Assembly (NCBI GenBank): GCA_021798985.1
Contig: JAJZBI010000011.1
Span: 23,775 to 87,774, forward strand
DNA length: 64,000 bases
Origin: Actinomycetes bacterium
GTDB taxonomy: Bacteria > Actinomycetota > Acidimicrobiia > Acidimicrobiales > Bog-793
Direction: 5' to 3'
In this document: piece by piece, positions 1-64,000 of the stretch
Position numbering within the stretch: position 1 is the stretch's first letter
Layout of the letters: each line of letters begins with the position of its first letter
Translations under genes and position numbers: made by a program
The notes under the pieces: generated by a model
Told to the model about the DNA's origin: nothing
Database searches by the model: none
What the model saw: only the letters and a program-made list of their open reading frames with translations

Positions 1-1
1 G

Positions 2-364
2 GTCTCGGGCGCGTGTTTCCTTGTGCGGACGCGCGCCTTCGCCTCAATCGGTGGCTTCGACGAGGCGTACTTCATGTACGTCGAGGACCTCGACTTGTGC
101 TGGCGGCTGCGCCGCGCCGGCTGGAGCGTTCGCTACGTGCCCGAGGCGCGCGTGGTGCACGCACAGGGCCTGTCAGCCGGCCGCCACCCCTACCGCATGC
201 TTGTTGCCCACCACGCCTCGACGTGGCGATTCGCCCGGCGACGGGCGGTGGGCGCCGAGCGATTGGCGCTGCCGGCGATCGGCGGGGGGATCGCGGCGCG
301 CCTTGGCGTGTCGCTCGCCCGCCAGGCGCTGCGCCGCAGCAGTTCGCGCCCTTCAGTGCACTAG
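2..364 (+). CDS. glycosyltransferase family 2, C-terminal fragment (gene begins upstream of window)
   Basis: The ORF is open to the window edge. GGFDEAYFMYVEDLDLCWRLRRAGW is the classic C-terminal GT2 (GT-A) signature. Confidence 0.8.
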   Translation, partial: VSGACFLVRTRAFASIGGFDEAYFMYVEDLDLCWRLRRAGWSVRYVPEARVVHAQGLSAGRHPYRMLVAHHASTWRFARRRAVGAERLALPAIGGGIAARLGVSLARQALRRSSSRPSVH

Positions 365-376
365 GCTGCGCCGACA

Positions 377-1375
377 ATGTCACGTGGTTCTTTTGGGCGT
401 ACGGTCGCGCGGGCTGCCGCGAGCGGCGGCAGCCGCAGCTACCGCGCGCGCCCGCCGGTGCTGTGGTACTTCCTGATGGTGGTCATCGTCGTCGGTGGGG
501 TCTTCCTGATCGGCTACTCGCGCAACCAGCGGCTCCACCAGGCGAGCGCGTCGGTCGCCCCCACCAAGACCGACAACTGGCACGCCGCGCTGGCGATCGA
601 TCTGTGCGGCACCGTGCAGCCCAACCTGCCGGCGAACACGAACCTGTCGACCGCTGGCATCCGGACCTTCGGCGACGGCGTCATCGACGTCGACCCCGGC
701 GCGGTCTCCAACCCGTCGGCCTTCACCGGCAAGCACGCCACGCTCGGCACCTTCATCTCCACCTACGGCCACGGCTTCGCGCTCAGCTCGACGACCTTGA
801 CGATGCCGGCCAAGGCGAGTGCCACTGCCGCCGCAGCCTCCAGCACCACGACGCCGGCAGCCTCCAGCACCACGACGTCGGCGCCCTCGAGCACCTCGAC
901 GACGACCGCCGCCGGCTCCAAGGCGGCGACGTCGACGACGAGCGCGGCGCACCGGGCGAAGACGAAGGCGGTCGCCTCGAGCGCCCCCGGATCGGCGAAG
1001 GCGTCGAGCACGACCACACCCGCCAAGACCGGCACGCCGGCGAGGACCACGCCCGCCAAGACCTCCGCCGGGTCGAGTACCTCGCTCCCGGCGACGACCA
1101 CGACGCTCGTTCCGGTGGCCAAGGGCAAGTCCTATGTCGACGGCCACAGCTGCCCGTCGACGAGCAAGACGCCGGGCACCGCGCACCTCGTGGCCAAGGT
1201 GTGGCCGAGCCCGACGGGCAAGGCTCAGCTCATCACGTCCAACCTCGGGGCGATCCGCCTGACCGACGGCGAGATGATCACGCTCGCCTACGTGCCGAGC
1301 TCGGCGACGATCCCCGCGCCCCCCTCCCGCTCGACGCTGCTCAGCGACCTCGGCACCACGAGCTCGGGCAAGTAG
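377..1375 (+). CDS. membrane-anchored hypothetical protein with Ser/Thr/Ala-rich linker
   Basis: ATG at 377. A basic N-terminus is followed by one hydrophobic helix (VLWYFLMVVIVVGGVFLIGY). A ~110-aa S/T/A low-complexity linker splits two ordered segments. No family recognised. Confidence 0.6.
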   Translation: MSRGSFGRTVARAAASGGSRSYRARPPVLWYFLMVVIVVGGVFLIGYSRNQRLHQASASVAPTKTDNWHAALAIDLCGTVQPNLPANTNLSTAGIRTFGDGVIDVDPGAVSNPSAFTGKHATLGTFISTYGHGFALSSTTLTMPAKASATAAAASSTTTPAASSTTTSAPSSTSTTTAAGSKAATSTTSAAHRAKTKAVASSAPGSAKASSTTTPAKTGTPARTTPAKTSAGSSTSLPATTTTLVPVAKGKSYVDGHSCPSTSKTPGTAHLVAKVWPSPTGKAQLITSNLGAIRLTDGEMITLAYVPSSATIPAPPSRSTLLSDLGTTSSGK

Positions 1376-1410
1376 CCCCCCGTCCGGCCAACGACCACAG
1401 GAGCGCGCAG

Positions 1411-2484
1411 TTGCAGGCATTGGTGCTCGTCGGCGGCGAGGGAACCCGGCTCCGCCCGCTCACCTACGACATCCCCAAGCCGATGCTCCCCGTCGTCGGC
1501 AGCCCGATGATTGGTCGCGTCGTCGAGTGGCTCGCCCGCTATGGCGTCGAGCGCGTCGTCTTCTCGCTCGGCTATCGCGCCGACGCGTTCGCCGAATTCC
1601 TCGGGGGTGAGTGGGCGGGCGTCGAGCTCGACTACGCGGTCGAGTCCGAGCCCCTCGACACCGCCGGCGCAGTGCGCTTCGGGGCGATGGCGGGCGGCCT
1701 CACCGAAGAGCGCTTCCTCGTCATCAACGGGGACGTCCTCACCGACCTCGACCTCGAGAAGCTGATCGCCTTCCACAGGGCCCATGGCGGTGAGGCGACG
1801 ATCTCCCTGACGCCCGTCGAGGACCCCTCGGCCTACGGCGTGGTGCCGACGGACCCCGCCGGGCGCGTCCTCGCCTTCATCGAGAAGCCGCCGCGCGCCG
1901 CGGCACCGACGAATTTCATCAACGCCGGCACCTACGTCCTCGAGCCCTCGGTGCTCGACCGCATCGCCTCGGGGCGGCGTGTCTCGATCGAGCGGGAGGT
2001 CTTCCCTGCCCTCGTCGCCGATCGCCAGCTCTACGCGCAGGCCTCGGACGCCTACTGGCTCGACACGGGCACGCCCGAGCGCTACCTCCAGGCCCACCTC
2101 GACGTGCTCTCCGGCCTTCGCCCCGAGGTCACGCTGCCGCGCCACGTCGAGCGCGACGGGCTGCTGCTCGGCGAGGACGCCCGCTTCGAGGGTCTGCTGC
2201 ACGGCCGGGCCTTCTGCTCGGCCGCCTCCCAGGTCGAGCACGGGGCCGAGCTCGAGAACTCGATCTTGTGCGAGCACGTGCGCATCGACGCTGGCGCCCG
2301 GCTCGTCGAGTCGGTGGTCCTCGCGGGCGCCCACGTCGCTGCCGGTGCGGTCGTCGAGCGCTCGATCGTCGGCCCCCGGGCCGTCGTCGGCGCGTCGGCG
2401 CGGCTGAGCTCGCTCTCGGTCGTCGGCGTCGGCTACGAGGTGCCCGCCGGCGCACACCTCGACAGCGCTCGCCTGCCCGAGTGA
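1411..2484 (+). CDS. manC: mannose-1-phosphate guanylyltransferase-like NDP-sugar pyrophosphorylase
   Basis: TTG 1411 is preceded by GGAG (1400-1403). LVGGEGTRLRPLT nucleotidyltransferase motif with a C-terminal beta-helix-like repeat region. Only the last 357 codons of track ORF 13..2484 are used. Confidence 0.8.
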   Translation: MQALVLVGGEGTRLRPLTYDIPKPMLPVVGSPMIGRVVEWLARYGVERVVFSLGYRADAFAEFLGGEWAGVELDYAVESEPLDTAGAVRFGAMAGGLTEERFLVINGDVLTDLDLEKLIAFHRAHGGEATISLTPVEDPSAYGVVPTDPAGRVLAFIEKPPRAAAPTNFINAGTYVLEPSVLDRIASGRRVSIEREVFPALVADRQLYAQASDAYWLDTGTPERYLQAHLDVLSGLRPEVTLPRHVERDGLLLGEDARFEGLLHGRAFCSAASQVEHGAELENSILCEHVRIDAGARLVESVVLAGAHVAAGAVVERSIVGPRAVVGASARLSSLSVVGVGYEVPAGAHLDSARLPE

Positions 2485-3458
2485 GACTCGCGCCCGTGCG
2501 GGTGCTGATCGCTGGAGGCGCGGGGTTCATCGGCGCCGAGCTCGCCGGCCGGCTCCTCGCCGAGGGGCACGCCGTCGAGGTCGTCGACGACCTGTCGGGC
2601 GGCTCGCTCGCCAACCTCGCCGAGGCGCGGCGCAGCGGCGGCGCGTTCCGCTTCCACCAGCTCGACGTGACGGCCCGGGCCTGCAGCGACCTCGTCGCCC
2701 ACCTGCGGCCGGATGTCGTCTTCCATCTCGCCGGCGCTCGCCCTTCGCTGTGCCGAGCGGATCCTCCCCGCGACGTTGAGATCACCGTGGTCGGCCTGCT
2801 GCGCCTGCTCGAAGGCGCCCGCGCGGCCAGCACGCGCAAGGTCGTGATGGCGAGCTCGTGGACCTGCTACGGCGAGCTAGCCCCGGCCGAGCTCCCCGCC
2901 CATGAGCACCTGGCGATGCGCCCGCTCAGCCCGCACGGGATCGCGAAGCGCAGCGCCGTCGAGTACCTGGCGGCGGCGCGCGAGCGCCACGGCATCGAGT
3001 TCTCGGCGCTCGTCCTCTCCAGCGTCTACGGCCCAGGCCAGCTGGCGTCCGACGAGCCCGGCTGCGTGGCGCGCTTTGCCCGAGCGGCGGCGAGCGGCCG
3101 TCCGCTTCGCATCGAGGGGGACGGCAGCCAGACCCGCGACTTCCTCTACGTCGACGACGCCGTCGACGCCTTATCGCGCGCCGCCGAGCGCGGCAGCGGG
3201 CTCGTCCTCAACGTCGGGACCGGGCGGCCCACGGCGATCAACGAGCTCGCCGCCCGCTTCGCCGCGGCCGTCGCCTCCCCGCTCGCCATCGAGCGTGCCC
3301 CGGCCCGTCCCGACGAGAGCGCGCACATCGCGCTCGACCCTGCCCGGGCGCTGATCCATCTCGGCTGGCGGCCCTTCACACCGCTCGAGGCGGGTGTGGC
3401 CGCGCTGTTCGAGGCTGCCGCTCGAGAACAGGCGGCCATGGGGGAGGTGCACGCATGA
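2481..3458 (+). CDS. NAD-dependent epimerase/dehydratase family protein (UDP-glucose 4-epimerase-like extended SDR)
   Basis: GTG 2481 lies in a GTGA overlap with the upstream stop (alternative GTG at 2496). GGAGFIG Rossmann motif. SPHGIAK (HxxxK) sits where YxxxK is expected. Confidence 0.8.
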   Translation: MRLAPVRVLIAGGAGFIGAELAGRLLAEGHAVEVVDDLSGGSLANLAEARRSGGAFRFHQLDVTARACSDLVAHLRPDVVFHLAGARPSLCRADPPRDVEITVVGLLRLLEGARAASTRKVVMASSWTCYGELAPAELPAHEHLAMRPLSPHGIAKRSAVEYLAAARERHGIEFSALVLSSVYGPGQLASDEPGCVARFARAAASGRPLRIEGDGSQTRDFLYVDDAVDALSRAAERGSGLVLNVGTGRPTAINELAARFAAAVASPLAIERAPARPDESAHIALDPARALIHLGWRPFTPLEAGVAALFEAAAREQAAMGEVHA

Positions 3459-4411
3459 CACATGACGTCGACGGCGGCGGGGCGCGCACCGCCGTGCTGT
3501 GCGGCGGGGTCGGCGCGGCGCGCCTGTTGGCCGGGCTCGTCGCCGTGGTCCCCGCGGCATCGGTGACGGCGATCGTCAACGTCGGCGACGACACCGAGAT
3601 GCACGGCCTGCACATCAGCCCGGATCTCGACACGATCACCTACACCTTGGGGGGCGGCTCGGACACCGAGCGCGGTTGGGGGCTGGCCGGTGAGACCTGG
3701 GCGGCCATGGACCAGCTCGACTTCTACGGCGGTGCCGCCTGGTTCCGCCTCGGCGACCGCGACCTCGGCACCCACCTGTACCGCACGGGGCGTCTCAAGC
3801 AGGGCGCCAGCCTCTCGGCGGTGACGGCCGAGATCACCCAAGCCTGGGGGATCGGGATGACCCTCTTGCCCGTGAGCGACGACCCGGTGCGCACGCGCCT
3901 TGAGCTCGAAGGCGGCGAGGAGGTCGACTTCCAGGAGTACTTCGTCCGCCTGCGCCACTCCGTAGCGGTGCGCGCCGTGCACTTCGTCGGCGCCGAGCAG
4001 GCCAAGGCGGCGCCCGGCGTGCTCGAGGCCCTCGAGGCGGCCGAGACGATCGTGATCGCGCCCTCCAACCCGATCGTCTCGATCGGCCCGGTGCTGGCGG
4101 TGCCCGGCATCACCGAGCTGCTCGCCCGCCGGCGTCGTGACGTCGTGGCGGTCTCGCCGCTCGTGGGGGGCCGGGCGCTCAAGGGTCCGGCGGACCGCCT
4201 CCTCGTCGAGCTCGGCGGGGACGCCTCAGCCGTCGGGGTCGCCGAGGTGCTGACGGGCGTGGCCGGCACCCTCGTCATCGACGTGATCGACGCCGGCCTG
4301 GCCGGATCGGTGGAACAGGCGGGCATGGCGTGCCGGGTCGTCGAGACGGTGATGTCCTCGCCGGCGGCCAGCGCCGCGTTGGCGGCTGCGGTCCTCGCCG
4401 CCCGTCCATGA
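3455..4411 (+). CDS. cofD: 2-phospho-L-lactate transferase (F420 biosynthesis, CofD/FbiA)
   Basis: ATGA overlap with the upstream gene. CofD-type sequence (LCGGVGAARLL, VNVGDD, IAPSNPIVSIGPVL), 318 aa. Confidence 0.9.
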   Translation: MTHDVDGGGARTAVLCGGVGAARLLAGLVAVVPAASVTAIVNVGDDTEMHGLHISPDLDTITYTLGGGSDTERGWGLAGETWAAMDQLDFYGGAAWFRLGDRDLGTHLYRTGRLKQGASLSAVTAEITQAWGIGMTLLPVSDDPVRTRLELEGGEEVDFQEYFVRLRHSVAVRAVHFVGAEQAKAAPGVLEALEAAETIVIAPSNPIVSIGPVLAVPGITELLARRRRDVVAVSPLVGGRALKGPADRLLVELGGDASAVGVAEVLTGVAGTLVIDVIDAGLAGSVEQAGMACRVVETVMSSPAASAALAAAVLAARP

Positions 4412-5139
4412 GTCCGATCTCGCCGGCTCCCGAGCTTGCCGCCGAGGGCCTCAGCGTCCTTCCGGTCCGCGGCCTGCCCGAGGTCCACCCCGGCGACGAC
4501 CTCGCCGGGCTGATCGCCGCGTGCGCGCCACTGCGCGACGGCGACGTCGTCGTCGTCACCCAGAAGGTCGTCTCCAAGGCCGAGGGGCGCATCGTCGCGC
4601 TCGATGCCGCCGACGCCGAAGCGAAGCGCCGCCTGGCCGAGTCCGAGGCGGTGCGCGTGCTGCGCCGGCGCGGCGACCTCGTCGTCACCGAGACCGCGCA
4701 TGGCTTCGTCTGCGCCAACTCCGGGGTCGATTTGTCCAACGTCGAGGCGGGGACCGCCGTGCTGCTGCCCGTCGACCCGGACCGCTCGGCGCGGCGGATC
4801 CGCGACGCCCTCGTGTTTCGCCTGAAGGTTCGCGTCGGCGTGATCGTCTCGGACACCTTCGGCCGGGCGTGGCGGCGCGGCCTGACCGACGTGGCGATCG
4901 GCTGCGCTGGCATCGCCGCCATCTTGGACCTGCGGGGGCGCGCGGATGCCACCGGGCGCGAGCTGCAGGCGACGGAGGTGTGCCTCGCGGACGAGATCGC
5001 CGGCGCCGCCGACCTCGTGATGGCCAAGGCGTCCGGGGTGCCCGTCGCGATCGTGCGCGGCCTCGACGCGTCCGCCTTTCGGGAGTCCTCGGTCGCCGAG
5101 GAGATCGTGCGGCCGCCGGCCGAGGACCTGTTCCGGTGA
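4408..5139 (+). CDS. cofE: coenzyme F420:L-glutamate ligase, single-domain CofE type
   Basis: ATG 4408 lies in an ATGA overlap. VVVVTQKVVSKAEGR, NSGVDLSN and SDTFGRAWR motifs. 243 aa, with no C-terminal nitroreductase-like FbiB domain. Confidence 0.85.
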   Translation: MSPISPAPELAAEGLSVLPVRGLPEVHPGDDLAGLIAACAPLRDGDVVVVTQKVVSKAEGRIVALDAADAEAKRRLAESEAVRVLRRRGDLVVTETAHGFVCANSGVDLSNVEAGTAVLLPVDPDRSARRIRDALVFRLKVRVGVIVSDTFGRAWRRGLTDVAIGCAGIAAILDLRGRADATGRELQATEVCLADEIAGAADLVMAKASGVPVAIVRGLDASAFRESSVAEEIVRPPAEDLFR

Positions 5140-6236
5140 GCGACGCCGTCGAGGGCGGCGTCACCTTGGTGGTCGAGCAGCTGCGCCGGGAGGTCCCCGG
5201 TGGCGTCGGCACCTACGTGCGCGGCCTTCTGGCGGGCCTCGAGGCGCTCGGGAGCACCGCCCCGCCGCGGCGCCTGTTCGCCAGCCGGCCGACGCGGCGC
5301 CCGGACCCGCTGCGCCGGCTCGGCCTGCCCCTCGAGCCGGCCCACCTGCCCGCCCCGGCGGCGCTGGCGGCCTGGCGCCTCGGCCTCGATGGGGTGCGGG
5401 GCCCGGGCGCGCTCACCCACGCGCTGTCCTTTGCGATCCCGCCGAGCGCGGCGCCGCTCGTCGTCACGGTGCACGACCTTGCCTGGAGGGCGCTGCCTGA
5501 CGCCTTCCCGCCGCGAGGCCGGCGCTTCCACGAGGCGGCACTGCGCACCGCGCTGCGCCGCGCGGCGCGCCTGGTCGTCCCCTCGCCCGAGGTCGCCGGC
5601 GCCCTCGTCGCCGCCGGCGCGGACGCCGGGCGCGTGGCGGTCATCGCCGAGGGCGCCGACCACCTCCCCGAGCCCGACCTCGACGGCGCCCGAGCCTTGC
5701 TCGCGCGCCTTGGGGTGGACGGCCCGTTCTACCTGAGCGTCGGCACGCTCGAGCCGCGAAAGAACCTCGCCCGCCTCCTGGCCGCGTATCGCGAGCTGCG
5801 GCGCCAAACGAGGATGCCCTGGCCGCTCGTGGTGATCGGGCCGAAGGGCTGGGGAGAGGGGCTCGGGCCGCTCCCCGAGGGCGCCGTGCTCGGCGGCCGC
5901 TGCAGCGACGGCGTGCTGGCGGGCTGCTACGCGATGGCGTCGTGCTTCGTCTACGTCCCCCTGCTCGAAGGGTTCGGGCTGCCGGTGCTCGAGGCGATGC
6001 GCGCCGGGACCGCTGTGGTGGCCAGCGCAGTGCCGAGCGCCGGGCAGGCGGCACGCGTCGTCGATGCCCGCAGCGTCGCCGCGATCGCCGAGGCGCTTGG
6101 CGAGGTGGCCGCTGATCCGACGCTTCGCGGCGAGCTCGAGCGGGCGGGACGCGCCCACGCCGAGCCGCTGACCTGGCGGGCGTGCGCCGCTGCGCACGTG
6201 GCCGTGTGGGCCGAGGTCGCGGGGGGCGGGCGATGA
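5136..6236 (+). CDS. glycosyltransferase family 4 (GT-B)
   Basis: GTG 5136 lies in a GTGA overlap. EGFGLPVLEAMRAGTAVV GT4 signature. Confidence 0.85.
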   Translation: MSDAVEGGVTLVVEQLRREVPGGVGTYVRGLLAGLEALGSTAPPRRLFASRPTRRPDPLRRLGLPLEPAHLPAPAALAAWRLGLDGVRGPGALTHALSFAIPPSAAPLVVTVHDLAWRALPDAFPPRGRRFHEAALRTALRRAARLVVPSPEVAGALVAAGADAGRVAVIAEGADHLPEPDLDGARALLARLGVDGPFYLSVGTLEPRKNLARLLAAYRELRRQTRMPWPLVVIGPKGWGEGLGPLPEGAVLGGRCSDGVLAGCYAMASCFVYVPLLEGFGLPVLEAMRAGTAVVASAVPSAGQAARVVDARSVAAIAEALGEVAADPTLRGELERAGRAHAEPLTWRACAAAHVAVWAEVAGGGR

Positions 6237-7381
6237 GCGCGGGGTTGCGCGTCGCCCTCGACGTCTCGGCGGTGCCGGCCGAGCCGGTGGGCGCCGGGCG
6301 CTACACGATCAACCTCGCCCGGGCGCTCTCGGCCTGCGCCGCCAACGGGGCGGGGCTCGACCTCGAGCTGCTCGCCCGTCGCGACGACGGGGCGCGCTGG
6401 GGTGAGATCGCGCCGGCGGCGAGCATTCGGCCGGTCGCCCCGAGCGGAGTGGGCCCGCGCCTCGCCTGGGGGGAGTGGGGCCTCGCCGGCGCGCTGCGCC
6501 GGGCCGGTGGCGGCCCGGCCGTGCTGCACGGGCCCCATTACACGATGCCGGCGCGCTCGCCCGTCCCGGTCGTCGTGACGGTGCACGACCTCACCTTCTT
6601 TGACCATCCCGAGTGGCACGAGCGCTCCAAGGTCCTCGTCTTCCGCCGGGCGCTGCGCCGGGCCGCGGCCCGGGCCGATCTCGTGGTCTGCGTCTCGGGC
6701 CCCACCGCGGAGCGCTTCGTCGAGCTCTGCCGGCCGAGCGCGCCGGTGCGCGTCATCCCCCACGGGGTCGACCACGACCGCTTCTCGCCGAGCGAGCCGG
6801 TGGCGGGCGCGGATCTCGCCTGGGGTCGCGAGCTCGGCGTGCCCGAGCGCTACGTCCTACACCTCGGGACGATCGAGCCGCGCAAGAACCTCATCGGCGT
6901 CCTGGCCGCCTTCGAGCGACTGGCGGTCGCGGACGCCGACCTCGAGCTCGTGCTCGTCGGCCGGGAGGCGTGGGGGAGCGCGGCGCTCGACGAGGCGCTC
7001 GGCGCGAGCCCGATGGCCGGGCGCGTCCACCGGCTCGGCTACGTGCGCGACGAGGCGCTGCCGGCGCTCTTGCGCCGCGCCGCGGTGGTCGTCTACCCGG
7101 CCTTCGAGGAGGGCTTCGGGCTTCCCGCCCTCGAGGCGCTCGCCTGCGGCGCGCCGCTTGTGACGAGCGAGGGCAGCGTGATGGCGAAGAATGCCGCCGG
7201 GGCGGCACTCAGTGTGCCCCCCCGAGACGTCCAGGCGCTCACCGAGGCGATCGCCGCCGCCCTGGCGGGCGGAGCAGACCTCGAGCGCCGGCGCCGGCTT
7301 GGCGTCGAGGTCGCCGCCCGCTACAGCTGGCAGGCGAGCGCCGAGGCGCACCTGGCGGCCTACCGCGACGCGACGCTTTAG
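6233..7381 (+). CDS. glycosyltransferase family 4 (GT-B)
   Basis: ATG 6233 lies in an ATGA overlap. EEGFGLPALEALACGAPLV GT4 signature. Confidence 0.85.
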   Translation: MSAGLRVALDVSAVPAEPVGAGRYTINLARALSACAANGAGLDLELLARRDDGARWGEIAPAASIRPVAPSGVGPRLAWGEWGLAGALRRAGGGPAVLHGPHYTMPARSPVPVVVTVHDLTFFDHPEWHERSKVLVFRRALRRAAARADLVVCVSGPTAERFVELCRPSAPVRVIPHGVDHDRFSPSEPVAGADLAWGRELGVPERYVLHLGTIEPRKNLIGVLAAFERLAVADADLELVLVGREAWGSAALDEALGASPMAGRVHRLGYVRDEALPALLRRAAVVVYPAFEEGFGLPALEALACGAPLVTSEGSVMAKNAAGAALSVPPRDVQALTEAIAAALAGGADLERRRRLGVEVAARYSWQASAEAHLAAYRDATL

Positions 7382-7394
7382 TACGGTCGGGACG

Positions 7395-8318
7395 ATGCGA
7401 GCCTTGCTCACCGGTGCGTCGGGCTTCGTCGGCGGTTGGCTGCGCGAGTACCTTGAGACCCAAGGCGACGAGGTGGTGGCGCTTGCCGAGTCGATCGACA
7501 TCCGAGACGCAGCGGCGGTCGCGACTGCGCTCGGCGAACAGGAGCCCGAGGCGGTCTACCACCTCGCCGCACTGACGCATGTGGGCCGCTCGTGGGACGA
7601 GCCGGCCGAGACGTTCAGCGTCAACGCCATGGGCACCTTGAACGTGCTCGAGGCCGCCCGGCGCGTTGCCGAGCCCCCGGTGGTCCTGCTCGTCAGCTCG
7701 GCCGAGGTCTACGGCTCGGTCGGCGACGCGCCGGTGCGCGAGGATGCCCCGCTGCGACCCGTGTCGCCCTATGCCGCGAGCAAGGTCGCGGCGGAGTACC
7801 TCGGCGTCCAGGCCGTGCTCGGCCGCTCCCTGCGGGTCGTCCGGGCGCGGCCGTTCAACCACGTCGGCCCGGGTCAGGCGCCCAACTTCGTCGTCTCGGC
7901 GCTCGCCCGGCGCATCGCGCTCGCCGAGCTCGGCGGCGGGGGAGTGGTGGCCGTCGGTAACCTCGAGCCGCGCCGCGACATCACCGACGTCCGGGACGTC
8001 GTGCGCGCCTATCGCCTGCTCGTCGAGCGGGGCGCACCGGGCGAGGCCTATAACGTCGCCTCCGGCCGCACCGTCACGATCGCCGAGGTCCTCGACGAGC
8101 TCGTCGGCCTCGCCAAATGCCCGATCGAGGTGGTGCAGGACCCGGCGCTCGTGCGCCCGGTCGAGGTCCCGGTGCTCTCGGGCGACGCCACGCGCCTCGC
8201 CGAGCGCACCGGCTGGCGCGCCGAGATCCCGCTCGGCCAGACGCTCGGCGACGTCCTCGAGCACTGGCGTCTCCAGCTGCGCGACGAACCGCCGCCTGGG
8301 GAGCAGCCGGACGCCTGA
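7395..8318 (+). CDS. NAD-dependent epimerase/dehydratase (GDP-mannose 4,6-dehydratase / GDP-4-keto-6-deoxymannose reductase-like)
   Basis: ATG 7395. TGASGFVGGWL Rossmann motif and a canonical SPYAASK (YxxxK) motif. Confidence 0.8.
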   Translation: MRALLTGASGFVGGWLREYLETQGDEVVALAESIDIRDAAAVATALGEQEPEAVYHLAALTHVGRSWDEPAETFSVNAMGTLNVLEAARRVAEPPVVLLVSSAEVYGSVGDAPVREDAPLRPVSPYAASKVAAEYLGVQAVLGRSLRVVRARPFNHVGPGQAPNFVVSALARRIALAELGGGGVVAVGNLEPRRDITDVRDVVRAYRLLVERGAPGEAYNVASGRTVTIAEVLDELVGLAKCPIEVVQDPALVRPVEVPVLSGDATRLAERTGWRAEIPLGQTLGDVLEHWRLQLRDEPPPGEQPDA

Positions 8319-8331
8319 GCGCCTCGAGCTG

Positions 8332-8553
8332 CTAGCGCCGGCCCTGCTGGGCGCGCGTCGCCACCTCGCGCAGCGGTCCGGTGATCGGCTCGGCGAGCGC
8401 GTCGGCGGCCGCCCACAGCCGTGCCAGCAAGTTGGCGTCGCCAAGGCGTCGCTGGCTCGCGCGCACGCGCTGGAGGCCGAGCACCGCCATCCCGACGGCC
8501 AGATAGAGGCCCTCTTCGAGGCTGTGCTCGAGCTCGGCGCGCGGCGTCGTCAT
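8332..8553 (-). CDS. small hypothetical protein (73 aa)
   Basis: Only the 3' end of the 1026-aa antisense track ORF is used. ATG at 8553 (MTTPRAELEH...). Strong G/C third-position bias. No family recognised. Confidence 0.45.
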   Translation of the reverse strand: MTTPRAELEHSLEEGLYLAVGMAVLGLQRVRASQRRLGDANLLARLWAAADALAEPITGPLREVATRAQQGRR

Positions 8554-8634
8554 CGCCAGCAGGCTACCGCCGGCCACGCGGCCGACGGCCCGCCCGGCTA
8601 CGGTTTGCTCCCTGATGCTGGAGCACCCCGCCTG

Positions 8635-11600
8635 ATGGGCGACGAAGGGGCCCCGCCGGTCGTCGCCGTCGTGGTCGCCTGCGACCCGGGGCCTTGGCTC
8701 GAGGACTGCCTGCGCAGCCTCGACGCGCAGGACTACCCGAACTGCTCGGTGCTGGTGATCGACAACGCCAGCGCCGAGCCGATCGCCGGGCGGGTGGCGG
8801 CCGTCGCCCCGAACTTGTACCTGCACCGCCTCGGGGAGCGCTGCGGCTACGCGCGCGCCGCCAACGTCGTCGCCGAGCTCGTCGAGAACGCCGCCTTCTA
8901 CCTGTTCTGCCACGACGACGTGGTGCTCGCCCCCGACGCGCTGAGCCGCCTCGTCGCCGAGGCGTTCCGCTCCAACGCGGGCATCGTCGGCCCGAAGCTG
9001 CTCGACGCCGAGGAGCCCTCGCGCCTGTTGCAGCTCGGCCTCGGGGTCGACCGGCTCGGCACCCCGGTCGGGCGCGTGGAGCGCGGCGAGCTCGATCAGG
9101 CCCAGCACGACGAGGTCCGCGAGGTCTTCGCGGTGCCCGGGGGCTGCGGCTTGGTGCGCGCCGACCTGTTCGGCGCGCTCGGGGGATTCGACCCTGAGAT
9201 CTCCCTGTTCGGGGAGGATGTCGACTTCTGCTGGCGGGCGCGCCTCGCCGGAGCGCGCGCCGTCGTCGAGCCCGCCGCGAGCGTGCTGCACCTCGAGGCG
9301 CTTGCCTCGCGGCTGCGCCCGTGCCCCGAGGCGCGCGAGCTGCGCAAGCGCCACGAGCTGCGCGTCGTGCTGAAGAACTACGCCGGGGTGCGCCGCCTGG
9401 TCGCGGCGGGCCAAATGGCGCTGCTCAGCGTGTTCGAGATCGCCTACTTCTTCCTGCTCGGTCAGCGCGACCGGGCCCGCGAGCTCACGGCGGCCTGGCG
9501 CTGGAACCTGGCGGACGATCAGGGCCTGAAGCGGGCACGCGCCGAGGTCGATGCGATCCGCCGCGTGCCGGATCGCATCGTCGCCCGCCTCTTCAGCCAC
9601 CGGCGCAGCCGCACCTGGCGCATCGTCCGGCGCCATCTGCCCGAGCGGCTCCAACTCGGCGAGAGCTGGGCGACCGCGCCCGTTCGCCCACGGCGGGCGG
9701 CGGCGGGCCACGACGGCGTCGGCCGCAGCGGCCCGAGCGCGGCCCTCGCCCGCTCGGCCGCAGTCGCCGGTTCGCGCTATCGCAGCGCTCGGGAGCGAGT
9801 CCAGCACCACGCGCACCACGAGCGCCGCGCCGCGTGGGTCGGCCCCGTCGCGCTCGCCGCCGCACTCGTGCTCGTCGTGGGCGCTCGCTCCGTGCTGTTC
9901 GGCCCGCTGCCACTCGTCGGCCAGCTGCTGCCGATCGCCAGCCCCTCGAGCCTGCTCGGGCACTACTTCGGCGGCTTCAACGACGCCGGCATGCAGAACC
10001 CGGGCCCGGCCAGCCCGGCGCTGTTGGTGCTCGGCCTCGCTGGCGGTCTGCTCACCAATGACACCTCGCTCCTGCTCCACCTCGAGCTGCTCCTTGCCGT
10101 GGTCGCCGGCGGCTTTGGCGTGGCTCGGCTGCTGCGCGGCCTCGCCCCGCCGAGCGCCCGCCTCATCGGCGCGCTCGCCTACCTGTTCGTGCCGCTGGCG
10201 TGGAACGACCTCGCGTCGGGCGGCCTCAACGCGTTGATCGCCTACGGCGGCATGCCCTTCGTGCTGGCTCGCATCGCCCGCGCCACACACGCCGCTCCCT
10301 TTGACGACGGTGCCCTCGCCCGCCAGCCCGCTTGGCGCGAGGTGCTGTCGCTCGGCGCCGTCCTCGGCCTGCTCGGCGCGTTCGCGCCGGCCACGGTCGT
10401 GGTGAGCCTGGTCGCCGCGGTCGCGCTCGGCCTCGGGGGACTGCTCGCCGGCTCGGCGCGCGCCGCAGGCCGGGGCGTGGCCGTGGCCTTCGGCGGGGTG
10501 GCGGTCGCCTTCGTGCTCTGCCTGCCCTGGTCGCTCACCTACCTCCAGCCGGGCGCCTGGTTCAGCGCGCTCGTCGGCGCCCACAGCGCCATGGGGCGCG
10601 TGGCACCGCTGTCGGTCCTCTTGCGCTTCGCGCTCGGGCCGATGGGTCACGGGCTGTTGGGCTGGGCTGTGCTCGCCGCGGCCGGCGTGGCGCTCGTGCT
10701 CGGCCGGGGCGACCGGCTGGCCTGGGCGGCGCGGTACTGGGTGGGCGCGCTCGGCACGCTCGCCTTCGCCTGGGCGCTCGACGAGGGCTGGCTCGGCGCT
10801 GGCGGCGACCTCGGCCTCTTCCTCGCCCCAGCCGCCTGCGCGCTCGCCGCCTGCGTCGGCCTCGGCGCGGCCTCGGTCGTGGTCGACCTCCCGCGGGCGC
10901 GCTTTGGCTGGCGCCACCTCGTCGCCCTCGCCGGCGGGGCCTGCGCGGTCGCCGGGCTGCTTCCGGTCTTCGCCGCGGCTCCCTCGGGGCGCTTCGGCCT
11001 GCCGTCGAGCGGCTATGACAGCGTGCTCTCGTGGACCAGCCACCTGCCAAACGCCGCCTCGCGGCCCGCGGCCGCCCGTGTGCTGTGGCTCGGCGATCCT
11101 GCGGCGCTGCCCCTGCCCGGCTGGCAGCTGCGACCAGGCCTGGCGCTCGGGGTGAGCGAGGGCGGGCTGCCCGACAACACGCGGCTGTGGCGCTCGGCGA
11201 ACCCCGGCGCGGCCCGCCAGGTCATCGCGGACGTCGCGCAGGCCGAGTCGGGCCAGACCGTGCGCCTCGGCCACCTGCTCGTGGCGGAGTCGATCGCCGC
11301 CATCGTCGTGCCCACGGCGACGGCGCCCGTGCTCGGCACCTTGCAGCAGGCGGCGCCTGCGCCACCGCCCGAGGCGCTGCTCGCCGGGCTGGCGGCGCAA
11401 GGGGACCTGCACGCCCTACCGAGCGAGGGCGGGGCGCTCGTCTATGAGAACGCCGCCTGGCGCCCCGGCCCGGTTCCTCGGCTGCCTGGCGGCGGGACGC
11501 CGGCGCCGTTGCGCTCGCTCGGTGTCGCCGCCGAGCTCGTGCTGATCGCCGGGGCCGCGATCGCGCTCGGGTCGCGCCGTCTTGGACGTCGCGCCAGCCA

Positions 11601-11748
11601 CCGCGCCGCCACCGCCGCCGGGGTCTTCGACCTCGACGAGCCGGGCCGCAACGGCGCCATGGCGCCGACGCGCGCGCCCGGGCGGGCCCATGCGCTCGTC
11701 GCCGAGGGCCCGTCGGCGGCCGACGCGCTCGGGACGGGGGAGCCGTGA
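8635..11748 (+). CDS. GT2 glycosyltransferase fused to a large polytopic membrane domain (1037 aa)
   Basis: ATG 8635. N-terminal GT2 motifs (VVVACDPGPWLEDCLRSLDAQDYP, DNASAEP, FGEDVDFCWRARLAG). These are followed by many hydrophobic helices, a ~250-aa non-hydrophobic segment and a last helix (AAELVLIAGAAIALG). Confidence 0.85.
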   Translation: MGDEGAPPVVAVVVACDPGPWLEDCLRSLDAQDYPNCSVLVIDNASAEPIAGRVAAVAPNLYLHRLGERCGYARAANVVAELVENAAFYLFCHDDVVLAPDALSRLVAEAFRSNAGIVGPKLLDAEEPSRLLQLGLGVDRLGTPVGRVERGELDQAQHDEVREVFAVPGGCGLVRADLFGALGGFDPEISLFGEDVDFCWRARLAGARAVVEPAASVLHLEALASRLRPCPEARELRKRHELRVVLKNYAGVRRLVAAGQMALLSVFEIAYFFLLGQRDRARELTAAWRWNLADDQGLKRARAEVDAIRRVPDRIVARLFSHRRSRTWRIVRRHLPERLQLGESWATAPVRPRRAAAGHDGVGRSGPSAALARSAAVAGSRYRSARERVQHHAHHERRAAWVGPVALAAALVLVVGARSVLFGPLPLVGQLLPIASPSSLLGHYFGGFNDAGMQNPGPASPALLVLGLAGGLLTNDTSLLLHLELLLAVVAGGFGVARLLRGLAPPSARLIGALAYLFVPLAWNDLASGGLNALIAYGGMPFVLARIARATHAAPFDDGALARQPAWREVLSLGAVLGLLGAFAPATVVVSLVAAVALGLGGLLAGSARAAGRGVAVAFGGVAVAFVLCLPWSLTYLQPGAWFSALVGAHSAMGRVAPLSVLLRFALGPMGHGLLGWAVLAAAGVALVLGRGDRLAWAARYWVGALGTLAFAWALDEGWLGAGGDLGLFLAPAACALAACVGLGAASVVVDLPRARFGWRHLVALAGGACAVAGLLPVFAAAPSGRFGLPSSGYDSVLSWTSHLPNAASRPAAARVLWLGDPAALPLPGWQLRPGLALGVSEGGLPDNTRLWRSANPGAARQVIADVAQAESGQTVRLGHLLVAESIAAIVVPTATAPVLGTLQQAAPAPPPEALLAGLAAQGDLHALPSEGGALVYENAAWRPGPVPRLPGGGTPAPLRSLGVAAELVLIAGAAIALGSRRLGRRASHRAATAAGVFDLDEPGRNGAMAPTRAPGRAHALVAEGPSAADALGTGEP

Positions 11749-13355
11749 CCCGCCGCGACGGCGCGCTGCGCCTCGGAGCGATCGGCACCGTGGTGGTGGC
11801 CCTCGCCCTCGCCGGCGTCGCCAACGCGCTGGTGCGGCCCGCCCGGCCGGGCGCGCGGGCGCCCATCCGCGTGCGGCCCGCGGCGGTCGCCCTCGGCACC
11901 GACGTGAGCTCCGCTGCGTGGTACTGCCCGGGTCCGCTGCCCGTCGGCGCCGGGGCGCCCGCGGCGGCGATCGAGGTCGTCAACCTCGGCGGCCGGCCGG
12001 TGCGCGGCGAGGTCATCGTGCACGGCGAGCACGGCCTGATCCGCACCAAGGCGTTGGCGATCGATGTGCGCGCGAGCGTCACCGTGCCGCTTCCCGACAC
12101 GGGAAAGCCCACCGAGGCAGCGGCGACGGTGCTCGTGGACCGAAGCGGCGTGGGCGTCCAAGAGGTGGTGGCCGCCCGCGCCTCGACGATCAGCCGCCTA
12201 CGCCGCCCGGCGATGGCCTCGCCCTGCCTGCAGAAGGCGGGCAGCACCGCCTACCTCGCCGCGGGGGACAGCCGCGGGGGGGACAACCTCGACCTCGCCC
12301 TGTACGACCCGGGTGCCACGCCGGCGATCGCCAACGTCGCCCTGGCGACGGCCCACGGCGCCGTCGCGCCGCCGGCGTTCCAGGGGGTGCCCGTTGGCGC
12401 GGGCTCCCTCGTCGTGCTCGACGTCGGCCGCGCCCTGCCGGGTGCGAGTGTGATCGGCACCACGGTCAGCGCGACCGGCGGCGCCCTCGCCACGGGGGCC
12501 GAGCTGACCATGGTGCACGGCGAGGGCATCCAGACCGCGCTCACCCTCGCCGCGGCCCGCCCGGCGCGCCAGTGGAGCCTGCCCGCCACGCTGGCGGGGA
12601 GCGGGACGAGCGAGTCCCTCGCGCTCTACGACCCGGGCAAGCAGGCGGCGAGCGTGACCCTCGAGCTCTACGGTGCCGGTGGGCCGGCCGAGGCGAGCGC
12701 CACGGTGCCCGCCGGCGGGGTAATCACCTTGCAGCCGGCGGCGGCGGCCGCTGCGGCGGCGGTGCGCGCCGAGGCGGTGGTCGTCGACCGGGGCGGTCCC
12801 GTCGTCGTCTCCCGCCAGGTCGCCGCCGCGGCGCGCCCGGCCCAGCCCTCGACCCGCTACCGCACCGTCATCGTCAAGGTGAAACGACGGGTGCACGGCC
12901 ATCTCGAGAGCAGTGGCGTGCCGCACCGCGTGCTGGTCCCGAACGGCCCGGCCCAGCCCACGCTCCTGCCGGCGCTGCCTGCCGGCGACGTGGCGCCCGC
13001 GGCGATCGAGGGGACGGCGCGCCACTGGCTCTTGCCGGTCGCCGATCCCGCACCGAGCGCCGGCGAGCTCGTCGAGGTGGCGAACCCTGGGGACCGGCCA
13101 GCGGGCGTGGAGCTCGCCACGATCGCCCCCTCAGGAGGCGGACGCGCCGTGCTGGCCGGGCTCGGCCAGCTGATCGTCCCAGCCCACGGCACCTTGTCGG
13201 TCGCACTCGCCGGCCTGCTGCACCCCGCCGGCCCCGCCCCGCTCGAGGTGACGGCGACGGCCCCGGTCACGGCGGCGGCGCTCGATTACAGCGATGCCAA
13301 GCAGGCGCCGGGGCTGAATATGGCGACGGGCATTCCCGTCATCTACGACCGCTAA
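11745..13355 (+). CDS. membrane-anchored/exported Ala-Gly-Val-rich protein, DUF5719-like partner of the GT2 fusion
   Basis: GTGA 4-nt overlap with the upstream gene. N-terminal anchor LRLGAIGTVVVALALAGVANA. Repeated beta-type segments. The family name is from recall only, not searched. Confidence 0.65.
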   Translation: MTRRDGALRLGAIGTVVVALALAGVANALVRPARPGARAPIRVRPAAVALGTDVSSAAWYCPGPLPVGAGAPAAAIEVVNLGGRPVRGEVIVHGEHGLIRTKALAIDVRASVTVPLPDTGKPTEAAATVLVDRSGVGVQEVVAARASTISRLRRPAMASPCLQKAGSTAYLAAGDSRGGDNLDLALYDPGATPAIANVALATAHGAVAPPAFQGVPVGAGSLVVLDVGRALPGASVIGTTVSATGGALATGAELTMVHGEGIQTALTLAAARPARQWSLPATLAGSGTSESLALYDPGKQAASVTLELYGAGGPAEASATVPAGGVITLQPAAAAAAAAVRAEAVVVDRGGPVVVSRQVAAAARPAQPSTRYRTVIVKVKRRVHGHLESSGVPHRVLVPNGPAQPTLLPALPAGDVAPAAIEGTARHWLLPVADPAPSAGELVEVANPGDRPAGVELATIAPSGGGRAVLAGLGQLIVPAHGTLSVALAGLLHPAGPAPLEVTATAPVTAAALDYSDAKQAPGLNMATGIPVIYDR

Positions 13356-13364
13356 AGCGAGCGC

Positions 13365-13748
13365 CTAGGGGCGCCCGGCGGAAATCCACTCTTCGACGCG
13401 GGCGTCGGCAATACGGCGGGCGTTTGGCATATCAGCCCACTTGCGGAAGCGCACCTTTTCCTCGTCGCTCAGCTGGGAGAAGGCCGTGGGGCCGCCTCGT
13501 CCAGAGGCGGCGGCCCGCTGGGCGCGCGGCGAGGGCGCGCTTTGGCGCCGGGAGGTGCTGTCGAGGCTCGCCAGCTCGCTCAGGCGCTGCAGCTCGTCCC
13601 GGATGGGCCCGACGTGGCTGTCGCAGACGAGCAGCAGGTAGTCGCGACCTTGCCAGCCAAAGCGCAGGCGATCGGTCGCCACGCTCTCCTTGCCCTCTTG
13701 GTTGAAGCAGACGTCGCAAAACTCTTCAACCACTGTGCGCACCGGCAT
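13365..13748 (-). CDS. Lsr2-family nucleoid-associated protein with CxxC...CxxH insertions
   Basis: ATG 13748 with AGGAGG 7 nt upstream. The N-domain aligns by eye to the Lsr2 dimerisation domain (G..Y.[IL].[LV]....[LI]R..L). The C-terminal VRFRKWADMPNARRIADARVEEWISAG resembles the Lsr2 DNA-binding helix-turn. Confidence 0.65.
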   Translation of the reverse strand: MPVRTVVEEFCDVCFNQEGKESVATDRLRFGWQGRDYLLLVCDSHVGPIRDELQRLSELASLDSTSRRQSAPSPRAQRAAASGRGGPTAFSQLSDEEKVRFRKWADMPNARRIADARVEEWISAGRP

Positions 13749-13910
13749 CGCATGACCTCCTGAAGATCCGTCGCCAAAAACTAGCGAACCGCTAACCCGA
13801 TTGTTGGCGAAAGCCGTTTGTCGGCGCTTTAGCGGCCGAAAGTGGCGCAATATTAGGCGCAGTTTTGACTGCGGAGCGCGGGCCTAAGGCTTTGGCGAGC
13901 GGGGGAGGAG

Positions 13911-13939
13911 AAAAAAAGCGCCCGGCACGAGCCGGGCGC
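13911..13939 (-). terminator. rho-independent terminator of ftsH
   Basis: GCGCCCGGC-acga-GCCGGGCGC 9-bp stem (13918-13939), followed on the minus strand by T7 (13911-13917), 5 nt after the ftsH stop. Confidence 0.8.
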
Positions 13940-13944
13940 TTTGT

Positions 13945-15933
13945 TCAGTTCCGCGCGGTCGGCGGTGCCGCCGCCCCGGGGGGCTGCTGGCTGGCGGGCA
14001 TCACCGGGCCGCTGCCGAAGATGCTCCCGGCGAAGTGGGGGACCGCCTGGTCCTCGTGCACCGGGCGGCCGTAGGCGGTGTCGATCAGCCGGGCCACCTC
14101 GGCGCCGTCCAGGGTCTCCTTCTCAAGGACGGCCCGGGCGACGGCCTTCAGACCCTCGAGGTGTTCCTCGAGCACGCGGCGCGCCCGGTCCTCCTGCTCG
14201 CGAAGGATCGTCGCCACCTCTTCGTCGACAACCCGGCTCATGTCCTCGGAGTAGTCGCGTGAGTGCATCAGGTCCTCGCCAAGGAAGACCATGCCCTGGC
14301 TTCCCCAGGCCATCGGCCCGACGCGCGACGACATGCCCCACTCGCGGACCATCTTGCGGGCGAGCTCGGTGTTGCGCTGCAGGTCGTCGCTGGCGCCCGT
14401 CGAGAGGTCGCCGTAGACCAACAGCTCGGCGACGCGGCCGCCCATGCGCACCGCCAAGGAGTCCTCGATGTACTCCTTCTTGTAGATGTGGCGGTCCTCT
14501 AGGGGGAGCTGCTGGGTGACCCCGAGCGCCATGCCCGTCGGGATGATGCTCAGCTTGAGCAGCGGGTCGGCGTTGGGCAGCACGTAGGAGAGCAGGGCGT
14601 GACCCGACTCGTGGTACGCGATGCGCTCCTTCTCGGCGTCGGAGAGCACCAGGCTCTCGCGCCGCTGGCCCATCAGCACCCGGTCGCGCGCGGCGTCGAA
14701 GTCCTTCATCTCGATCAGGTGGGCGCCGCGGCGCACCGCGTGCAGCGCCGCCTCGTTGACGAGGTTCGCGAGGTCGGCCCCGCTCATCCCCGGGGTGCCG
14801 CGCGCCACCATGTTGAGGTCGACGTCCGGCCCGATGCGCTTGTCCCGGCAGTGCACCTGGAGGATCGGCAGGCGCTCTTCGAGGTCGGGGAGCGGCACCA
14901 TGATCTGGCGGTCGAAGCGGCCCGGGCGCAACAGGGCCGGGTCCAAGATGTCGGGCCGGTTGGTCGCCGCCATCATCACGACGCCCTCGGAGGGGTCGAA
15001 GCCGTCCATCTCCGACAGCATCTGGTTGAGCGTCTGCTCGCGCTCGTCGTGGCCGCCGCCGAGCCCGGCGCCGCGCTTGCGGCCGATGGAGTCGATCTCG
15101 TCGACGAAGATGATCGCCGGTGCCTGCTTACGGGCGGTCTGGAACAGGTCGCGGACGCGCGACGCCCCGACGCCGACGAACATCTCCATGAAGTCCGAGC
15201 CGCTCACCGACAAGAAGGGGACACCGGCCTCGCCGGCGACGGCCCGGGCGAGCAGCGTCTTGCCCGTGCCGGGCGGGCCGACGAGCAGCACGCCCTTGGG
15301 GATGCGGGCCCCGATGTCTCGGAAGCGCCCGGGGCTCTTCAAGAAGTCGACGACCTCGCTGATCTCCTCCTTCACGCCGCGGTAGCCGGCGACGTCATTG
15401 AAGGTGGTGCGTGGCCGGTCGGTCGAAAAGACCTTGGCCCGCGAGCGGCCGATCGACATGATCCCCGACATCTGACCCTGCGCCCGGCGCTGCAGCCAGA
15501 CGAGGACGACGATGAAGGCGACGAGCGGGAGGATCCAGGTCAACAGGCTGGGCAGGATGCTCGAGCTCGGCGTGGCGAAGCTGAGCTTGGCGCCCGAGGA
15601 CTGGATGGCGTTGATCTCGTCCTGGGTGGCCGGGAGGGGGCCGGTCACGGTGTAGGACGTCCCGTTGCTGAGCGTGCCGGTGATCGTCCCGGTGGTGTTG
15701 TCGATCTGGGCGCTGTGGACCTGGCGAGCCTTCAGCTCGTGCTGCAAGGTCGTATAGGCGATGGACTTCGCAGTGCTGCGGTTCACGAGCGAAGAACCGA
15801 AGATCAAGAGGACGACGATGACGGCGAGGGCGGCAAGGCCCCAACGCCACATCGAGTCATTGCCGGAGCCCATCCCGCCGGGCACCGGTCGACCGGGTCC
15901 GCCGGCGCGTGGATCCTGTGGCTGTCGACTCAC
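13945..15933 (-). CDS. ftsH: ATP-dependent zinc metalloprotease FtsH
   Basis: Two N-terminal TM helices, Walker A GPPGTGKT, an AAA+ SRH region and an HESGHA zinc site. Confidence 0.97.
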
Positions 15934-16004
15934 ATCACCATGCTAGGCGCCGCCGAGCCGCGGCCGGTCTCACGGGCTGGGAGTTGCGTGAGAATCTGGC
16001 GCCG

Positions 16005-16820
16005 ATGACGATGCCGCTGTCCGGTCCCCCTGAGCGCCCGGCGCCACCCGCCAGCGCGACGGCACCGGGCGGCAACCCCTTCGGCCTGGTCGAGGCGCTG
16101 GTCGGCTTCGTGGCCGCCGAGGTCTTCGCCTCGATCGCCGTCACCGCCTTCGGGGCGGCGAGCGGACACCCGCACCAGCTGAAGACCTTCGGCGCCGACC
16201 TCGCCAACCTCGCCGGCGTGTGGACCGGCTTCTTCGGCGCCGTCGTGCTCGCCAGCTTGATCTGGCACCACCGCCGCGGCGAGGCGCTCGCCAGCGTGTC
16301 GGAGCGCTGGCGGGCGGTGCGGGCCGACTACGGCATCGCCCTGTCACCTTGGCCCGACGTCCCGCTCGGGATCCTCGTCGGCGTCGGCTCCCAGTACCTG
16401 CTGGTCCCGGCGTTCGAGGCGCCGCTGCTCCCCTTCGTGCCCCACCTCTACGAGCGCCTCGGCGGCCCAGCGCACCAGCTCACGAGCACGACGCAGGGCG
16501 CGAGCCTCGCCGTACTCGGGCTGTTCTTGTGCGTCGGCGCCCCCTTTGTCGAAGAGTGCTTCTTCCGCGGCTTGTTGCTGCGGGCACTCGTGGGCCGCCT
16601 CGGCGCGCTCGGGGCGCGCCTTGGACCTGGGGTCGCGGTCGTCCTCAGCGCGCTGGTCTTCGGCCTCGCCCACTTCGAGCCGCTGCAGTTCCTCGGCCTG
16701 TTCGGTTTCGGCGTGCTGCTCGCGCTCTTGGCGCGGCGCACGGGACGGCTCGGTGCGGGCATGGTGGCCCACCTGAGCTTCAACGCCGTCACGGTGATCG
16801 CCCTCGCGCTCGCCCGCTGA
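16005..16820 (+). CDS. CPBP family intramembrane glutamic endopeptidase (CAAX protease-like)
   Basis: ATG 16005. EECFFRG, FGLAHF and HLSFN motifs in a polytopic protein. Confidence 0.8.
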   Translation: MTMPLSGPPERPAPPASATAPGGNPFGLVEALVGFVAAEVFASIAVTAFGAASGHPHQLKTFGADLANLAGVWTGFFGAVVLASLIWHHRRGEALASVSERWRAVRADYGIALSPWPDVPLGILVGVGSQYLLVPAFEAPLLPFVPHLYERLGGPAHQLTSTTQGASLAVLGLFLCVGAPFVEECFFRGLLLRALVGRLGALGARLGPGVAVVLSALVFGLAHFEPLQFLGLFGFGVLLALLARRTGRLGAGMVAHLSFNAVTVIALALAR

Positions 16821-16858
16821 GGCGGCACCGCCCGGCCGTCACTAGGCTGCGCCGCACC

Positions 16859-18256
16859 ATGTCGACACCTGCCTGGTCCTCCATCTTCAAGGCCTACGAC
16901 GTCCGCGGGACCGTGCCCGACCAGCTCGACGCCAAGGTCGCGTGGGCGGTCGGCGTCGGCTTCGGACGCTTCGTGCAAGGACGCGACGCCTCGACCAAAG
17001 GGATCGTCGTCGGGCGTGACATGCGCGAGTCCGGGCCCGAGCTCGCCCGCGCGCTGATGGCCGGGGCGGCCTCGACGGGCCTGTCGGTGACCGACGTCGG
17101 CCTGTGCTCGACCGACCTGCTCTACTTCGCCGCCGGACACCTGGACCGGCCGGGGGCGATGCTGACGGCCTCGCACAACCCGGCTCGTTACAACGGCATC
17201 AAGCTCTGCCTCGCCGGCGCCGCGCCGATCGGCGAGGAGTCGGGGCTGCGCGAGATCCGAGCGATCGCCGAGCAGTCCTTTGCGGACGCGCCGGACCAAC
17301 CCGGCGAGGGCCTGGCGGTCGAGTCGCGCGACCTGCTGAGCGCCTTCGCCGAGCACGTGCACCGCTTCGTCGAGCTCGACGCGCTGGCGCCCTTGCGCAT
17401 CGTCGCCGACACCGCGAACGGCATGGGCGGCCTCGTCTGCCCGAAGGTCTTCGCCGGCCTCCCCTTCCACCTCGAGGTCCTCTTCGGCGAGCTCGACGGC
17501 AGCTTCCCGAACCACCCCGCCGACCCCATCCAGATCGAGAACCTCGCCGCCTTGCAGGCCCGGGTGCTCGAGACCGGGGCCGACGTCGGCCTCGCCTTCG
17601 ACGGCGACGCCGACCGGGTCTTCCTCGTCGACGAGAAGGCCCAGCCGTTGTCCGGCTCGACGACCACGGCGATCGTCGCCAAGGCGATGCTCGACAAGCA
17701 CCCCGGCGCGACGATCCTGCACAACTGCATCTGCTCGCGCGCGGTCCCCGAGATCGTGCGCGAGAACGGCGGCACGCCGGTGCGCACCCGGGTCGGGCAC
17801 TCGTTCATCAAGGCGGTCATGGCCGAGACCGGCGCCGTCTTCGGCGGCGAGCACTCGGGCCACTACTACTTCAAGGACAACTTCCGCGCGGACTCGGGCA
17901 TCATCGCCGCCACCGTGGTCCTCGAGGTGCTGTCGCGCGCCGGGACCAGCCTGTCGGAGCTGCGCAAGCCCTACGAGCGCTACGCGGACTCGGGCGAGAT
18001 CAATACCGAGGTCGCCGACCCGAAGGCGATCGTCGCCGCCGTCGGCGACCTCGTGGCGAGCCGCGGGGCGACGGTGGACTACTTCGACGGCCTGACCGCG
18101 GACTTCGGCGAGTGGTGGTTCAACCTGCGCCCCTCCAACACCGAGCCGCTGCTGCGCCTGAACGTCGAGGCGGCCGACGCTCCGGCCTGCGCCGAGCGCG
18201 TGCAGGAGGTGCTCGGGCTCGTGCGCGAGCTCGGCGTCGAGACGGCGGAGGCCTGA
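16859..18256 (+). CDS. manB: phosphomannomutase/phosphoglucomutase
   Basis: ATG 16859. TASHNPARYNG phosphoserine loop with the four-domain PGM/PMM layout. Confidence 0.9.
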   Translation: MSTPAWSSIFKAYDVRGTVPDQLDAKVAWAVGVGFGRFVQGRDASTKGIVVGRDMRESGPELARALMAGAASTGLSVTDVGLCSTDLLYFAAGHLDRPGAMLTASHNPARYNGIKLCLAGAAPIGEESGLREIRAIAEQSFADAPDQPGEGLAVESRDLLSAFAEHVHRFVELDALAPLRIVADTANGMGGLVCPKVFAGLPFHLEVLFGELDGSFPNHPADPIQIENLAALQARVLETGADVGLAFDGDADRVFLVDEKAQPLSGSTTTAIVAKAMLDKHPGATILHNCICSRAVPEIVRENGGTPVRTRVGHSFIKAVMAETGAVFGGEHSGHYYFKDNFRADSGIIAATVVLEVLSRAGTSLSELRKPYERYADSGEINTEVADPKAIVAAVGDLVASRGATVDYFDGLTADFGEWWFNLRPSNTEPLLRLNVEAADAPACAERVQEVLGLVRELGVETAEA

Positions 18257-18258
18257 GC

Positions 18259-18525
18259 ATGGCGCTCGACTCGCTGCTCATCGAGCTGCTGGTGTGCCCC
18301 GAGGACAAGGGGCCGCTGTGGTACTTCGAGGAGGACGCCCTCTTGTACAACCCCCGCCTGCGGCGGCGTTACCCCGTCCGCGACGGGATCCCCGTGCTGC
18401 TCATCGCCGAGGGGGAGACGACCGACGACGTCACCCACGCGGCGCTCGCCGAGCGCTTCGCGCACTCGGGCGTCGAGACCGGCACTGGTCCCATCCCGGG
18501 GGAGCCCTCGCCGTCGCGTGGGTAG
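18259..18525 (+). CDS. Trm112-family small protein
   Basis: ATG 18259, 2 nt after the manB stop. LVCPEDKGPL...YPVRDGIPVLL motifs. 88 aa. Confidence 0.75.
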   Translation: MALDSLLIELLVCPEDKGPLWYFEEDALLYNPRLRRRYPVRDGIPVLLIAEGETTDDVTHAALAERFAHSGVETGTGPIPGEPSPSRG

Positions 18526-18537
18526 GCTCAGACTGGG

Positions 18538-18765
18538 CCGGGGCGGGTCTGTGGTTGAAAGTCGATGCCAGCCGCAGGCGAAGCGACCCACGTAAGGCAA
18601 CCCGTGGTTGCCGAGCACGGTGCGGTTTAGACGTAAGTCCCGCCCGGTGGCGCGCCGGCAGTCGGCGCGTGCTGGAGAAGGGGTGAAGCGGTCCGCTCCC
18701 GCTGGCGCTGGATCGGCCTCGGCCGGTCGCCGCCGGCAGGGCCGTCAGCTCCTCTGCGGGCGAGT
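18538..18765 (+). ncRNA. candidate structured RNA / 5' leader of miaA (class unknown)
   Basis: Stop codons occur in all frames. Helices: a long-range helix 18538-18549/18637-18647, a 7-bp hairpin at 18596-18612, a 7-bp hairpin at 18651-18669, a hairpin at 18711-18728 and a helix 18727-18733/18756-18763. A/U-containing unpaired strings sit between the GC stems. Strand is assumed from the flanking genes. Confidence 0.3.
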
Positions 18766-19767
18766 GTGGGGTCGAAGACCAGGTCAGCCGCTCCGGCCCA
18801 CGCCGCCGCGCCCGTGAGCGGCGCGGCGATCGTCGGCGCCACCGCGACGGGCAAGACGGCCCTCGCCCTCGCGCTCGCCCGGCGCCTCGGCGACCTCGAG
18901 CTCGTGTCAATCGACGCGATGGCGCTCTACCGCCACCTCGACATCGGCACCGCCAAGCCGACCCCCGACGAGCGCGCCGCGGCGCGCTGGCACCTGCTCG
19001 ATTTGGCCGAGCCCGAGGAGGAGTTCTCCGTCGCCCGCTTCCAGCGCGCGGCGCGCGTCGCGCTGGCCGAGATCGCGAGCCGGCACCACCGCCCGCTCCT
19101 CGTCGGCGGGACCGGGCTGTACCACCGCGCCGTCCTCGACGACCTGGCGCTGCCCGGGCGCTACCCGGCGGTCGCCGCCGAGCTGTGGGCCGAGGTGGAG
19201 GCCGCCGGAGGCAGCGCGGCGCTCCACGCCCGCCTTGCGCGCCTCGATCCGGTCGCGGCGGCCCGCATCGAGCCGCGCAACGCCCGTCGCGTCGTGCGCG
19301 CCCTCGAGGTGACGCTCGGCAGCGGGCAGCCCTTCTCGGCGAGCGGCCCCGGGCTCGAGCGCTACGGCGAGACGCCCTTCGTCCAGATCGGCCTGCGGAT
19401 CGAGCGCGCCGAGCTCGACCGCCGTATCGCCGCGCGCCTCGACGCCCAGCTGGCAGCTGGCTGGCTCGAGGAGGCGGCGGCGCTGGCGGCGCGCCCGGGT
19501 GCGCTCTCGCGCACCGCGGCCCAGGCGCTCGGCTACCGCCAGCTGCTCGACCACCTTGCCGGGCACTGCTCGCTCGAGGCAGCGCGCGAGGAGATCTTGC
19601 GCCGGACGCGAGCCTTCGCCCGCCGCCAAGAGTCCTGGTTCCGGCGCGACCCGCGCGTGCGGTGGCTCGATGCCACCGACCCGGACCTCGCGAGCGGCGC
19701 TGCCGCGCTCGTCGGCACCGCGGCGAGCCAGGGCACCGCGGCGAGCCAGGAAGGCAAGGGGCGCTGA
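18766..19767 (+). CDS. miaA: tRNA dimethylallyltransferase
   Basis: IVGATATGKTALALALA P-loop and an MiaA-type core. The start is ambiguous (GTG 18766 or GTG 18814). Confidence 0.9.
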   Translation: MGSKTRSAAPAHAAAPVSGAAIVGATATGKTALALALARRLGDLELVSIDAMALYRHLDIGTAKPTPDERAAARWHLLDLAEPEEEFSVARFQRAARVALAEIASRHHRPLLVGGTGLYHRAVLDDLALPGRYPAVAAELWAEVEAAGGSAALHARLARLDPVAAARIEPRNARRVVRALEVTLGSGQPFSASGPGLERYGETPFVQIGLRIERAELDRRIAARLDAQLAAGWLEEAAALAARPGALSRTAAQALGYRQLLDHLAGHCSLEAAREEILRRTRAFARRQESWFRRDPRVRWLDATDPDLASGAAALVGTAASQGTAASQEGKGR

Positions 19768-19828
19768 GACGGACCAGGCCTTGCCCGCTGGCGCGCGCCG
19801 CTGGTGGGAGGATGGTGGGGTGGGGCTC

Positions 19829-20626
19829 ATGCTTGTCAAGTACGAGGCGCTCGGCAACGACTTCTTGTGCTCGATCGACCCGGACCGCTCCGGGCGCTTC
19901 GACGCCGATCTCGCGCGCTTCCTGTGCGACCGGCGCCGGGGCGTGGGGGCGGACGGGTGGCTGCGCATCAGCCGCGCGGCGGGCGGCGGCCTTTGCATGG
20001 AGCTACGCAACGCGGACGGCAGCGCCGCGGAGACGAGCGGCAACGGGCTGCGCTGCTGTGTGCTCGCCGCGCTCCACGCCGGCCTCGTCCCCGCCGGCAC
20101 CACGACGCTCGACATCGACACGGCGGCGGGGCGCGTCGCGGCCCTCGTGCACGCCGCTGGCGAGGACGGTACCGGTGAGATCGAGGTCGCGATGGGCGAG
20201 CTGGCGGTGACGGTGCTGGCGGACTCGCCGGTGATGGGCCGGCGCGCGCTGTTCGTCGACGTCGGCAACCCGCACCTCGTGCTGCTCGACGAGGGCGCAC
20301 CGGTGCCGCTCGACCTCGCGGCGCGGGGCCCCGCCCTCGAGGCGTCGCGCCCTGGTGGGGTGAACGTCGAGGTGGTCGACGTGCTCGACGCGACGCGCGT
20401 GCAGCTATTTGTCTACGAGCGCGGCGCCGGGCTCACCTTGGCGTGCGGCTCGGGCAGCTGCGCCGCTGCAGCCGCTGGCCGCGCGCTCGGTCGGCTGGGT
20501 GACGAGGTCAGCGTGGCGAACCCGGGCGGGGACGTGACGGTCCGCCTGAGCGGCCCTCGCGAGCACCCGAGCGCCACCTTGGCGGGCCCGGCGCGGCGCG
20601 TGGCGCGCATCGAGGTCGATCTGTGA
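19829..20626 (+). CDS. dapF: diaminopimelate epimerase
   Basis: ATG 19829. Two catalytic Cys motifs (SGNGLRC, ACGSGSCA). Confidence 0.9.
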   Translation: MLVKYEALGNDFLCSIDPDRSGRFDADLARFLCDRRRGVGADGWLRISRAAGGGLCMELRNADGSAAETSGNGLRCCVLAALHAGLVPAGTTTLDIDTAAGRVAALVHAAGEDGTGEIEVAMGELAVTVLADSPVMGRRALFVDVGNPHLVLLDEGAPVPLDLAARGPALEASRPGGVNVEVVDVLDATRVQLFVYERGAGLTLACGSGSCAAAAAGRALGRLGDEVSVANPGGDVTVRLSGPREHPSATLAGPARRVARIEVDL

Positions 20627-21951
20627 GCCTGATCGAGCGCAGCTTCCGGGAACGGATCGTGCTCGTCGGCGTGGTCAGCTGGCCGCGCAGCCTCGATGAG
20701 GTCGAGGCGAGCCTGGATGAGCTCTCGCTGCTCATCGACACCGCCGGCGCCGACGAGGCGGCGCGGGTGATCCAGAGCCGGGACGCGCCGGACCCGGCCA
20801 CCTACCTTGGGCGCGGCAAGGCCGAGGAGCTGCACCGGCTCTGCGAGGAGGTCGATGCCGACACCGTCGTCTTCGACGAGGAGCTCAGCCCTGCCCAGCA
20901 GCGCAACCTCGAGAAGATCCTCGGCCGCACGGCGATCGACCGGACGGCGGTCATCCTCGACATCTTCGCCCAGAACGCCCGTACCGAAGAGGGCCGTGCC
21001 CAAGTCGAGCTCGCCTTGTTGCGCTACCGGCTCCCGCGCCTTCGCGGTCGCGGCGTCTCGCTGTCCCAGCAGGCCGGCGGTATCGGTACGCGGGGGCCGG
21101 GTGAGACCCAGCTCGAGGTCGACCGGCGGCGGATCATGCGCCGCATCACCAAGCTCGAAGCCGAGCTGCGGGCCCTCGAGGGAACCCGGCACACCCAGCG
21201 CCGGTCGCGCCGGCGCGGGGCGCTGCGCAGCGTGTCGCTCGTCGGCTACACGAACGGCGGCAAGTCCACGCTGCTCAACGCGCTCACCGATGCCGACGTG
21301 TTGGTCGAGAACCGCCTGTTCGCGACGCTCGACCCGCGCACCCGTCGCCTCGAGCTGCCCGGTGGTGAGGTCGTGTTGTGCTCGGACACGGTGGGCTTTG
21401 TGCGCAAGCTGCCCCACCAGCTGGTCGAGGCATTCCACTCGACGCTCGAGGTCGTGGTCGACGCCGACCTGCTGGTCCACGTCGTCGACGCCTCGGCCCG
21501 GGACCCGAATGGGGCGATCGACGCGGTGCACAGCGTGCTCGCCGAGATCGGCGCCGAGGACGTGCCCGAGCTGTACTGCTTCAACAAGGCCGATCTCGAT
21601 CCCGACGCCGCCAAGCGCCTGAGCGCCGCCACGCCGGGCTCGGTCACCTGCTCGGGCCGCACCGGTGAGGGCACCGATCGCCTGCTTGCGGCGATCGCCG
21701 AGCACCTGCGGATCCACGACCGGACGGTGGAGCTCGAGATCCCCTACGAGCGCGGCGACGTGCTCGCCGCGTTGCACCGCGCCGGCGAGGTGCTCGACCA
21801 GCGCGACACCGGCAGCGGGCTGGCGGTGCGCGCGCGCCTCGATGAGGCGACCCGCCAGCGCTTTGCGGCCTTTGCCCCGCCTGGCGGCGCCGCCCCGAGC
21901 GGCGATGCGGCCGCTGTTCATCCCGACGACCACGAGGACCCCGCCCGATGA
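20623..21951 (+). CDS. hflX: GTPase HflX
   Basis: GTGA overlap with dapF. G1 GYTNGGKSTLLN, G3 DTVGF, G4 NKAD, and an HflX N-domain. Confidence 0.93.
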   Translation: MSLIERSFRERIVLVGVVSWPRSLDEVEASLDELSLLIDTAGADEAARVIQSRDAPDPATYLGRGKAEELHRLCEEVDADTVVFDEELSPAQQRNLEKILGRTAIDRTAVILDIFAQNARTEEGRAQVELALLRYRLPRLRGRGVSLSQQAGGIGTRGPGETQLEVDRRRIMRRITKLEAELRALEGTRHTQRRSRRRGALRSVSLVGYTNGGKSTLLNALTDADVLVENRLFATLDPRTRRLELPGGEVVLCSDTVGFVRKLPHQLVEAFHSTLEVVVDADLLVHVVDASARDPNGAIDAVHSVLAEIGAEDVPELYCFNKADLDPDAAKRLSAATPGSVTCSGRTGEGTDRLLAAIAEHLRIHDRTVELEIPYERGDVLAALHRAGEVLDQRDTGSGLAVRARLDEATRQRFAAFAPPGGAAPSGDAAAVHPDDHEDPAR

Positions 21952-23132
21952 CTGCGACGCCGTTCCGGCCGCCGACCTATCCCTTCGACCGGCTGCGCCC
22001 ACTCGCCGCGCTCGCCGCCAAGCACGAGGGGGGCATGGTCGACCTGTCGGTCGGCACCCCGTGCGACCCGCCGCCCGATGCGGTGATCGCCGCGCTCGGG
22101 GGCTCGGGCGCCGAGCGCGGCTATCCGCCCGGCGTCGGCTCGGCGCGCCTTCGGGCCGCGGCGCTCGGCTGGGTGGAGCGCCGCTTCGGCGTCAGCCTCG
22201 AGCCCGAGCAGCTCGCCTTTTGCATCGGCACCAAGGAGTTCGTTGCCGGGGTGCCGCACTGGCTGCGGCTGCGCCGCCCCGAGCGCGACGTCGTGCTCTA
22301 TCCCGAGGTCGCCTACCCGACCTACGCGATGGGAGCGCTGCTCGCCGGGGCGCGACCGGTCGCCGTGCCGGTGCGCGACGGCCGACTCGCCCTCGAGACG
22401 GTGAGCGAGCAGGACGCCGAGCAGGCGCTGTGCCTGTGGGTGAACAGCCCCTCGAACCCGACGGGGGCGCTCGACGACCTGGTGGCGGCGGCGAGCTGGG
22501 GACGCGTGCGGGAGGTCCCCGTGCTCTCCGACGAGTGCTACGCCGAGTTCACCTGGCAGGGCTCGCCGGCGACGATCCTCTCCGCGGGCAGCGCCTCGGT
22601 GCTGGCCCTGCACTCGATCTCCAAGCGCTCGAACGCGGCCGGGCTGCGCTGCGGCTTTTATGCCGGCGACCCCGAGCTCGTCCACTACCTCTCCGAGCTC
22701 CGCCGCCACGCCGGCTTCATGATCCCCGGCCCGATCCAGCTGGCCGGCGCCGTGGCCCTCGAGGATGACGACCACGTCGTCGCCCAGCGCCAGCGCTACC
22801 GCGCCCGGCTCGAGCTGCTGCACGCGCTCCTTGCCGGCCTTGGGATCGACGCGGAGCTCCCCGCCGGGGGCTTCTACCTCTGGGTGGACCTCGACGAGCG
22901 CGCCGCTCGGCGCGTCGCCGAGCGCGCGGCGACCGGGGCGCCGTGGAGCGACGAGCCCGGTGAGCCGCCGGCGTGGGCCTTCACCCGGGCGCTCGCCGAG
23001 TACGCCGGCGCGCTCGTCAGCCCCGGCGACTTCTACGCCGAGCACGCCGCGGACCACGTCCGCATCGCCGTCGTGCAGCCCGACGAGCGCCTTGCGCTCG
23101 TCGGCCGGCGCCTCGGAGTCGCCGTCGGCTGA
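21948..23132 (+). CDS. dapC: PLP-dependent aminotransferase, succinyldiaminopimelate transaminase (DapC)-like
   Basis: ATGA overlap with hflX. SNPTG and SISKRSNAAGLR PLP-lysine motifs. Confidence 0.75.
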   Translation: MTATPFRPPTYPFDRLRPLAALAAKHEGGMVDLSVGTPCDPPPDAVIAALGGSGAERGYPPGVGSARLRAAALGWVERRFGVSLEPEQLAFCIGTKEFVAGVPHWLRLRRPERDVVLYPEVAYPTYAMGALLAGARPVAVPVRDGRLALETVSEQDAEQALCLWVNSPSNPTGALDDLVAAASWGRVREVPVLSDECYAEFTWQGSPATILSAGSASVLALHSISKRSNAAGLRCGFYAGDPELVHYLSELRRHAGFMIPGPIQLAGAVALEDDDHVVAQRQRYRARLELLHALLAGLGIDAELPAGGFYLWVDLDERAARRVAERAATGAPWSDEPGEPPAWAFTRALAEYAGALVSPGDFYAEHAADHVRIAVVQPDERLALVGRRLGVAVG

Positions 23133-23136
23133 CCTT

Positions 23137-23157
23137 CCCCTGGCCGTGGCCAAGGGG
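23137..23157 (+). terminator. terminator-like hairpin after dapC
   Basis: CCCCTGGC...GCCAAGGGG stem (8 bp with one bulge), 5 nt after the stop. There is no U-tract. Confidence 0.35.
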
Positions 23158-23204
23158 ACTTTGGCCCCTACGCGCCCTGCGGCGCGCGGCGCGAGGCTGC
23201 GGCA

Positions 23205-24776
23205 ATGGGCAGCCTGGCGGCTCTTCCCGCGCCCAAGGTGCGCGATCGCGGCGTCATCTTGGCGGTGCTTTGCCTGAGCTTGCTCATCGTCAGCCTCGAC
23301 AACACCGTGTTGAACGTGGCGATGCCCGACATCGTGCGGGAGCTGAACGCCACCTCGGGCCAGCTGCAATGGGTGATCGACGCGTACGCCGTGGTCTTTG
23401 CGGGGCTGCTGCTCGTCATCGGCAGCATCGGCGACCGCGTGGGGCGCAAGTGGACCTACCTCGGCGGACTGACCGTCTTCGGGGCCGGCTCGGCGATCAG
23501 CGCCTTTGCCGGATCGCCGAACCACCTCATCGCCGCGCGCGTCGTGATGGGCGTGGGCGCCGCGGCGATCATGCCTTCGACGCTGTCGATCCTGACCAAC
23601 GTCTTCCCCGAGCCCGCCGCGCGCGCCCGGGCGATCGGGCTGTGGTCGGGAACGACGGGGCTTGGCGTCGCGATCGGCCCGGTCATCGGCGGCTGGCTGC
23701 TCGCCCACTACTGGTGGGGATCGGTCTTTTTGATCAACGTGCCGATCGCCGCGCTCGCCGTCGTGGCGACCCTGCTGATCGTCCCGAACTCGGCGAGCGG
23801 CAACGCGCGCCGCGCCGATCCGATCGGCGCGGCCCTCTCGATCATCGGCATGGGGGCCCTGTTGTGGGGGATCATCGAGGCCCCGACGCGAGGCTGGGAC
23901 CACCCGGTCGTGCTCGGCGCCCTCGTCGGCGCCGTCGTGATCCTGGCGGTGTTCGCGCGCTTTGAGCAACGCAGCTCCTCGCCCATGCTCCAGGTGGCCT
24001 TCTTCGCCTCCCGGCGCTTCTCGGTGGCGATGGCCGGCCTCGCCTTCGTCATCTTCTCCTTGATGGGCGGATTGTTCGTGCTCACGCAGTACCTGCAGTT
24101 CGCCCTCGGCTACAGCGCGCTGCAGGCGGGAATGCGGATCTCGCCGATCGCGGCGGTGATCTTGGTCGTGGCGCCGGCGTCGATGTTGGCGGTGCAGCGC
24201 ATCGGGACCAAGCCGGTCGTCGCTGCCGGGATCGCGCTGATCGCCGGCGGGCTCTTCGCGCTCTCGCGCGTGACGGTCGCCGGCGGCTACGGCGACGCCC
24301 TGCCGGCGTTCTTCTGCCTCGGCATCGGCGCGGGCCTTTCCTTTGCCCCCTGCACCGACGCGGTCATGGGCTCCTTGCCCCTTGAGGATGCCGGCGTGGG
24401 ATCGGCGACCAACGGCGCCGCCTTGCAGACCGGGGGCGCGATCGGCGTGGCGGTCTTCGGCAGCCTGCTCAACACCCGATATCAGGACCAGCTGAAGCCG
24501 CTGCTCGCCCACCACCCGATGCCGGCGAGCGTCTTGCACCTCATCATGGGATCCCTCGGCGGGGCGCTCGAGGTCGCCAAGCACGCCGGGCCGCTCGGCG
24601 CCGCGCTGGCGGGCGCGGCGCGCCAGGCCTTCGTACACGGACTGGACCTCGCCGTCTTGGTCGGCGGGATCGTCGCGCTCGCTGCCGCGGTGCTCGTCCT
24701 CGCCCTGTTGCCGAACCGCCCCGAGCGCCGAGGCCTCGATCGCGCCGCCGAGGGCGAGGCGGCAGACGCCGCCTGA
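23205..24776 (+). CDS. MFS transporter, DHA2 (EmrB/QacA, 14-TMS) type
   Basis: About 14 hydrophobic helices and the GSIGDRVGRKW MFS motif. Confidence 0.85.
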   Translation: MGSLAALPAPKVRDRGVILAVLCLSLLIVSLDNTVLNVAMPDIVRELNATSGQLQWVIDAYAVVFAGLLLVIGSIGDRVGRKWTYLGGLTVFGAGSAISAFAGSPNHLIAARVVMGVGAAAIMPSTLSILTNVFPEPAARARAIGLWSGTTGLGVAIGPVIGGWLLAHYWWGSVFLINVPIAALAVVATLLIVPNSASGNARRADPIGAALSIIGMGALLWGIIEAPTRGWDHPVVLGALVGAVVILAVFARFEQRSSSPMLQVAFFASRRFSVAMAGLAFVIFSLMGGLFVLTQYLQFALGYSALQAGMRISPIAAVILVVAPASMLAVQRIGTKPVVAAGIALIAGGLFALSRVTVAGGYGDALPAFFCLGIGAGLSFAPCTDAVMGSLPLEDAGVGSATNGAALQTGGAIGVAVFGSLLNTRYQDQLKPLLAHHPMPASVLHLIMGSLGGALEVAKHAGPLGAALAGAARQAFVHGLDLAVLVGGIVALAAAVLVLALLPNRPERRGLDRAAEGEAADAA

Positions 24777-24788
24777 CTGCCCGGCGCC

Positions 24789-25259
24789 TCAGGGGCCCTC
24801 GTCGAAGATGAGGACGGGGACCTCGATGCGCTGCAGTCGGCGCGTGTCGCCGAGCGGGGCGCGGATCTCGAGCGTCGTGCCGCGGTAGCGGGCGGCGACC
24901 TGCTCTTCGATCGTGCCGGGCGGCAGCGCGATGTCGCGCACGAAGGTGCCAAAGCGCAGATCCGAGGCGTGCTCAGCCGGCTCGGCCAGGAACTCCCGGC
25001 TGGCGCGGATGTGGAGCACGTCGTTCGCGATCCAGACGCGGATGTCCCGGTGCGGATCTAGGCCGGGCAGCTCGGCCTGGATCACCAGCTGGCCACCTTG
25101 GCGGAACTCGAGTGCCACGCTCACCGTCCTTTGCGTGCGGCGCGGCGGTGCAGCCGAACCCGCGGCGCCGGCCGCCGTCGAAATGACCACCTTGACGGTC
25201 TCGATGCGCAACAATGACGCACCGCTTCGGTCATGGGTCCCGGCGTCGTGGTCGACCAT
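24789..25259 (-). CDS. Hsp20/alpha-crystallin family small heat-shock protein
   Basis: Alpha-crystallin domain (FVRDIALPPGTIEEQVAARYRGTTLEIRAPL). The start is uncertain. Confidence 0.75.
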   Translation of the reverse strand: MVDHDAGTHDRSGASLLRIETVKVVISTAAGAAGSAAPPRRTQRTVSVALEFRQGGQLVIQAELPGLDPHRDIRVWIANDVLHIRASREFLAEPAEHASDLRFGTFVRDIALPPGTIEEQVAARYRGTTLEIRAPLGDTRRLQRIEVPVLIFDEGP

Positions 25260-25378
25260 AGGGTCACCATGGTCCGCGGACTAGGGCCGAAAGACCACCC
25301 CGACAGCCACCTTCGCCCCTGCAGCGACCCACCGGCCACGCGGCAGGGTGACCGAGATGCCAAGGACAGGAGAGATCC

Positions 25379-26584
25379 GTGAGTGAGGCTTCTCAGCAAG
25401 CGAGCTCCGGTACCAATCGGTTGCAGGTTGCAGCGATCCGCGAGCGCGCCGTCGGCGAGCAACGGGTCGCGCTCACGCCCGACGCGGTCCCCAAGCTCGC
25501 CAAGGCGGGGATCGACGTCCTGATCGAGTCGGGCGCCGGCGCAGCCGCCTGGTTCGCCGATGAGGCCTACGCCGAGGCCGGGGCGAGCGTCGTCGACGCC
25601 GATGAGCTCTACCGGCGGGCGGACGTCGTGGTGACCGTCGCCTCGCCGCCGGTCGAGGACCTCGCTCGCTTGCGGCGCGGGACGACCTTGATCGGCATGC
25701 TGCGGCCGCTGGTGAGCGCGGACCTCGTGACGGCGCTCGCGAGCGCGGGGATCGACGCCATCAGCATGGACGGCCTGGCGCGCACGATCAGCCGGGCGCA
25801 GTCGATGGACGCCCTCAGCTCGCAGGCGAACGTGGCGGGCTACAAGGCGGTGCTCGTGGCTGCGGACCGCTTCGCCCGCTTCTTCCCGCTCTTGATCACC
25901 GCCGCCGGGACCGCCAAGCCGGCCGACGTCCTCGTGCTCGGCGCCGGCGTCGCCGGGCTCCAGGCGATGGGCACGGCACGTCGCCTCGGCGCCCAGGTGA
26001 CCGGCTATGACGTGCGCCCCGAGACGCGCACCGAGATCGAGTCGGTGGGCGCGCGCTTCTTGCAGCTGCAGTCGGTCACCTCGGCCGCAGGCGAGGGCGG
26101 ATACGCCCGGGCGCTCACCACTGAGGAGCAGGCCGCGCAGCAAGAAGAGCTCAACCGGCTGATCGGCCGCTTCGACATCGTGATCACCACGGCGCAGGTG
26201 CCGGGCCGCCGCCCGCCGCTGCTCGTCACGGGTGCGGCGGTGAAGGCGATGCGGGCCGGCTCGGTACTCGTCGACCTGGCGGCGAGCGCGCTCGGTGGCA
26301 ACGTCGAGGGATCGGTCCCTGACGAGGTCGTCCAGACCGAGAACGGCGTCACGATCGTCGGGGCCGGCAACCTCCCCGCCCAGGTGCCGACGGCGTCGTC
26401 CTCGGCCTTCTCCAACAACCTCTGCGCGCTGCTCGCGTCCTTGGTGCATGACGGGCAACTCGCCATCGACCTCGAGGACGAGATCCACGCCAGCGTCGTC
26501 GTGGTGCGCGGGGGCACGGTCGTGCACCCCGCCGTGGCGGCGCGGCTCGAACCCTCCCCACAAGAGAAAGGCGGCGACCAATGA
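25379..26584 (+). CDS. pntAA: NAD(P) transhydrogenase subunit alpha part 1
   Basis: Alanine dehydrogenase/PNT fold with the VLGAGVAGLQA Rossmann motif. Confidence 0.9.
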   Translation: MSEASQQASSGTNRLQVAAIRERAVGEQRVALTPDAVPKLAKAGIDVLIESGAGAAAWFADEAYAEAGASVVDADELYRRADVVVTVASPPVEDLARLRRGTTLIGMLRPLVSADLVTALASAGIDAISMDGLARTISRAQSMDALSSQANVAGYKAVLVAADRFARFFPLLITAAGTAKPADVLVLGAGVAGLQAMGTARRLGAQVTGYDVRPETRTEIESVGARFLQLQSVTSAAGEGGYARALTTEEQAAQQEELNRLIGRFDIVITTAQVPGRRPPLLVTGAAVKAMRAGSVLVDLAASALGGNVEGSVPDEVVQTENGVTIVGAGNLPAQVPTASSSAFSNNLCALLASLVHDGQLAIDLEDEIHASVVVVRGGTVVHPAVAARLEPSPQEKGGDQ

Positions 26585-26901
26585 GCGCCGGGCTCGTCTC
26601 GGACATCAGCATCTTCGTGCTGGCGATCCTTGCCGGATTCGAAGTCATCTCCAAGGTGCCCTCGACGTTGCACACGCCGCTCATGTCGGCGTCCAACGCG
26701 ATCCACGGCATCGTCTTCGTCGGCGCGATGGTGACGGCCTCCCAGGCGCACAGCGCTGTTGGCTACGTGTTGACCTTCGTCGCCTCGCTCTTCGCAGCGA
26801 TGAACGTCGCCGGCGGCTATGCGATCACCGACCGCATGCTCCAAATGTTCCGCAAGCGGCCGCTGCCGCGAACTGACGCCGAGCCGAGCGAGGGGAACTA
26901 G
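26581..26901 (+). CDS. pntAB: NAD(P) transhydrogenase subunit alpha part 2 (membrane)
   Basis: ATGA overlap. 106 aa made of hydrophobic helices. Confidence 0.85.
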   Translation: MSAGLVSDISIFVLAILAGFEVISKVPSTLHTPLMSASNAIHGIVFVGAMVTASQAHSAVGYVLTFVASLFAAMNVAGGYAITDRMLQMFRKRPLPRTDAEPSEGN

Positions 26902-26904
26902 GCC

Positions 26905-28323
26905 ATGGGAACCGTCAACACGATCCTCGCGTTCGTCTACCTCCTCGCCGCCGTCGGCTTCGTCGCCGGGCTGCACTTGATGAACTCGCCGGCGACGGCC
27001 CGCAAGGGCAGCCCACTGTCGATGTGGGCGATGGTGGCGGCAATTGCCGCAACGATCGCCAAGATGGGCTACGACAACAAGACCAGCGCGACCGCATGGA
27101 TCGTGCTGGCGGCCGGTGCGCTGATCGGCGGCGTGGTCGGGCTGTGGATGGCACGAACGGTGAAGATGACGGCCATCCCCCAGCTCGTCAGCCTCTTCAA
27201 CGCGGTCGGCGGCGGTGCCGCTGCAGTCGTCGCCATCGCCGACTACGTGCGGCTGTCGGGGGTGTCTGCGAGCGCGATCACGACGCGGGTCACCGTCTCG
27301 ACCGTGCTCGACGTGATCATCGGCGCCGTCACCTTCGCCGGGTCGTTGATCGCGGCGGGCAAGCTGCAGGGCTGGATCACCGGCCAGCCGGTGGTCTTCC
27401 CCGGGGCGCGGATCCTCTCGGGCCTGCTGGCGGTGTGCGCGCTTGGCGGCAGCGGCTACTTGCTGTCGGGCGCCGACAACATCGCGGTGCTGATGGTCGT
27501 GCTCGGCGCGGCGCTGATCTTCGGGATCGCGATGGTGCTGCCCATCGGTGGCGCCGACATGCCGGTCGTCATCGCCTTGCTCAACGCCTTCACGGGCATC
27601 GCCGTCGCGATGGCGGGATTCGTCATCAACAACTCCGGCCTGATCATCGCCGGGGCGCTCGTCGGGGCATCGGGAAGCATCCTCACCAAGCTGATGGCCG
27701 ATGCCATGAACCGCTCGATCCTCAACATCATCGTCGGCGGCTTCGGCACCGGCGACAGCGCCAACGTCGTGGTCGGTGCCGGCGGAGCCGACATCCGCCA
27801 GATCTCGGCGGAGGACGCGGCCATCCAGCTGGCGTACGCGACCAAGGTGATGGTGGTTCCCGGCTACGGTCTGGCCGCCGCGCAGGCCCAGCACGAGGTC
27901 CGCGAGCTCGCCGAGGTGCTCGAGTCCCGCGGCATCGAGGTGCACTTCGCCATCCACCCGGTGGCCGGCCGCATGCCCGGGCACATGAACGTGCTGTTGG
28001 CCGAGGTGAACGTGCCTTACACCGAGCTCAAGGAGATGGACGAGGCGAACCGCGAGTTCCCGACCGTGGACGTGTCCCTGGTCGTCGGGGCCAACGACGT
28101 CACCAACCCCGCCGCCCGGCGCCCGAACACGCCGCTGTCGGGTATGCCGATCCTCGACGTCGACCGCTCGCACAACATCATCGTCATCAAGCGCTCGATG
28201 GGCCACGGGTACGCCGGCATCGACAACGAGCTCTACGCCGATCCGAAGACGGGCATGTTCTTCGCGGATGCCAAGCGCGGCCTGGCCGAGATCGTCGCGG
28301 CGGTGAAAACCTTGGTCGGGTGA
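26905..28323 (+). CDS. pntB: NAD(P) transhydrogenase subunit beta
   Basis: N-terminal polytopic domain plus a C-terminal NADP(H) domain (VVPGYGLAAAQAQH, GANDVTNP). Confidence 0.92.
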   Translation: MGTVNTILAFVYLLAAVGFVAGLHLMNSPATARKGSPLSMWAMVAAIAATIAKMGYDNKTSATAWIVLAAGALIGGVVGLWMARTVKMTAIPQLVSLFNAVGGGAAAVVAIADYVRLSGVSASAITTRVTVSTVLDVIIGAVTFAGSLIAAGKLQGWITGQPVVFPGARILSGLLAVCALGGSGYLLSGADNIAVLMVVLGAALIFGIAMVLPIGGADMPVVIALLNAFTGIAVAMAGFVINNSGLIIAGALVGASGSILTKLMADAMNRSILNIIVGGFGTGDSANVVVGAGGADIRQISAEDAAIQLAYATKVMVVPGYGLAAAQAQHEVRELAEVLESRGIEVHFAIHPVAGRMPGHMNVLLAEVNVPYTELKEMDEANREFPTVDVSLVVGANDVTNPAARRPNTPLSGMPILDVDRSHNIIVIKRSMGHGYAGIDNELYADPKTGMFFADAKRGLAEIVAAVKTLVG

Positions 28324-29432
28324 GCGACTCCATCAACGCTGCGGCGGCCGAGGCAGAGCCGGCCCTGTCGGCGGGGCGGATCGCCTCGCTCGCCCATCAA
28401 TTCGTCGAGACGCCTTCGGTGAGCGGCGACGAGGCGGCACTTGCCGCCCTCGTCGCCGCGCACCTCGAGCGCTGCGAGGCGCTCGAGGTGACCCGGATCG
28501 GCGACAACGTCGTCGCCCGCCGCCGCGGCGAAGACGGTGAGCCGGTGCTGTTCGCCGGGCATCTCGACACCGTGCCACCAAGCCAGGGCGTCCGGCCGCC
28601 GTCGCTTCGCGGCGGGGTGCTCGCCGGCCTCGGCGCGGTGGACATGAAGGGCGGGCTCGCCGTCCTGGTGGCGCTTGCCACCGCGCCGGGCCGCTTCCGG
28701 CGCCCCGCCACCTTCGTCTTCTACGCCCGCGAGGAGATCGCCCGCTCACGCTCGGGGCTGCTCGAGATCGCGGCCGCCCGCGCCGACGTGCTCGAGGCGG
28801 GCGCGGCCGTCATCGCCGAGCCGACCGGCGGCGTGCTCGAGGCGGGGTGCCAAGGGGTGCTGCGCCTGCGGGTGCGCCTCGCCGGGGCGCGGGCCCACAC
28901 CGCCCGACCCTGGATGGGGGAGAACGCGATCCACCGTCTCGCACCGTTGCTCGAGCGGGCGGCCCGCTTTGTGCCCCGCGAGCCCGAGCTCGACGGCTGC
29001 CGCTACCGCGAGAGCCTCGAGGCGGTCGCTGTGAGTGGCGGGGTGGCGCCGAACGTCGTGCCCGACGCCGCCGAGGTGCTGCTCGCGCACCGCTTCGCAC
29101 CCGACCGCTCGGCCCACGCCGCCCAGGCCGCCCTCGAGGACTACCTCGCGCCGGCGCTGCGTCGCGAGGCGGGCGACGTCGTCGAGCTCGAGGAGGCGGC
29201 GCCGGCCGCGGCGCCAGGTCTCGAGCACCCGATCCTCTCCGCGTTGGTGGCGGCGAGCGCCGCGGCGCCGCGGGCCAAGCTCGGCTGGACCGACGTCGCC
29301 TTCTTCTCCGAACGCGGCGTGCCGGCCGCGAACTTCGGCCCCGGCGACCCGCTGCTCGCGCACGGCGCCGCGGAGGAGGTCAGCACGGCCGAGCTCGAAC
29401 GGTGCGCGCTCGTGCTTGCCTCATTGGTGTGA
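28320..29432 (+). CDS. dapE: succinyl-diaminopimelate desuccinylase (M20 peptidase family)
   Basis: GTG 28320 lies in a GTGA overlap. HLDTVP and DMKGGLA M20 motifs. Confidence 0.8.
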   Translation: MSDSINAAAAEAEPALSAGRIASLAHQFVETPSVSGDEAALAALVAAHLERCEALEVTRIGDNVVARRRGEDGEPVLFAGHLDTVPPSQGVRPPSLRGGVLAGLGAVDMKGGLAVLVALATAPGRFRRPATFVFYAREEIARSRSGLLEIAAARADVLEAGAAVIAEPTGGVLEAGCQGVLRLRVRLAGARAHTARPWMGENAIHRLAPLLERAARFVPREPELDGCRYRESLEAVAVSGGVAPNVVPDAAEVLLAHRFAPDRSAHAAQAALEDYLAPALRREAGDVVELEEAAPAAAPGLEHPILSALVAASAAAPRAKLGWTDVAFFSERGVPAANFGPGDPLLAHGAAEEVSTAELERCALVLASLV

Positions 29433-29472
29433 CGCCGCCCGCCCTGCGGCTGGCGGCGCAGAACCCGGCGGG

Positions 29473-30105
29473 CTAGAGGCGCCGCAGGACGGTGACGACC
29501 TTGCCGTAGAGGCGGACGTCGCCGGGCGCGAGCTCGATCGGCGCGAACGCGGCGTTCGCCGGCTCGAGCACCACCTTGTTGCGGCGACGCCGGTAGGTCT
29601 TCACGGTCGCCTCCTCGCCTGGGATCCCGGCGACCACCACGTCGCCGGGATCGGCGTCGGGCTGGCTGCGGACGACGACGAAGTCGCCGTCCAAGATCCC
29701 GGCCTCGATCATCGAGTCCCCGCGCACCCGCAGCATGAACAGCGCGCCGTCCCCGGTGAACTGCTGGGGGAGCGGCAGGACCTCCTCGACGTTCTGCTCG
29801 GCGAGCACTCCGGTGCCGGCGGCCACGTCGCCGACGAGGGGGACGTGGGCGACGGGCCCGACCGCGATGGCAGCGCCCGAGGAGGGCTCGAACTGCACGG
29901 AGATCGCGCGCGGTTTGGTCGGGTCGCGCCGCAGGTAGCCCTGGCGCTGTAGCACCTGCAGGTGCGTGTGGACGGTCGAGGACGAGGTGAGCCCGACCGC
30001 CTCGCCGATCTCTCGGACCGAGGGCGGATAGCCGCGCTCGCGGATCTGCTCCGCGATGAACTCGAGGATCTGGCGCCGCTTGCCGGTGAGGGCCACCTCG
30101 GCCAT
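29473..30105 (-). CDS. lexA: LexA repressor
   Basis: Winged HTH (GYPPSVREIGEAVGLTSSSTVHTHL) and an S24 peptidase domain (GDSM...VKTY). Confidence 0.97.
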   Translation of the reverse strand: MAEVALTGKRRQILEFIAEQIRERGYPPSVREIGEAVGLTSSSTVHTHLQVLQRQGYLRRDPTKPRAISVQFEPSSGAAIAVGPVAHVPLVGDVAAGTGVLAEQNVEEVLPLPQQFTGDGALFMLRVRGDSMIEAGILDGDFVVVRSQPDADPGDVVVAGIPGEEATVKTYRRRRNKVVLEPANAAFAPIELAPGDVRLYGKVVTVLRRL

Positions 30106-30180
30106 GTCGCACCTCCTGACCGCCGACGTGAGGCCGCCTCGCGCCGTTGGTGCAGGCTACAGCGCTGTCACAGCCACTTG

Positions 30181-30209
30181 CAAACATGCGTTCGTGAAAC
30201 ATACGTTTG
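30181..30209. promoter_or_regulatory. two tandem degenerate SOS (Cheo-type) boxes
   Basis: cAAAC-ATGC-GTTCg (30181-30194) and GAAAC-ATAC-GTTTg (30196-30209). Both have the RAAC-N4-GTTY form and lie between lexA and the divergent LysM gene. Confidence 0.55.
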
Positions 30210-30219
30210 CTCCTACTAG

Positions 30220-30233
30220 CGAACAGGTGTTCG
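30220..30233. promoter_or_regulatory. canonical actinobacterial/Gram-positive SOS box
   Basis: CGAAC-AGGT-GTTCG is a perfect match to the GAAC-N4-GTTC consensus, 24 nt upstream of the LysM gene ATG. Confidence 0.85.
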
Positions 30234-30256
30234 CACTGCTCCTCGAGGAGGCTCCG

Positions 30257-30652
30257 ATGGCCGCGATTGCCTTTCCCTCCGTCGCCCGCTCGCAGCGACC
30301 CGGGCGCCCGGCGCTTCGCCTGGTGCCCGGTGGGTTCGCGGAAACGCGCCCGTCGCCTGGGCATCGCCGCGGCCGGCTGGCTCCGCTGCTCGCGTGTGTC
30401 GCCTTGGTGGTCGGGGTCTGGTTCGGTGCCGGGGCGCTCCGATCGGCCGCCACGCCGTCGCACCTCGCGAGGATCCCCGGGGCGGTGGTCTCCGATGGCG
30501 TCGCTCACTACGTCGCGCGACCGGGAGACACGCTGTGGTCGATCGCCAGCCGACTCGACCCGGGCGGTGATCCACGGCCGATTGTCGACGAGCTCGCCGC
30601 CGAGCTGCACGGAGCGCCGCTCGAGGCCGGAATGAGCCTGATCCTGCCGTGA
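30257..30652 (+). CDS. LysM domain membrane protein (SOS-box-associated, Mtb Rv2719c-like position)
   Basis: ATG 30257 follows GAGGAGG. One TM segment (LLACVALVVGVWFGAGAL) and a C-terminal LysM (YVARPGDTLWSIASRL). Confidence 0.8.
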   Translation: MAAIAFPSVARSQRPGRPALRLVPGGFAETRPSPGHRRGRLAPLLACVALVVGVWFGAGALRSAATPSHLARIPGAVVSDGVAHYVARPGDTLWSIASRLDPGGDPRPIVDELAAELHGAPLEAGMSLILP

Positions 30653-30712
30653 GCCACCCAGCCACGATCGGGGCGATCGTCGGCTCGCCCGCCGGGGCGG
30701 TAGCCTCCCGCG

Positions 30713-31201
30713 GTGCGCTGCCCGAGCTGCGGTGGGATGGAAGACCGCGTCATCGACTCGCGCGAGGTCGAGGCGGGGGCGGCGGTGCGCCGTCGCCGCG
30801 AGTGCGTGGCCTGCGGCGCGCGCTTCACGACGATGGAGCGCAGCATCGGGCCGTCCCTCGCCGTCTTGAAGCGCTCTGGTGAGCGGGAGCCATTCGTGCG
30901 CGAGAAACTCGTGGCGGGCGTGCGCGCCGCCTGCAAGAACCGGCCGGTCGACGACGCGCTCGTCGAGTCCTTGGCGCTCGAGATCGAAGAGTCGTGCCGG
31001 GGGGCAGGGGGCGAGGTCACGAGCCAAGCGCTCGGCCTGGCGGTCCTCGATCGCCTGCGCGAGCTCGACGAGGTCGCGTACCTGCGCTTCGCGAGCGTCT
31101 ACAAGGGCTTCGAGGACGCTGGCGACTTCGCCCGTGAGGCGGGGATGCTGAGCGGAGGCGCGCTCACCAAGGTGACCGCGCCCAAGCGCCACCAGCGCTG
31201 A
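30713..31201 (+). CDS. nrdR: transcriptional repressor NrdR
   Basis: Zn ribbon CPSCG...CVACG plus an ATP-cone. Confidence 0.95.
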   Translation: MRCPSCGGMEDRVIDSREVEAGAAVRRRRECVACGARFTTMERSIGPSLAVLKRSGEREPFVREKLVAGVRAACKNRPVDDALVESLALEIEESCRGAGGEVTSQALGLAVLDRLRELDEVAYLRFASVYKGFEDAGDFAREAGMLSGGALTKVTAPKRHQR

Positions 31202-31208
31202 GCCGGTC

Positions 31209-31919
31209 GTGGAGCTGCTCGCGGCGGCGCCCGAGCGGGTGCTCGCGATCTATGCCCATCCCGACGATCCCGACGTCGCCTGCGGTGCCACCTTGGCGCA
31301 CTGGGCGGCGGCGGGCGCCGAGGTGCACATCGTGCTCGCCGCCGTCGGTGACAAGGGAGCCGACGATCCGGCGGCGGATCCCGGCGAGCTCGCCCGCGTG
31401 CGAGCGGGCGAGGTGGCCCGTGCCGCGGCCGCGCTCGGGGTGGCCTCGAGCATCCAGCTCGGCGGGCGCGACGGCGAACTCGAGAACGACCTCGCGCTCC
31501 GGCGGACGCTCGTCAGCGCGGTCCGCTCGATCCGCCCGGCAGTGGTCGTTTGCCCCGACCCCACGGCGGTCTTCTTCGGCGAGCACTACTACAACCACCG
31601 CGATCACCGGGTGATCGGCTTCGCCGCGCTCGACGCCGTCGCCCCGGCTGCCGCCTCGCCGCTGTACTTTCCCGAAGCGGGAGCCCCCTGGCAGGTGTCC
31701 ACGGTGTACCTCTCTGGCACCCTCGAGCCCAACGTGTGCGTGGAGGTGAGCGACACCATCGGCCAGAAGCTCGAGGCCGTCCTGGCGCATCGCAGCCAGC
31801 TCGGCGAGGGCGACGAGCACTTCCGGGCAGTGCTCGAAGCGCGCGCCCGCGAGATGGGCCGCGAGGTCGGCGTGCGCTACGCGGAATCGTTCCGCCGGCT
31901 CCAGCTGGCGGCGGGCTGA
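31209..31919 (+). CDS. PIG-L/LmbE family deacetylase
   Basis: AHPDDPD motif and an LmbE-like fold pattern. Confidence 0.8.
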   Translation: MELLAAAPERVLAIYAHPDDPDVACGATLAHWAAAGAEVHIVLAAVGDKGADDPAADPGELARVRAGEVARAAAALGVASSIQLGGRDGELENDLALRRTLVSAVRSIRPAVVVCPDPTAVFFGEHYYNHRDHRVIGFAALDAVAPAAASPLYFPEAGAPWQVSTVYLSGTLEPNVCVEVSDTIGQKLEAVLAHRSQLGEGDEHFRAVLEARAREMGREVGVRYAESFRRLQLAAG

Positions 31920-31926
31920 CGCGCCC

Positions 31927-33225
31927 GTGGGCGCCGGCGACCGCCGGGCGCTGAGCGCTGTTCAGGCGGCCGCCGCAGGCGCGCCGAGCGACATCTTGCA
32001 CCTCGACATGGACGCGTTCTTCGCCTCCGTCGAGGTCCTCGACGACCCGACGCTCGCCGGAAAGCCGGTGGTCGTCGGCGGAACGGGAGGACGCGGGGTG
32101 GTGGCCTCGGCGTCCTATGCCGCCCGGCGGTTCGGCGTCTTCTCGGCGATGCCGATGGCCGAAGCGCGCCGGCGCTGCCCCGGGCTCATCGCCGTGCCCG
32201 GTCGCTTCGGGCGCTACAGCGAGGTGAGCGCGGCCCTGATGGGGCTGCTGCGCGAGGTGACGCCGCTCGTTGAGCCCGTCTCGCTCGACGAGGCTTACCT
32301 CGACGTGTCAGGTGCCCATGGGCTGTGGGGGACGAGCGAGCAGATCGCCGTCGCCCTGCGCGGGCGCGTGCATGCAGCGCTCGCCTTGAGCTGTGCGGTG
32401 GGCGTCGGGCGGACCAAGCTGATCGCCAAATTGGCGTCCAAGGCGGCCAAGCCGCCGGCCGACGAGGGCGGCACGCTGGCCGGTGCCGGGGTGCTCATCG
32501 TCCGCGCTGGCGAGGAGGAGGCGTTCTTGCTCGGCCAGCCGATCCGGGCGATCCCGGGGGTCGGGCCGCGCAGCGCCGAGCGCCTGGCGCGCTATGGGAT
32601 CGCGACGGTCGCCGATGCCCGGCAGCTCGAGCGGGCGGGCTTTGTCCGGCTCTTTGGGAGCTCGCACGGCAATGCCCTGTGCGACCTCATCGCCGGCATC
32701 GACCCCCGTCGGGTCGAGCCCGAGCGCGAGGTGCGTTCGATCGGCCACGAGGAGACCTTTGCCAGCGACGATGCGGACCTCGCGTCGCTGCAACGCAAGG
32801 CGAGGCGGATGGCCGACGCGGTCGCCGCGCGCTGTCGGCGGGCGGCGGTCGTCGGCCGGACCGTCACCGTCAAGGTGCGCTTTTCGGACTTCAGCACCAT
32901 CAACCGCTCGCGCACCCTGGCGCACCCGGCGGCGACCGGCGCCGAGATCGGGGCGGTCGCCGCCGCGCTCCTCGAGGCGCTCGAGCTGGGGCGCGGGGTT
33001 CGCCTGCTCGGGGTCCATGTGAGCGGGCTCGTGTCGCGCGACGAGGGGGCAGAGCAGCTCGAGCTCTTCCCGGCCGCGTCCAGCGAGCCCGATGGATCGC
33101 TGGACGCGGGGACGCGCGAGCGGCGGCTCGAGCTCGAGGCTGCCGCCGATGCGGTCCGTCGCCGCTTCGGCGAGGGGGCGCTCTGGCCGCCTCGCGGGGA
33201 CGACGGGGGCCCAGCACGCCCCTGA
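31927..33225 (+). CDS. dinB: DNA polymerase IV (Y-family)
   Basis: LHLDMDAFFASVE and SLDEAYLDV motifs, with a little-finger domain. Confidence 0.92.
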   Translation: MGAGDRRALSAVQAAAAGAPSDILHLDMDAFFASVEVLDDPTLAGKPVVVGGTGGRGVVASASYAARRFGVFSAMPMAEARRRCPGLIAVPGRFGRYSEVSAALMGLLREVTPLVEPVSLDEAYLDVSGAHGLWGTSEQIAVALRGRVHAALALSCAVGVGRTKLIAKLASKAAKPPADEGGTLAGAGVLIVRAGEEEAFLLGQPIRAIPGVGPRSAERLARYGIATVADARQLERAGFVRLFGSSHGNALCDLIAGIDPRRVEPEREVRSIGHEETFASDDADLASLQRKARRMADAVAARCRRAAVVGRTVTVKVRFSDFSTINRSRTLAHPAATGAEIGAVAAALLEALELGRGVRLLGVHVSGLVSRDEGAEQLELFPAASSEPDGSLDAGTRERRLELEAAADAVRRRFGEGALWPPRGDDGGPARP

Positions 33226-33377
33226 GGGGCGGGGTTGCCCGGAGGTGATGCCCCCGTCTGGGCCGACGGCGCATTGTTCCGCCTTGGGGCCTGCGCGAGA
33301 ATGACGCGTCCGGTGGTTCGGGCATGCAGCAACGGCAGGCGACGGGGGGCCGTCGCCATGGCCGGGAAGGGGCAGGT

Positions 33378-33758
33378 GTGCCGCTCTCCGAAGAGGAACA
33401 GCGGATCCTCCAGGAGCTCGAGCAGAAGCTCTACGAGCAGGACCGGGCCTTTGTCGACCGCGTCCGCGCGGAGAGTCCGGGCTCGATGGCCCGCCGCTCC
33501 CTGCGCTGGGCAGGCGGCGCGTTCATCGTCGGCTTCGCGGTCGTGCTGGTCTCCTTCCGCTCCTCCCTGCTCCTTGGCACCTTCGGCTTCTTGGTGATGC
33601 TTTTCGCCGCCCTGCTCTTCGAGCGCAGCGCCCGCGTCGCCTACCGGGCCGAACCGACCCGGCAGCACGGCGAGGCGCGCGGCGCGCGGCGGCGCGGGGA
33701 TCTCGCCAACGCGCTCCAACGCATCCGGCGCCTGCCGCGCTCGCGGCGCAGCCACTGA
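33378..33758 (+). CDS. DUF3040-type membrane protein
   Basis: GTG 33378 (the track ORF starts at 33324). LSEEEQRILQELEQKL is followed by two hydrophobic helices. Confidence 0.7.
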   Translation: MPLSEEEQRILQELEQKLYEQDRAFVDRVRAESPGSMARRSLRWAGGAFIVGFAVVLVSFRSSLLLGTFGFLVMLFAALLFERSARVAYRAEPTRQHGEARGARRRGDLANALQRIRRLPRSRRSH

Positions 33759-33781
33759 CGCGCCCCATCGCCACCGGCGCG

Positions 33782-34030
33782 GTGCTGCGCGCCCTTGGCG
33801 ACGAGCCGCGGCTGTGGGCCGAGGCCGTGCGCACGGCGCGCGCCCACGTGCCCCGTCGATGGTGGCGCCGCGCGCCCTTCCTGCCCTTGCCGGACCGGGC
33901 CTGGCTCGCGTTCCGCCTCGAGACCGCGTACGGCGCCTCGGGTGCCGAGATGCCGGTCGAAGACCTCCTCGGGTATCTGCGGTGGTGTCGTGGCCTGCGC
34001 CACGACCGGCGCTCGCCCATCCGCCGGTGA
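33782..34030 (+). CDS. small Trp/Arg-rich hypothetical protein (82 aa)
   Basis: Strong G/C third-position bias, while the overlapping frames look like nonsense. No family recognised. Confidence 0.5.
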   Translation: MLRALGDEPRLWAEAVRTARAHVPRRWWRRAPFLPLPDRAWLAFRLETAYGASGAEMPVEDLLGYLRWCRGLRHDRRSPIRR

Positions 34031-34100
34031 GGGACCGCGGCGCGATAAGGTCCCCGACGATGCCGCCCGGGGGATACGGGATCATCGCGGTGGAGGGCCC

Positions 34101-34619
34101 GTGAACGCTCGCGCCCTCGTGCTCAACGCCACCTACGAGCCCCTCTGTGTCGTCCCCTCGCGCCGCGCGCTGGTGCTCGTGTTGAACGACCGGGCCGAGC
34201 TCGTCCACGACACCGGTCGCGCGTTCCACTCCGCCCGGGCGAGCTTCCCCGAGCCATCTGTCGTCCGCCTGGCGCAATACGTGCGGGTGCCGCGCCAAGG
34301 GCGCGTCGCCATCTCGCGGCGCTCGGTGTTCGCCCGCGACGGGCACCGCTGCCAGTACTGCGGCTCGGCGGCAGAGAACATCGACCACGTCGTTCCGCGC
34401 AGCCGCGGCGGCACCCACACCTGGGACAACGTCGTCGCCGCCTGCCGGCGCTGCAACGCCGCCAAAGAGGACCGCCTGCTCGAAGAGACCGCGTTCGTGC
34501 TGCGGCGGCGCCCGGTCGCGCCGCGCTCACGGGTGTGGCTGCTCGTCGCCAGCGGGGAGGTGCGCGCCGAGTGGGAGGCTTACGTCAACCCGGTGCTCGG
34601 ACGAGCCGTCGGGCTCTAG
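34101..34619 (+). CDS. HNH endonuclease
   Basis: GTG 34101 follows GGTGGAGGG. HRCQYCG...DHVVPRSRGG...WDNVVAACRRCN HNH motif. Confidence 0.85.
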   Translation: MNARALVLNATYEPLCVVPSRRALVLVLNDRAELVHDTGRAFHSARASFPEPSVVRLAQYVRVPRQGRVAISRRSVFARDGHRCQYCGSAAENIDHVVPRSRGGTHTWDNVVAACRRCNAAKEDRLLEETAFVLRRRPVAPRSRVWLLVASGEVRAEWEAYVNPVLGRAVGL

Positions 34620-35287
34620 GGGGCTTCCCCCTCACCTACTGCAGCGCCGCGACCGAACGGCTCGTCGCGCCGGCGCCGCCTGAGGATGGCGAGCGCCGAG
34701 CGGTCTTCCTCGAGCCCCTGCGCCCCGCCGTGGTGCTCGGGAGCGCCCAGCCGGTCGCCCTCGCCGATGCCGGGCGCGCCGAGCGGGCGGGCTTCGACAT
34801 CGTCCGGCGACGAAGCGGCGGCGGTGCGGTGCTCGTCGCCCCGGGCGCCCAGCTCTGGCTGGACGTCTTCGTGCCGGCCAGCGACCCGCTGTTTGATCAC
34901 GACGTCGTGGCGTCGTCGCGCTGGCTCGGCGAGCTGTGGCGTGGTGTGCTGAGCGAGGCGGGGGTGCCGGCCACCGCCCTCGAGGTGCACGCCGGCGGCC
35001 TGGTCGCCACGGCGAGCTCGCGCCTCGTCTGCTTCGCCGGCCTCGGCCCGGGCGAGGTCACGCTGGAGGGCCGCAAGCTGGTCGGCTGCTCGCAACGCCG
35101 CACCCGCGCCGGGGCCTGGTTCCACTCGATGGTGCTGCTCGAGGCGCGCCAGCACGAGCTCGCCGAGCTGCTCGTGCTCGAGCCGTCCGCACGCGAGGAG
35201 CTCCGGCAGACCATCCGCGCCGAGACGACCGCGGTGGCGCTGAGCGCCGCCGAGCTCACCAAGCGTCTGGGTGACGCGCTGGGGTGA
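34571..35287 (+). CDS. biotin/lipoate A/B protein ligase family protein (LplA/LipB-like)
   Basis: RRRSGGGAVLVAPGAQLW and GRKLVGCSQRR motifs. The start is uncertain (GTG 34571 or GTG 34535); either one overlaps the HNH gene. Confidence 0.65.
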   Translation: MGGLRQPGARTSRRALGGFPLTYCSAATERLVAPAPPEDGERRAVFLEPLRPAVVLGSAQPVALADAGRAERAGFDIVRRRSGGGAVLVAPGAQLWLDVFVPASDPLFDHDVVASSRWLGELWRGVLSEAGVPATALEVHAGGLVATASSRLVCFAGLGPGEVTLEGRKLVGCSQRRTRAGAWFHSMVLLEARQHELAELLVLEPSAREELRQTIRAETTAVALSAAELTKRLGDALG

Positions 35288-35316
35288 GGCGGGCCGCGCG
35301 CCCTGCACGACGCGGA

Positions 35317-36900
35317 TCAGTGGCCGTGGCCCTTGGCCTTGCCCGGCCCGCCGTTGCCCGGGCCACCGTCGCCGCCGGGCGGGCCCGGTGACGGGCCCGC
35401 GGAAATCGTCGGGGCGTTGAGGCCGAGGCTCGCGGCGAGCACGTCGACGTCGTGGGTGAGCGCGCCCACCGCCGCGCCGTTCACGCCACCGGCACCGATC
35501 GCGTAGCCGAGGTCGCCGCCGAGGCGGTTGATGCCCTGCTGGTAGCCGCCGCCCGGACCGCCCTGGGCCATTGACTGGAGCGCTTGGTACAAGGTGCCGG
35601 CGGCCACCGGGCTGACGGTGCCGGCCCGTACCCCCGAGGTGATCGCCGCCACGAGGGTGTCCGCCGCACGCGTGGGGCTCGGCAGCGTGGTGGTGGTCGG
35701 CGGCGTGCTCGTCGTGGTGGTGCTCGTCGTCGTGGTGGTGCTGGTGGTCGTACTGGTCGAGGTCGTGGTGGAGCTCGTGGTGCTCGGTGAGCTCGTGGTG
35801 CTCGAGCGGCTCGAGTGCCGCGAGGCGGTCTCGTGCGGCCCGAGCGACTGGTGGCCAGCGGCGGTGCCCCCCGAGCCCACGAGCCGCTCGATCCCAAAGC
35901 CGACCGCCCCGGCGAGGACCATCGCGGCGAGCGCCCCGGCGAGCAGGGCGCCCCGCCGGCGGCCCGCCGGGAGCTCTTCTGGTGCCTCGGCTCCCGCCGC
36001 GGCCGCCGCCGGTCCGGAGAGCTGCAGCGTGGCCGGCTCGGGGACGGCGATCACCCGGGTGGGGTCGGTCGCGCGGTCGGCGACGGCGAGCGCGCCGAGC
36101 GCCCCGGCGAGCTCGCCGGCGGGCGGACGCCGTGCGGGATCCGGGTCGGTCAAGGCCGCGATCAGCGACTGCCAGGCCGGCTCCAGCTCCTCGAGCACGA
36201 GGCGGTCGGCATGGACCTTGGCGGCGGCGACCTCGACGGCGGGCCCGTCGTAGAGGCGGCGGCCCAGCAAGCACTCGGCGAGCACGAGGCCGAGGCCGTA
36301 GCAGTCCGCCGGCGGCCCCACCACGCGGCCGGCGACCTGTTCGGGCGCGAGGTAGGCGGGGGTGCCGAGCACGGTGCCCGTGACCGTCAGCCCTCCGGTG
36401 TCGACGAGCCGGGCGATGCCGAAGTCGGCGAGGCGGACGCGCGCCTCGGGGCCGAGCAGGATGTTGCCGGGCTTGACGTCGCGGTGGACGACGCCTTGGG
36501 CGTGCACGTACGCGAGCCCCGTGGCGACGGCGCTGCCGATGCGGGCGACCTCGGTGGGCGGGAGCGTCCCGGCTTGGCGGCGGCGCTCGGCGAGGCTCTC
36601 GCCGACGACGAGCTCCATCACGAGGTAGGGGCGCTCGCCGGTCTCGCCGGCGTCGAGCAGCCGGACGATGTTGGGATGTTCGAGGCGCGCCAGGGTGCGG
36701 ATCTCGCCCGAGAAGCGCTCGGGGTCAGCGCCCGAGGACGCCGCCAGCAGCTTGATGGCGACGGTCCGCTCGAGGCGCTCGTCCACCGCGGCGCGCACCT
36801 CGGCCATGCCCCCGCGCCCGAGGAGCTCGCCGAGCCGGTAGCGCCCGTCCAAGAGCTCGCCGGTGTGGCCCCGCGGGCCGGGTGGTTCGGGAGCTACCAC
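35317..36900 (-). CDS. Ser/Thr protein kinase with one TM helix and a Thr/Ser-rich extracellular tail
   Basis: GTG 36900. Hanks motifs GRGGMAEV, HRDVKPGNILL, DFG and GTPAYLAPE. TM helix ALLAGALAAMVLAGAVGFGI. No PASTA domain is evident. Confidence 0.9.
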   Translation of the reverse strand: MVAPEPPGPRGHTGELLDGRYRLGELLGRGGMAEVRAAVDERLERTVAIKLLAASSGADPERFSGEIRTLARLEHPNIVRLLDAGETGERPYLVMELVVGESLAERRRQAGTLPPTEVARIGSAVATGLAYVHAQGVVHRDVKPGNILLGPEARVRLADFGIARLVDTGGLTVTGTVLGTPAYLAPEQVAGRVVGPPADCYGLGLVLAECLLGRRLYDGPAVEVAAAKVHADRLVLEELEPAWQSLIAALTDPDPARRPPAGELAGALGALAVADRATDPTRVIAVPEPATLQLSGPAAAAAGAEAPEELPAGRRRGALLAGALAAMVLAGAVGFGIERLVGSGGTAAGHQSLGPHETASRHSSRSSTTSSPSTTSSTTTSTSTTTSTTTTTSTTTTSTPPTTTTLPSPTRAADTLVAAITSGVRAGTVSPVAAGTLYQALQSMAQGGPGGGYQQGINRLGGDLGYAIGAGGVNGAAVGALTHDVDVLAASLGLNAPTISAGPSPGPPGGDGGPGNGGPGKAKGHGH

Positions 36901-37313
36901 GATCTCGTGCCCTTTCGTGCAGCCGCGAGGGCGCGCGTCCCGGTTCCCTTGCGCGCGGCGCGGCGGAGTGGCCTGCAGCAAGGCCTCGCCGGGCCGTCGA
37001 GGTGCGGGACATCGCGGATGCCCCAGAACGGGGTACCGAGCACCCCGGCATGGTACTCGGCGCCCCCTCCTGCTTCGCGCGCCGCCGGCCCCGCGCCCCG
37101 TCGCCGCTAGAACGTGCGGCATGATGGGTGCCACGAGCGACACGAGGGCGTCGACGGGCGGCGGCGTGGCCCGCGGGGGACCGATGCTCCGATGGCCGGT
37201 GCTCCGCCCCCACATGGCGCTGCTCGAGCGTCGGGTGTGCACGGAGGAGGTTGCACGGTGAGGTCACCACGGACAGCTCGCGGCGCGCTGCGCGCCGGGA
37301 AGAGCCTCCGACC

Positions 37314-38834
37314 GTGAGGGCGCCGCGCCGCCTGCTCACGGCGATCGGCGCCGCCGCGCTCATGGCGAGCGCCTCGGGCGTCGTGCTCGGGGCTGCCCCG
37401 GCCATCGGCAGCGCCGCCACCAAGACGACGACGGCTGCGCCGAGCACCTCGCTGTCGTGGCATCGCTGTGACAAGAAGTTCCGCTGCACCAGCCTCAAGG
37501 TGCCGATCGACTACCAGGCACCGAGCAAGGGGAGCTTGTCCCTCGCGCTCGTCGAGCTGCCCTCGACGAGCGCGCATCCCGTCGGCGACCTGCTGATGAA
37601 CCCGGGCGGGCCGGGAGGCTCGGGGGTGCAGTTCCTCGAGCAGAACCCCTTCCCGGCGAGCCTGCGCCACCTGTTCAACCTCGTGAGCTGGGATCCCCGT
37701 GGCGTCGGCGCGAGCGACCCGGTTCGCTGTGTCGGGACCGCGGCGATGCGGCGACTGATCGGCCTCAACCCGGCGCCGACCACGCCGGCGCAGGTGGCAG
37801 AGGTCGTGAAGGCCACCAAGTCCTTCGTGCATGAGTGCACGGCGCACACCTCCAAGCTGTTGCTTGAGAACGTGGGGAGCATCCAGACGGTCCAGGACAT
37901 GGACCGCATCCGTGTCGCGCTCGGTGAGTCGAAGGTGAACTACCTCGGCTTCTCCTACGGCACCTACCTCGGCGAGCTCTACGCAGCGCGCTATCCGACC
38001 CACATCCGGGCGATGGTGCTCGACGGAGTCGTCGACCCGGCGCTCAACACGGTCACCTCCGACATCCAGCAGGCGCAAGGATTCGAGACCGACCTCAAGG
38101 CGTTCTTCGCGTGGTGCCCCACCAACAAGGCCTGCACGAGCGAGCTCCCCGAGGGGGCAAAGGCGGCGTACGACCGCCTCTTTGGGGCCTTCGCCCACGG
38201 TCGCACCGTCCCGGCCCACCTTCCGGCCAAGTTCGGTGGGCTCCAGCAGGTGAACCTCGGGGTCGCCGAGGTCGCGCTCGCCGGCTCGCTGTACTCGCGC
38301 CAGTCCTGGCCAGATCTCGCCCAGGCGATCCAGCAGGGGCTGGCCGGCAACGGCATCGACCTCATTGCCATCGCCTACCAATACGAGGGCCTCCAGGCGA
38401 ACGGCACGTTCGACAACGAGCTCGCCGCCGAGGTGGCGACCGATTGCGTGGATCGCCCCTCGCCGACCAAGCTGTCGACCTACGAGAAGCTCTCCGACCA
38501 GATGGCGCGAGTTGCCCCGGACTTCGGCGCTTCGGAGGCCTGGGGGAGCCTGACGTGCGCCTACTGGCCGATCAAGCCACAGGCCACGCCGCATGCCGTC
38601 ACCGCCAAGGACGCGCCGCCGATCCTGCTCGTCGGCTCGACCGCGGACCCGGCGACGCCCTATCGCTGGGCCAAGGCCGTCGCTCACCAGCTGGCACACG
38701 CCGTGCTGCTGACCCGCCAGGGCCCCGGCCATACGGGCTACTTCTTCAGTACGTGCATCCAGTCCCACGTCAACCGGTACCTCGCTACCTTGAAGATGCC
38801 GGCCGCCGGGACCCTCTGTCCGACCACCTCGTGA
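37314..38834 (+). CDS. secreted alpha/beta hydrolase, tripeptidyl aminopeptidase (TAP)-like
   Basis: GTG 37314 (alternative TTG 37251 right after GGAGGAGG). Signal peptide and the GFSYGT nucleophile elbow. Confidence 0.8.
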   Translation: MRAPRRLLTAIGAAALMASASGVVLGAAPAIGSAATKTTTAAPSTSLSWHRCDKKFRCTSLKVPIDYQAPSKGSLSLALVELPSTSAHPVGDLLMNPGGPGGSGVQFLEQNPFPASLRHLFNLVSWDPRGVGASDPVRCVGTAAMRRLIGLNPAPTTPAQVAEVVKATKSFVHECTAHTSKLLLENVGSIQTVQDMDRIRVALGESKVNYLGFSYGTYLGELYAARYPTHIRAMVLDGVVDPALNTVTSDIQQAQGFETDLKAFFAWCPTNKACTSELPEGAKAAYDRLFGAFAHGRTVPAHLPAKFGGLQQVNLGVAEVALAGSLYSRQSWPDLAQAIQQGLAGNGIDLIAIAYQYEGLQANGTFDNELAAEVATDCVDRPSPTKLSTYEKLSDQMARVAPDFGASEAWGSLTCAYWPIKPQATPHAVTAKDAPPILLVGSTADPATPYRWAKAVAHQLAHAVLLTRQGPGHTGYFFSTCIQSHVNRYLATLKMPAAGTLCPTTS

Positions 38835-38835
38835 C

Positions 38836-38872
38836 CCTTTGGCCGCCCGACTGCTCGTCGGGCGGCCAAAGG
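38836..38872 (+). terminator. perfect 16-bp hairpin after the peptidase gene
   Basis: CCTTTGGCCGCCCGAC-tgctc-GTCGGGCGGCCAAAGG begins 2 nt after the stop. There is no U-tract. Confidence 0.5.
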
Positions 38873-39007
38873 TGACGCCAGTCCCCGGGCGAGGGACCTT
38901 TGGCCCCCTCACCGTTTCCTGCGCGCCCGTAGCGTCGCCCGCGACGGGCTTGCACACCTCGCCACGTGCCGGCTCGTGGAGCCCGAGGGCGGCAGGGAGC
39001 GGAGGCG

Positions 39008-39541
39008 ATGACGAGCGCAACAGCGGACGCCGTCGGGGCCAGGGGCACGCCAGGGGTGCCAGCGGGCCCAGCGCATCCAAGCGAGGACCGGCGCTGGCGC
39101 CAGGTCGACGTGCGGATCCGCCGGCTCGGGGCCCGGCCCGACGGCCTCATCGAGGTGCTCCACACCCTCCAGCAGCTCTTCGGCTACCTCGATGACGACG
39201 CGCTTGCCTATGTGAGCGAGGCGCTCGGGGTGCCGCCCAGCCAGGTGATGGGCGTAGCGACCTTCTACTCGTTCTTCGTTTTGAAGCCTCAGGGCGCCCA
39301 CACCTGCGTCGTGTGCACCGGGACCGCCTGCTACCTGAACGGCGCGAAGGCGATCCTGCGGGCGCTTCGCGAGGCCCTTGGCGTCGAGGTCGGCGGGACC
39401 ACCGCGGACGCGAGCCTCTCGCTGCTCGGCGCTCGCTGCCTCGGCGCCTGCTCGCAGGCACCCGCCGTGGTGCTCGACGGCGAGGTGCACGGCAAGGTGC
39501 TTGCCGAGGAGATCACCGCACTGGTGGCGAGCCATGCCTGA
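39008..39541 (+). CDS. hoxE: bidirectional [NiFe] hydrogenase diaphorase subunit HoxE (NuoE-like 2Fe-2S)
   Basis: ATG 39008 follows GGAGG. Thioredoxin-like 2Fe-2S motifs CTGTAC...CLGAC. Confidence 0.88.
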
Positions 39542-41198
39542 GCCCGACGACGCCCCGGCCCGAGCGCGCCACCACGAGCCTGTGCTCCCCGAGGGCCCGG
39601 TGCGTGCCACGGCGAACGTCTGCCACGCCGCCGGATGCCTCTCGCTCGGCTCCGACCTCGTCTTCGACCGCCTCTGCGAACGCGTCGAGGCGTCGGGCAC
39701 CGACGACGTGGGGGTGCGCCGGGTCGGCTGTCTCGGCCTGTGCGCGCAGGGCCCGCTCGTGAAGGTGCCCGAGCACGACCGCCTCTATGCCAAGGTGCCC
39801 GCCGAGCCCGACGAGCTCGATCAGCTCGTGGAGCAGTTCCGCTCGGGGACCGGCGGCCTCGTCGTCTCCGAGGACCCCTTCTTCGCCCGCCAGGTCAAGG
39901 TGGTCCTCCGCCACTGCGGGTCGGTCGATCCCGAGGAGGTCGAGGACTACGTCGCCAAGGGGGGATACGCGGCGCTGCGCAGGGCGGTGACGGAGATGAC
40001 CCCCGAGGAGGTCGTCGCTGAGGTCACCGAGAGCGGGCTGCGCGGGCGCGGCGGTGCCGGCTACCCGACCGGCCTCAAGTGGGCGACCGTCGCCAAGTCC
40101 GGCGAGGGCGGCCACAAGTACGTGGTCTGCAACGCCGATGAGGGGGATCCGGGGGCCTTCATGGACCGCAGCGTGCTCGAGAGCTGCCCGCAACAGGTGC
40201 TCGAGGGCATGGCGATCGCCGCCTATGCCGTCGGCGCCAACGAGGGCTACGTGTACGTGCGCGCCGAGTACCCCCTTACGGTCCGGCGGCTCAACTCGGC
40301 GATCCGCCAGGCCGAGCGCGCCGGGCTGCTCGGCACGGCGATTGCCGACACGAGCTTCTCGTTCCACCTCGAGGTGCGCATCGGTGCCGGGGCCTTCGTC
40401 TGTGGCGAGGAGACCGCCTTGTTGGCCTCGATCGAGGGTCGGCGGGGGACGCCCCGGCCGCGCCCGCCCTATCCCGCCGCCGCAGGGCTGTTCGGCGAGC
40501 CGACGCTCATCAACAACGTCGAGACCTTCGCCAGCATCTCGGCGATCATCGAGCGCGGCGGGCGGTGGTACGCGGCGATCGGCGCCAACAAGAGCCGCGG
40601 GACCAAGGTCTTCGCGCTCGCCGGGGCGGTCGAGCGCACCGGGCTGATCGAGGTGCCGATGGGCCTCAGCCTGCGCCAGATCGTCTTCGAGATCGGCGGC
40701 GGCGTGCCCGGCGGGCACCGCTGCAAGGCCGTGCAGACCGGCGGCCCCTCGGGAGGCTGCATCCCCGAGGAGCTGCTCGACATGCCGGTCGACTACGAGT
40801 CCCTCGTGAGCGCCGGGTCGATCATGGGCTCTGGCGGCATGATCGTGATGGACGAGACGACCTGCATGGTCGACGTCGCCCGCTACTTCATGGACTTTTG
40901 CCGAGAGGAGTCCTGCAGCCGGTGCGTCCCCTGCCGGGCGGGAACCGTCCAGATGCACCGGCTGCTCGATCGCATCTGCTCGGGCCTCGCCACCCGCGCC
41001 GACCTCGAGCGCCTCGAGCGCCTTGCGGCGATGGTCCAGCGCGCGAGCCTGTGCGGCCTCGGCCAGGGCGCGCCGAGCACCGTGTTCTCGACGCTCCGCT
41101 ACTTCAAGGACGAATACCTCGCCCACATCGATCACCGGACGTGCCCGGCCGGGGTGTGCGAGATGGCCCCGTTTGAGATGGCGGGGAGTGGACGATGA
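39534..41198 (+). CDS. hoxF: diaphorase subunit HoxF (NuoF-like, FMN/NAD(P)H)
   Basis: ATG 39534 overlaps the hoxE end by 8 nt. [23 protein letters not shown] and an N-terminal 2Fe-2S domain. Confidence 0.92.
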
Positions 41199-41899
41199 GC
41201 GTCGTCACGCTGGTGATCGACGGGCACGACGTCGCCGGTCAGAGCGGCCAGAGCATCTTGTCGGTAGCGCGCGAACACGGCATCGCCATCCCAACGCTGT
41301 GCCATCTCGATGGGCTCTCGGAGGTGGGCGCGTGCCGCCTGTGCATGGTCGAGGTGCGGGGGGCGAGGCGCCCGCTCGCCGCCTGCGTCACCGAGGTGCA
41401 AGAGCACATGGAGGTGACGACCACCACCGACGAGCTCACCGACTACCGCCGCCAGATCATCGAGCTGTTGTTCACCGAGCGCAATCACGTCTGCGCCGTC
41501 TGCATCGCCAACCGGCACTGCGAGCTGCAAGACCTCGCCAAGGCGCTCGGGATGACGCACTTCGACCTGCCGGCGCTCAATCCGTCCGCCGGCGTGGACG
41601 CCAGCCACGAGCGCTTCGGGATCGACCACAACCGCTGCGTGCTCTGCACGCGATGCGTGCGCGTCTGCGCCGAGATCGAAGGAGCCCATACCTGGGACGT
41701 GCGCGGCCGGGCCAGCGAGGCGAGGGTGATCACCGACCTCGGCACCCCCTGGGGAGAGTCGCCCACCTGCACGAGCTGTGGCAAGTGCGTCCAGGTGTGC
41801 CCGACCGGAGCGCTGTTTGAGAAGGGTCGGGCGGTCGCCGAAGGCAAGGAGCGGCGCCCCTACGTCCCCTTCCTCGTCGCAAGGAACCGGAGGTCTTGA
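41195..41899 (+). CDS. hoxU: diaphorase subunit HoxU (NuoG N-terminal-like Fe-S protein)
   Basis: ATGA overlap. 2Fe-2S (CHLDGL..GACRLC) and 4Fe-4S ([23 protein letters not shown]) motifs. Confidence 0.9.
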
Positions 41900-41900
41900 G

Positions 41901-42431
41901 ATGGCAAAGCCGCGGCTCGCCACGATTTGGCTGGACGGCTGCTCTGGCTGTCACATGTCCTTCCTCGACCTCGACGAGCGCCTCTTCGACGTCTTCGCCC
42001 GCGCCGAGCTCGTCTATGGTCCCCTGGTCGACGCCAAGGAGTTCCCCGAGGATGTCGACGTCACGCTCGTCGAGGGCGCCGTCAGCACCGAGGACGACCT
42101 GCGTCGGGTGCGCGAGGTGCGCGCCAAGACCAAGATCCTCGTCTCGCTCGGCGACTGTGCGGTGACGGCGAACGTCCCGGGCATGCGCAACCCGCTCGGC
42201 CCGAAGGCGATCTTGGAGACCGCCTACGCGAGCGGCGTCACGGGCGCGTCGGCGGCGCCGAGCGAATGGGTCCCGGCGCTGCTCGAGCGCGTGCAGCCCG
42301 TGCACGCGGTTGTGCCGGTCGACGTGTACCTGCCGGGGTGCCCGCCCTCGGCCGACGTGATCGCCGAGGCGATCGACCAGCTGCTCGCCGGTCAGCTGCC
42401 TGACACCGCGCACCTGGCGAGCTTCGGCTGA
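41901..42431 (+). CDS. hoxY: [NiFe] hydrogenase small subunit HoxY
   Basis: ATG 41901, 1 nt after the hoxU stop. WLDGCSGCHMSFLD proximal-cluster motif and GCPP. Confidence 0.9.
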   Translation: MAKPRLATIWLDGCSGCHMSFLDLDERLFDVFARAELVYGPLVDAKEFPEDVDVTLVEGAVSTEDDLRRVREVRAKTKILVSLGDCAVTANVPGMRNPLGPKAILETAYASGVTGASAAPSEWVPALLERVQPVHAVVPVDVYLPGCPPSADVIAEAIDQLLAGQLPDTAHLASFG

Positions 42432-42450
42432 GCCGGACAAGGACGATGCG

Positions 42451-43869
42451 ATGAGCGAGATCATCATCGAGCCGGTCACAAGGATCGAGGGCCACTCCAA
42501 GATCACGGTGCAGCTCGACGACACCGGCGAGGTCGTCGACGCCCACTTCCACGTGACCCAGTTCCGCGGCTTCGAGCGGATCTGCGTGGGCCGCCCGCTC
42601 TGGGAGATGCCCTCACTGATGGCGCGCATCTGCGGCATCTGCCCCGTCAGCCATCTGATCGCGTCAGCGAAGGCCTGCGACGAGATCCTCGCCGTCGAGA
42701 TCCCTCCGCTGGCACGCCGGCTGCGGCGCGTCATGAACCTGGCGCAGATCGTGCAATCCCATGCCCTGAACTTCTTCCATCTCTCCTCGGCTGACCTCGT
42801 CTTCGGCTTCGACGGGGACCCGAAGGAGCGCTCCTTCGCGGGGGTGGCCGAAGCCGCCCCCGAGCTCGCTCGCGACGGCGTGGCGCTGCGGCGCTTCGGC
42901 CAGCAGATCATCGAGCGGCTCGGCGGCAAGCGCATCCACCCGGCCTGGGTCGTTCCCGGCGGGGTGAGCCGCCCGCTCGAGGCCGCCCAGCGCGACGCGA
43001 TCCTCGCCGAGGTGCCCGACGCGAGAGCACGAGCCAAGCGGGCCCTTGGCTGGTACAAGGAGCACCTCGCTCGCTTTGCCGAAGAAGCGGACCAGTTCGG
43101 CAACTTCCCGAGCCTGTTCATGGGGCTCGTGCACGAGAGCGGGCGGGCTGCTTATTCCGAAGGCTTGTTGAAGGTGGTCGACGCCAATGGCTGGGTGCTG
43201 GCGGACCAGGTCGATCCCAGGCCGTATTGGGAGTATCTCGGCGAGCACGTCGAGCCGTGGAGCTATCTGAAATCGCCGTATTTCAAGCCGCTCGGCTACC
43301 CCGATGGCCTCTACCGGGTCGGTCCGCTCGCCCGGCTGAACGTCATCGACCGGCTCGGGACTCCGAGCGCGGACGGCGAGCTCGCCGAGTACCGCGAGCG
43401 GCTCGGCCGCTATCCCCAGAGCTCGTTCCACTACCACTGGGCACGGCTCATCGAGATCGTGCACTGCATCGATGCAATCGAGCACATCCTCTCCGAGCCG
43501 GACATCTTGGACCACCACGTTCGCGCCGAGGCGCGCGTCAACCGCAACGAGGGAGTCGGCGTTGCCGAGGCGCCGAGGGGGACGCTCATCCACCACTACC
43601 AAGTGGACGACCACGGCCTCGTCGAGTCCGCCAACCTCGTCATCGCGACCGGCCACAACAACCTGGCGATGAACGCCGCGGTGAAGCAGGTGGCCCGCCA
43701 CTACGTCCACGGCCCGGACGTGGCCGAAGGGATCTTGAACCGGATGGAGGCGGCCATCCGCTGTTTTGACCCCTGCCTCAGCTGCTCGACGCATGCGATC
43801 GGACAGATGCCGCTTGCGATCGAACTGCGCGCCCCCGACGGCACGATCGTGCGCGAGGTGGCGCGGTGA
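42451..43869 (+). CDS. hoxH: [NiFe] hydrogenase large subunit HoxH (group 3d type)
   Basis: L1 RICGICPVSH and L2 DPCLSCSTH, followed by a 24-aa C-terminal extension. Confidence 0.93.
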   Translation: MSEIIIEPVTRIEGHSKITVQLDDTGEVVDAHFHVTQFRGFERICVGRPLWEMPSLMARICGICPVSHLIASAKACDEILAVEIPPLARRLRRVMNLAQIVQSHALNFFHLSSADLVFGFDGDPKERSFAGVAEAAPELARDGVALRRFGQQIIERLGGKRIHPAWVVPGGVSRPLEAAQRDAILAEVPDARARAKRALGWYKEHLARFAEEADQFGNFPSLFMGLVHESGRAAYSEGLLKVVDANGWVLADQVDPRPYWEYLGEHVEPWSYLKSPYFKPLGYPDGLYRVGPLARLNVIDRLGTPSADGELAEYRERLGRYPQSSFHYHWARLIEIVHCIDAIEHILSEPDILDHHVRAEARVNRNEGVGVAEAPRGTLIHHYQVDDHGLVESANLVIATGHNNLAMNAAVKQVARHYVHGPDVAEGILNRMEAAIRCFDPCLSCSTHAIGQMPLAIELRAPDGTIVREVAR

Positions 43870-44357
43870 GCGCGCCAGCGCCTGCTCCGACCCGCGACCG
43901 TCTCGCCGGGCTCGTCGTGGTAGGCGTCGGTAACGAGCTGCGCCGCGACGACGGCATTGGTGTCGCCGTCGCCCGGGCGCTGTCGGGCTCGTTCGGCGAG
44001 CTCGGGGCGCGCGTCGTGCTCTTGCACCAGCTCGTGCCGGAGCTGGCAGCGGAACTCACCGGCGCACAGGCCGTGATCTTTCTCGACGCGGCGGTCGATC
44101 TCCCGCCGGGTGCGGTGCGCGTCGCGACCCCTGCCCCGGGGAAGGTGCCGGGGTCCGCGACCCACCAGACAGAGCCCGACGCGCTCGTCGATTTGTGCGC
44201 GGCGCTGTATGGAACGAGGCCCGCGGCGATGATCGTGTCCGTCGGGGCCGCAGATCTCGAAGCGGGGGTCGGGCTCAGCACGGCTGCCCGCCAAGGTTGC
44301 GAACGCGCGGGCGAGATCGTCCGCGCCCTCGCTGAGGAGATGATCGCCGATGCATGA
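43866..44357 (+). CDS. hoxW: hydrogenase maturation endopeptidase (HoxW/HyaD family)
   Basis: GTGA overlap. VVGVGNELRRDDGIGV motif. Confidence 0.85.
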   Translation: MSAPAPAPTRDRLAGLVVVGVGNELRRDDGIGVAVARALSGSFGELGARVVLLHQLVPELAAELTGAQAVIFLDAAVDLPPGAVRVATPAPGKVPGSATHQTEPDALVDLCAALYGTRPAAMIVSVGAADLEAGVGLSTAARQGCERAGEIVRALAEEMIADA

Positions 44358-44682
44358 GTACTCGCTTGTGACCGAGCTGGTGGAAGAGTGCCAGCGGCGC
44401 GCCGGGTCGCGCCGGGTGCGCAGTGTCACGGTGCGATGCCCCTCGACCGTTGACCGGGTCGAGCTGAAGACGCTGTTCGCTGCGGCCTCGGCGGAGCACC
44501 ACATGGCCGGTGCGCGCCTTGAGATCGAGACGGTGGCAACTCTGTGGCACTGCACGTGTGGCTACGAGGGGGAGCTTCCGCCCGAGGCGCGCGTGGGTCA
44601 CCTGGCGGTGTGCCCGCGCTGCAGTTCCGTGCAACCGCTCGAGGACGCCCTCGAGCTGGTCGCCGTGGATACCGAGACCTAG
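44350..44682 (+). CDS. hypA: hydrogenase nickel-insertion protein HypA
   Basis: MHEYSL N-terminus (Ni site) and a CTCG...CPRC zinc site. It overlaps hoxW by 8 nt. Confidence 0.88.
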   Translation: MHEYSLVTELVEECQRRAGSRRVRSVTVRCPSTVDRVELKTLFAAASAEHHMAGARLEIETVATLWHCTCGYEGELPPEARVGHLAVCPRCSSVQPLEDALELVAVDTET

Positions 44683-44723
44683 GGAGACCTTCGCCGAAGC
44701 GGCGAAGGTCCAAGCGCCCTAGG
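44678..44723 (+). terminator. extended hairpin between hypA and nifJ
   Basis: GACCTTCGCCG-aag-CGGCGAAGGTC perfect 11-bp stem (44686-44710), flanked by CCTAGGG/CCCTAGG (44678-44684 / 44717-44723). There is no U-tract. Confidence 0.4.
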
Positions 44724-44776
44724 CGCCGATGCTCGGCCGGCGATACACCGGGACGAGCCACCCGAGGAGGCATGGC

Positions 44777-47700
44777 GTGAACAGCCCACAGCGCATCTGT
44801 GTCGACGGGAACGAGGCGGCGGCGCGGGTCGCCTACCAGCTGGCCGAGGTGGTCGCGCTCTACCCGATCACCCCGTCGTCTCCGATGGGAGAGCATGCTG
44901 ACGACTGGGCGGCGGCGGGCACGCCGAACCTGTTCGGCCAGGTGCCCGCCATCGTCGAGATGCAGTCCGAAGCCGGCGCTGCCGGAGCGCTGCACGGCGC
45001 CCTGCAGAAGGGCGCGCTCGCCACCACCTTCACGGCCTCCCAGGGGCTGTTGTTGATGTTGCCGAACATGTTCAAGATCGCCGGCGAGCTGCTGCCGACG
45101 GTGATCCACGTGGCGGCGCGCAGCATCGCCACCCACGCGCTGTCGATCTTCGGGGACCACTCCGACGTGATGGCGGCGCGGGCGACGGGCTTTGGGATGC
45201 TCGCGTCCTCCTCGGTCCAAGAGGCACAAGATCTCGCTGCCATCGCCCACCTCGCGACGCTGCGCTCGCGCGTGCCGTTCCTGCACTTCTTCGACGGCTT
45301 CCGGACCTCCCACGAGGTGGCGACGATCGTGCCGCTTCAGCCTGGTGATCTCGAGGCGCTGGTGGACCGCGAGGCGATCCGCGCCATGCGCCTGCGCGGC
45401 ATGAGCCCCGACCGCCCCGATGTGCGGGGCACCGCGCAGAACCCCGACGTCTTCTTCCAAGGCCGCGAGGCCGCCGCGCCCTACCACGCCCGGGTGCCTG
45501 CGATCGTGACGGCGGCGATGGACGCCTTCGAGCGTCGCTGTGGTCGGCATTACGCCGTGGTCGAGTACCACGGCGCCCCCGACGCCGAGCGCGTCGTCGT
45601 GGCGATGGGGTCGGGATGCGGGGCGATCGAAGAGGCGGTCGACACCTTGGTGGCGCGGGGCGAGCGGCTCGGGCTGTGCAAGGTACGCTTGTACCGTCCC
45701 TTCCCCGCGGGCGAGTTCGTCGCTGCCCTGCCGCCGAGCGTGCGGGCGATCGCAGTCCTCGATCGCACCAAGGAGCCCGGTGCGGTCGGCGAGCCCCTCT
45801 ACCTCGATGTGCGCGCCGCCATCGACGAGGCGATGGAGCACACCGAGGCGCCCTTTGTGGTCGCCCCGAAGGTGATCGGCGGCCGCTATGGGCTGTCGTC
45901 CAAGGAGTTCACCCCACCGATGGCCAAGGCCGTCTTCGACGAGCTCGCTGCCGCCTCCCCCAAGGCGCACTTCAGCGTCGGGATCGACGACGACGTCTCG
46001 TCCTCGAGCCTTGCCGTAGACCCCGACTTTCGCGTGGAGATCGCCGAAGCGCCCTTCCAGGCGGTCTTCGCCGGCCTCGGTTCGGACGGGACGGTGGGGG
46101 CGAACAAGAACAGCGCCCGCATCATCGCCGCCCACGGTGATACGAACGTGCAGGCCTATTTCGTCTACGACTCGAAGAAGTCCGGATCGATCACGATCTC
46201 GCACCTTCGATTCGGCCCCCGGCCGATCAATTCGAGCTACCTCATCGACGAGGCGGATTTCGTCGCCTGCCACCAGTTCAATCTGCTCGAGCGGGCCAAG
46301 GTGCTCGACATCGCGCGACCGGGCGCGACCTTGCTGTTGAACAGCCCGTACCGTGCGGAGGAGACCTGGCACGCGCTGTCGGCGCGCGCCCAGCGCCAGA
46401 TCCTCGACAAGAAGCTCCGCTGCTTTGTGATCGACGCCCACCAGATCGCGAGCGAGCACGGCCTCGGCACGCGGATCAACACCGTCATGCAGGTCTGCTT
46501 CTTCGCCCTCAGCGAGCTGATGCCGATCGAACAGGCCGTGGCGGCAATCAAGGCGGCGATCGAGCGCAGCTATGGTCGCCGGGGCCCCGAGGTCGTCGCG
46601 CGCAACTTCGCTGCGGTGGATGCTGCGCTGGCCGGCTTGCAGCCGCTCGAGACACCGATGCGGTTCGCGGCGGAGCCGGCGCCGCCGCGAGCTCCCGAGG
46701 ACCGCTTCGCCGGGGCGCCGGACTTCGTCCGTGAGGTGACGGCGGTCTTGCTCGCCGACGACGGGGACCGCCTGCCGGTCTCGGCGATGCCGCCCGACGG
46801 CCGTTTCCCCTCGGGCACGGCGCGCTACGAGCGTCGGGCGATCGCCAGCGAGATCCCGATCTGGGACCCCTCGCTGTGCACGGACTGCGGCAAGTGCGCC
46901 ATCGTCTGCCCGCACGCCGCGATCCGCATGAAGGTCTTCGAGCCCGACGCGATCACCGGCGCGCCCGACGGGTTTCTCGCCAAGCCCTTCCGTTCGAAGG
47001 ACCTCGCCGGGCACCTGCTCAGCATCCAGGTGGCGCCGGACGACTGCACGGGATGTGGGATCTGCGTCGAGGTCTGCCCGGCGCACTCCAAGACCGAGGC
47101 GTGGAGGAAGTCGATCAATCTCGAGCCGGCGCTCGCGCACCGCGACGAGGAGCGGGTGCGCTGGGACTTCTTCAAATCGATCCCCGAGCTTGCCCGCGAC
47201 GCCCTGCCGCACGACAGCGTGAAGGGCGCGGCGGTCCTCGAGCCGCTCTTTGAGTTCTCTGGCGCCTGCGCGGGGTGTGGCGAGACCCCCTACCTCAAAC
47301 TGTTGAGCCAGCTCTTCGGCGACCGGCTGCTCGTCGCCAACGCGACGGGGTGCTCGTCGATCTACGGCGGCAATCTCCCGACCACGCCGTGGGCGCACGA
47401 CGCGTCGGGCCGCGGACCGGCGTGGGCGAACTCGCTGTTCGAGGACAACGCCGAGTTTGGCCTCGGCATCCGCCTCGGCCTCGAGGCCGAACAGCGCGCG
47501 GCACGCGACCTGCTCGTCGGACTCGCCCCCGAGCTCGACGCCGAGCTCGTCGCCGGTCTGTTGCACGCGAGCCAGGAAGGCGAGGCCGACATCGTTGCGC
47601 AGCGGGCGCGGGTGGCCGAGCTAAAGCGCCAGCTTTCCGGCCTCGGCGGCGAGCGCGCCGAGGCGGCCTCGGACCTGCTGGCGTGCGCCGACGAGCTCGT

Positions 47701-48412
47701 CGACAAGTCGGTGTGGATCGTCGGCGGAGACGGCTGGGCCTATGACATCGGCTTCGGCGGCCTCGACCACGTCCTTGCCTCGGGGCGCAACGTCAACGTC
47801 TTGGTGCTCGATACCGAGGTCTACTCCAACACCGGTGGGCAGGCGTCCAAGGCCACGCCGCGCGGCGCCGTGGCGAAGTTCGCGGCCTCGGGCAAGATCA
47901 CCGCGAAGAAGGACCTCGGGGAGATCGCGCGGGCCTACGGCGACGTCTACGTGGCCCAGGTGGCCCTCGGCGCGAGCGACATCCAGACGATCAAGGCGCT
48001 CCTCGAGGCGAACGCCCATCCCGGCCCCTCCCTCGTGATCGCGTACTCGACGTGCATCGCGCACGGCATCGACATGGCGACCTCGATGGCGCACCAGCGT
48101 GACGCGGTGCGCAGCGGGTACTGGCCGCTGTATCGCTACCGGCCGACGACGGCGAGCGAGGGGCATCCCTTCAGCCTCGACGCGAAGGATCCGAGCGTCC
48201 CGATCGCCGACTTCGTCAAGAGCGAGGTTCGCTACGCCTCCCTTGCCCGGAGCGACCCCGCGCGCGCCAGCGAGCTGGTGGAGCTGCTGCAGCAAGACAC
48301 CGAGGAGCGCTGGCGTTACTACCGCCAGCTGGCGGGGCTGGAGCGGACGATGCACGAGCCGGACGCCGAACTTTCGGCCGGCAGGGTCCAGGTGATCGAG
48401 GAGGAGCAGTGA
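44777..48412 (+). CDS. nifJ: pyruvate:ferredoxin (flavodoxin) oxidoreductase, monomeric NifJ/PFOR type
   Basis: GTG 44777, 6 nt after GAGGAGG. About 1211 aa with PFOR domains I-VII. Internal 2x CxxCxxCxxxCP and a TPP GDG motif (GGDGWAYDIG). Confidence 0.95.
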   Translation: MNSPQRICVDGNEAAARVAYQLAEVVALYPITPSSPMGEHADDWAAAGTPNLFGQVPAIVEMQSEAGAAGALHGALQKGALATTFTASQGLLLMLPNMFKIAGELLPTVIHVAARSIATHALSIFGDHSDVMAARATGFGMLASSSVQEAQDLAAIAHLATLRSRVPFLHFFDGFRTSHEVATIVPLQPGDLEALVDREAIRAMRLRGMSPDRPDVRGTAQNPDVFFQGREAAAPYHARVPAIVTAAMDAFERRCGRHYAVVEYHGAPDAERVVVAMGSGCGAIEEAVDTLVARGERLGLCKVRLYRPFPAGEFVAALPPSVRAIAVLDRTKEPGAVGEPLYLDVRAAIDEAMEHTEAPFVVAPKVIGGRYGLSSKEFTPPMAKAVFDELAAASPKAHFSVGIDDDVSSSSLAVDPDFRVEIAEAPFQAVFAGLGSDGTVGANKNSARIIAAHGDTNVQAYFVYDSKKSGSITISHLRFGPRPINSSYLIDEADFVACHQFNLLERAKVLDIARPGATLLLNSPYRAEETWHALSARAQRQILDKKLRCFVIDAHQIASEHGLGTRINTVMQVCFFALSELMPIEQAVAAIKAAIERSYGRRGPEVVARNFAAVDAALAGLQPLETPMRFAAEPAPPRAPEDRFAGAPDFVREVTAVLLADDGDRLPVSAMPPDGRFPSGTARYERRAIASEIPIWDPSLCTDCGKCAIVCPHAAIRMKVFEPDAITGAPDGFLAKPFRSKDLAGHLLSIQVAPDDCTGCGICVEVCPAHSKTEAWRKSINLEPALAHRDEERVRWDFFKSIPELARDALPHDSVKGAAVLEPLFEFSGACAGCGETPYLKLLSQLFGDRLLVANATGCSSIYGGNLPTTPWAHDASGRGPAWANSLFEDNAEFGLGIRLGLEAEQRAARDLLVGLAPELDAELVAGLLHASQEGEADIVAQRARVAELKRQLSGLGGERAEAASDLLACADELVDKSVWIVGGDGWAYDIGFGGLDHVLASGRNVNVLVLDTEVYSNTGGQASKATPRGAVAKFAASGKITAKKDLGEIARAYGDVYVAQVALGASDIQTIKALLEANAHPGPSLVIAYSTCIAHGIDMATSMAHQRDAVRSGYWPLYRYRPTTASEGHPFSLDAKDPSVPIADFVKSEVRYASLARSDPARASELVELLQQDTEERWRYYRQLAGLERTMHEPDAELSAGRVQVIEEEQ

Positions 48413-49458
48413 GCACCGACACGGCGACCACGCGCGAGCAGACCGATCTGTCGACGCGCTATCTCGGGTTGGATCTGTCCTCGCCGATCGTGGCCTCGGC
48501 GAGCCCGATGACCGAGCACGTGGATTCGATCGTGGCGCTCGAGGCTGCCGGGGTCGGCGCCGTCGTCTTGCCGTCGCTGTTCGAGGAGGAGATCCTCGCG
48601 GAAGAGCACATGGTGGACTCCGCCTTCGAGCTCGGGGCTGAGCAGCACTACGAGGCGCGTGGCTACTTCCCGCTGCCGAGCGAGGTGCGAGGGGTGGCGG
48701 AGCGCTACGTGGGCCGGCTCGAGGCCGCCAAGGCCGCCGTGCGCATCCCGGTAATCGCGAGCCTCAACGCCTGGCACGCCGGCGCCTGGAGCCGCTACGG
48801 CCGTCTGCTGGCCGACGCCGGCGCCGACGCCATCGAGCTCAACGTCTATCGCGTCGCGACGAACGAAAAGCTGTCGGCGGCCGAGCTCGAAGCGGCCGAG
48901 CTCGCCTTCATCGCCGAGGTCTGCGAGCGGGCCGGGGTTCCCGTCGCGGTCAAGCTGTCGCCGTTCTACTCCTCCTTTGCCAATTTCGCCGCCAAGGTGG
49001 TGGCCGCCGGGGCGAGCGGGCTCGTGCTCTTCAATCGCTTCTACCAACCCGACCTCGACCTCGAGACCATGGAGGTGCTGCCGAGGGTGCACCTGTCGAG
49101 CAGCACCGAGCTCGGCTTGCCGCTGCGCTGGACGGCGATCTTGCGCCCACAGCTCGGTGAGGAGGTCTCCTTGGCGGCGAGCTCAGGGGTCGAGCACGGC
49201 AGCGACGTGGCGAAGCTGATCGCGGCGGGAGCCGACGTCGTCATGGTGGCCTCCGAGCTGCTGCGCAGCGGTGCGCGCGGGGCAGCCACGCTCGAGGCAT
49301 CGCTGCGCGACGCGATGGAGCTGACCGGCCACGCCACACTCGCCGAGCTGCACGGCTGTGCCAGCCGCGCCAGCGCGCCCCGCGGCGAGGCGTTCGAGCG
49401 GGCGCAGTACGTGAGGACGCTGCGGTCCTGGGGGGCAGGGCTCACCGGCCATCGGTGA
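48409..49458 (+). CDS. dihydroorotate dehydrogenase-like flavoprotein (PyrD-family TIM barrel, function unknown)
   Basis: GTGA overlap with the nifJ stop. N-terminus DLSTRYLGLDLSSPIVASASP...AVVLPSLFEEEI is typical of the 'DHOD-like protein' family. Confidence 0.8.
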   Translation: MSTDTATTREQTDLSTRYLGLDLSSPIVASASPMTEHVDSIVALEAAGVGAVVLPSLFEEEILAEEHMVDSAFELGAEQHYEARGYFPLPSEVRGVAERYVGRLEAAKAAVRIPVIASLNAWHAGAWSRYGRLLADAGADAIELNVYRVATNEKLSAAELEAAELAFIAEVCERAGVPVAVKLSPFYSSFANFAAKVVAAGASGLVLFNRFYQPDLDLETMEVLPRVHLSSSTELGLPLRWTAILRPQLGEEVSLAASSGVEHGSDVAKLIAAGADVVMVASELLRSGARGAATLEASLRDAMELTGHATLAELHGCASRASAPRGEAFERAQYVRTLRSWGAGLTGHR

Positions 49459-49481
49459 AGACAGAGGCAAAAGGAGCGGAG

Positions 49482-49715
49482 ATGAAGGTGTGGATCGACC
49501 AGGAGTACTGCACGGGTGACGGGCTGTGCGAGGAGCTGTGCCCGGCGATGTTCCAGCTCGAGGACGACGGTTTGGCCTACGTCAGGGAGAACGGCGTCGT
49601 CCCGAGCGACCGCGCGGGGCGCGAGGCGATGGTTGTCGTCTCAGGTGAAGACGAGGAAGCGGTGCGCGAGGCGGCACAAGAGTGCGCCGGGGAGTGCATC
49701 TTCATTGAGGAGTGA
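49482..49715 (+). CDS. single-cluster ferredoxin (CxxDxxC...CP type)
   Basis: ATG 49482 follows AAAGGAG. CTGDGLCEELCP plus a distal C-terminal Cys. 77 aa, with an acidic C-terminus. Confidence 0.85.
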   Translation: MKVWIDQEYCTGDGLCEELCPAMFQLEDDGLAYVRENGVVPSDRAGREAMVVVSGEDEEAVREAAQECAGECIFIEE

Positions 49716-49722
49716 GGCTCGG

Positions 49723-49746
49723 GGCGGCGCGGCGCGCCGCGCCGCT
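49723..49746. terminator. GC palindrome between convergent ferredoxin and cNMP-binding genes
   Basis: GGCGCGGC-GC-GCCGCGCC perfect palindrome (49726-49743), extended by flanking pairs. Confidence 0.4.
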
Positions 49747-49754
49747 CGGCGCGC

Positions 49755-50345
49755 TCAGGCGTCGGTGCGCTCTTGACTGAGCTCCGCCAGCCGCCAGCGC
49801 GTGGCCTGCAGTCGCTCGAGCAGCAGCGCGCTCACCCGGGACATGAGGGCGTAGCCGAAGTCCCGGTCGCGCTCGGCAAGGGTGCGTAGGCTGTTCGCGT
49901 CGACGGCGATCGCGCGGACCGGGCCGATGGCGCGGGCGTCGAAGTGCCAGCGGTAGGGGGGGAACAGCCACGACCAGCCGAGCGCGGCGCCGGGCCCGAG
50001 CGTCTCGATGCGGATCCTCCCGTTGCCGAACTGGGCGGACTCGAGCGCAACGTGGCCGCGGCGGATGAAGTAGAGCGCGTCCGCGGGCTCGCCTTCGGTG
50101 AGCAACAGTCGCCCCCCGCCGAAGTCGACCGTCGTCGTGAACCCGGAGATGGCGTCGGCGACGTCGCCGGGGAGGTCCGACAACAGCGGGTGCATGGCCA
50201 CGATCTCGGGCAAGGTGCGCGCCCCGGCGCCGTCGAAGATCCCACCGGTGGCGCTCGGGCGCCCCTCGGTTTCGAAGGGGTCTTCGAGGGAATCGAAGGC
50301 GACTGCCTCGCCGATGAGGTCGCGGATCGAACGCTTGACAGACAT
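49755..50345 (-). CDS. cyclic-nucleotide-binding domain protein without a recognisable DNA-binding domain
   Basis: ATG 50345. cNMP beta-barrel (LLLTEGEPADALYFIRRGHVAL...RIETLGPGAALGWSWL). No C-terminal HTH is visible. Confidence 0.75.
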   Translation of the reverse strand: MSVKRSIRDLIGEAVAFDSLEDPFETEGRPSATGGIFDGAGARTLPEIVAMHPLLSDLPGDVADAISGFTTTVDFGGGRLLLTEGEPADALYFIRRGHVALESAQFGNGRIRIETLGPGAALGWSWLFPPYRWHFDARAIGPVRAIAVDANSLRTLAERDRDFGYALMSRVSALLLERLQATRWRLAELSQERTDA

Positions 50346-50584
50346 GGATCGATCATGTCGCCATGGCAACTGCAAGGAATGGGCCGATGGTGGCTTGATG
50401 CGCGGCCGAATGTCGGCGGGCGTATGGCTCCATTGAGGCCTTGTGTCTCCGGCACGGTGACCTTCGCCCCTTACGAGTTCGCGCCTTCGGGCGCATCGTG
50501 ACCCGGGAAGCGTTGATGGCCTCTTCCACCAGGCGCTTGTAGTGCCGCGAGCGGGCACTGCCCGCGGCCCGAAAGGAGCGGCAG

Positions 50585-51589
50585 ATGACGATCAAGATCG
50601 GCATCAACGGCTTTGGGAGAACGGGACGGGCGCTGTATCGGGCGATCCTCGAGCGCCACTTGTACATGGAGGTCGTCGCGATCAACGATCTCGACGACCC
50701 TCAGTCGCTGACCCGCCTGCTGCGGGCGGACTCGGTGCACGGCCCGTACCGTGCGCCGCTACGGCTCGAGGGGGACCAGCTTGTCACCGAGCATCAGCAC
50801 ACGCGGTTCCTGCGCGAGCCAGACAGCACCCAGCTCCCCTGGAAAGAGCTGGGGGTGCAGGTGGTGGCTGAGTGCACGGGGACCGTCTCGACGCGAAGCG
50901 ATGCCGCCCGGCACCTCGAGGCGGGAGCCGAGCGGGTCGTCGTCTCGGCGCCCTGTGAGGATGCCGATGCCACCTTCGTCCTCGGGGTCAACGAGGAGCG
51001 CTTCGATCCCCTTTCCCATTACGTCGTCTCGAACGGCTCGTGCACGACCAATTGCGTGGCGCTGCTCGCCAAGGTGCTCGACGAGTCCTTCGGGATCGAC
51101 TCAGGCCTGATGACGACGGTGCACGCCTACACGAGTGACCAGGCGCTCCTTGACCGCCTGCACGACGACCCACGCCGCGGCCGCGCGGCGGCACTGAACA
51201 TCGTCCCCACGACGACGCGGGCCGCCCGGACGACCGGTCGCGTCCTGCCCTCGCTCGCCGGTCGCATGGACGGAGCGGCGCTGCGCGTGCCCGTCGCCGA
51301 TGGCTCGATCGTGGACCTCGTCGCGCTGGTGGAGCACGCGGTCCGCCCCGAAGAGGTCAACGAGGCCTTCCGCTCCGCCGCGGAGGGGCGCCTCGGGCAC
51401 GTCCTCGGCTACAGCGAGGAGCCGCTCGTCTCGAGCGACATCCTCGGCGATCCTGCGTCGTGCGTCTTCGACCCGTCGCTCACGCTCGTGCAGGGACGCC
51501 TCGTCAAGGTCTTCGGTTGGTACGACAACGAGTGGGGCTACTCGAACCGCCTCGCAGAGCTCTGCGCGTTGCTTGCGTCCCGCGGTTGA
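50585..51589 (+). CDS. gap: type I glyceraldehyde-3-phosphate dehydrogenase
   Basis: INGFGRTGR, the SNGSCTTNC catalytic Cys motif and WYDNEWGYS. Confidence 0.95.
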   Translation: MTIKIGINGFGRTGRALYRAILERHLYMEVVAINDLDDPQSLTRLLRADSVHGPYRAPLRLEGDQLVTEHQHTRFLREPDSTQLPWKELGVQVVAECTGTVSTRSDAARHLEAGAERVVVSAPCEDADATFVLGVNEERFDPLSHYVVSNGSCTTNCVALLAKVLDESFGIDSGLMTTVHAYTSDQALLDRLHDDPRRGRAAALNIVPTTTRAARTTGRVLPSLAGRMDGAALRVPVADGSIVDLVALVEHAVRPEEVNEAFRSAAEGRLGHVLGYSEEPLVSSDILGDPASCVFDPSLTLVQGRLVKVFGWYDNEWGYSNRLAELCALLASRG

Positions 51590-51610
51590 CAGGAGAACAG
51601 GAGCATCAGC

Positions 51611-54025
51611 ATGAACAACTCGCACTACGTCCGCTTCTTCTCAGAGATCGGCATCGACGACGTCCCGATCGTCGGCGGGAAGAACGCCTCGCTCGGGGAG
51701 ATGTACCGCGGGCTTGCCGACGAGGGCGTGCGCGTGCCGAACGGCTTCGCGCTGACGGCAGATGCCTACCGCCATACCCTCAGCGAGGCAAAGGCGTGGG
51801 AGCGGCTGCATGAGGCGCTCGACGGACTCGATCCCGACAACGTCGCAGACCTCGCCCGGCGCGGGCGGCGCGCCCGTGAGATCGTCTACGGCGCACCGCT
51901 TCCCCACGACGTGATCGGCGAGATCCTCGGGGCCTACCGCCAGCTCCAGCAAGAGTACGGCGACGACGTCCGTCTGGCGGTGCGCTCATCGGCCACCGCC
52001 GAGGACCTGCCGACGGCCAGCTTTGCCGGCCAGCAGGAGACCTTCCTCAACATCAGCGGCGAGGAGAGCCTGCTCGACTCGATCCGGCGCTGCTTCGCCT
52101 CGATGTTCACCGACCGCGCCATCCACTACCGCATCGACCAGGGATTCGACCACTTCAAGGTGGCGCTCTCGGTCGGCATCATGAAGATGGTCCGGTCCGA
52201 CATCGCCTCCTCGGGCGTGGTCTTCACCATCGACACCGAGTCGGGCTTCTCCGACGTGGTCTTCATCACCGGCTCCTATGGGCTCGGCGAGAACATCGTC
52301 CAGGGCGCCGTCGACCCCGATGAGTTCTACGTGCACAAGCCCACCTACGCCGCGGGACACCGGACCGTGCTGCGCCGGCTGATGGGGGAGAAGGGCGTGA
52401 AGATGGTGCTCGTCGAGGGCGAGACGCGCCAGACCACGCGCAACGTCCCCACGCCGCGAGCCGACCGCGAGCGCTACTGCCTGAGCGACGACGAGGTGCT
52501 CGAGCTCGCCGGCTACGCGATGGCGATCGAGCGGCACTACGGGCGCCCGATGGACATCGAGTGGGCCAAGGACGGCAGCGACGGCAAGATCTACCTCGTC
52601 CAGGCCCGCCCCGAGACGGTCGCCTCCCAACGGAGCGGGACCACGCTCGAGCGCTACGTCATCGACGAGCCCGGCGAGGTCTTGATCGAGGGCCGCTCGG
52701 TCGGCGAGCGGGTCGCGCTCGGCAACATCCGGGTGATCGACAACCTCCAGCAGCTATCGAGCTTCGTTCCCGGCGAGGTGCTCGTCGCCGACACGACGAC
52801 GCCGGACTGGGAGCCGGTGATGAAGACCGCCGCGGCGATCGTCACCAACCGCGGGGGACGGACCTGCCATGCCGCGATCATCGCCCGCGAGCTCGGGATC
52901 CCCGCCGTAGTCGGCTGCTCGAGCGCGACGACGACGCTCACCTCGGGCGAGCGCGTCACGGTGTCGTGTGCCGAGGGGGATACCGGCCGCGTCTATCGGG
53001 GCGAGGTCCCCTTCCGCATCGAGCGGACCGAGCTCGCGACGCTGCGCCGACCGAAGACCGAGATCATGATCAACCTCGGCAACCCTGACCTCGCCTTCAA
53101 GACGTCCTTCTTGCCGAACGACGGGGTCGGGCTGGCGCGCATGGAGTTCATCATCAGCGAGTCGATCCGTGCCCACCCGCTCGCCCTGCTGCACCCCGAG
53201 AAGGTCACCGACCCCGCCGAGCGGGCGATCATCGACCACCTCACCGCCTGCTACAGCGACGGCGGCGAGTTCTTCGTCGAGCGCCTGTCTGAGGGCATCG
53301 GCACGATCGCGGCGGCGTTCTGGCCAAAGCCGGTCGTGGTGCGGATGTCGGACTTCAAGACCAACGAGTACGCCAGCCTGGTCGGCGGGCGCGCCTTCGA
53401 GCCGGCCGAGAGCAACCCGATGCTCGGCTGGCGCGGCGCCTCGCGCTACGCGCACCCGGCCTATGCTGAGGGTTTCGCGCTCGAGTGCCAGGCGATGCGC
53501 AGGGTGCGCGAGGAGATGGGCTTCACCAACGTGATCTTGATGTTGCCCTTCGTCCGCCGGGTCGACGAGGCGCGCCAGGTGCTCGACAAGATGGCCGAGT
53601 TCGGCCTGCGCCGTGGCGAGAACGACCTCAAGGTCTACGCCATGTGTGAGATCCCGAACAACGTCGTGTTGATCAACCGCTTCGCGGAGCTCTTCGACGG
53701 CTTCTCGATCGGCTCGAACGACCTCACCCAGCTCACCTTGGGCGTCGATCGCGACAGCGAGATCGTCGCCTTCGACTACGACGAGCGAGACGAGGGCGTG
53801 AAGGAGATGATCAAGCTCGCCGTCGTGGGCTGCCGCGAGAACCACATCCATTCCGGCCTGTGCGGCCAGGCGCCGTCGGACTACCCGGACATGGCCGAGT
53901 ACCTGGTCGAGCTGGGCATCGACTCGATCAGCCTCAACCCCGACACGGTGCTCAAGACGACGAGCCTCGTCGTCGAGCTCGAGGAGCGGCTCGAGCGCGA
54001 GCCGCGACCCGTCGCGGCATCGTGA
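51611..54025 (+). CDS. ppsA: phosphoenolpyruvate synthase (pyruvate, water dikinase)
   Basis: 804 aa. ATP-grasp N-domain, a phosphohistidine swivel ([17 protein letters not shown]) and a PEP-utilising C-domain. Confidence 0.95.
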
Positions 54026-54178
54026 TCGTCCCCGCCCGCTAAGGGCTGGGGAGGGGGGACGGAGCAGGGCCCGCCCGCTATCACTGCCCCGCCTGCAGGA
54101 CGCGGCAGGCGCAGGGCGCGGGTTTCAGGGCCCTGCTCCCTATTCGCGCCCCGGGGCCAGATCACTAGGATCGGGGCC

Positions 54179-56281
54179 ATGGCCAGGCGGTGGGCACGCT
54201 TGGTGCTGGCCCACAAGAACCTGATGCTCGGCCTCTGGCTCGTGCTCGCGGCCCTCGGCGCGATCGCTTCGCGGACGCTGCCGGGGTTGCTGACGACCTC
54301 GCTCGCGGTGCCCGGCAGCCAGAGCGCCGCCGCCGATGCGCGCTTGTCGCAGGGCTTTGGGGCCAACGTCGAAGGCGCGTTCGTCGTCGTGCTCGCCCAT
54401 TCCCCGGCGCGCGCCGCTGCGCTGTCGGCCGACGACCGTCGGCTGCGCGCCGCCGCCTCGGTCATCGCCGGGGCGACGACGAGCAGCTTCGCGTCGAGCG
54501 GCGGTGCGGCCTACGCGACCGTGCAGAGCCCGCTCGGCCTCAAGGCGGCCGCCGCGGCGACCGCATCGCTGCGCGCGTCGCTCACCACCCACCACCTCGC
54601 TCGGGCGGAGGTGACGGGCGCGCCCGCGCTGCAGGCGGACGTGACGCCGTTGCTCGCCCACGACCTGGCGGTCGGTGAGGTGGTGGCGGGCGCGGTCGCC
54701 GTGTTGGTCATCGCCGCCGTCATCGGGCCCTCGCTTGCCGCGCTGATTCCGCTGCTCGCCGCCGCGGGAACGGTCGCCGTGGCGCTCGGTGCGCTGTGGG
54801 TGCTCGCGCACTTCGTCGTGATGGTGCTGTACGTGCCGAATCTCGCCGAGCTCATCGGGGTCGGGATCGCGCTCGACTACTCGCTCCTCATCGTCCGTCG
54901 CCATGCCGAGCACGTGGCGGACGGCATGAGCCGATCCGAGGCGGTCCTGGCGACGATGGAGAGCGCCGGCCGGACGGTGGCGTGGTCAGGGCTGACGGTC
55001 GCCGTGGCGTTGTCGGCACTCTTTGTCGTCGACGTCCCCTTCATCCACTCCCTTGCCGTCGCCGGAGTGCTCGTGCCGCTGGTGGCGGTCGCCGCCGCGC
55101 TCAGCCTCCAGCCCGTCTTGCTGAGCCTCCTCGGCTCGTTCCGCCGTGGGGCACTGTCGGACTCCGCATCGCCCGCCTGGGGGCGCTTCGGTGCCCTGGC
55201 GGTGCGTGCGCCCCGCCGCACGCTCGTCGGCGCCCTCGTGCCGCTCGTCGCGCTGGCGATCCCGCTCGGATGGCTGCAGCTCACGCCGACCTCGCTCCGG
55301 GCGCTGCCGGGCTCGCTCGCCTCGGTCCCGCCCCTCGCCGTGCTCTCCGAGCGGTTCGCCCCGGGACTGGTCACGCCGATCGATGTGGTGGTGACGACCT
55401 CGGCGCGAGGCGGCGCGCTGCGCGCCGACGTCTCGGCGGCGACGCTGCGCCTCGCGCGCGAGCTGCTCGCTAACGAAGATGTGGCGGTCGTCGCCATCGG
55501 TTCTCGCCCACCCTACGTCGACCGGGCACGCCGCGACCGGCTGATGGTCGTCGTCGCCCGCTCCTCGCTGGACGCGCCGGCGACCGGCGCGCTGGTGGGC
55601 GAGATCCGCGGCGAGCTCGGCCGCCGGGCGCGACTGCCTGCGGGCGCCTCGCTGCTCGTCGGGGGCGCGCCGGCCCAAGGCGTCGACTTCATCGCCCGCG
55701 TCGACGGCGCCATCCCGATCATCGGCGCCTGGCTCGGGCTGGCGAGCCTCGTGCTGTTGAGCGTGAGCTTCGGCTCGCTCGTGCTGGCGCTGCTCGCCAT
55801 CGCGCTCGACGTCGTGGCGATCGCGGCGGCCTTCGGCGCGACGGTCGCGGTCTTCCGCTTCGGTGCCGGTGTGCCCTTCGGTCGCTACCACGTCGGCGCG
55901 CTCGAGGCGTGGGTGCCGGTGTTCTTGCTGGCGATGCTCTTCGGGTTGTCGATGGACTACGAGATGTTCATCGTGCGGCGCATCCGCGAGGCGCGTCAGG
56001 CCGGGGCCGAGGACGCCTCGGCGATCGTCGCCGGGCTGGCGGGGACCGGTCGGGTGGTGAGCGCCGCGGCCTGCATCATGGTCGGCGCTCTCTTCGGCCT
56101 CTACGCCGGCTCGGTCGCCGGCCTGCAAGAGCTCGGCGTCGGTCTCGCCCTCGGCGTGCTGATCGACGCGTCGGTGGTGCGCGCCCTCGTCCTTCCCGCC
56201 GCGATGGCCCTACTCGGCCGTTTTGCGTGGTGGTTGCCCGGGCGCCCACCGCCCCGGGGCGCGCCGGCGCCGCCCGCGTGA
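54179..56281 (+). CDS. MMPL family (RND superfamily) transporter
   Basis: Two blocks of ~6 TM helices, each preceded by an extracytoplasmic loop. MMPL-type sequence. Confidence 0.85.
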   Translation: MARRWARLVLAHKNLMLGLWLVLAALGAIASRTLPGLLTTSLAVPGSQSAAADARLSQGFGANVEGAFVVVLAHSPARAAALSADDRRLRAAASVIAGATTSSFASSGGAAYATVQSPLGLKAAAAATASLRASLTTHHLARAEVTGAPALQADVTPLLAHDLAVGEVVAGAVAVLVIAAVIGPSLAALIPLLAAAGTVAVALGALWVLAHFVVMVLYVPNLAELIGVGIALDYSLLIVRRHAEHVADGMSRSEAVLATMESAGRTVAWSGLTVAVALSALFVVDVPFIHSLAVAGVLVPLVAVAAALSLQPVLLSLLGSFRRGALSDSASPAWGRFGALAVRAPRRTLVGALVPLVALAIPLGWLQLTPTSLRALPGSLASVPPLAVLSERFAPGLVTPIDVVVTTSARGGALRADVSAATLRLARELLANEDVAVVAIGSRPPYVDRARRDRLMVVVARSSLDAPATGALVGEIRGELGRRARLPAGASLLVGGAPAQGVDFIARVDGAIPIIGAWLGLASLVLLSVSFGSLVLALLAIALDVVAIAAAFGATVAVFRFGAGVPFGRYHVGALEAWVPVFLLAMLFGLSMDYEMFIVRRIREARQAGAEDASAIVAGLAGTGRVVSAAACIMVGALFGLYAGSVAGLQELGVGLALGVLIDASVVRALVLPAAMALLGRFAWWLPGRPPPRGAPAPPA

Positions 56282-56314
56282 GGCGGGCGGCGCGCGGGCA
56301 GGGGAGGCGCCAGA

Positions 56315-57898
56315 TCAGCCGACGATGCGGATCGCCAGGCGGATGGCGGGGAGGTGGTAGCCGAGGGCGAGCGCCGGCTCGTCCTGGGCGTAGGTGAGCA
56401 CCGGCACCATCCCATAGGGCGTGTTGGCGAACGAGGGGGACTCGGTGTAGATCATCGGATAGATGTCGATGAGGTGGATCCCCGGCCCGCCCGTCGCGTG
56501 CAGGGGCAGCACCACGTCTCCATTGGAGTTGAAGCCGCAGCCATAGCCGAGGTAGCTATTGTCGTAATCGACCGCGATCGTGTTGTCGAGCTGGGTCCAG
56601 CCGACGCCCTTCAGGTGGATGGTGAAGGCCTGGCCCTCTTTCAGCGTGATCGCCGACAGGCCCGGGCCGACGAGGCTCTCTTGGAGGTAGAAGGGGACCT
56701 GGGCGAGCACCTTGTTGTCCTGCTCGACCTGGACCACGTGCCAGCCCCCGAGCCCGTCAGGGACCGTAAGCGTGCTCGACAGGCTGGTCCCTGACGGGGT
56801 GGCCGTCGCGAGCGGGATCGACGTGAAGGCCCAGCAGACGCTCTTGCAGTTGACGCGGCTTCCGACGACCGTGGACCAGACGAGCTGGGTGGGCACGCCA
56901 GGAGCCAGGCCGCTCACGGTCGCCTGGAACGAGGCGCCGACCGCGCCGCGGGTTGTCGAGAGCGCGAGGCCGGCGCCGGAGGCCGGCGCCGAGCCGGTCG
57001 GCGCGAGGGTCGTGCGCGCCGAGACGGTCGGGGCGACCTCGTCGGGCCAGTCGATCGAGGGCGCGGGGAGGGTCGTGTCGGCGGTCACCTCGAAGGTCGC
57101 GGTCGCGCCCTTGGCGAAGGGGAGCGGCGACTGGGGCAGGTTGAGGTACAGGAAGCTGATGGCGTCGCCGACCTGGATGACGTGCGGGCCGACCGTGCCC
57201 GAGGCGCGGATCACGACGCGGGCGACGCCGCGCGTCCAGTTCGCCATCATCTCGCCGACGTAGTGGTTGTCATAGAGCAACGACGCCCCACCTTCGTACA
57301 GCGACGCGCCAATGCCGCGGTAGGTGACGGTGATCGGTGTGCCGACCGGACCGCTGCGCGGGCTGATGGTGACCGACCGAGTGATGATGAAGCCGCCGTG
57401 GGCGTGCTCGACGCCGTTGACGACGGCGTAGATGTCGTGCACGCCGCCCCAGTCTTGAGGGGCCCGCACGGTGGTCGAGAAGGCGCCAGCGGCATTGGTG
57501 GTGGCGTGCGCGAGCACGACCGTGACCGGGGTGGAGGAGCGGCCGAGGTAGTTGACCGAGTCCGGCTGGGGATCGACGAGCCAGGTGTTGTTCGCGCTCG
57601 ACCACGTCAGCTCCACCGAGGCGTTGGCGGCAAGGTGGGATCCCGAGATGTGCATCGGGGTCCCGGCGACGGCCTGGTCGGGGGTGACCTTCAAGATGCC
57701 CATGTCGCTCGCCGGCTTGGCGGGGGCTGCGATCGGCCCGGGGAGGGGGGCGACGCCGGGGATCGCCGGCGGCGGGAGCGCGACGGCCGTGGTCGAGCTC
57801 GGGCTCGTCGCGGCGAGGCTCGCCGGGACGAAGGAGACCAGCGCGGTGGCGATGCCGAGGAACACCCCAGCGGCGAGCCGAGCGCGAATGTGATTCAT
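56315..57898 (-). CDS. exported protein with four Ig-like (IPT/TIG-like) repeats, function unknown
   Basis: ATG 57898. Sec signal MNHIRARLAAGVFLGIATALVSFVPASLA. Four segments fit the pattern [VL]x[VI]xPxxGxxGTxhxhxGxG. Confidence 0.7.
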   Translation of the reverse strand: MNHIRARLAAGVFLGIATALVSFVPASLAATSPSSTTAVALPPPAIPGVAPLPGPIAAPAKPASDMGILKVTPDQAVAGTPMHISGSHLAANASVELTWSSANNTWLVDPQPDSVNYLGRSSTPVTVVLAHATTNAAGAFSTTVRAPQDWGGVHDIYAVVNGVEHAHGGFIITRSVTISPRSGPVGTPITVTYRGIGASLYEGGASLLYDNHYVGEMMANWTRGVARVVIRASGTVGPHVIQVGDAISFLYLNLPQSPLPFAKGATATFEVTADTTLPAPSIDWPDEVAPTVSARTTLAPTGSAPASGAGLALSTTRGAVGASFQATVSGLAPGVPTQLVWSTVVGSRVNCKSVCWAFTSIPLATATPSGTSLSSTLTVPDGLGGWHVVQVEQDNKVLAQVPFYLQESLVGPGLSAITLKEGQAFTIHLKGVGWTQLDNTIAVDYDNSYLGYGCGFNSNGDVVLPLHATGGPGIHLIDIYPMIYTESPSFANTPYGMVPVLTYAQDEPALALGYHLPAIRLAIRIVG

Positions 57899-57985
57899 CG
57901 GAGCGAGCCTTTCAGTGAAGGGGGAAGCGCAGGAGCCGGGCGGCAACCGGGGGCGCCGGTCGGTGCCCCCGGTTGCCGATTCGGC

Positions 57986-58549
57986 TCAGTTGATGGTGAG
58001 TCGCGAGGTGGCGGGAAGGCCCCGCTGGGTGAAGACGCCGCTGAGCGAGGGGACGGCCTTGGCGGTCCCGGTGGCCGCGACGGGCTTGGTGACGACGGTC
58101 ACGTGGAAGTCCACGACGCCGAGCGGGTAGGACGCGGTCGGGATCCACGCCGCGGTCCAGTACGAGGTCGTGCCATGGGTCCCGTACGCGAGCGGGATCT
58201 TGCCAACCCCGGGCACGTACACCCATGCCGCCTTGACGTTGTCACCCGTGAGCGCCATGCCGCGGTCACGGACGTTGACGCCCCACATCCGGAAGACCAC
58301 CTGCTGGGTCTGCTGGAAGAGGTTGGTCATCCCGCACGGCGCACTGGGCTTGGGTGAGCCTGAGCTTCCCTGCACGGTGTCGACGTACAAGAAGAGCGCG
58401 TGCTGGCTCGCGCCCTGCACCGGGGGCGCCGGCGTCGTGGTCGTGGTGGTCGAGGCCGCGCTGGCGCTCGGTGCGCTCGTCGCGAGCGCCCCGAGCCAGG
58501 CCGGTGCGGCCAGCGCGAGCGCGACCGCTCCTCCAACCAGTTTTCTCAT
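57986..58549 (-). CDS. exported hypothetical protein with Thr-rich linker
   Basis: Sec signal MRKLVGGAVALALAAPAWLGALATSAPSASA, then a STTTTTTPAPP linker and a ~140-aa beta-rich domain. Confidence 0.7.
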   Translation of the reverse strand: MRKLVGGAVALALAAPAWLGALATSAPSASAASTTTTTTPAPPVQGASQHALFLYVDTVQGSSGSPKPSAPCGMTNLFQQTQQVVFRMWGVNVRDRGMALTGDNVKAAWVYVPGVGKIPLAYGTHGTTSYWTAAWIPTASYPLGVVDFHVTVVTKPVAATGTAKAVPSLSGVFTQRGLPATSRLTIN

Positions 58550-58589
58550 CTGTATTCTCCCTTCCTTGGTCTGCGGGTGAGGAGCGAGC

Positions 58590-59168
58590 TCAGCGGACCG
58601 ACAGGCGGCCGTGCAGGGTCACGGTGAAGCTGCCGGACTGGGATCCCGAGGTGCCGCCGAGCTTCAAGGTGCCGCTGAAGGCGAGAGATCCGCTCGCCCC
58701 CTTGTCCTTGCCGGTGCCACCGGTCGCCTTGGCGATCCCCTTGAAGGTCACCGTGACCGGGCCGCTCTCGCCGCTCGAGCACCCCTTGGCGGTCGAGTCC
58801 GCGACCGTGAAGTTGATGGTCCCACCGGTGCCCACGATGGCGCCCTTGCCGGTGAAGGGGTCGCACAGCGCTGACGCGCTTGCGCTGCCCGATCCTTTGA
58901 TCGTGCTCCTGCCCACGAGGGCGGCCGTGCCGGTGCCCGAGCCTTGGACCGAAGAGATCGTGGCGGTGCCGTTGTTGATCAACAGCGCCGCGGTTCCCTT
59001 GTAGTGGCCGACGAAAGCAACGCTGCGGTGCCGGACTGCGGCGATTGCGTTGGTTTGCAGCGCCATGGTGGCGGTGGCGGCGAGCGGGATCAGCGCCAGG
59101 TAGTGGGCGCGGCGCCGAGATTGGCGAAGCGACTGGTCCGTCGGCGGCCGTTGGACGATCGGGGTCAT
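58590..59168 (-). CDS. Tat-signal Gly/Ser/Thr-rich exported hypothetical protein
   Basis: ATG 59168. Twin-arginine motif SRRRAHYLAL followed by a hydrophobic region. The mature part is G/S/T-rich beta repeats. Confidence 0.65.
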   Translation of the reverse strand: MTPIVQRPPTDQSLRQSRRRAHYLALIPLAATATMALQTNAIAAVRHRSVAFVGHYKGTAALLINNGTATISSVQGSGTGTAALVGRSTIKGSGSASASALCDPFTGKGAIVGTGGTINFTVADSTAKGCSSGESGPVTVTFKGIAKATGGTGKDKGASGSLAFSGTLKLGGTSGSQSGSFTVTLHGRLSVR

Positions 59169-59464
59169 GGGGGCTCTCCCTTCGGCGGGATCGCGTGGTC
59201 TTGGCATGCGAACCCGCACCACTCGTAGTGCGACCCTTGCAGATCAGCATCCGCCACCGCGAGCGAACTAGGGACTAAGGGCACAAGGGGAGTGCAGGAA
59301 GTCCTGGTGGTGAGGTACATTGGACTGACGCTTTCGAGCAGGGGGATTTCGCGTTCGGACAAGGGGTCTTTCGCCCCCTGACACCTCGTGGTGGCGTGGC
59401 TGATGCTTGGACCAAAGCGATGCCGGGCCGCGCGATGGCGTGACCTCGGGCACGGGAGGAGCAG

Positions 59465-59701
59465 ATGCGGCCCGACGAGTCGTGGATGGACGAGGCGGCG
59501 TGTCGCGGACGGTCGCCCGAGCTGTTCTACGCGAACGACGAGGTGCTGCTGCGTGCCGCAGTGCAGGTCTGCTCGAGCTGCCCGGTCCGCCGCCAATGCC
59601 TCGAGTACGCGCTCAGCTACGGCATCGAGGACGGCGTGTGGGGTGGCCGTACCGAGCGCGAGCGGCGGCGGATGCTGCGATCGATGCGCCGGAGCGCATA
59701 G
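59465..59701 (+). CDS. WhiB-family (Wbl) Fe-S transcription factor
   Basis: Four Cys (C...CSSCPVRRQC), a GVWGG turn and a basic tail. GGAGGAG lies before the ATG. Confidence 0.92.
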   Translation: MRPDESWMDEAACRGRSPELFYANDEVLLRAAVQVCSSCPVRRQCLEYALSYGIEDGVWGGRTERERRRMLRSMRRSA

Positions 59702-59880
59702 CGGGCTCTCCCGGTGGCGCGCCGACGCGCCAGGCGACAACGCGCTCTACACCGGCGCACCAGCGCGACCGAGCGGGGGTGGAACGGGGCGCTCGTGTGC
59801 CAACCGCTTCGCCCGGGAGCGACGGCCGTGCCGATCGGTCGCGCGAGATCCGCCCGATGGCGAGCGACGCGCCGATCCGA

Positions 59881-60936
59881 TCAGCTGGGTGCTGGGGCAC
59901 CTTTGCCAGCAGCCAGGAGGCTCTCGTCAGCGACCAAGACGGCGGCTCCAGCGAAGCGGCCCTCGGAAAGGTCCCGCAGCGCGTCGGTTGCCTCAGCGAG
60001 ACGGTAGGCATGCGTGGTCGCCCGCAGTCCCAAGCGCGCGGCGAGCTCCAAGAAGACGAGGCCGTCCTGTCGGGTGTTGGCCGTCACGCTCCGGACGCTC
60101 TTTTCGTAAAAGAGGTGCTCGGCGTAATTGAGCGGCGGGACGTCGCTCAGGTGGATGCCGGCGATGCAGAGCGTGCCGCCGCGCCCGAGCGCGCTGAGCG
60201 CGACCGGGACCAGCGTGCCGACCGGCGCGAAGAGGATCGCCGCATCGAGCGGCTCGGGTGCCATCGCGTCCGCCGCGCCGGCGCTCGCCGCGCCGAGCTC
60301 GAGGGCGAGCGCTCGGGCGGCCGCGCCGCGGGTGAGGACATGGACGCGGGCGCCCTGCGCGATCGCCAGCTGGGCGCACAGGTGTGCCGACGCGCCGAAG
60401 CCGTAGATGCCGAGGCGACCCCCTGGGGGGAGTTCGGCGCGCAGCAGCGCGCGATAGCCGATGATCCCCGCACACAGCAGAGGTGCCGCCGCCACGGGGC
60501 TGAGCCCGGCGGGGATGGGGTAGGCGAACCGCTCGTCGACGAGGGTGAACTCGCTGTAGCCGCCGTCGCGGTCCCATCCCGTGAAGCTGGGCGCGACGCA
60601 AAGGTTCTCCCGGCCGGCCACGCAGAAGTGGCAGCGACCACAGGTTGCCCCGAGCCACGCGACGCCGACGCGCTGGCCGAGGGAGAAGCGCCCGGCGCCT
60701 GCTCCGAGCGCGTCCACGACGCCGACGACCTCGTGGCCCGGCACGACCCGGCTCCGGCGCGGCTCGAGGTCCCCCTCGGCGAGGTGGAGGTCGGTCCGAC
60801 ACACCCCGCAGGCCTCGACCTGCACGCGGACCTCGCCCGGCCCCGGCTCGGGCAGGGGGCGTTCCAGCTCGACGAGCGGGTGCGTGGCGATGGGGCCGGG
60901 GACGTCGACCGCGTAGGCGCGCATCGACTCAGCCAC
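59881..60936 (-). CDS. zinc-dependent alcohol dehydrogenase family protein
   Basis: GHEVVG, the structural-Zn loop [15 protein letters not shown] and a GFGASAH Rossmann motif. Alternative ATG start at 60924. Confidence 0.88.
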
Positions 60937-61153
60937 TCGACCAGGCTACGCGCGAGGCCCGAGGACCGTCATCGGGTGCCTCCGGCCGGGGCGGAGCACC
61001 GTCCGGCGGGGCCGGACGAGTGCTCGCCCCGAGACCAAGTCCCCGCACCTTTCCGGGGCCGAGAGCACTTCCCGGTCGGGCGCGAGAGCCAAGGTTGTCC
61101 CGCAGCAGGACAGACCGACCCGGTGCGTACCCAACCGACGTGCCCGGCGAACT

Positions 61154-61603
61154 TCACCCAGCACGTCCGTCCCGCACGATGACCACCGAGCAGCCCGCCA
61201 GGCGGGCGCAGTTCTCTCCACAGTGTCCGAGGAGGAGACCTGCGAAGCCACCGTAGCCGCGATCGCCCACCACAAGCATCCGAGCACCTCGCGACGCCTC
61301 GACCAGCACCGGCGTCGAGTGGCCGCGGATCACCTTGCGCTCGATCGGGGGGACGGGCGCCGACTCCTCGTCGCAGACCTTCTGGATGGTGCGCTCAAGG
61401 GCAAGCCGCGCCTCTTCCTCCAGGCTGTGCGCGCCCGGCGGCACGAAGCCGAAGCCGAGGGTGTTCTCCCAGGCGATCACCGCCTGGACCGGCGCCCCGG
61501 TGCGGCGCGCGTAGTCGATGCCCCAGCGCAGCGCCTCGGCGCTCTCTCGAGAGCCATCGATGCCGACCACGACCGGCCGGTGATCGTCCCGCTCGTTCAT
61601 CAC
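61154..61603 (-). CDS. universal stress protein (UspA family)
   Basis: VVVGIDGS...MLVVGDRGYGGFAGLLLG...C.VVIV pattern. Confidence 0.88.
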   Translation of the reverse strand: MMNERDDHRPVVVGIDGSRESAEALRWGIDYARRTGAPVQAVIAWENTLGFGFVPPGAHSLEEEARLALERTIQKVCDEESAPVPPIERKVIRGHSTPVLVEASRGARMLVVGDRGYGGFAGLLLGHCGENCARLAGCSVVIVRDGRAG

Positions 61604-61652
61604 CCCTCCTTGCCGCTCGGGCGCTGTCGCCCGCGCTCTTTGACCAAGGTGC

Positions 61653-63296
61653 TCAGTTCGCCTCGGGAACGAGGTCGATGGCCCCGCACGGGCACTCCTC
61701 GACGCAGATCCCGCAGCCCTTGCAGTAGTCGTAGTTGAAGGCGTAGCGGCGGCCGCCTGCGGCCTGCGTCTCGCGATCGGTCAGCTTGACCACGGCGTTG
61801 TCCGGGCAGACGCCGAAGCAGTTGTCGCACTCAAAGCAGTTGCCGCACGACAGGCAGCGGCGCGCCTCGAACAGGGCGGTGTCCTCATTGAGGCCGCCCA
61901 CGACCTCAGCGAAGGTGTCGACGCGGCGCGCGGCGGCGAGCTCGGGGCGGCGGCTCCTCGGCGCGTCGTCGTAGTACCAGGTGTTCAGGCGCTCGAGGCT
62001 CGCGAGGCCATGGCGCTCGGGTGCGAGGCGCGTCCCTCCCGCCAGGTAGGCGTCGATCGCCCGGGCGGCGCGCTTCGCGTGGCCGATGGCCACGGTGGCG
62101 GTGCGCGCGGAGGGCACGGCGTCGCCGCCGGCGAATATCCCCACCTCGCCGGTCATCATCGACGGGCCGACCTCGACCACGCCGTGGCGAACGGCGATGT
62201 GCTCGGCGCCCTCGACGACGGACAGGTCGCTGTCCTGGCCGAGCGCCAGCACCAGCGCGTCCGCTGGGAGCTGCTCGAACTCACCGGTCGGCACCACCTT
62301 GCCGTCTTCGAGGACGACCTTTTCGATGACGAGGTGATCGCCCTCGAACGAGTCGACGGTCGAGAGCCAGCGCGTGGTGATCCCCTCGGTCAAGGCCTGA
62401 TCGAGCTCCTCGCGCTCGGCCGGCATCTCCTTGTCGGTGCGGCGGTAGACGATGACCGTCTCGGTCGCCCCGAGGCGCCGCGCCGTCCGGGCGGCGTCCA
62501 TCGCCGTATTGCCGCCGCCATAGACGGCGACGCGGCGACCGAGCAGCACGGGGCGGTCCTCCTCGACGCTGCGGAGCAGCGACAGGGCATCCACGATCCG
62601 GGCGGAGTCGCCCGCCGGGATCTCGATCCTCCGGCCGAGCTGGGCCCCGACGGCGAGGTAGGCGGCGTCGTAGCCTCCCGCCTCCCGTTCGGCGACGACG
62701 TCTTCGACACGGTGGTTCGGGATCCACTGCACCCCGAGGGCGAAGATCCGCTCGATCTCGGCGTCGAGGACGGCGCGGGGGAGGCGGTAGGCGGGGATGC
62801 CGTAGCGCATCATCCCGCCGGGCTTGGCTGCGCTGTCGACTAGATCGACGCGGTGGCCGAGGCGCCGGAGGTGGTAGGAGGCTGCCAGCCCAGACGGCCC
62901 GGCGCCGACGACAAGGACGCGGCGCCCGGTCTCGCGGGTTTGCGCGTCGAAGCCAAAACCCTTTTCGATGGCCAGATCGCCGAGGAAGCGCTCGACGGCG
63001 TTGATGCCGACCGCCTCGTCGACCTGGGCGCGGTTGCAGGCCGTCTCGCAGGGGTGGTAGCAGATCCGGCCCATGATCGCCGGCAGCGGGTTCTCCTCCA
63101 CCAGCTGGCGCCAGGCGGCTTCGTAGTCTCCGGACTCGGCGTGATAGAGCCAGCGCTGGATGTTCTCGCCGGCGGGGCAGGCATCGTTGCACGGCGGCAG
63201 GCGGTCCACGTAGACGGGGCGCTCGACGCGCCAGGTGCCCGTGCGGTTGGCGTGGCTCGTGCCGACCTCGAGCGTGATGGCAAAGGGGTGCTCCAT
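61653..63296 (-). CDS. chimeric OFOR delta subunit: PorD-type N-terminus and 2x[4Fe-4S] C-terminus interrupted by a GltD/NfnB-like FAD-NAD(P)H module
   Basis: NRTGTWRVERPVY; CNDACPAGENIQRW and GRICYHPCETACNR; VLVVGAGPSGLAAS and VAVYGGGNTAMDAA Rossmann folds; CLSCGNCFECDNCFGVCP and FNYDYCKGCGICVEECP. The start overlaps the porB stop by 1 nt. Confidence 0.8.
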   Translation of the reverse strand: MEHPFAITLEVGTSHANRTGTWRVERPVYVDRLPPCNDACPAGENIQRWLYHAESGDYEAAWRQLVEENPLPAIMGRICYHPCETACNRAQVDEAVGINAVERFLGDLAIEKGFGFDAQTRETGRRVLVVGAGPSGLAASYHLRRLGHRVDLVDSAAKPGGMMRYGIPAYRLPRAVLDAEIERIFALGVQWIPNHRVEDVVAEREAGGYDAAYLAVGAQLGRRIEIPAGDSARIVDALSLLRSVEEDRPVLLGRRVAVYGGGNTAMDAARTARRLGATETVIVYRRTDKEMPAEREELDQALTEGITTRWLSTVDSFEGDHLVIEKVVLEDGKVVPTGEFEQLPADALVLALGQDSDLSVVEGAEHIAVRHGVVEVGPSMMTGEVGIFAGGDAVPSARTATVAIGHAKRAARAIDAYLAGGTRLAPERHGLASLERLNTWYYDDAPRSRRPELAAARRVDTFAEVVGGLNEDTALFEARRCLSCGNCFECDNCFGVCPDNAVVKLTDRETQAAGGRRYAFNYDYCKGCGICVEECPCGAIDLVPEAN

Positions 63297-64000
63297 CAGT
63301 CCTCCACGACCTCGGGCGCCTCGGCGCTGGTCGGCTCCAGCAGGCCGTAGCGGGCAATGTTGGCTTCGGCTAGCGCCTGCAGTTGGTCGATCACGTCGGA
63401 GTGGTCACCTTTGAACAGATGCGCGTAGCGGCGCTGGGCCTGTAGGTACTCGACGACTGGCGCCTTGTGGCGGATCTTTGCAACCGAGACCACCTCACCG
63501 TGTTCGGCCTCAAAGACCGGGAAGATCCCCGTCTCCTTGGCGAGCCGGGCGAGGCGGATGGTGTCTTTGGACGCAGCGCCCCAACCGAGCGGGCAGGGGA
63601 CGAGCACGTGCAGGTAGCGGGCGCCGCGATGGGCCATCGCCCGGATCGTCTTGGCCTCGAGGTCGTGCAGGTCGGCGACCGTGGCCGTGGCGACGTAGGA
63701 GATCTCGTGCGCCATCGCGATGCGCGGGAGGTCCTTTCCTTGGCCAAAGGCATTACCCGGCGCCGGGCCCACCGCCTCGGTCGTCGCGGTGCGCGCCGCG
63801 GGTGGGGTTGCGCCCGAGCGCTGTACCCCGGTGTTCATGTAGGCCTCGTTGTCGTAGCAGACGTACAAGACGTCGTCGTTGCGCTCGAACATTCCCGACA
63901 AGGTGCCGAACCCGATGTCGACCGTGCCGCCGTCGCCACCCTGGGCCACGACGCGCACGTCGTCGCGCCCCTTGGCCCGCATCGCCGCGGCGACACCGGT
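63296..64000 (-). CDS. porB: 2-oxoacid:ferredoxin oxidoreductase beta (TPP-binding) subunit, 3' part (gene continues beyond window)
   Basis: The frame is open to the window end. GGDGGTVDIGF TPP motif and CYDNEAYMNTG, a PorB-type C-terminus. Confidence 0.85.
   Translation of the reverse strand, partial: TGVAAAMRAKGRDDVRVVAQGGDGGTVDIGFGTLSGMFERNDDVLYVCYDNEAYMNTGVQRSGATPPAARTATTEAVGPAPGNAFGQGKDLPRIAMAHEISYVATATVADLHDLEAKTIRAMAHRGARYLHVLVPCPLGWGAASKDTIRLARLAKETGIFPVFEAEHGEVVSVAKIRHKAPVVEYLQAQRRYAHLFKGDHSDVIDQLQALAEANIARYGLLEPTSAEAPEVVED

Follow-up and report, generated by a model that had tools for sequence, protein, structure and literature searches.

A delta subunit of a pyruvate-type 2-oxoacid oxidoreductase split by a circularly permuted GltD/NfnB-type module

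Introduction

Can a 2-oxoacid oxidoreductase (OFOR) carry a reductase for pyridine nucleotides inside its small iron-sulfur subunit? The OFORs are textbook ferredoxin enzymes of anaerobes, and the question is raised by a gene at the end of the window, that is, the whole 64,000-nucleotide stretch of an Acidimicrobiales contig (JAJZBI010000011.1) that was analysed. A first-pass annotation had described the product as the delta subunit of a heteromeric OFOR, delta-like at both termini, with a full GltD-like unit for FAD and NAD(P)H in the middle. It had further proposed coupling to pyridine nucleotides, or electron bifurcation, rather than the use of free ferredoxin, and knew of no biochemical description of such a subunit.

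Results

Annotation of the gene and its junction with porB

The open reading frame is a real gene with a product of 547 residues (Table 1), and an identical protein is encoded on the MAG contig DAHVUF010000089.1. The product matches the NCBIfam family NF009410/PRK12771, "NAD(P)-binding protein", with 720.3 bits (cut-off 516) over residues 6-545 and model positions 20-565 of 566. Such genes are at present annotated as "NAD(P)-binding protein" or "glutamate synthase small subunit", and JGI gives homologues the name "2-oxoacid:acceptor oxidoreductase delta subunit".

Where the upstream gene meets this one, the minus strand reads GACTGATGGAG. The TGA (63298-63296) and the ATG (63296-63294) have base 63296 in common, which bears out the one-base overlap of start and stop noted at first reading. 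An overlap of 1 or 4 nt is found in 53 of the 79 related loci, and 74 of them have either an overlap or no more than 24 nt between the two genes. The partial product of the upstream gene matches Pfam TPP_enzyme_C and the NCBIfam model PorB (227 bits); the full product of 342 residues, taken from the source contig, reaches 314.7 bits with PorB and has a CQGCG motif at the N-terminus.

Table 1. Positions in the window of the split delta gene, its parts and its upstream neighbour
Feature	Positions	Strand	Basis
TPP-binding beta subunit gene, porB type, 3' part (234 codons), running past the window end	63296..64000	-	TPP_enzyme_C
TGATG stop/start overlap of the beta and split delta genes	63294..63298	-	read directly
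Whole split delta gene (PorD-type delta with inserted, circularly permuted GltD/NfnB-type module)	61653..63296	-	ORF; NF009410, 720.3 bits
PorD N-terminal arm, residues 1-33 (PFAITLEVGTSHANRTGTWRVERPVYVDRL)	63198..63296	-	PorD_Arch positions 5-31
GltD Fe-S region, residues 34-113: C36-x3-C40-P (motif 1, second half), C79/C83/C87 (motif 2)	62958..63197	-	Fer4_20 positions 30-112 of 113
FAD and NAD(P)H dinucleotide-binding domains, residues 126-407	62076..62921	-	Pyr_redox_2, Pyr_redox, NAD_binding_8
Displaced GltD N-terminal segment, residues 444-486, ending RRC481LSC484GN (motif 1, first half)	61839..61967	-	GltD model positions 5-51
PorD-type 2x[4Fe-4S] ferredoxin domain, residues 487-547	61656..61838	-	TIGR02179 positions 27-77; Fer4_7

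The two PorD-type ends

With 547 residues the product lies far outside the size of a small free-standing delta subunit (about 80-110 residues), and its TGxWR...RPV arm, although present, is 453 residues away from the first cluster motif in the linear sequence. Both termini are nevertheless of the PorD type, as had been claimed. Residues 5-31 in isolation match positions 5-31 of PorD_Arch (E=0.0018), and phmmer aligns PFAITLEVGTSHANRTGTWRVERPVYV with PIGGTCEPGSTLANKTGGWRNFRPVYI of the solved PorD chain 9bt4_G. At the other end, residues 481-545 of the native protein score 64.5 bits with TIGR02179 (PorD_KorD, curated cut-off 60.05 bits), at model positions 25-77 only, and 66.2 bits with PorD_Arch; the C-terminal fragment in isolation reaches 57.8 bits with PorD_KorD, against about 29 bits for the best non-PorD ferredoxin family. 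The cysteines of this domain follow the pattern C487xxC490xxC493xxxC497P ... C525KGC528xxC531xxxC535P. Its boundary had been placed six residues off: C481 and C484 of "CLSCGNCFEC..." are part of the GltD module and not of the delta ferredoxin.

When residues 1-33 are joined directly to residues 487-547 (94 residues), the splice matches TIGR02179 with 89.2 bits and PorD_Arch with 87.4 bits, in a single stretch over model positions 5-77 of 78. The ferredoxin part without the arm scores 58.7 bits with TIGR02179, and with control arms (three shuffled, one reversed) 62.8-65.3 bits, so that the true arm gains about 24-26 bits over the shuffled controls. Supported by this splice test and its controls, the product is well established as the small iron-sulfur (delta) subunit of a pyruvate-type 2-oxoacid oxidoreductase, split by a GltD-type module. 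Conservation agrees with the anatomy: the PorD hallmark YDYCKGCGIC and the TGxWR...RPVY arm vary little or not at all, and a set of 73 representatives at 33-46% identity shares without exception T19, G20, W22 and P27 as well as the eight cysteines, K526 and G527 of the ferredoxin domain. The AF2 model has a strand at residues 25-29 of the arm and ferredoxin-like elements at residues 492-544.

The inserted module

The claim of a full GltD unit in the middle stands for its content and not for its order. Fer4_20 covers residues 34-113 and Pyr_redox_2 residues 126-407, and both Rossmann motifs are present, GAGPSG at 131-136 for FAD and GGGNTA at 260-265 for NAD(P)H, the latter followed by Y284-R285-R286. 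The first CxxC, on the other hand, is supplied by residues 444-486, and residues 34-486 form a GltD/NfnB-type module in circularly permuted order. In the native order Fer4_20 is matched from model position 30 only (77.7 bits); with residues 426-486 placed before residues 34-425 it is matched at positions 2-112 of 113 (96.9 bits), and TIGR01316 at positions 4-449 of 449 (282.9 bits, compared with 264.9 in the native order). Re-permutation thus yields full-length Fer4_20, gltA and gltD matches, with 18-24 bits gained. The re-permuted module also gives one unbroken alignment through the seam to NfnB (4ylf_B) and GltD (6s6s_G), whereas its alignment to StnC and the NfnABC A chains, whose order is permuted in the same way, falls into two stretches.

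The insert lies between the end of the arm (...RPVYVDRL33) and C487, the first cysteine of the first CxxCxxCxxxCP motif. The first GltD cluster motif is divided over both seams, as C481xxC484-GN and PP-C36xxxC40P, for which reason the ends of the insert are predicted to meet in space; such a contact would keep the PorD arm next to the PorD ferredoxin domain in the fold. The module cysteines of residues 34-113 (C36, C40, C79, C83, C87) are invariant in three alignments, R285 and R286 in two, and the Y284-R285-R286 motif is itself invariant. Down to 31-46% identity, 15 cysteines are invariant, eight of the PorD clusters and seven of the GltD clusters. In the AF2 model (mean pLDDT 86.6, pTM 0.85) the top structural neighbours are StnC, NfnABC, NfnB and GltD; the target-normalised TM values from Foldseek are 0.77 for NfnB (5jfc_L) and 0.76 for GltD (6s6t_E).

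Gene neighbourhood and conservation

On the source contig the order of genes is acs/GNAT, PPOX-like, gamma (196 residues), alpha (422 residues), beta (342 residues) and split delta, with successive overlaps of 1-17 nt, and no separate delta gene is called among the four subunit genes. The best NCBIfam models are PorA for alpha, PorB for beta and PorC for gamma, where alpha (444.8 bits, cut-off 550) and beta (314.7 bits, cut-off 405) stay under the equivalog cut-offs; the TIGR02175 cut-off is passed by the POR-type partner set.

The locus survey took in at least 588 species loci. The adjacency to OFOR genes is conserved: porB lies directly upstream in 80 of 80 species loci (Actinomycetota, Alpha- and Betaproteobacteria, Acidobacteria), the arm motif is kept in all 80, and every related locus with enough upstream DNA has the order gamma, alpha, beta, split delta. 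A Sutterella homologue is found in the same operon. No other PorD- or ferredoxin-like sequence was found in 78 of these 80 loci. Moreover, natural fusions join the module to OFOR parts, namely to POR-gamma (about 750 residues), to POR_N+PFOR_II+TPP_C (about 1100 residues) and to TPP_C (991 residues). Gene order, the missing second delta and the fusions together bear out that the product is part of a heteromeric OFOR.

Hosts include Streptomyces, Acidimicrobiales, Rhizobiales, Burkholderiales, Rhodocyclaceae and gut Sutterella. Among the best 150 representatives of 50%-identity clusters, the arm motif occurs in 83 of the 125 full-length proteins (at least 500 residues). The TGxWR arm is retained where the partner OFOR has no delta; it is degenerate in two remoter homologues, from Phenylobacterium (beside a single-chain nifJ) and Aeromonas, and absent in a KorAB-linked homologue from Aromatoleum. 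Annotation of neighbours covered the clusters present in at least nine loci. Malic enzyme (15 of 81 loci) and GAPDH (12 of 81) are occasional neighbours, and beyond gamma, alpha and beta none is conserved in more than 15 of the 81 loci. No GltB, NfnA or DHOD-like partner was found in the operon or conserved nearby.

Discussion

Relation to described enzymes

The design is widespread, is related to a known NADP-dependent enzyme and is not unprecedented. To say that no biochemical description exists was too strong, in view of the PRK12771 family, the JGI delta labels and a purified NADP+ enzyme with a GltD-like subunit. Ebenau-Jehle, Boll and Fuchs reportedly purified in 2003 an NADP+-specific 2-oxoglutarate oxidoreductase (KGOR) from Azoarcus evansii, with subunits said to be of 62, 63 and 37 kDa. 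A matching three-gene cluster lies on plasmid 2 of Aromatoleum aromaticum EbN1, with predicted masses of 65.0, 67.8 and 37.5 kDa. In the Aromatoleum flavoprotein (31-34% identity) the GltD parts stand in the same permuted order, a C-terminal 2x[4Fe-4S] domain comes after them, and all 15 cysteines align. In contrast to the split delta, this protein has no PorD N-arm and no PorD HMM match, its PRK12771 score (389) is under the cut-off of 516, and its partner is a two-subunit KorAB (fused alpha of 622 residues, beta of 351 residues) instead of a POR-type gamma, alpha and beta. PMC10134865 cites the flavoprotein subunit of the A. evansii enzyme as a GltD homologue. In the Azoarcus/Aromatoleum system, as in the present one, a GltD-like Fe-S flavoprotein forms part of the OFOR and NADP+ is the electron acceptor, an activity that is predicted on our side. 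For the exact architecture described here, neither biochemistry nor a structure was found in the literature.

Canonical PorGDAB and VorGDAB have gamma, alpha and beta of the same type, and the spliced delta matches PorD end to end. Their delta, however, is a free protein of 80-105 residues encoded between gamma and alpha, with free ferredoxin as acceptor, whereas the split delta has a 453-residue insert and is encoded last. The flavin modules of StnC (8oh5), the NfnABC A subunit (9bov, 9n5u), NfnB and GltD have the same fold (query-normalised TM 0.65-0.76). These modules occur in fusion with [2Fe-2S] and formate-dehydrogenase-like domains or have NfnA or GltB as partner, and none sits inside an OFOR delta. 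In PNO of Euglena gracilis and Cryptosporidium parvum an OFOR is made NADP+-dependent by a covalently attached flavoprotein. PNO consists, however, of a single-chain PFOR and a cytochrome-P450-reductase-type FMN/FAD domain, and no such domain was found in the split delta by domain search. PadEFGHI has its delta (PadF) and its flavoprotein epsilon (PadH) on two different polypeptides, uses NAD+ as acceptor and acts on an aromatic substrate. Like the enzyme predicted here, PadEFGHI is a multi-subunit OFOR of the POR/VOR type that reduces a pyridine nucleotide, and alpha, beta, gamma and the spliced delta match the PadG, PadI, PadE and PadF models, far under the equivalog cut-offs. It is the phenylglyoxylate:NAD+ oxidoreductase of Azoarcus evansii (Hirsch et al. 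1998, as cited in PMC5109826).

The electron acceptor and alternative explanations

The locus probably encodes a four-subunit (gamma, alpha, beta, split delta) 2-oxoacid:NADP+ oxidoreductase of the POR/VOR type, with a wire of clusters to a built-in FAD and probable specificity for pyruvate. Alpha and beta would decarboxylate the 2-oxoacid oxidatively on TPP to acyl-CoA. Single electrons would then pass from the beta [4Fe-4S] cluster through two PorD-type and two GltD-type clusters to FAD, which would reduce NADP+ independently of ferredoxin. Given the FAD/NAD(P)H module within delta and the precedent above, electrons would most likely go straight to NADP+ instead of free ferredoxin. Pyruvate is the most likely substrate, with PorA and PorB scores that lie below the equivalog cut-offs. 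We infer stable assembly, the direction of electron flow and the preference for NADP over NAD; on the last point, Y284-R285-R286 is similar to the HRR/YRR motif that NADPH-specific relatives have. Being strongly exergonic, such a reaction would in effect run one way.

It is hardly credible that the termini resemble PorD by chance, as ordinary GltD-family parts or a generic 2x[4Fe-4S] ferredoxin unrelated by descent to PorD. A C-terminal Fe-S domain does follow a permuted GltD module in YgfK, StnC and the Aromatoleum protein too, yet the last of these has no PorD match whatsoever. The splice that passes the PorD/KorD cut-off in a single stretch, the shuffled arms that brought no comparable gain and the conserved hallmark and arm all count against this explanation. 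A looser coupling is unlikely: the product would then be an NfnB/SudA-like NADPH:ferredoxin (or other acceptor) oxidoreductase, only co-expressed with the OFOR, that recycles free ferredoxin. One 54%-identical family member adjoins a complete single-chain nifJ PFOR with its own ferredoxin domain, so that not every PRK12771 protein can replace delta; the KorAB-linked relative is entirely without the PorD arm; and the A. evansii enzyme was reportedly proposed to serve both NADP+ and ferredoxin. The wording "rather than free ferredoxin" may be too exclusive. Yet POR and VOR of four subunits need a delta, for which nearly all loci offer no other candidate, and the arm stays invariant in just those operons that lack a delta, while it degenerates elsewhere. 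The frequent stop/start overlap with porB and the covalent fusions to gamma and to alpha/beta domains also speak against loose coupling.

The nearest relatives of the flavin module in structure and sequence (StnC 8oh5_C, NfnABC 9bov_A/9n5u_A, NfnB 5jfc_L/4ylf_B) are electron-bifurcating, which makes a simple linear wire an assumption. A flavin-based bifurcating or confurcating OFOR, whose FAD would split or merge electron pairs between the TPP cluster chain and a high-potential partner and so couple 2-oxoacid oxidation or synthesis to two redox carriers, is nevertheless distinctly improbable. No partner for a second branch (NfnA-like, NuoE/F-like StnAB or other) is conserved among the neighbour clusters annotated, those present in at least nine of the 81 loci, and the 547 residues hold no second-branch or extra domain; GltD and DPD, which do not bifurcate, employ this fold as a plain wire, and the A. 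evansii enzyme is said to reduce NADP+ without a second carrier. We regard as very improbable its particular form, in which the embedded FAD would be a true bifurcating or confurcating site wired to TPP, coupling NADPH to the -500 mV acyl-CoA/2-oxoacid couple through a high-potential partner encoded elsewhere (e.g. quinone- or NAD+-linked). If true, this would mean a ferredoxin-free, reversible pyruvate synthase/oxidase in aerobic or facultative soil and gut bacteria (Streptomyces, Acidimicrobiales, Burkholderiales, Sutterella). There is still less to be said for an NADPH-driven 2-oxoacid synthase, with the complex run in reverse and acyl-CoA carboxylated for anabolism. OFORs are reversible in principle, and the GAPDH or malic enzyme at some loci also has anabolic or anaplerotic roles, but NADPH (about -320 mV) is too weak a reductant for acetyl-CoA carboxylation (about -500 mV) unless aided by bifurcation or by a very large excess of NADPH over NADP+, and no CO2-fixation context is conserved among the related loci.

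Implications

The preferred reading, an OFOR that reduces NADP+ through its own delta subunit, would provide a self-contained NADPH-producing OFOR for metabolic engineering. The permuted module would in that case be a clean natural example of a circularly permuted domain set into another protein in such a way that the seam builds an Fe-S cluster, and the architecture lends itself to testing what decides whether an NfnB-type flavin bifurcates. This very widespread version of the OFORs apparently bypasses free ferredoxin by an NADP+ reductase built into delta; if so, pyruvate/2-oxoacid oxidation and NADPH supply would have to be remodelled for many soil, wastewater and gut genomes.

Gene junction and domain content

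Through in silico analysis of the 547-aa product of the 2-oxoacid oxidoreductase (OFOR) genes, a circularly permuted GltD/NfnB module has been recognized inside a PorD-type delta subunit, the seam giving rise to a predicted Fe-S cluster motif; on sequence grounds the arrangement is regarded as real. Base 63296 is common to the ATG of the gene and to the upstream TGA (minus-strand junction GACTGATGGAG); the ORF and the one-base overlap with the beta-subunit gene, as claimed in the first-pass annotation, are read directly. The upstream gene continues past the window end; its 234 visible codons specify part of an OFOR beta subunit that binds TPP (Pfam TPP_enzyme_C; NCBIfam PorB, 227 bits on the fragment). 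The proposed GltD-type Fe-S and FAD/NAD(P)H unit in the middle of the protein and the PorD-like C-terminus with 2x[4Fe-4S] are borne out by the domain matches in the table. The whole protein aligns end to end with NF009410/PRK12771, the NCBIfam "NAD(P)-binding protein" (720 bits; cut-off 516). Since the ORF, junction, Pfam and NCBIfam results agree, the earlier statements on the sequence are all correct.

Downstream lie genes for a universal stress protein (USP), a zinc-type alcohol dehydrogenase (ADH) and a WhiB-family regulator. The ADH-USP-WhiB order recurs in contig L002, and the Streptomyces loci L041, L064, L066 and L073 have USP homologues a few kb from the operon. Two adjoining Thr/Gly/Ser-rich ORFs with signal-peptide-like N-termini follow; on the source contig (L001) neither has a recorded Pfam hit.

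Features of the window, of the 547-aa protein, of source contig L001 and of further loci
Feature	Location	Strand	Description
Delta-subunit gene	window 61653-63296	minus	ORF, 547 aa
Fer4_20	residues 34-113		Pfam
Pyr_redox_2	residues 126-407		Pfam
2x[4Fe-4S] domain	residues 486-539		Pfam
PorD matches	residues 481-545		NCBIfam
USP gene	window 61154-61603	minus	50 nt downstream of delta-subunit gene
Zinc-type ADH gene	window 59881-60936	minus
WhiB-family gene	window 59465-59701	plus
Two Thr/Gly/Ser-rich ORFs	window 57986-59222	minus	187 and 210 aa; L001 14129-15311
L001 gene 1			ADP-forming acyl-CoA synthetase/GNAT fusion, 930 aa
L001 gene 2			PPOX-like protein, 152 aa
L001 gene 3			POR gamma, 196 aa
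L001 gene 4			alpha, 422 aa
L001 gene 5			beta, 342 aa
L001 genes 6, 7			547-aa delta subunit, then USP
Two genes ahead of the OFOR genes	L001 3887-7134	same as operon	stop/start overlaps; upstream, beyond window end
Cytochrome bd oxidase genes	L001 1165-3632; Sutterella L086 1-266		adjoin operon
NiFe-hydrogenase small-subunit-like gene	L012 12477-13313		Oxidored_q6
Phenylobacterium zucineum locus	L084 4875-12227		plasmid NC_011143.1

PorD ancestry of the termini

Residues 5-31 alone match positions 5-31 of PorD_Arch (E=0.0018), and PFAITLEVGTSHANRTGTWRVERPVYV is aligned by phmmer to PIGGTCEPGSTLANKTGGWRNFRPVYI of the solved PorD chain 9bt4_G. The middle of the protein was removed in silico and each construct was scored on TIGR02179, the PorD_KorD model (cut-off 60.05), and on PorD_Arch. 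The true N-terminal arm joined to the ferredoxin part (1-33 + 487-547) reached 89.2 bits on TIGR02179, in one stretch over model positions 5-77/78, and 87.4 bits on PorD_Arch, against 58.7 and 54.7 bits for the ferredoxin part alone (487-547) and 62.8-65.3 and 53.5-58.9 bits for the same part behind three shuffled arms and one reversed arm. The real arm adds about 25-30 bits beyond what composition explains. An imprecise splice (1-33 + 477-547) scored 73.4 bits on TIGR02179, which locates the true boundary at the exact seam. The PorD-like N-terminus suggested at first pass is upheld by these results, and the splice with its controls shows that the termini are not ordinary GltD parts devoid of PorD homology.

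Circular permutation of the GltD-type module

With the order as encoded, Fer4_20 covers the Fe-S region from model position 30 onward only, and the first 50 or so positions of the GltD models are matched by the C-terminal stretch 444-491. The effect of placing residues 426-486 ahead of 34-425 (re-permutation) is given below.

Model coverage and scores of the GltD-type module in native and re-permuted order
Model	Native order	Re-permuted order
Fer4_20	30-112, 77.7 bits	2-112/113, 96.9 bits
TIGR01316 gltA	37-449, 264.9 bits	4-449/449, 282.9 bits
TIGR01318 gltD	49-465, 191.6 bits	5-465/467, 215.5 bits

The re-permuted region aligns with canonical-order NfnB (4ylf_B) and GltD (6s6s_G) in a single stretch through the artificial seam (...RCLSCGN/PPCNDACP... 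against ...RCsqCgvPfCqvhCP..., the slash marking the seam). With StnC (8oh5_C) and the NfnABC A chains (9bov_A, 9n5u_A) it aligns in two separate stretches; the permuted order is therefore common to those proteins. Because of the re-permutation scores and seam alignments, C481xxC484 and C36xxxC40P are read as two halves making up one GltD cluster motif. After deletion of 34-486, RPVYVDRL/CFECDNCFGVCP remains, and in the 9bt4_G alignment the PorD arm likewise stops four residues ahead of a cysteine. The first-pass annotation had taken CLSCGNCFECDNCFGVCP for the delta C-terminal motif; its CxxCxxCxxxCP does come from PorD, but the abutting CxxC comes from GltD, so the motif is composite. The core idea of a delta subunit split by a complete GltD-like module was right and has been refined: the module order is circularly permuted, and a cluster motif arises at the seam. 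Fifteen cysteines (36, 40, 79, 83, 87, 481, 484, 487, 490, 493, 497, 525, 528, 531 and 535) are invariant down to 31-46% identity, corresponding to eight ligands for two PorD clusters and seven for two GltD clusters; a non-cysteine fourth ligand is known in relatives.

A first AlphaFold run with 48 homologues (identity at least 69%) was unusable (mean pLDDT 54.6, both termini below 50). The second, which drew on 91 sequences (59-78% identity), gave a mean pLDDT of 86.6 and a pTM of 0.85, with 68-91 for the arm and about 76-86 for the C-terminal domain. According to its DSSP string, residues 25-29 (ERPVY) form a strand, and residues 492-544 contain ferredoxin-like elements. The Foldseek ranking against the PDB was, best first, StnC 8oh5_C, NfnABC 9bov_A and 9n5u_A, NfnB 5jfc_L, GltD 6s6t and DPD. 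A cluster at the seam (Cys36/40 with Cys481/484) and a contact between arm and sheet would be predicted.

Operon organization and neighbourhood

An identical protein is encoded on a 102-kb contig (L001) of the Actinomycetota MAG GCA_027357925.1, where each of genes 1-6 overlaps the next by 1-17 nt and no separate delta gene is called in this gene run. The gamma product passes TIGR02175; alpha and beta score highest on PorA and PorB, yet under the equivalog cut-offs, so that NCBIfam equivalogs give no substrate assignment.

A locus scan with one genome per species returned at least 588 loci; the 80 best of them were examined, and belong to Acidimicrobiales, Streptomyces, Plantactinospora, Alpha- and Betaproteobacteria and Acidobacteria. 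The survey for such genes beside por genes, proposed at first pass, found porB immediately upstream in 80/80 of these and the gamma-alpha-beta-delta order in every locus with a long enough contig. The arm PFAITLxVGxSxANxTGxWRxxRPVY is likewise present in all 80, the junction with porB is a 1- or 4-nt overlap in 53 of the 79 scorable loci, and no other PorD- or ferredoxin-like sequence was found in 78 of the 80. The same four-gene operon occurs in Sutterella megalosphaeroides. Beyond the four genes, a search for a separate porD, an NfnA-/NuoEF-like partner or any conserved neighbour found nothing above 15/81 loci, the commonest being malic enzyme (15/81), a cNMP-binding regulator (13/81) and GAPDH (12/81).

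Several other neighbours were recorded. The 930-aa fusion best matches TIGR02717 (acetate--CoA ligase alpha), with a Pat-type acetyltransferase match, and lies near the operon in few other loci (L003, L007, L020, L036, L056); the 152-aa protein is a PPOX/F420-like split-barrel. A hydrogenase small-subunit-like gene of the L012 type lies within 7 kb in 9/81 loci (L012 and eight others), and a succinate dehydrogenase/fumarate reductase cytochrome b subunit is nearby in 10/81. The Sutterella locus also has a nap nitrate reductase and a NarX/L-like pair; together with the cytochrome bd genes there and in L001, these hint at use of the operon under micro-oxic or respiratory conditions.

Distribution, fusions and relatives with other partners

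Searched exhaustively with HMMER, 1.84 billion cluster representatives yielded 4009 clusters at E ≤ 1e-30. Among the 150 best representatives, 125 are at least 500 aa long; [ST]GxW[RK] precedes PCxxxCP by about 16 residues in 83 of these 125, and 110 carry the composite seam motif. Natural fusions join the module to OFOR domains: POR-gamma (about 750 aa; P0159, P0166, P0168, P0188), POR_N + PFOR_II + TPP_C (about 1100 aa; P0226, P0242) and TPP_C (991 aa; P0250). Most proteins of about 750 aa carry the arm motif behind an N-terminal extension, and in the four scanned this extension is a POR-gamma domain. The fusions provide independent evidence that the module probably works inside OFOR complexes, and the two longer types would come close to single-chain NAD(P)-linked OFORs.

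Three relatives depart from this pattern. On plasmid 2 of Aromatoleum aromaticum EbN1, a 595-aa "FAD-dependent oxidoreductase" is encoded directly upstream of a two-subunit KorA/KorB OFOR. At 31-34% identity it shares the permuted order and the C-terminal ferredoxin domain, but lacks the N-arm and any PorD hit and reaches just 389 bits on PRK12771. A PRK12771 member with 54% identity is encoded beside a single-chain nifJ on the Phenylobacterium zucineum plasmid; TGxWR is gone from its arm, and the PorD score drops to about 40 bits. The gene order there (Zn-ADH, PRK12771 member, nifJ, dihydroorotate-dehydrogenase-like gene) is as reminiscent of PreT/PreA (DPD) as of an OFOR. The arm is similarly degenerate in an Aeromonas homologue of 53% identity. 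In these examples, PorD character appears to peak exactly where the partner enzyme has no delta of its own.

The 2-oxoglutarate:NADP+ oxidoreductase (KGOR) of Azoarcus evansii reportedly has subunits of 63, 62 and 37 kDa, and is said to contain FAD, TPP and Fe-S, to be NADP+-specific and to have been proposed as the source of both NADPH and reduced ferredoxin. As the predicted masses from the Aromatoleum genes (67.8, 65.0 and 37.5 kDa) compare with these, the plasmid 2 cluster is likely its counterpart. Assignment of the A. evansii enzyme to the present family, with fused gamma-alpha, was rejected: in the proteobacterial loci L039 and L049 gamma and alpha are encoded by distinct ORFs, and the Aromatoleum homologue is a 31%-identical KorAB-linked paralogue. 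In phenylglyoxylate:NAD+ oxidoreductase PadEFGHI, delta and flavoprotein are reportedly separate subunits. A passage of PMC10134865, with Ebenau-Jehle 2003 as its reference, cites the GltD-like KGOR subunit as a GltD homologue. PadEFGHI, for which PMC5109826 cites Hirsch 1998, is a second pyridine-nucleotide-linked OFOR.

Proposed electron path and alternatives

The most economical reading is a linear electron wire from TPP to NADP+, in which electrons would pass from TPP to the beta [4Fe-4S] cluster and the two PorD clusters, and from there through the two GltD clusters and FAD to NADP+. Y284-R285-R286, after the second Rossmann strand, is invariant in the alignments and parallels the motif established in NADPH-specific relatives, which suggests NADP rather than NAD as acceptor. 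Pyruvate is the most likely substrate, with somewhat better than even confidence, given that the best hits are PorA/B/C and that genes for malic enzyme and GAPDH are sometimes nearby.

A loosely associated ferredoxin:NADP+ reductase, for which the nifJ-linked relative speaks, is unlikely in view of the delta gene missing from the operons, the conserved arm and the natural fusions with OFOR domains. The closest solved relatives are bifurcating, but a second branch is neither present nor conserved, and a bifurcating or confurcating OFOR is a shade less probable again. NADPH-driven 2-oxoacid synthesis, thermodynamically unfavourable without bifurcation, is quite improbable, and chance resemblance of the termini to PorD, rejected by the shuffled- and reversed-arm controls, is barely credible.

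The ADP-forming acyl-CoA synthetase domain that is co-transcribed in the lineage of the window would be in keeping with conversion of a 2-oxoacid through acyl-CoA to acid and ATP. Many homologues are already named "2-oxoacid:acceptor oxidoreductase delta subunit" by JGI; they are "NAD(P)-binding protein" at NCBI and some are "glutamate synthase" at UniRef. A literature search, with many journals outside its coverage, turned up neither biochemistry nor a structure for the four-subunit architecture. The family is widespread, catalogued and functionally unnamed. It is a variant of a known principle, in which a GltD-like flavoprotein makes an OFOR dependent on NAD(P)+, rather than a categorically new system, and would be well worth study by biochemistry and cryo-EM.
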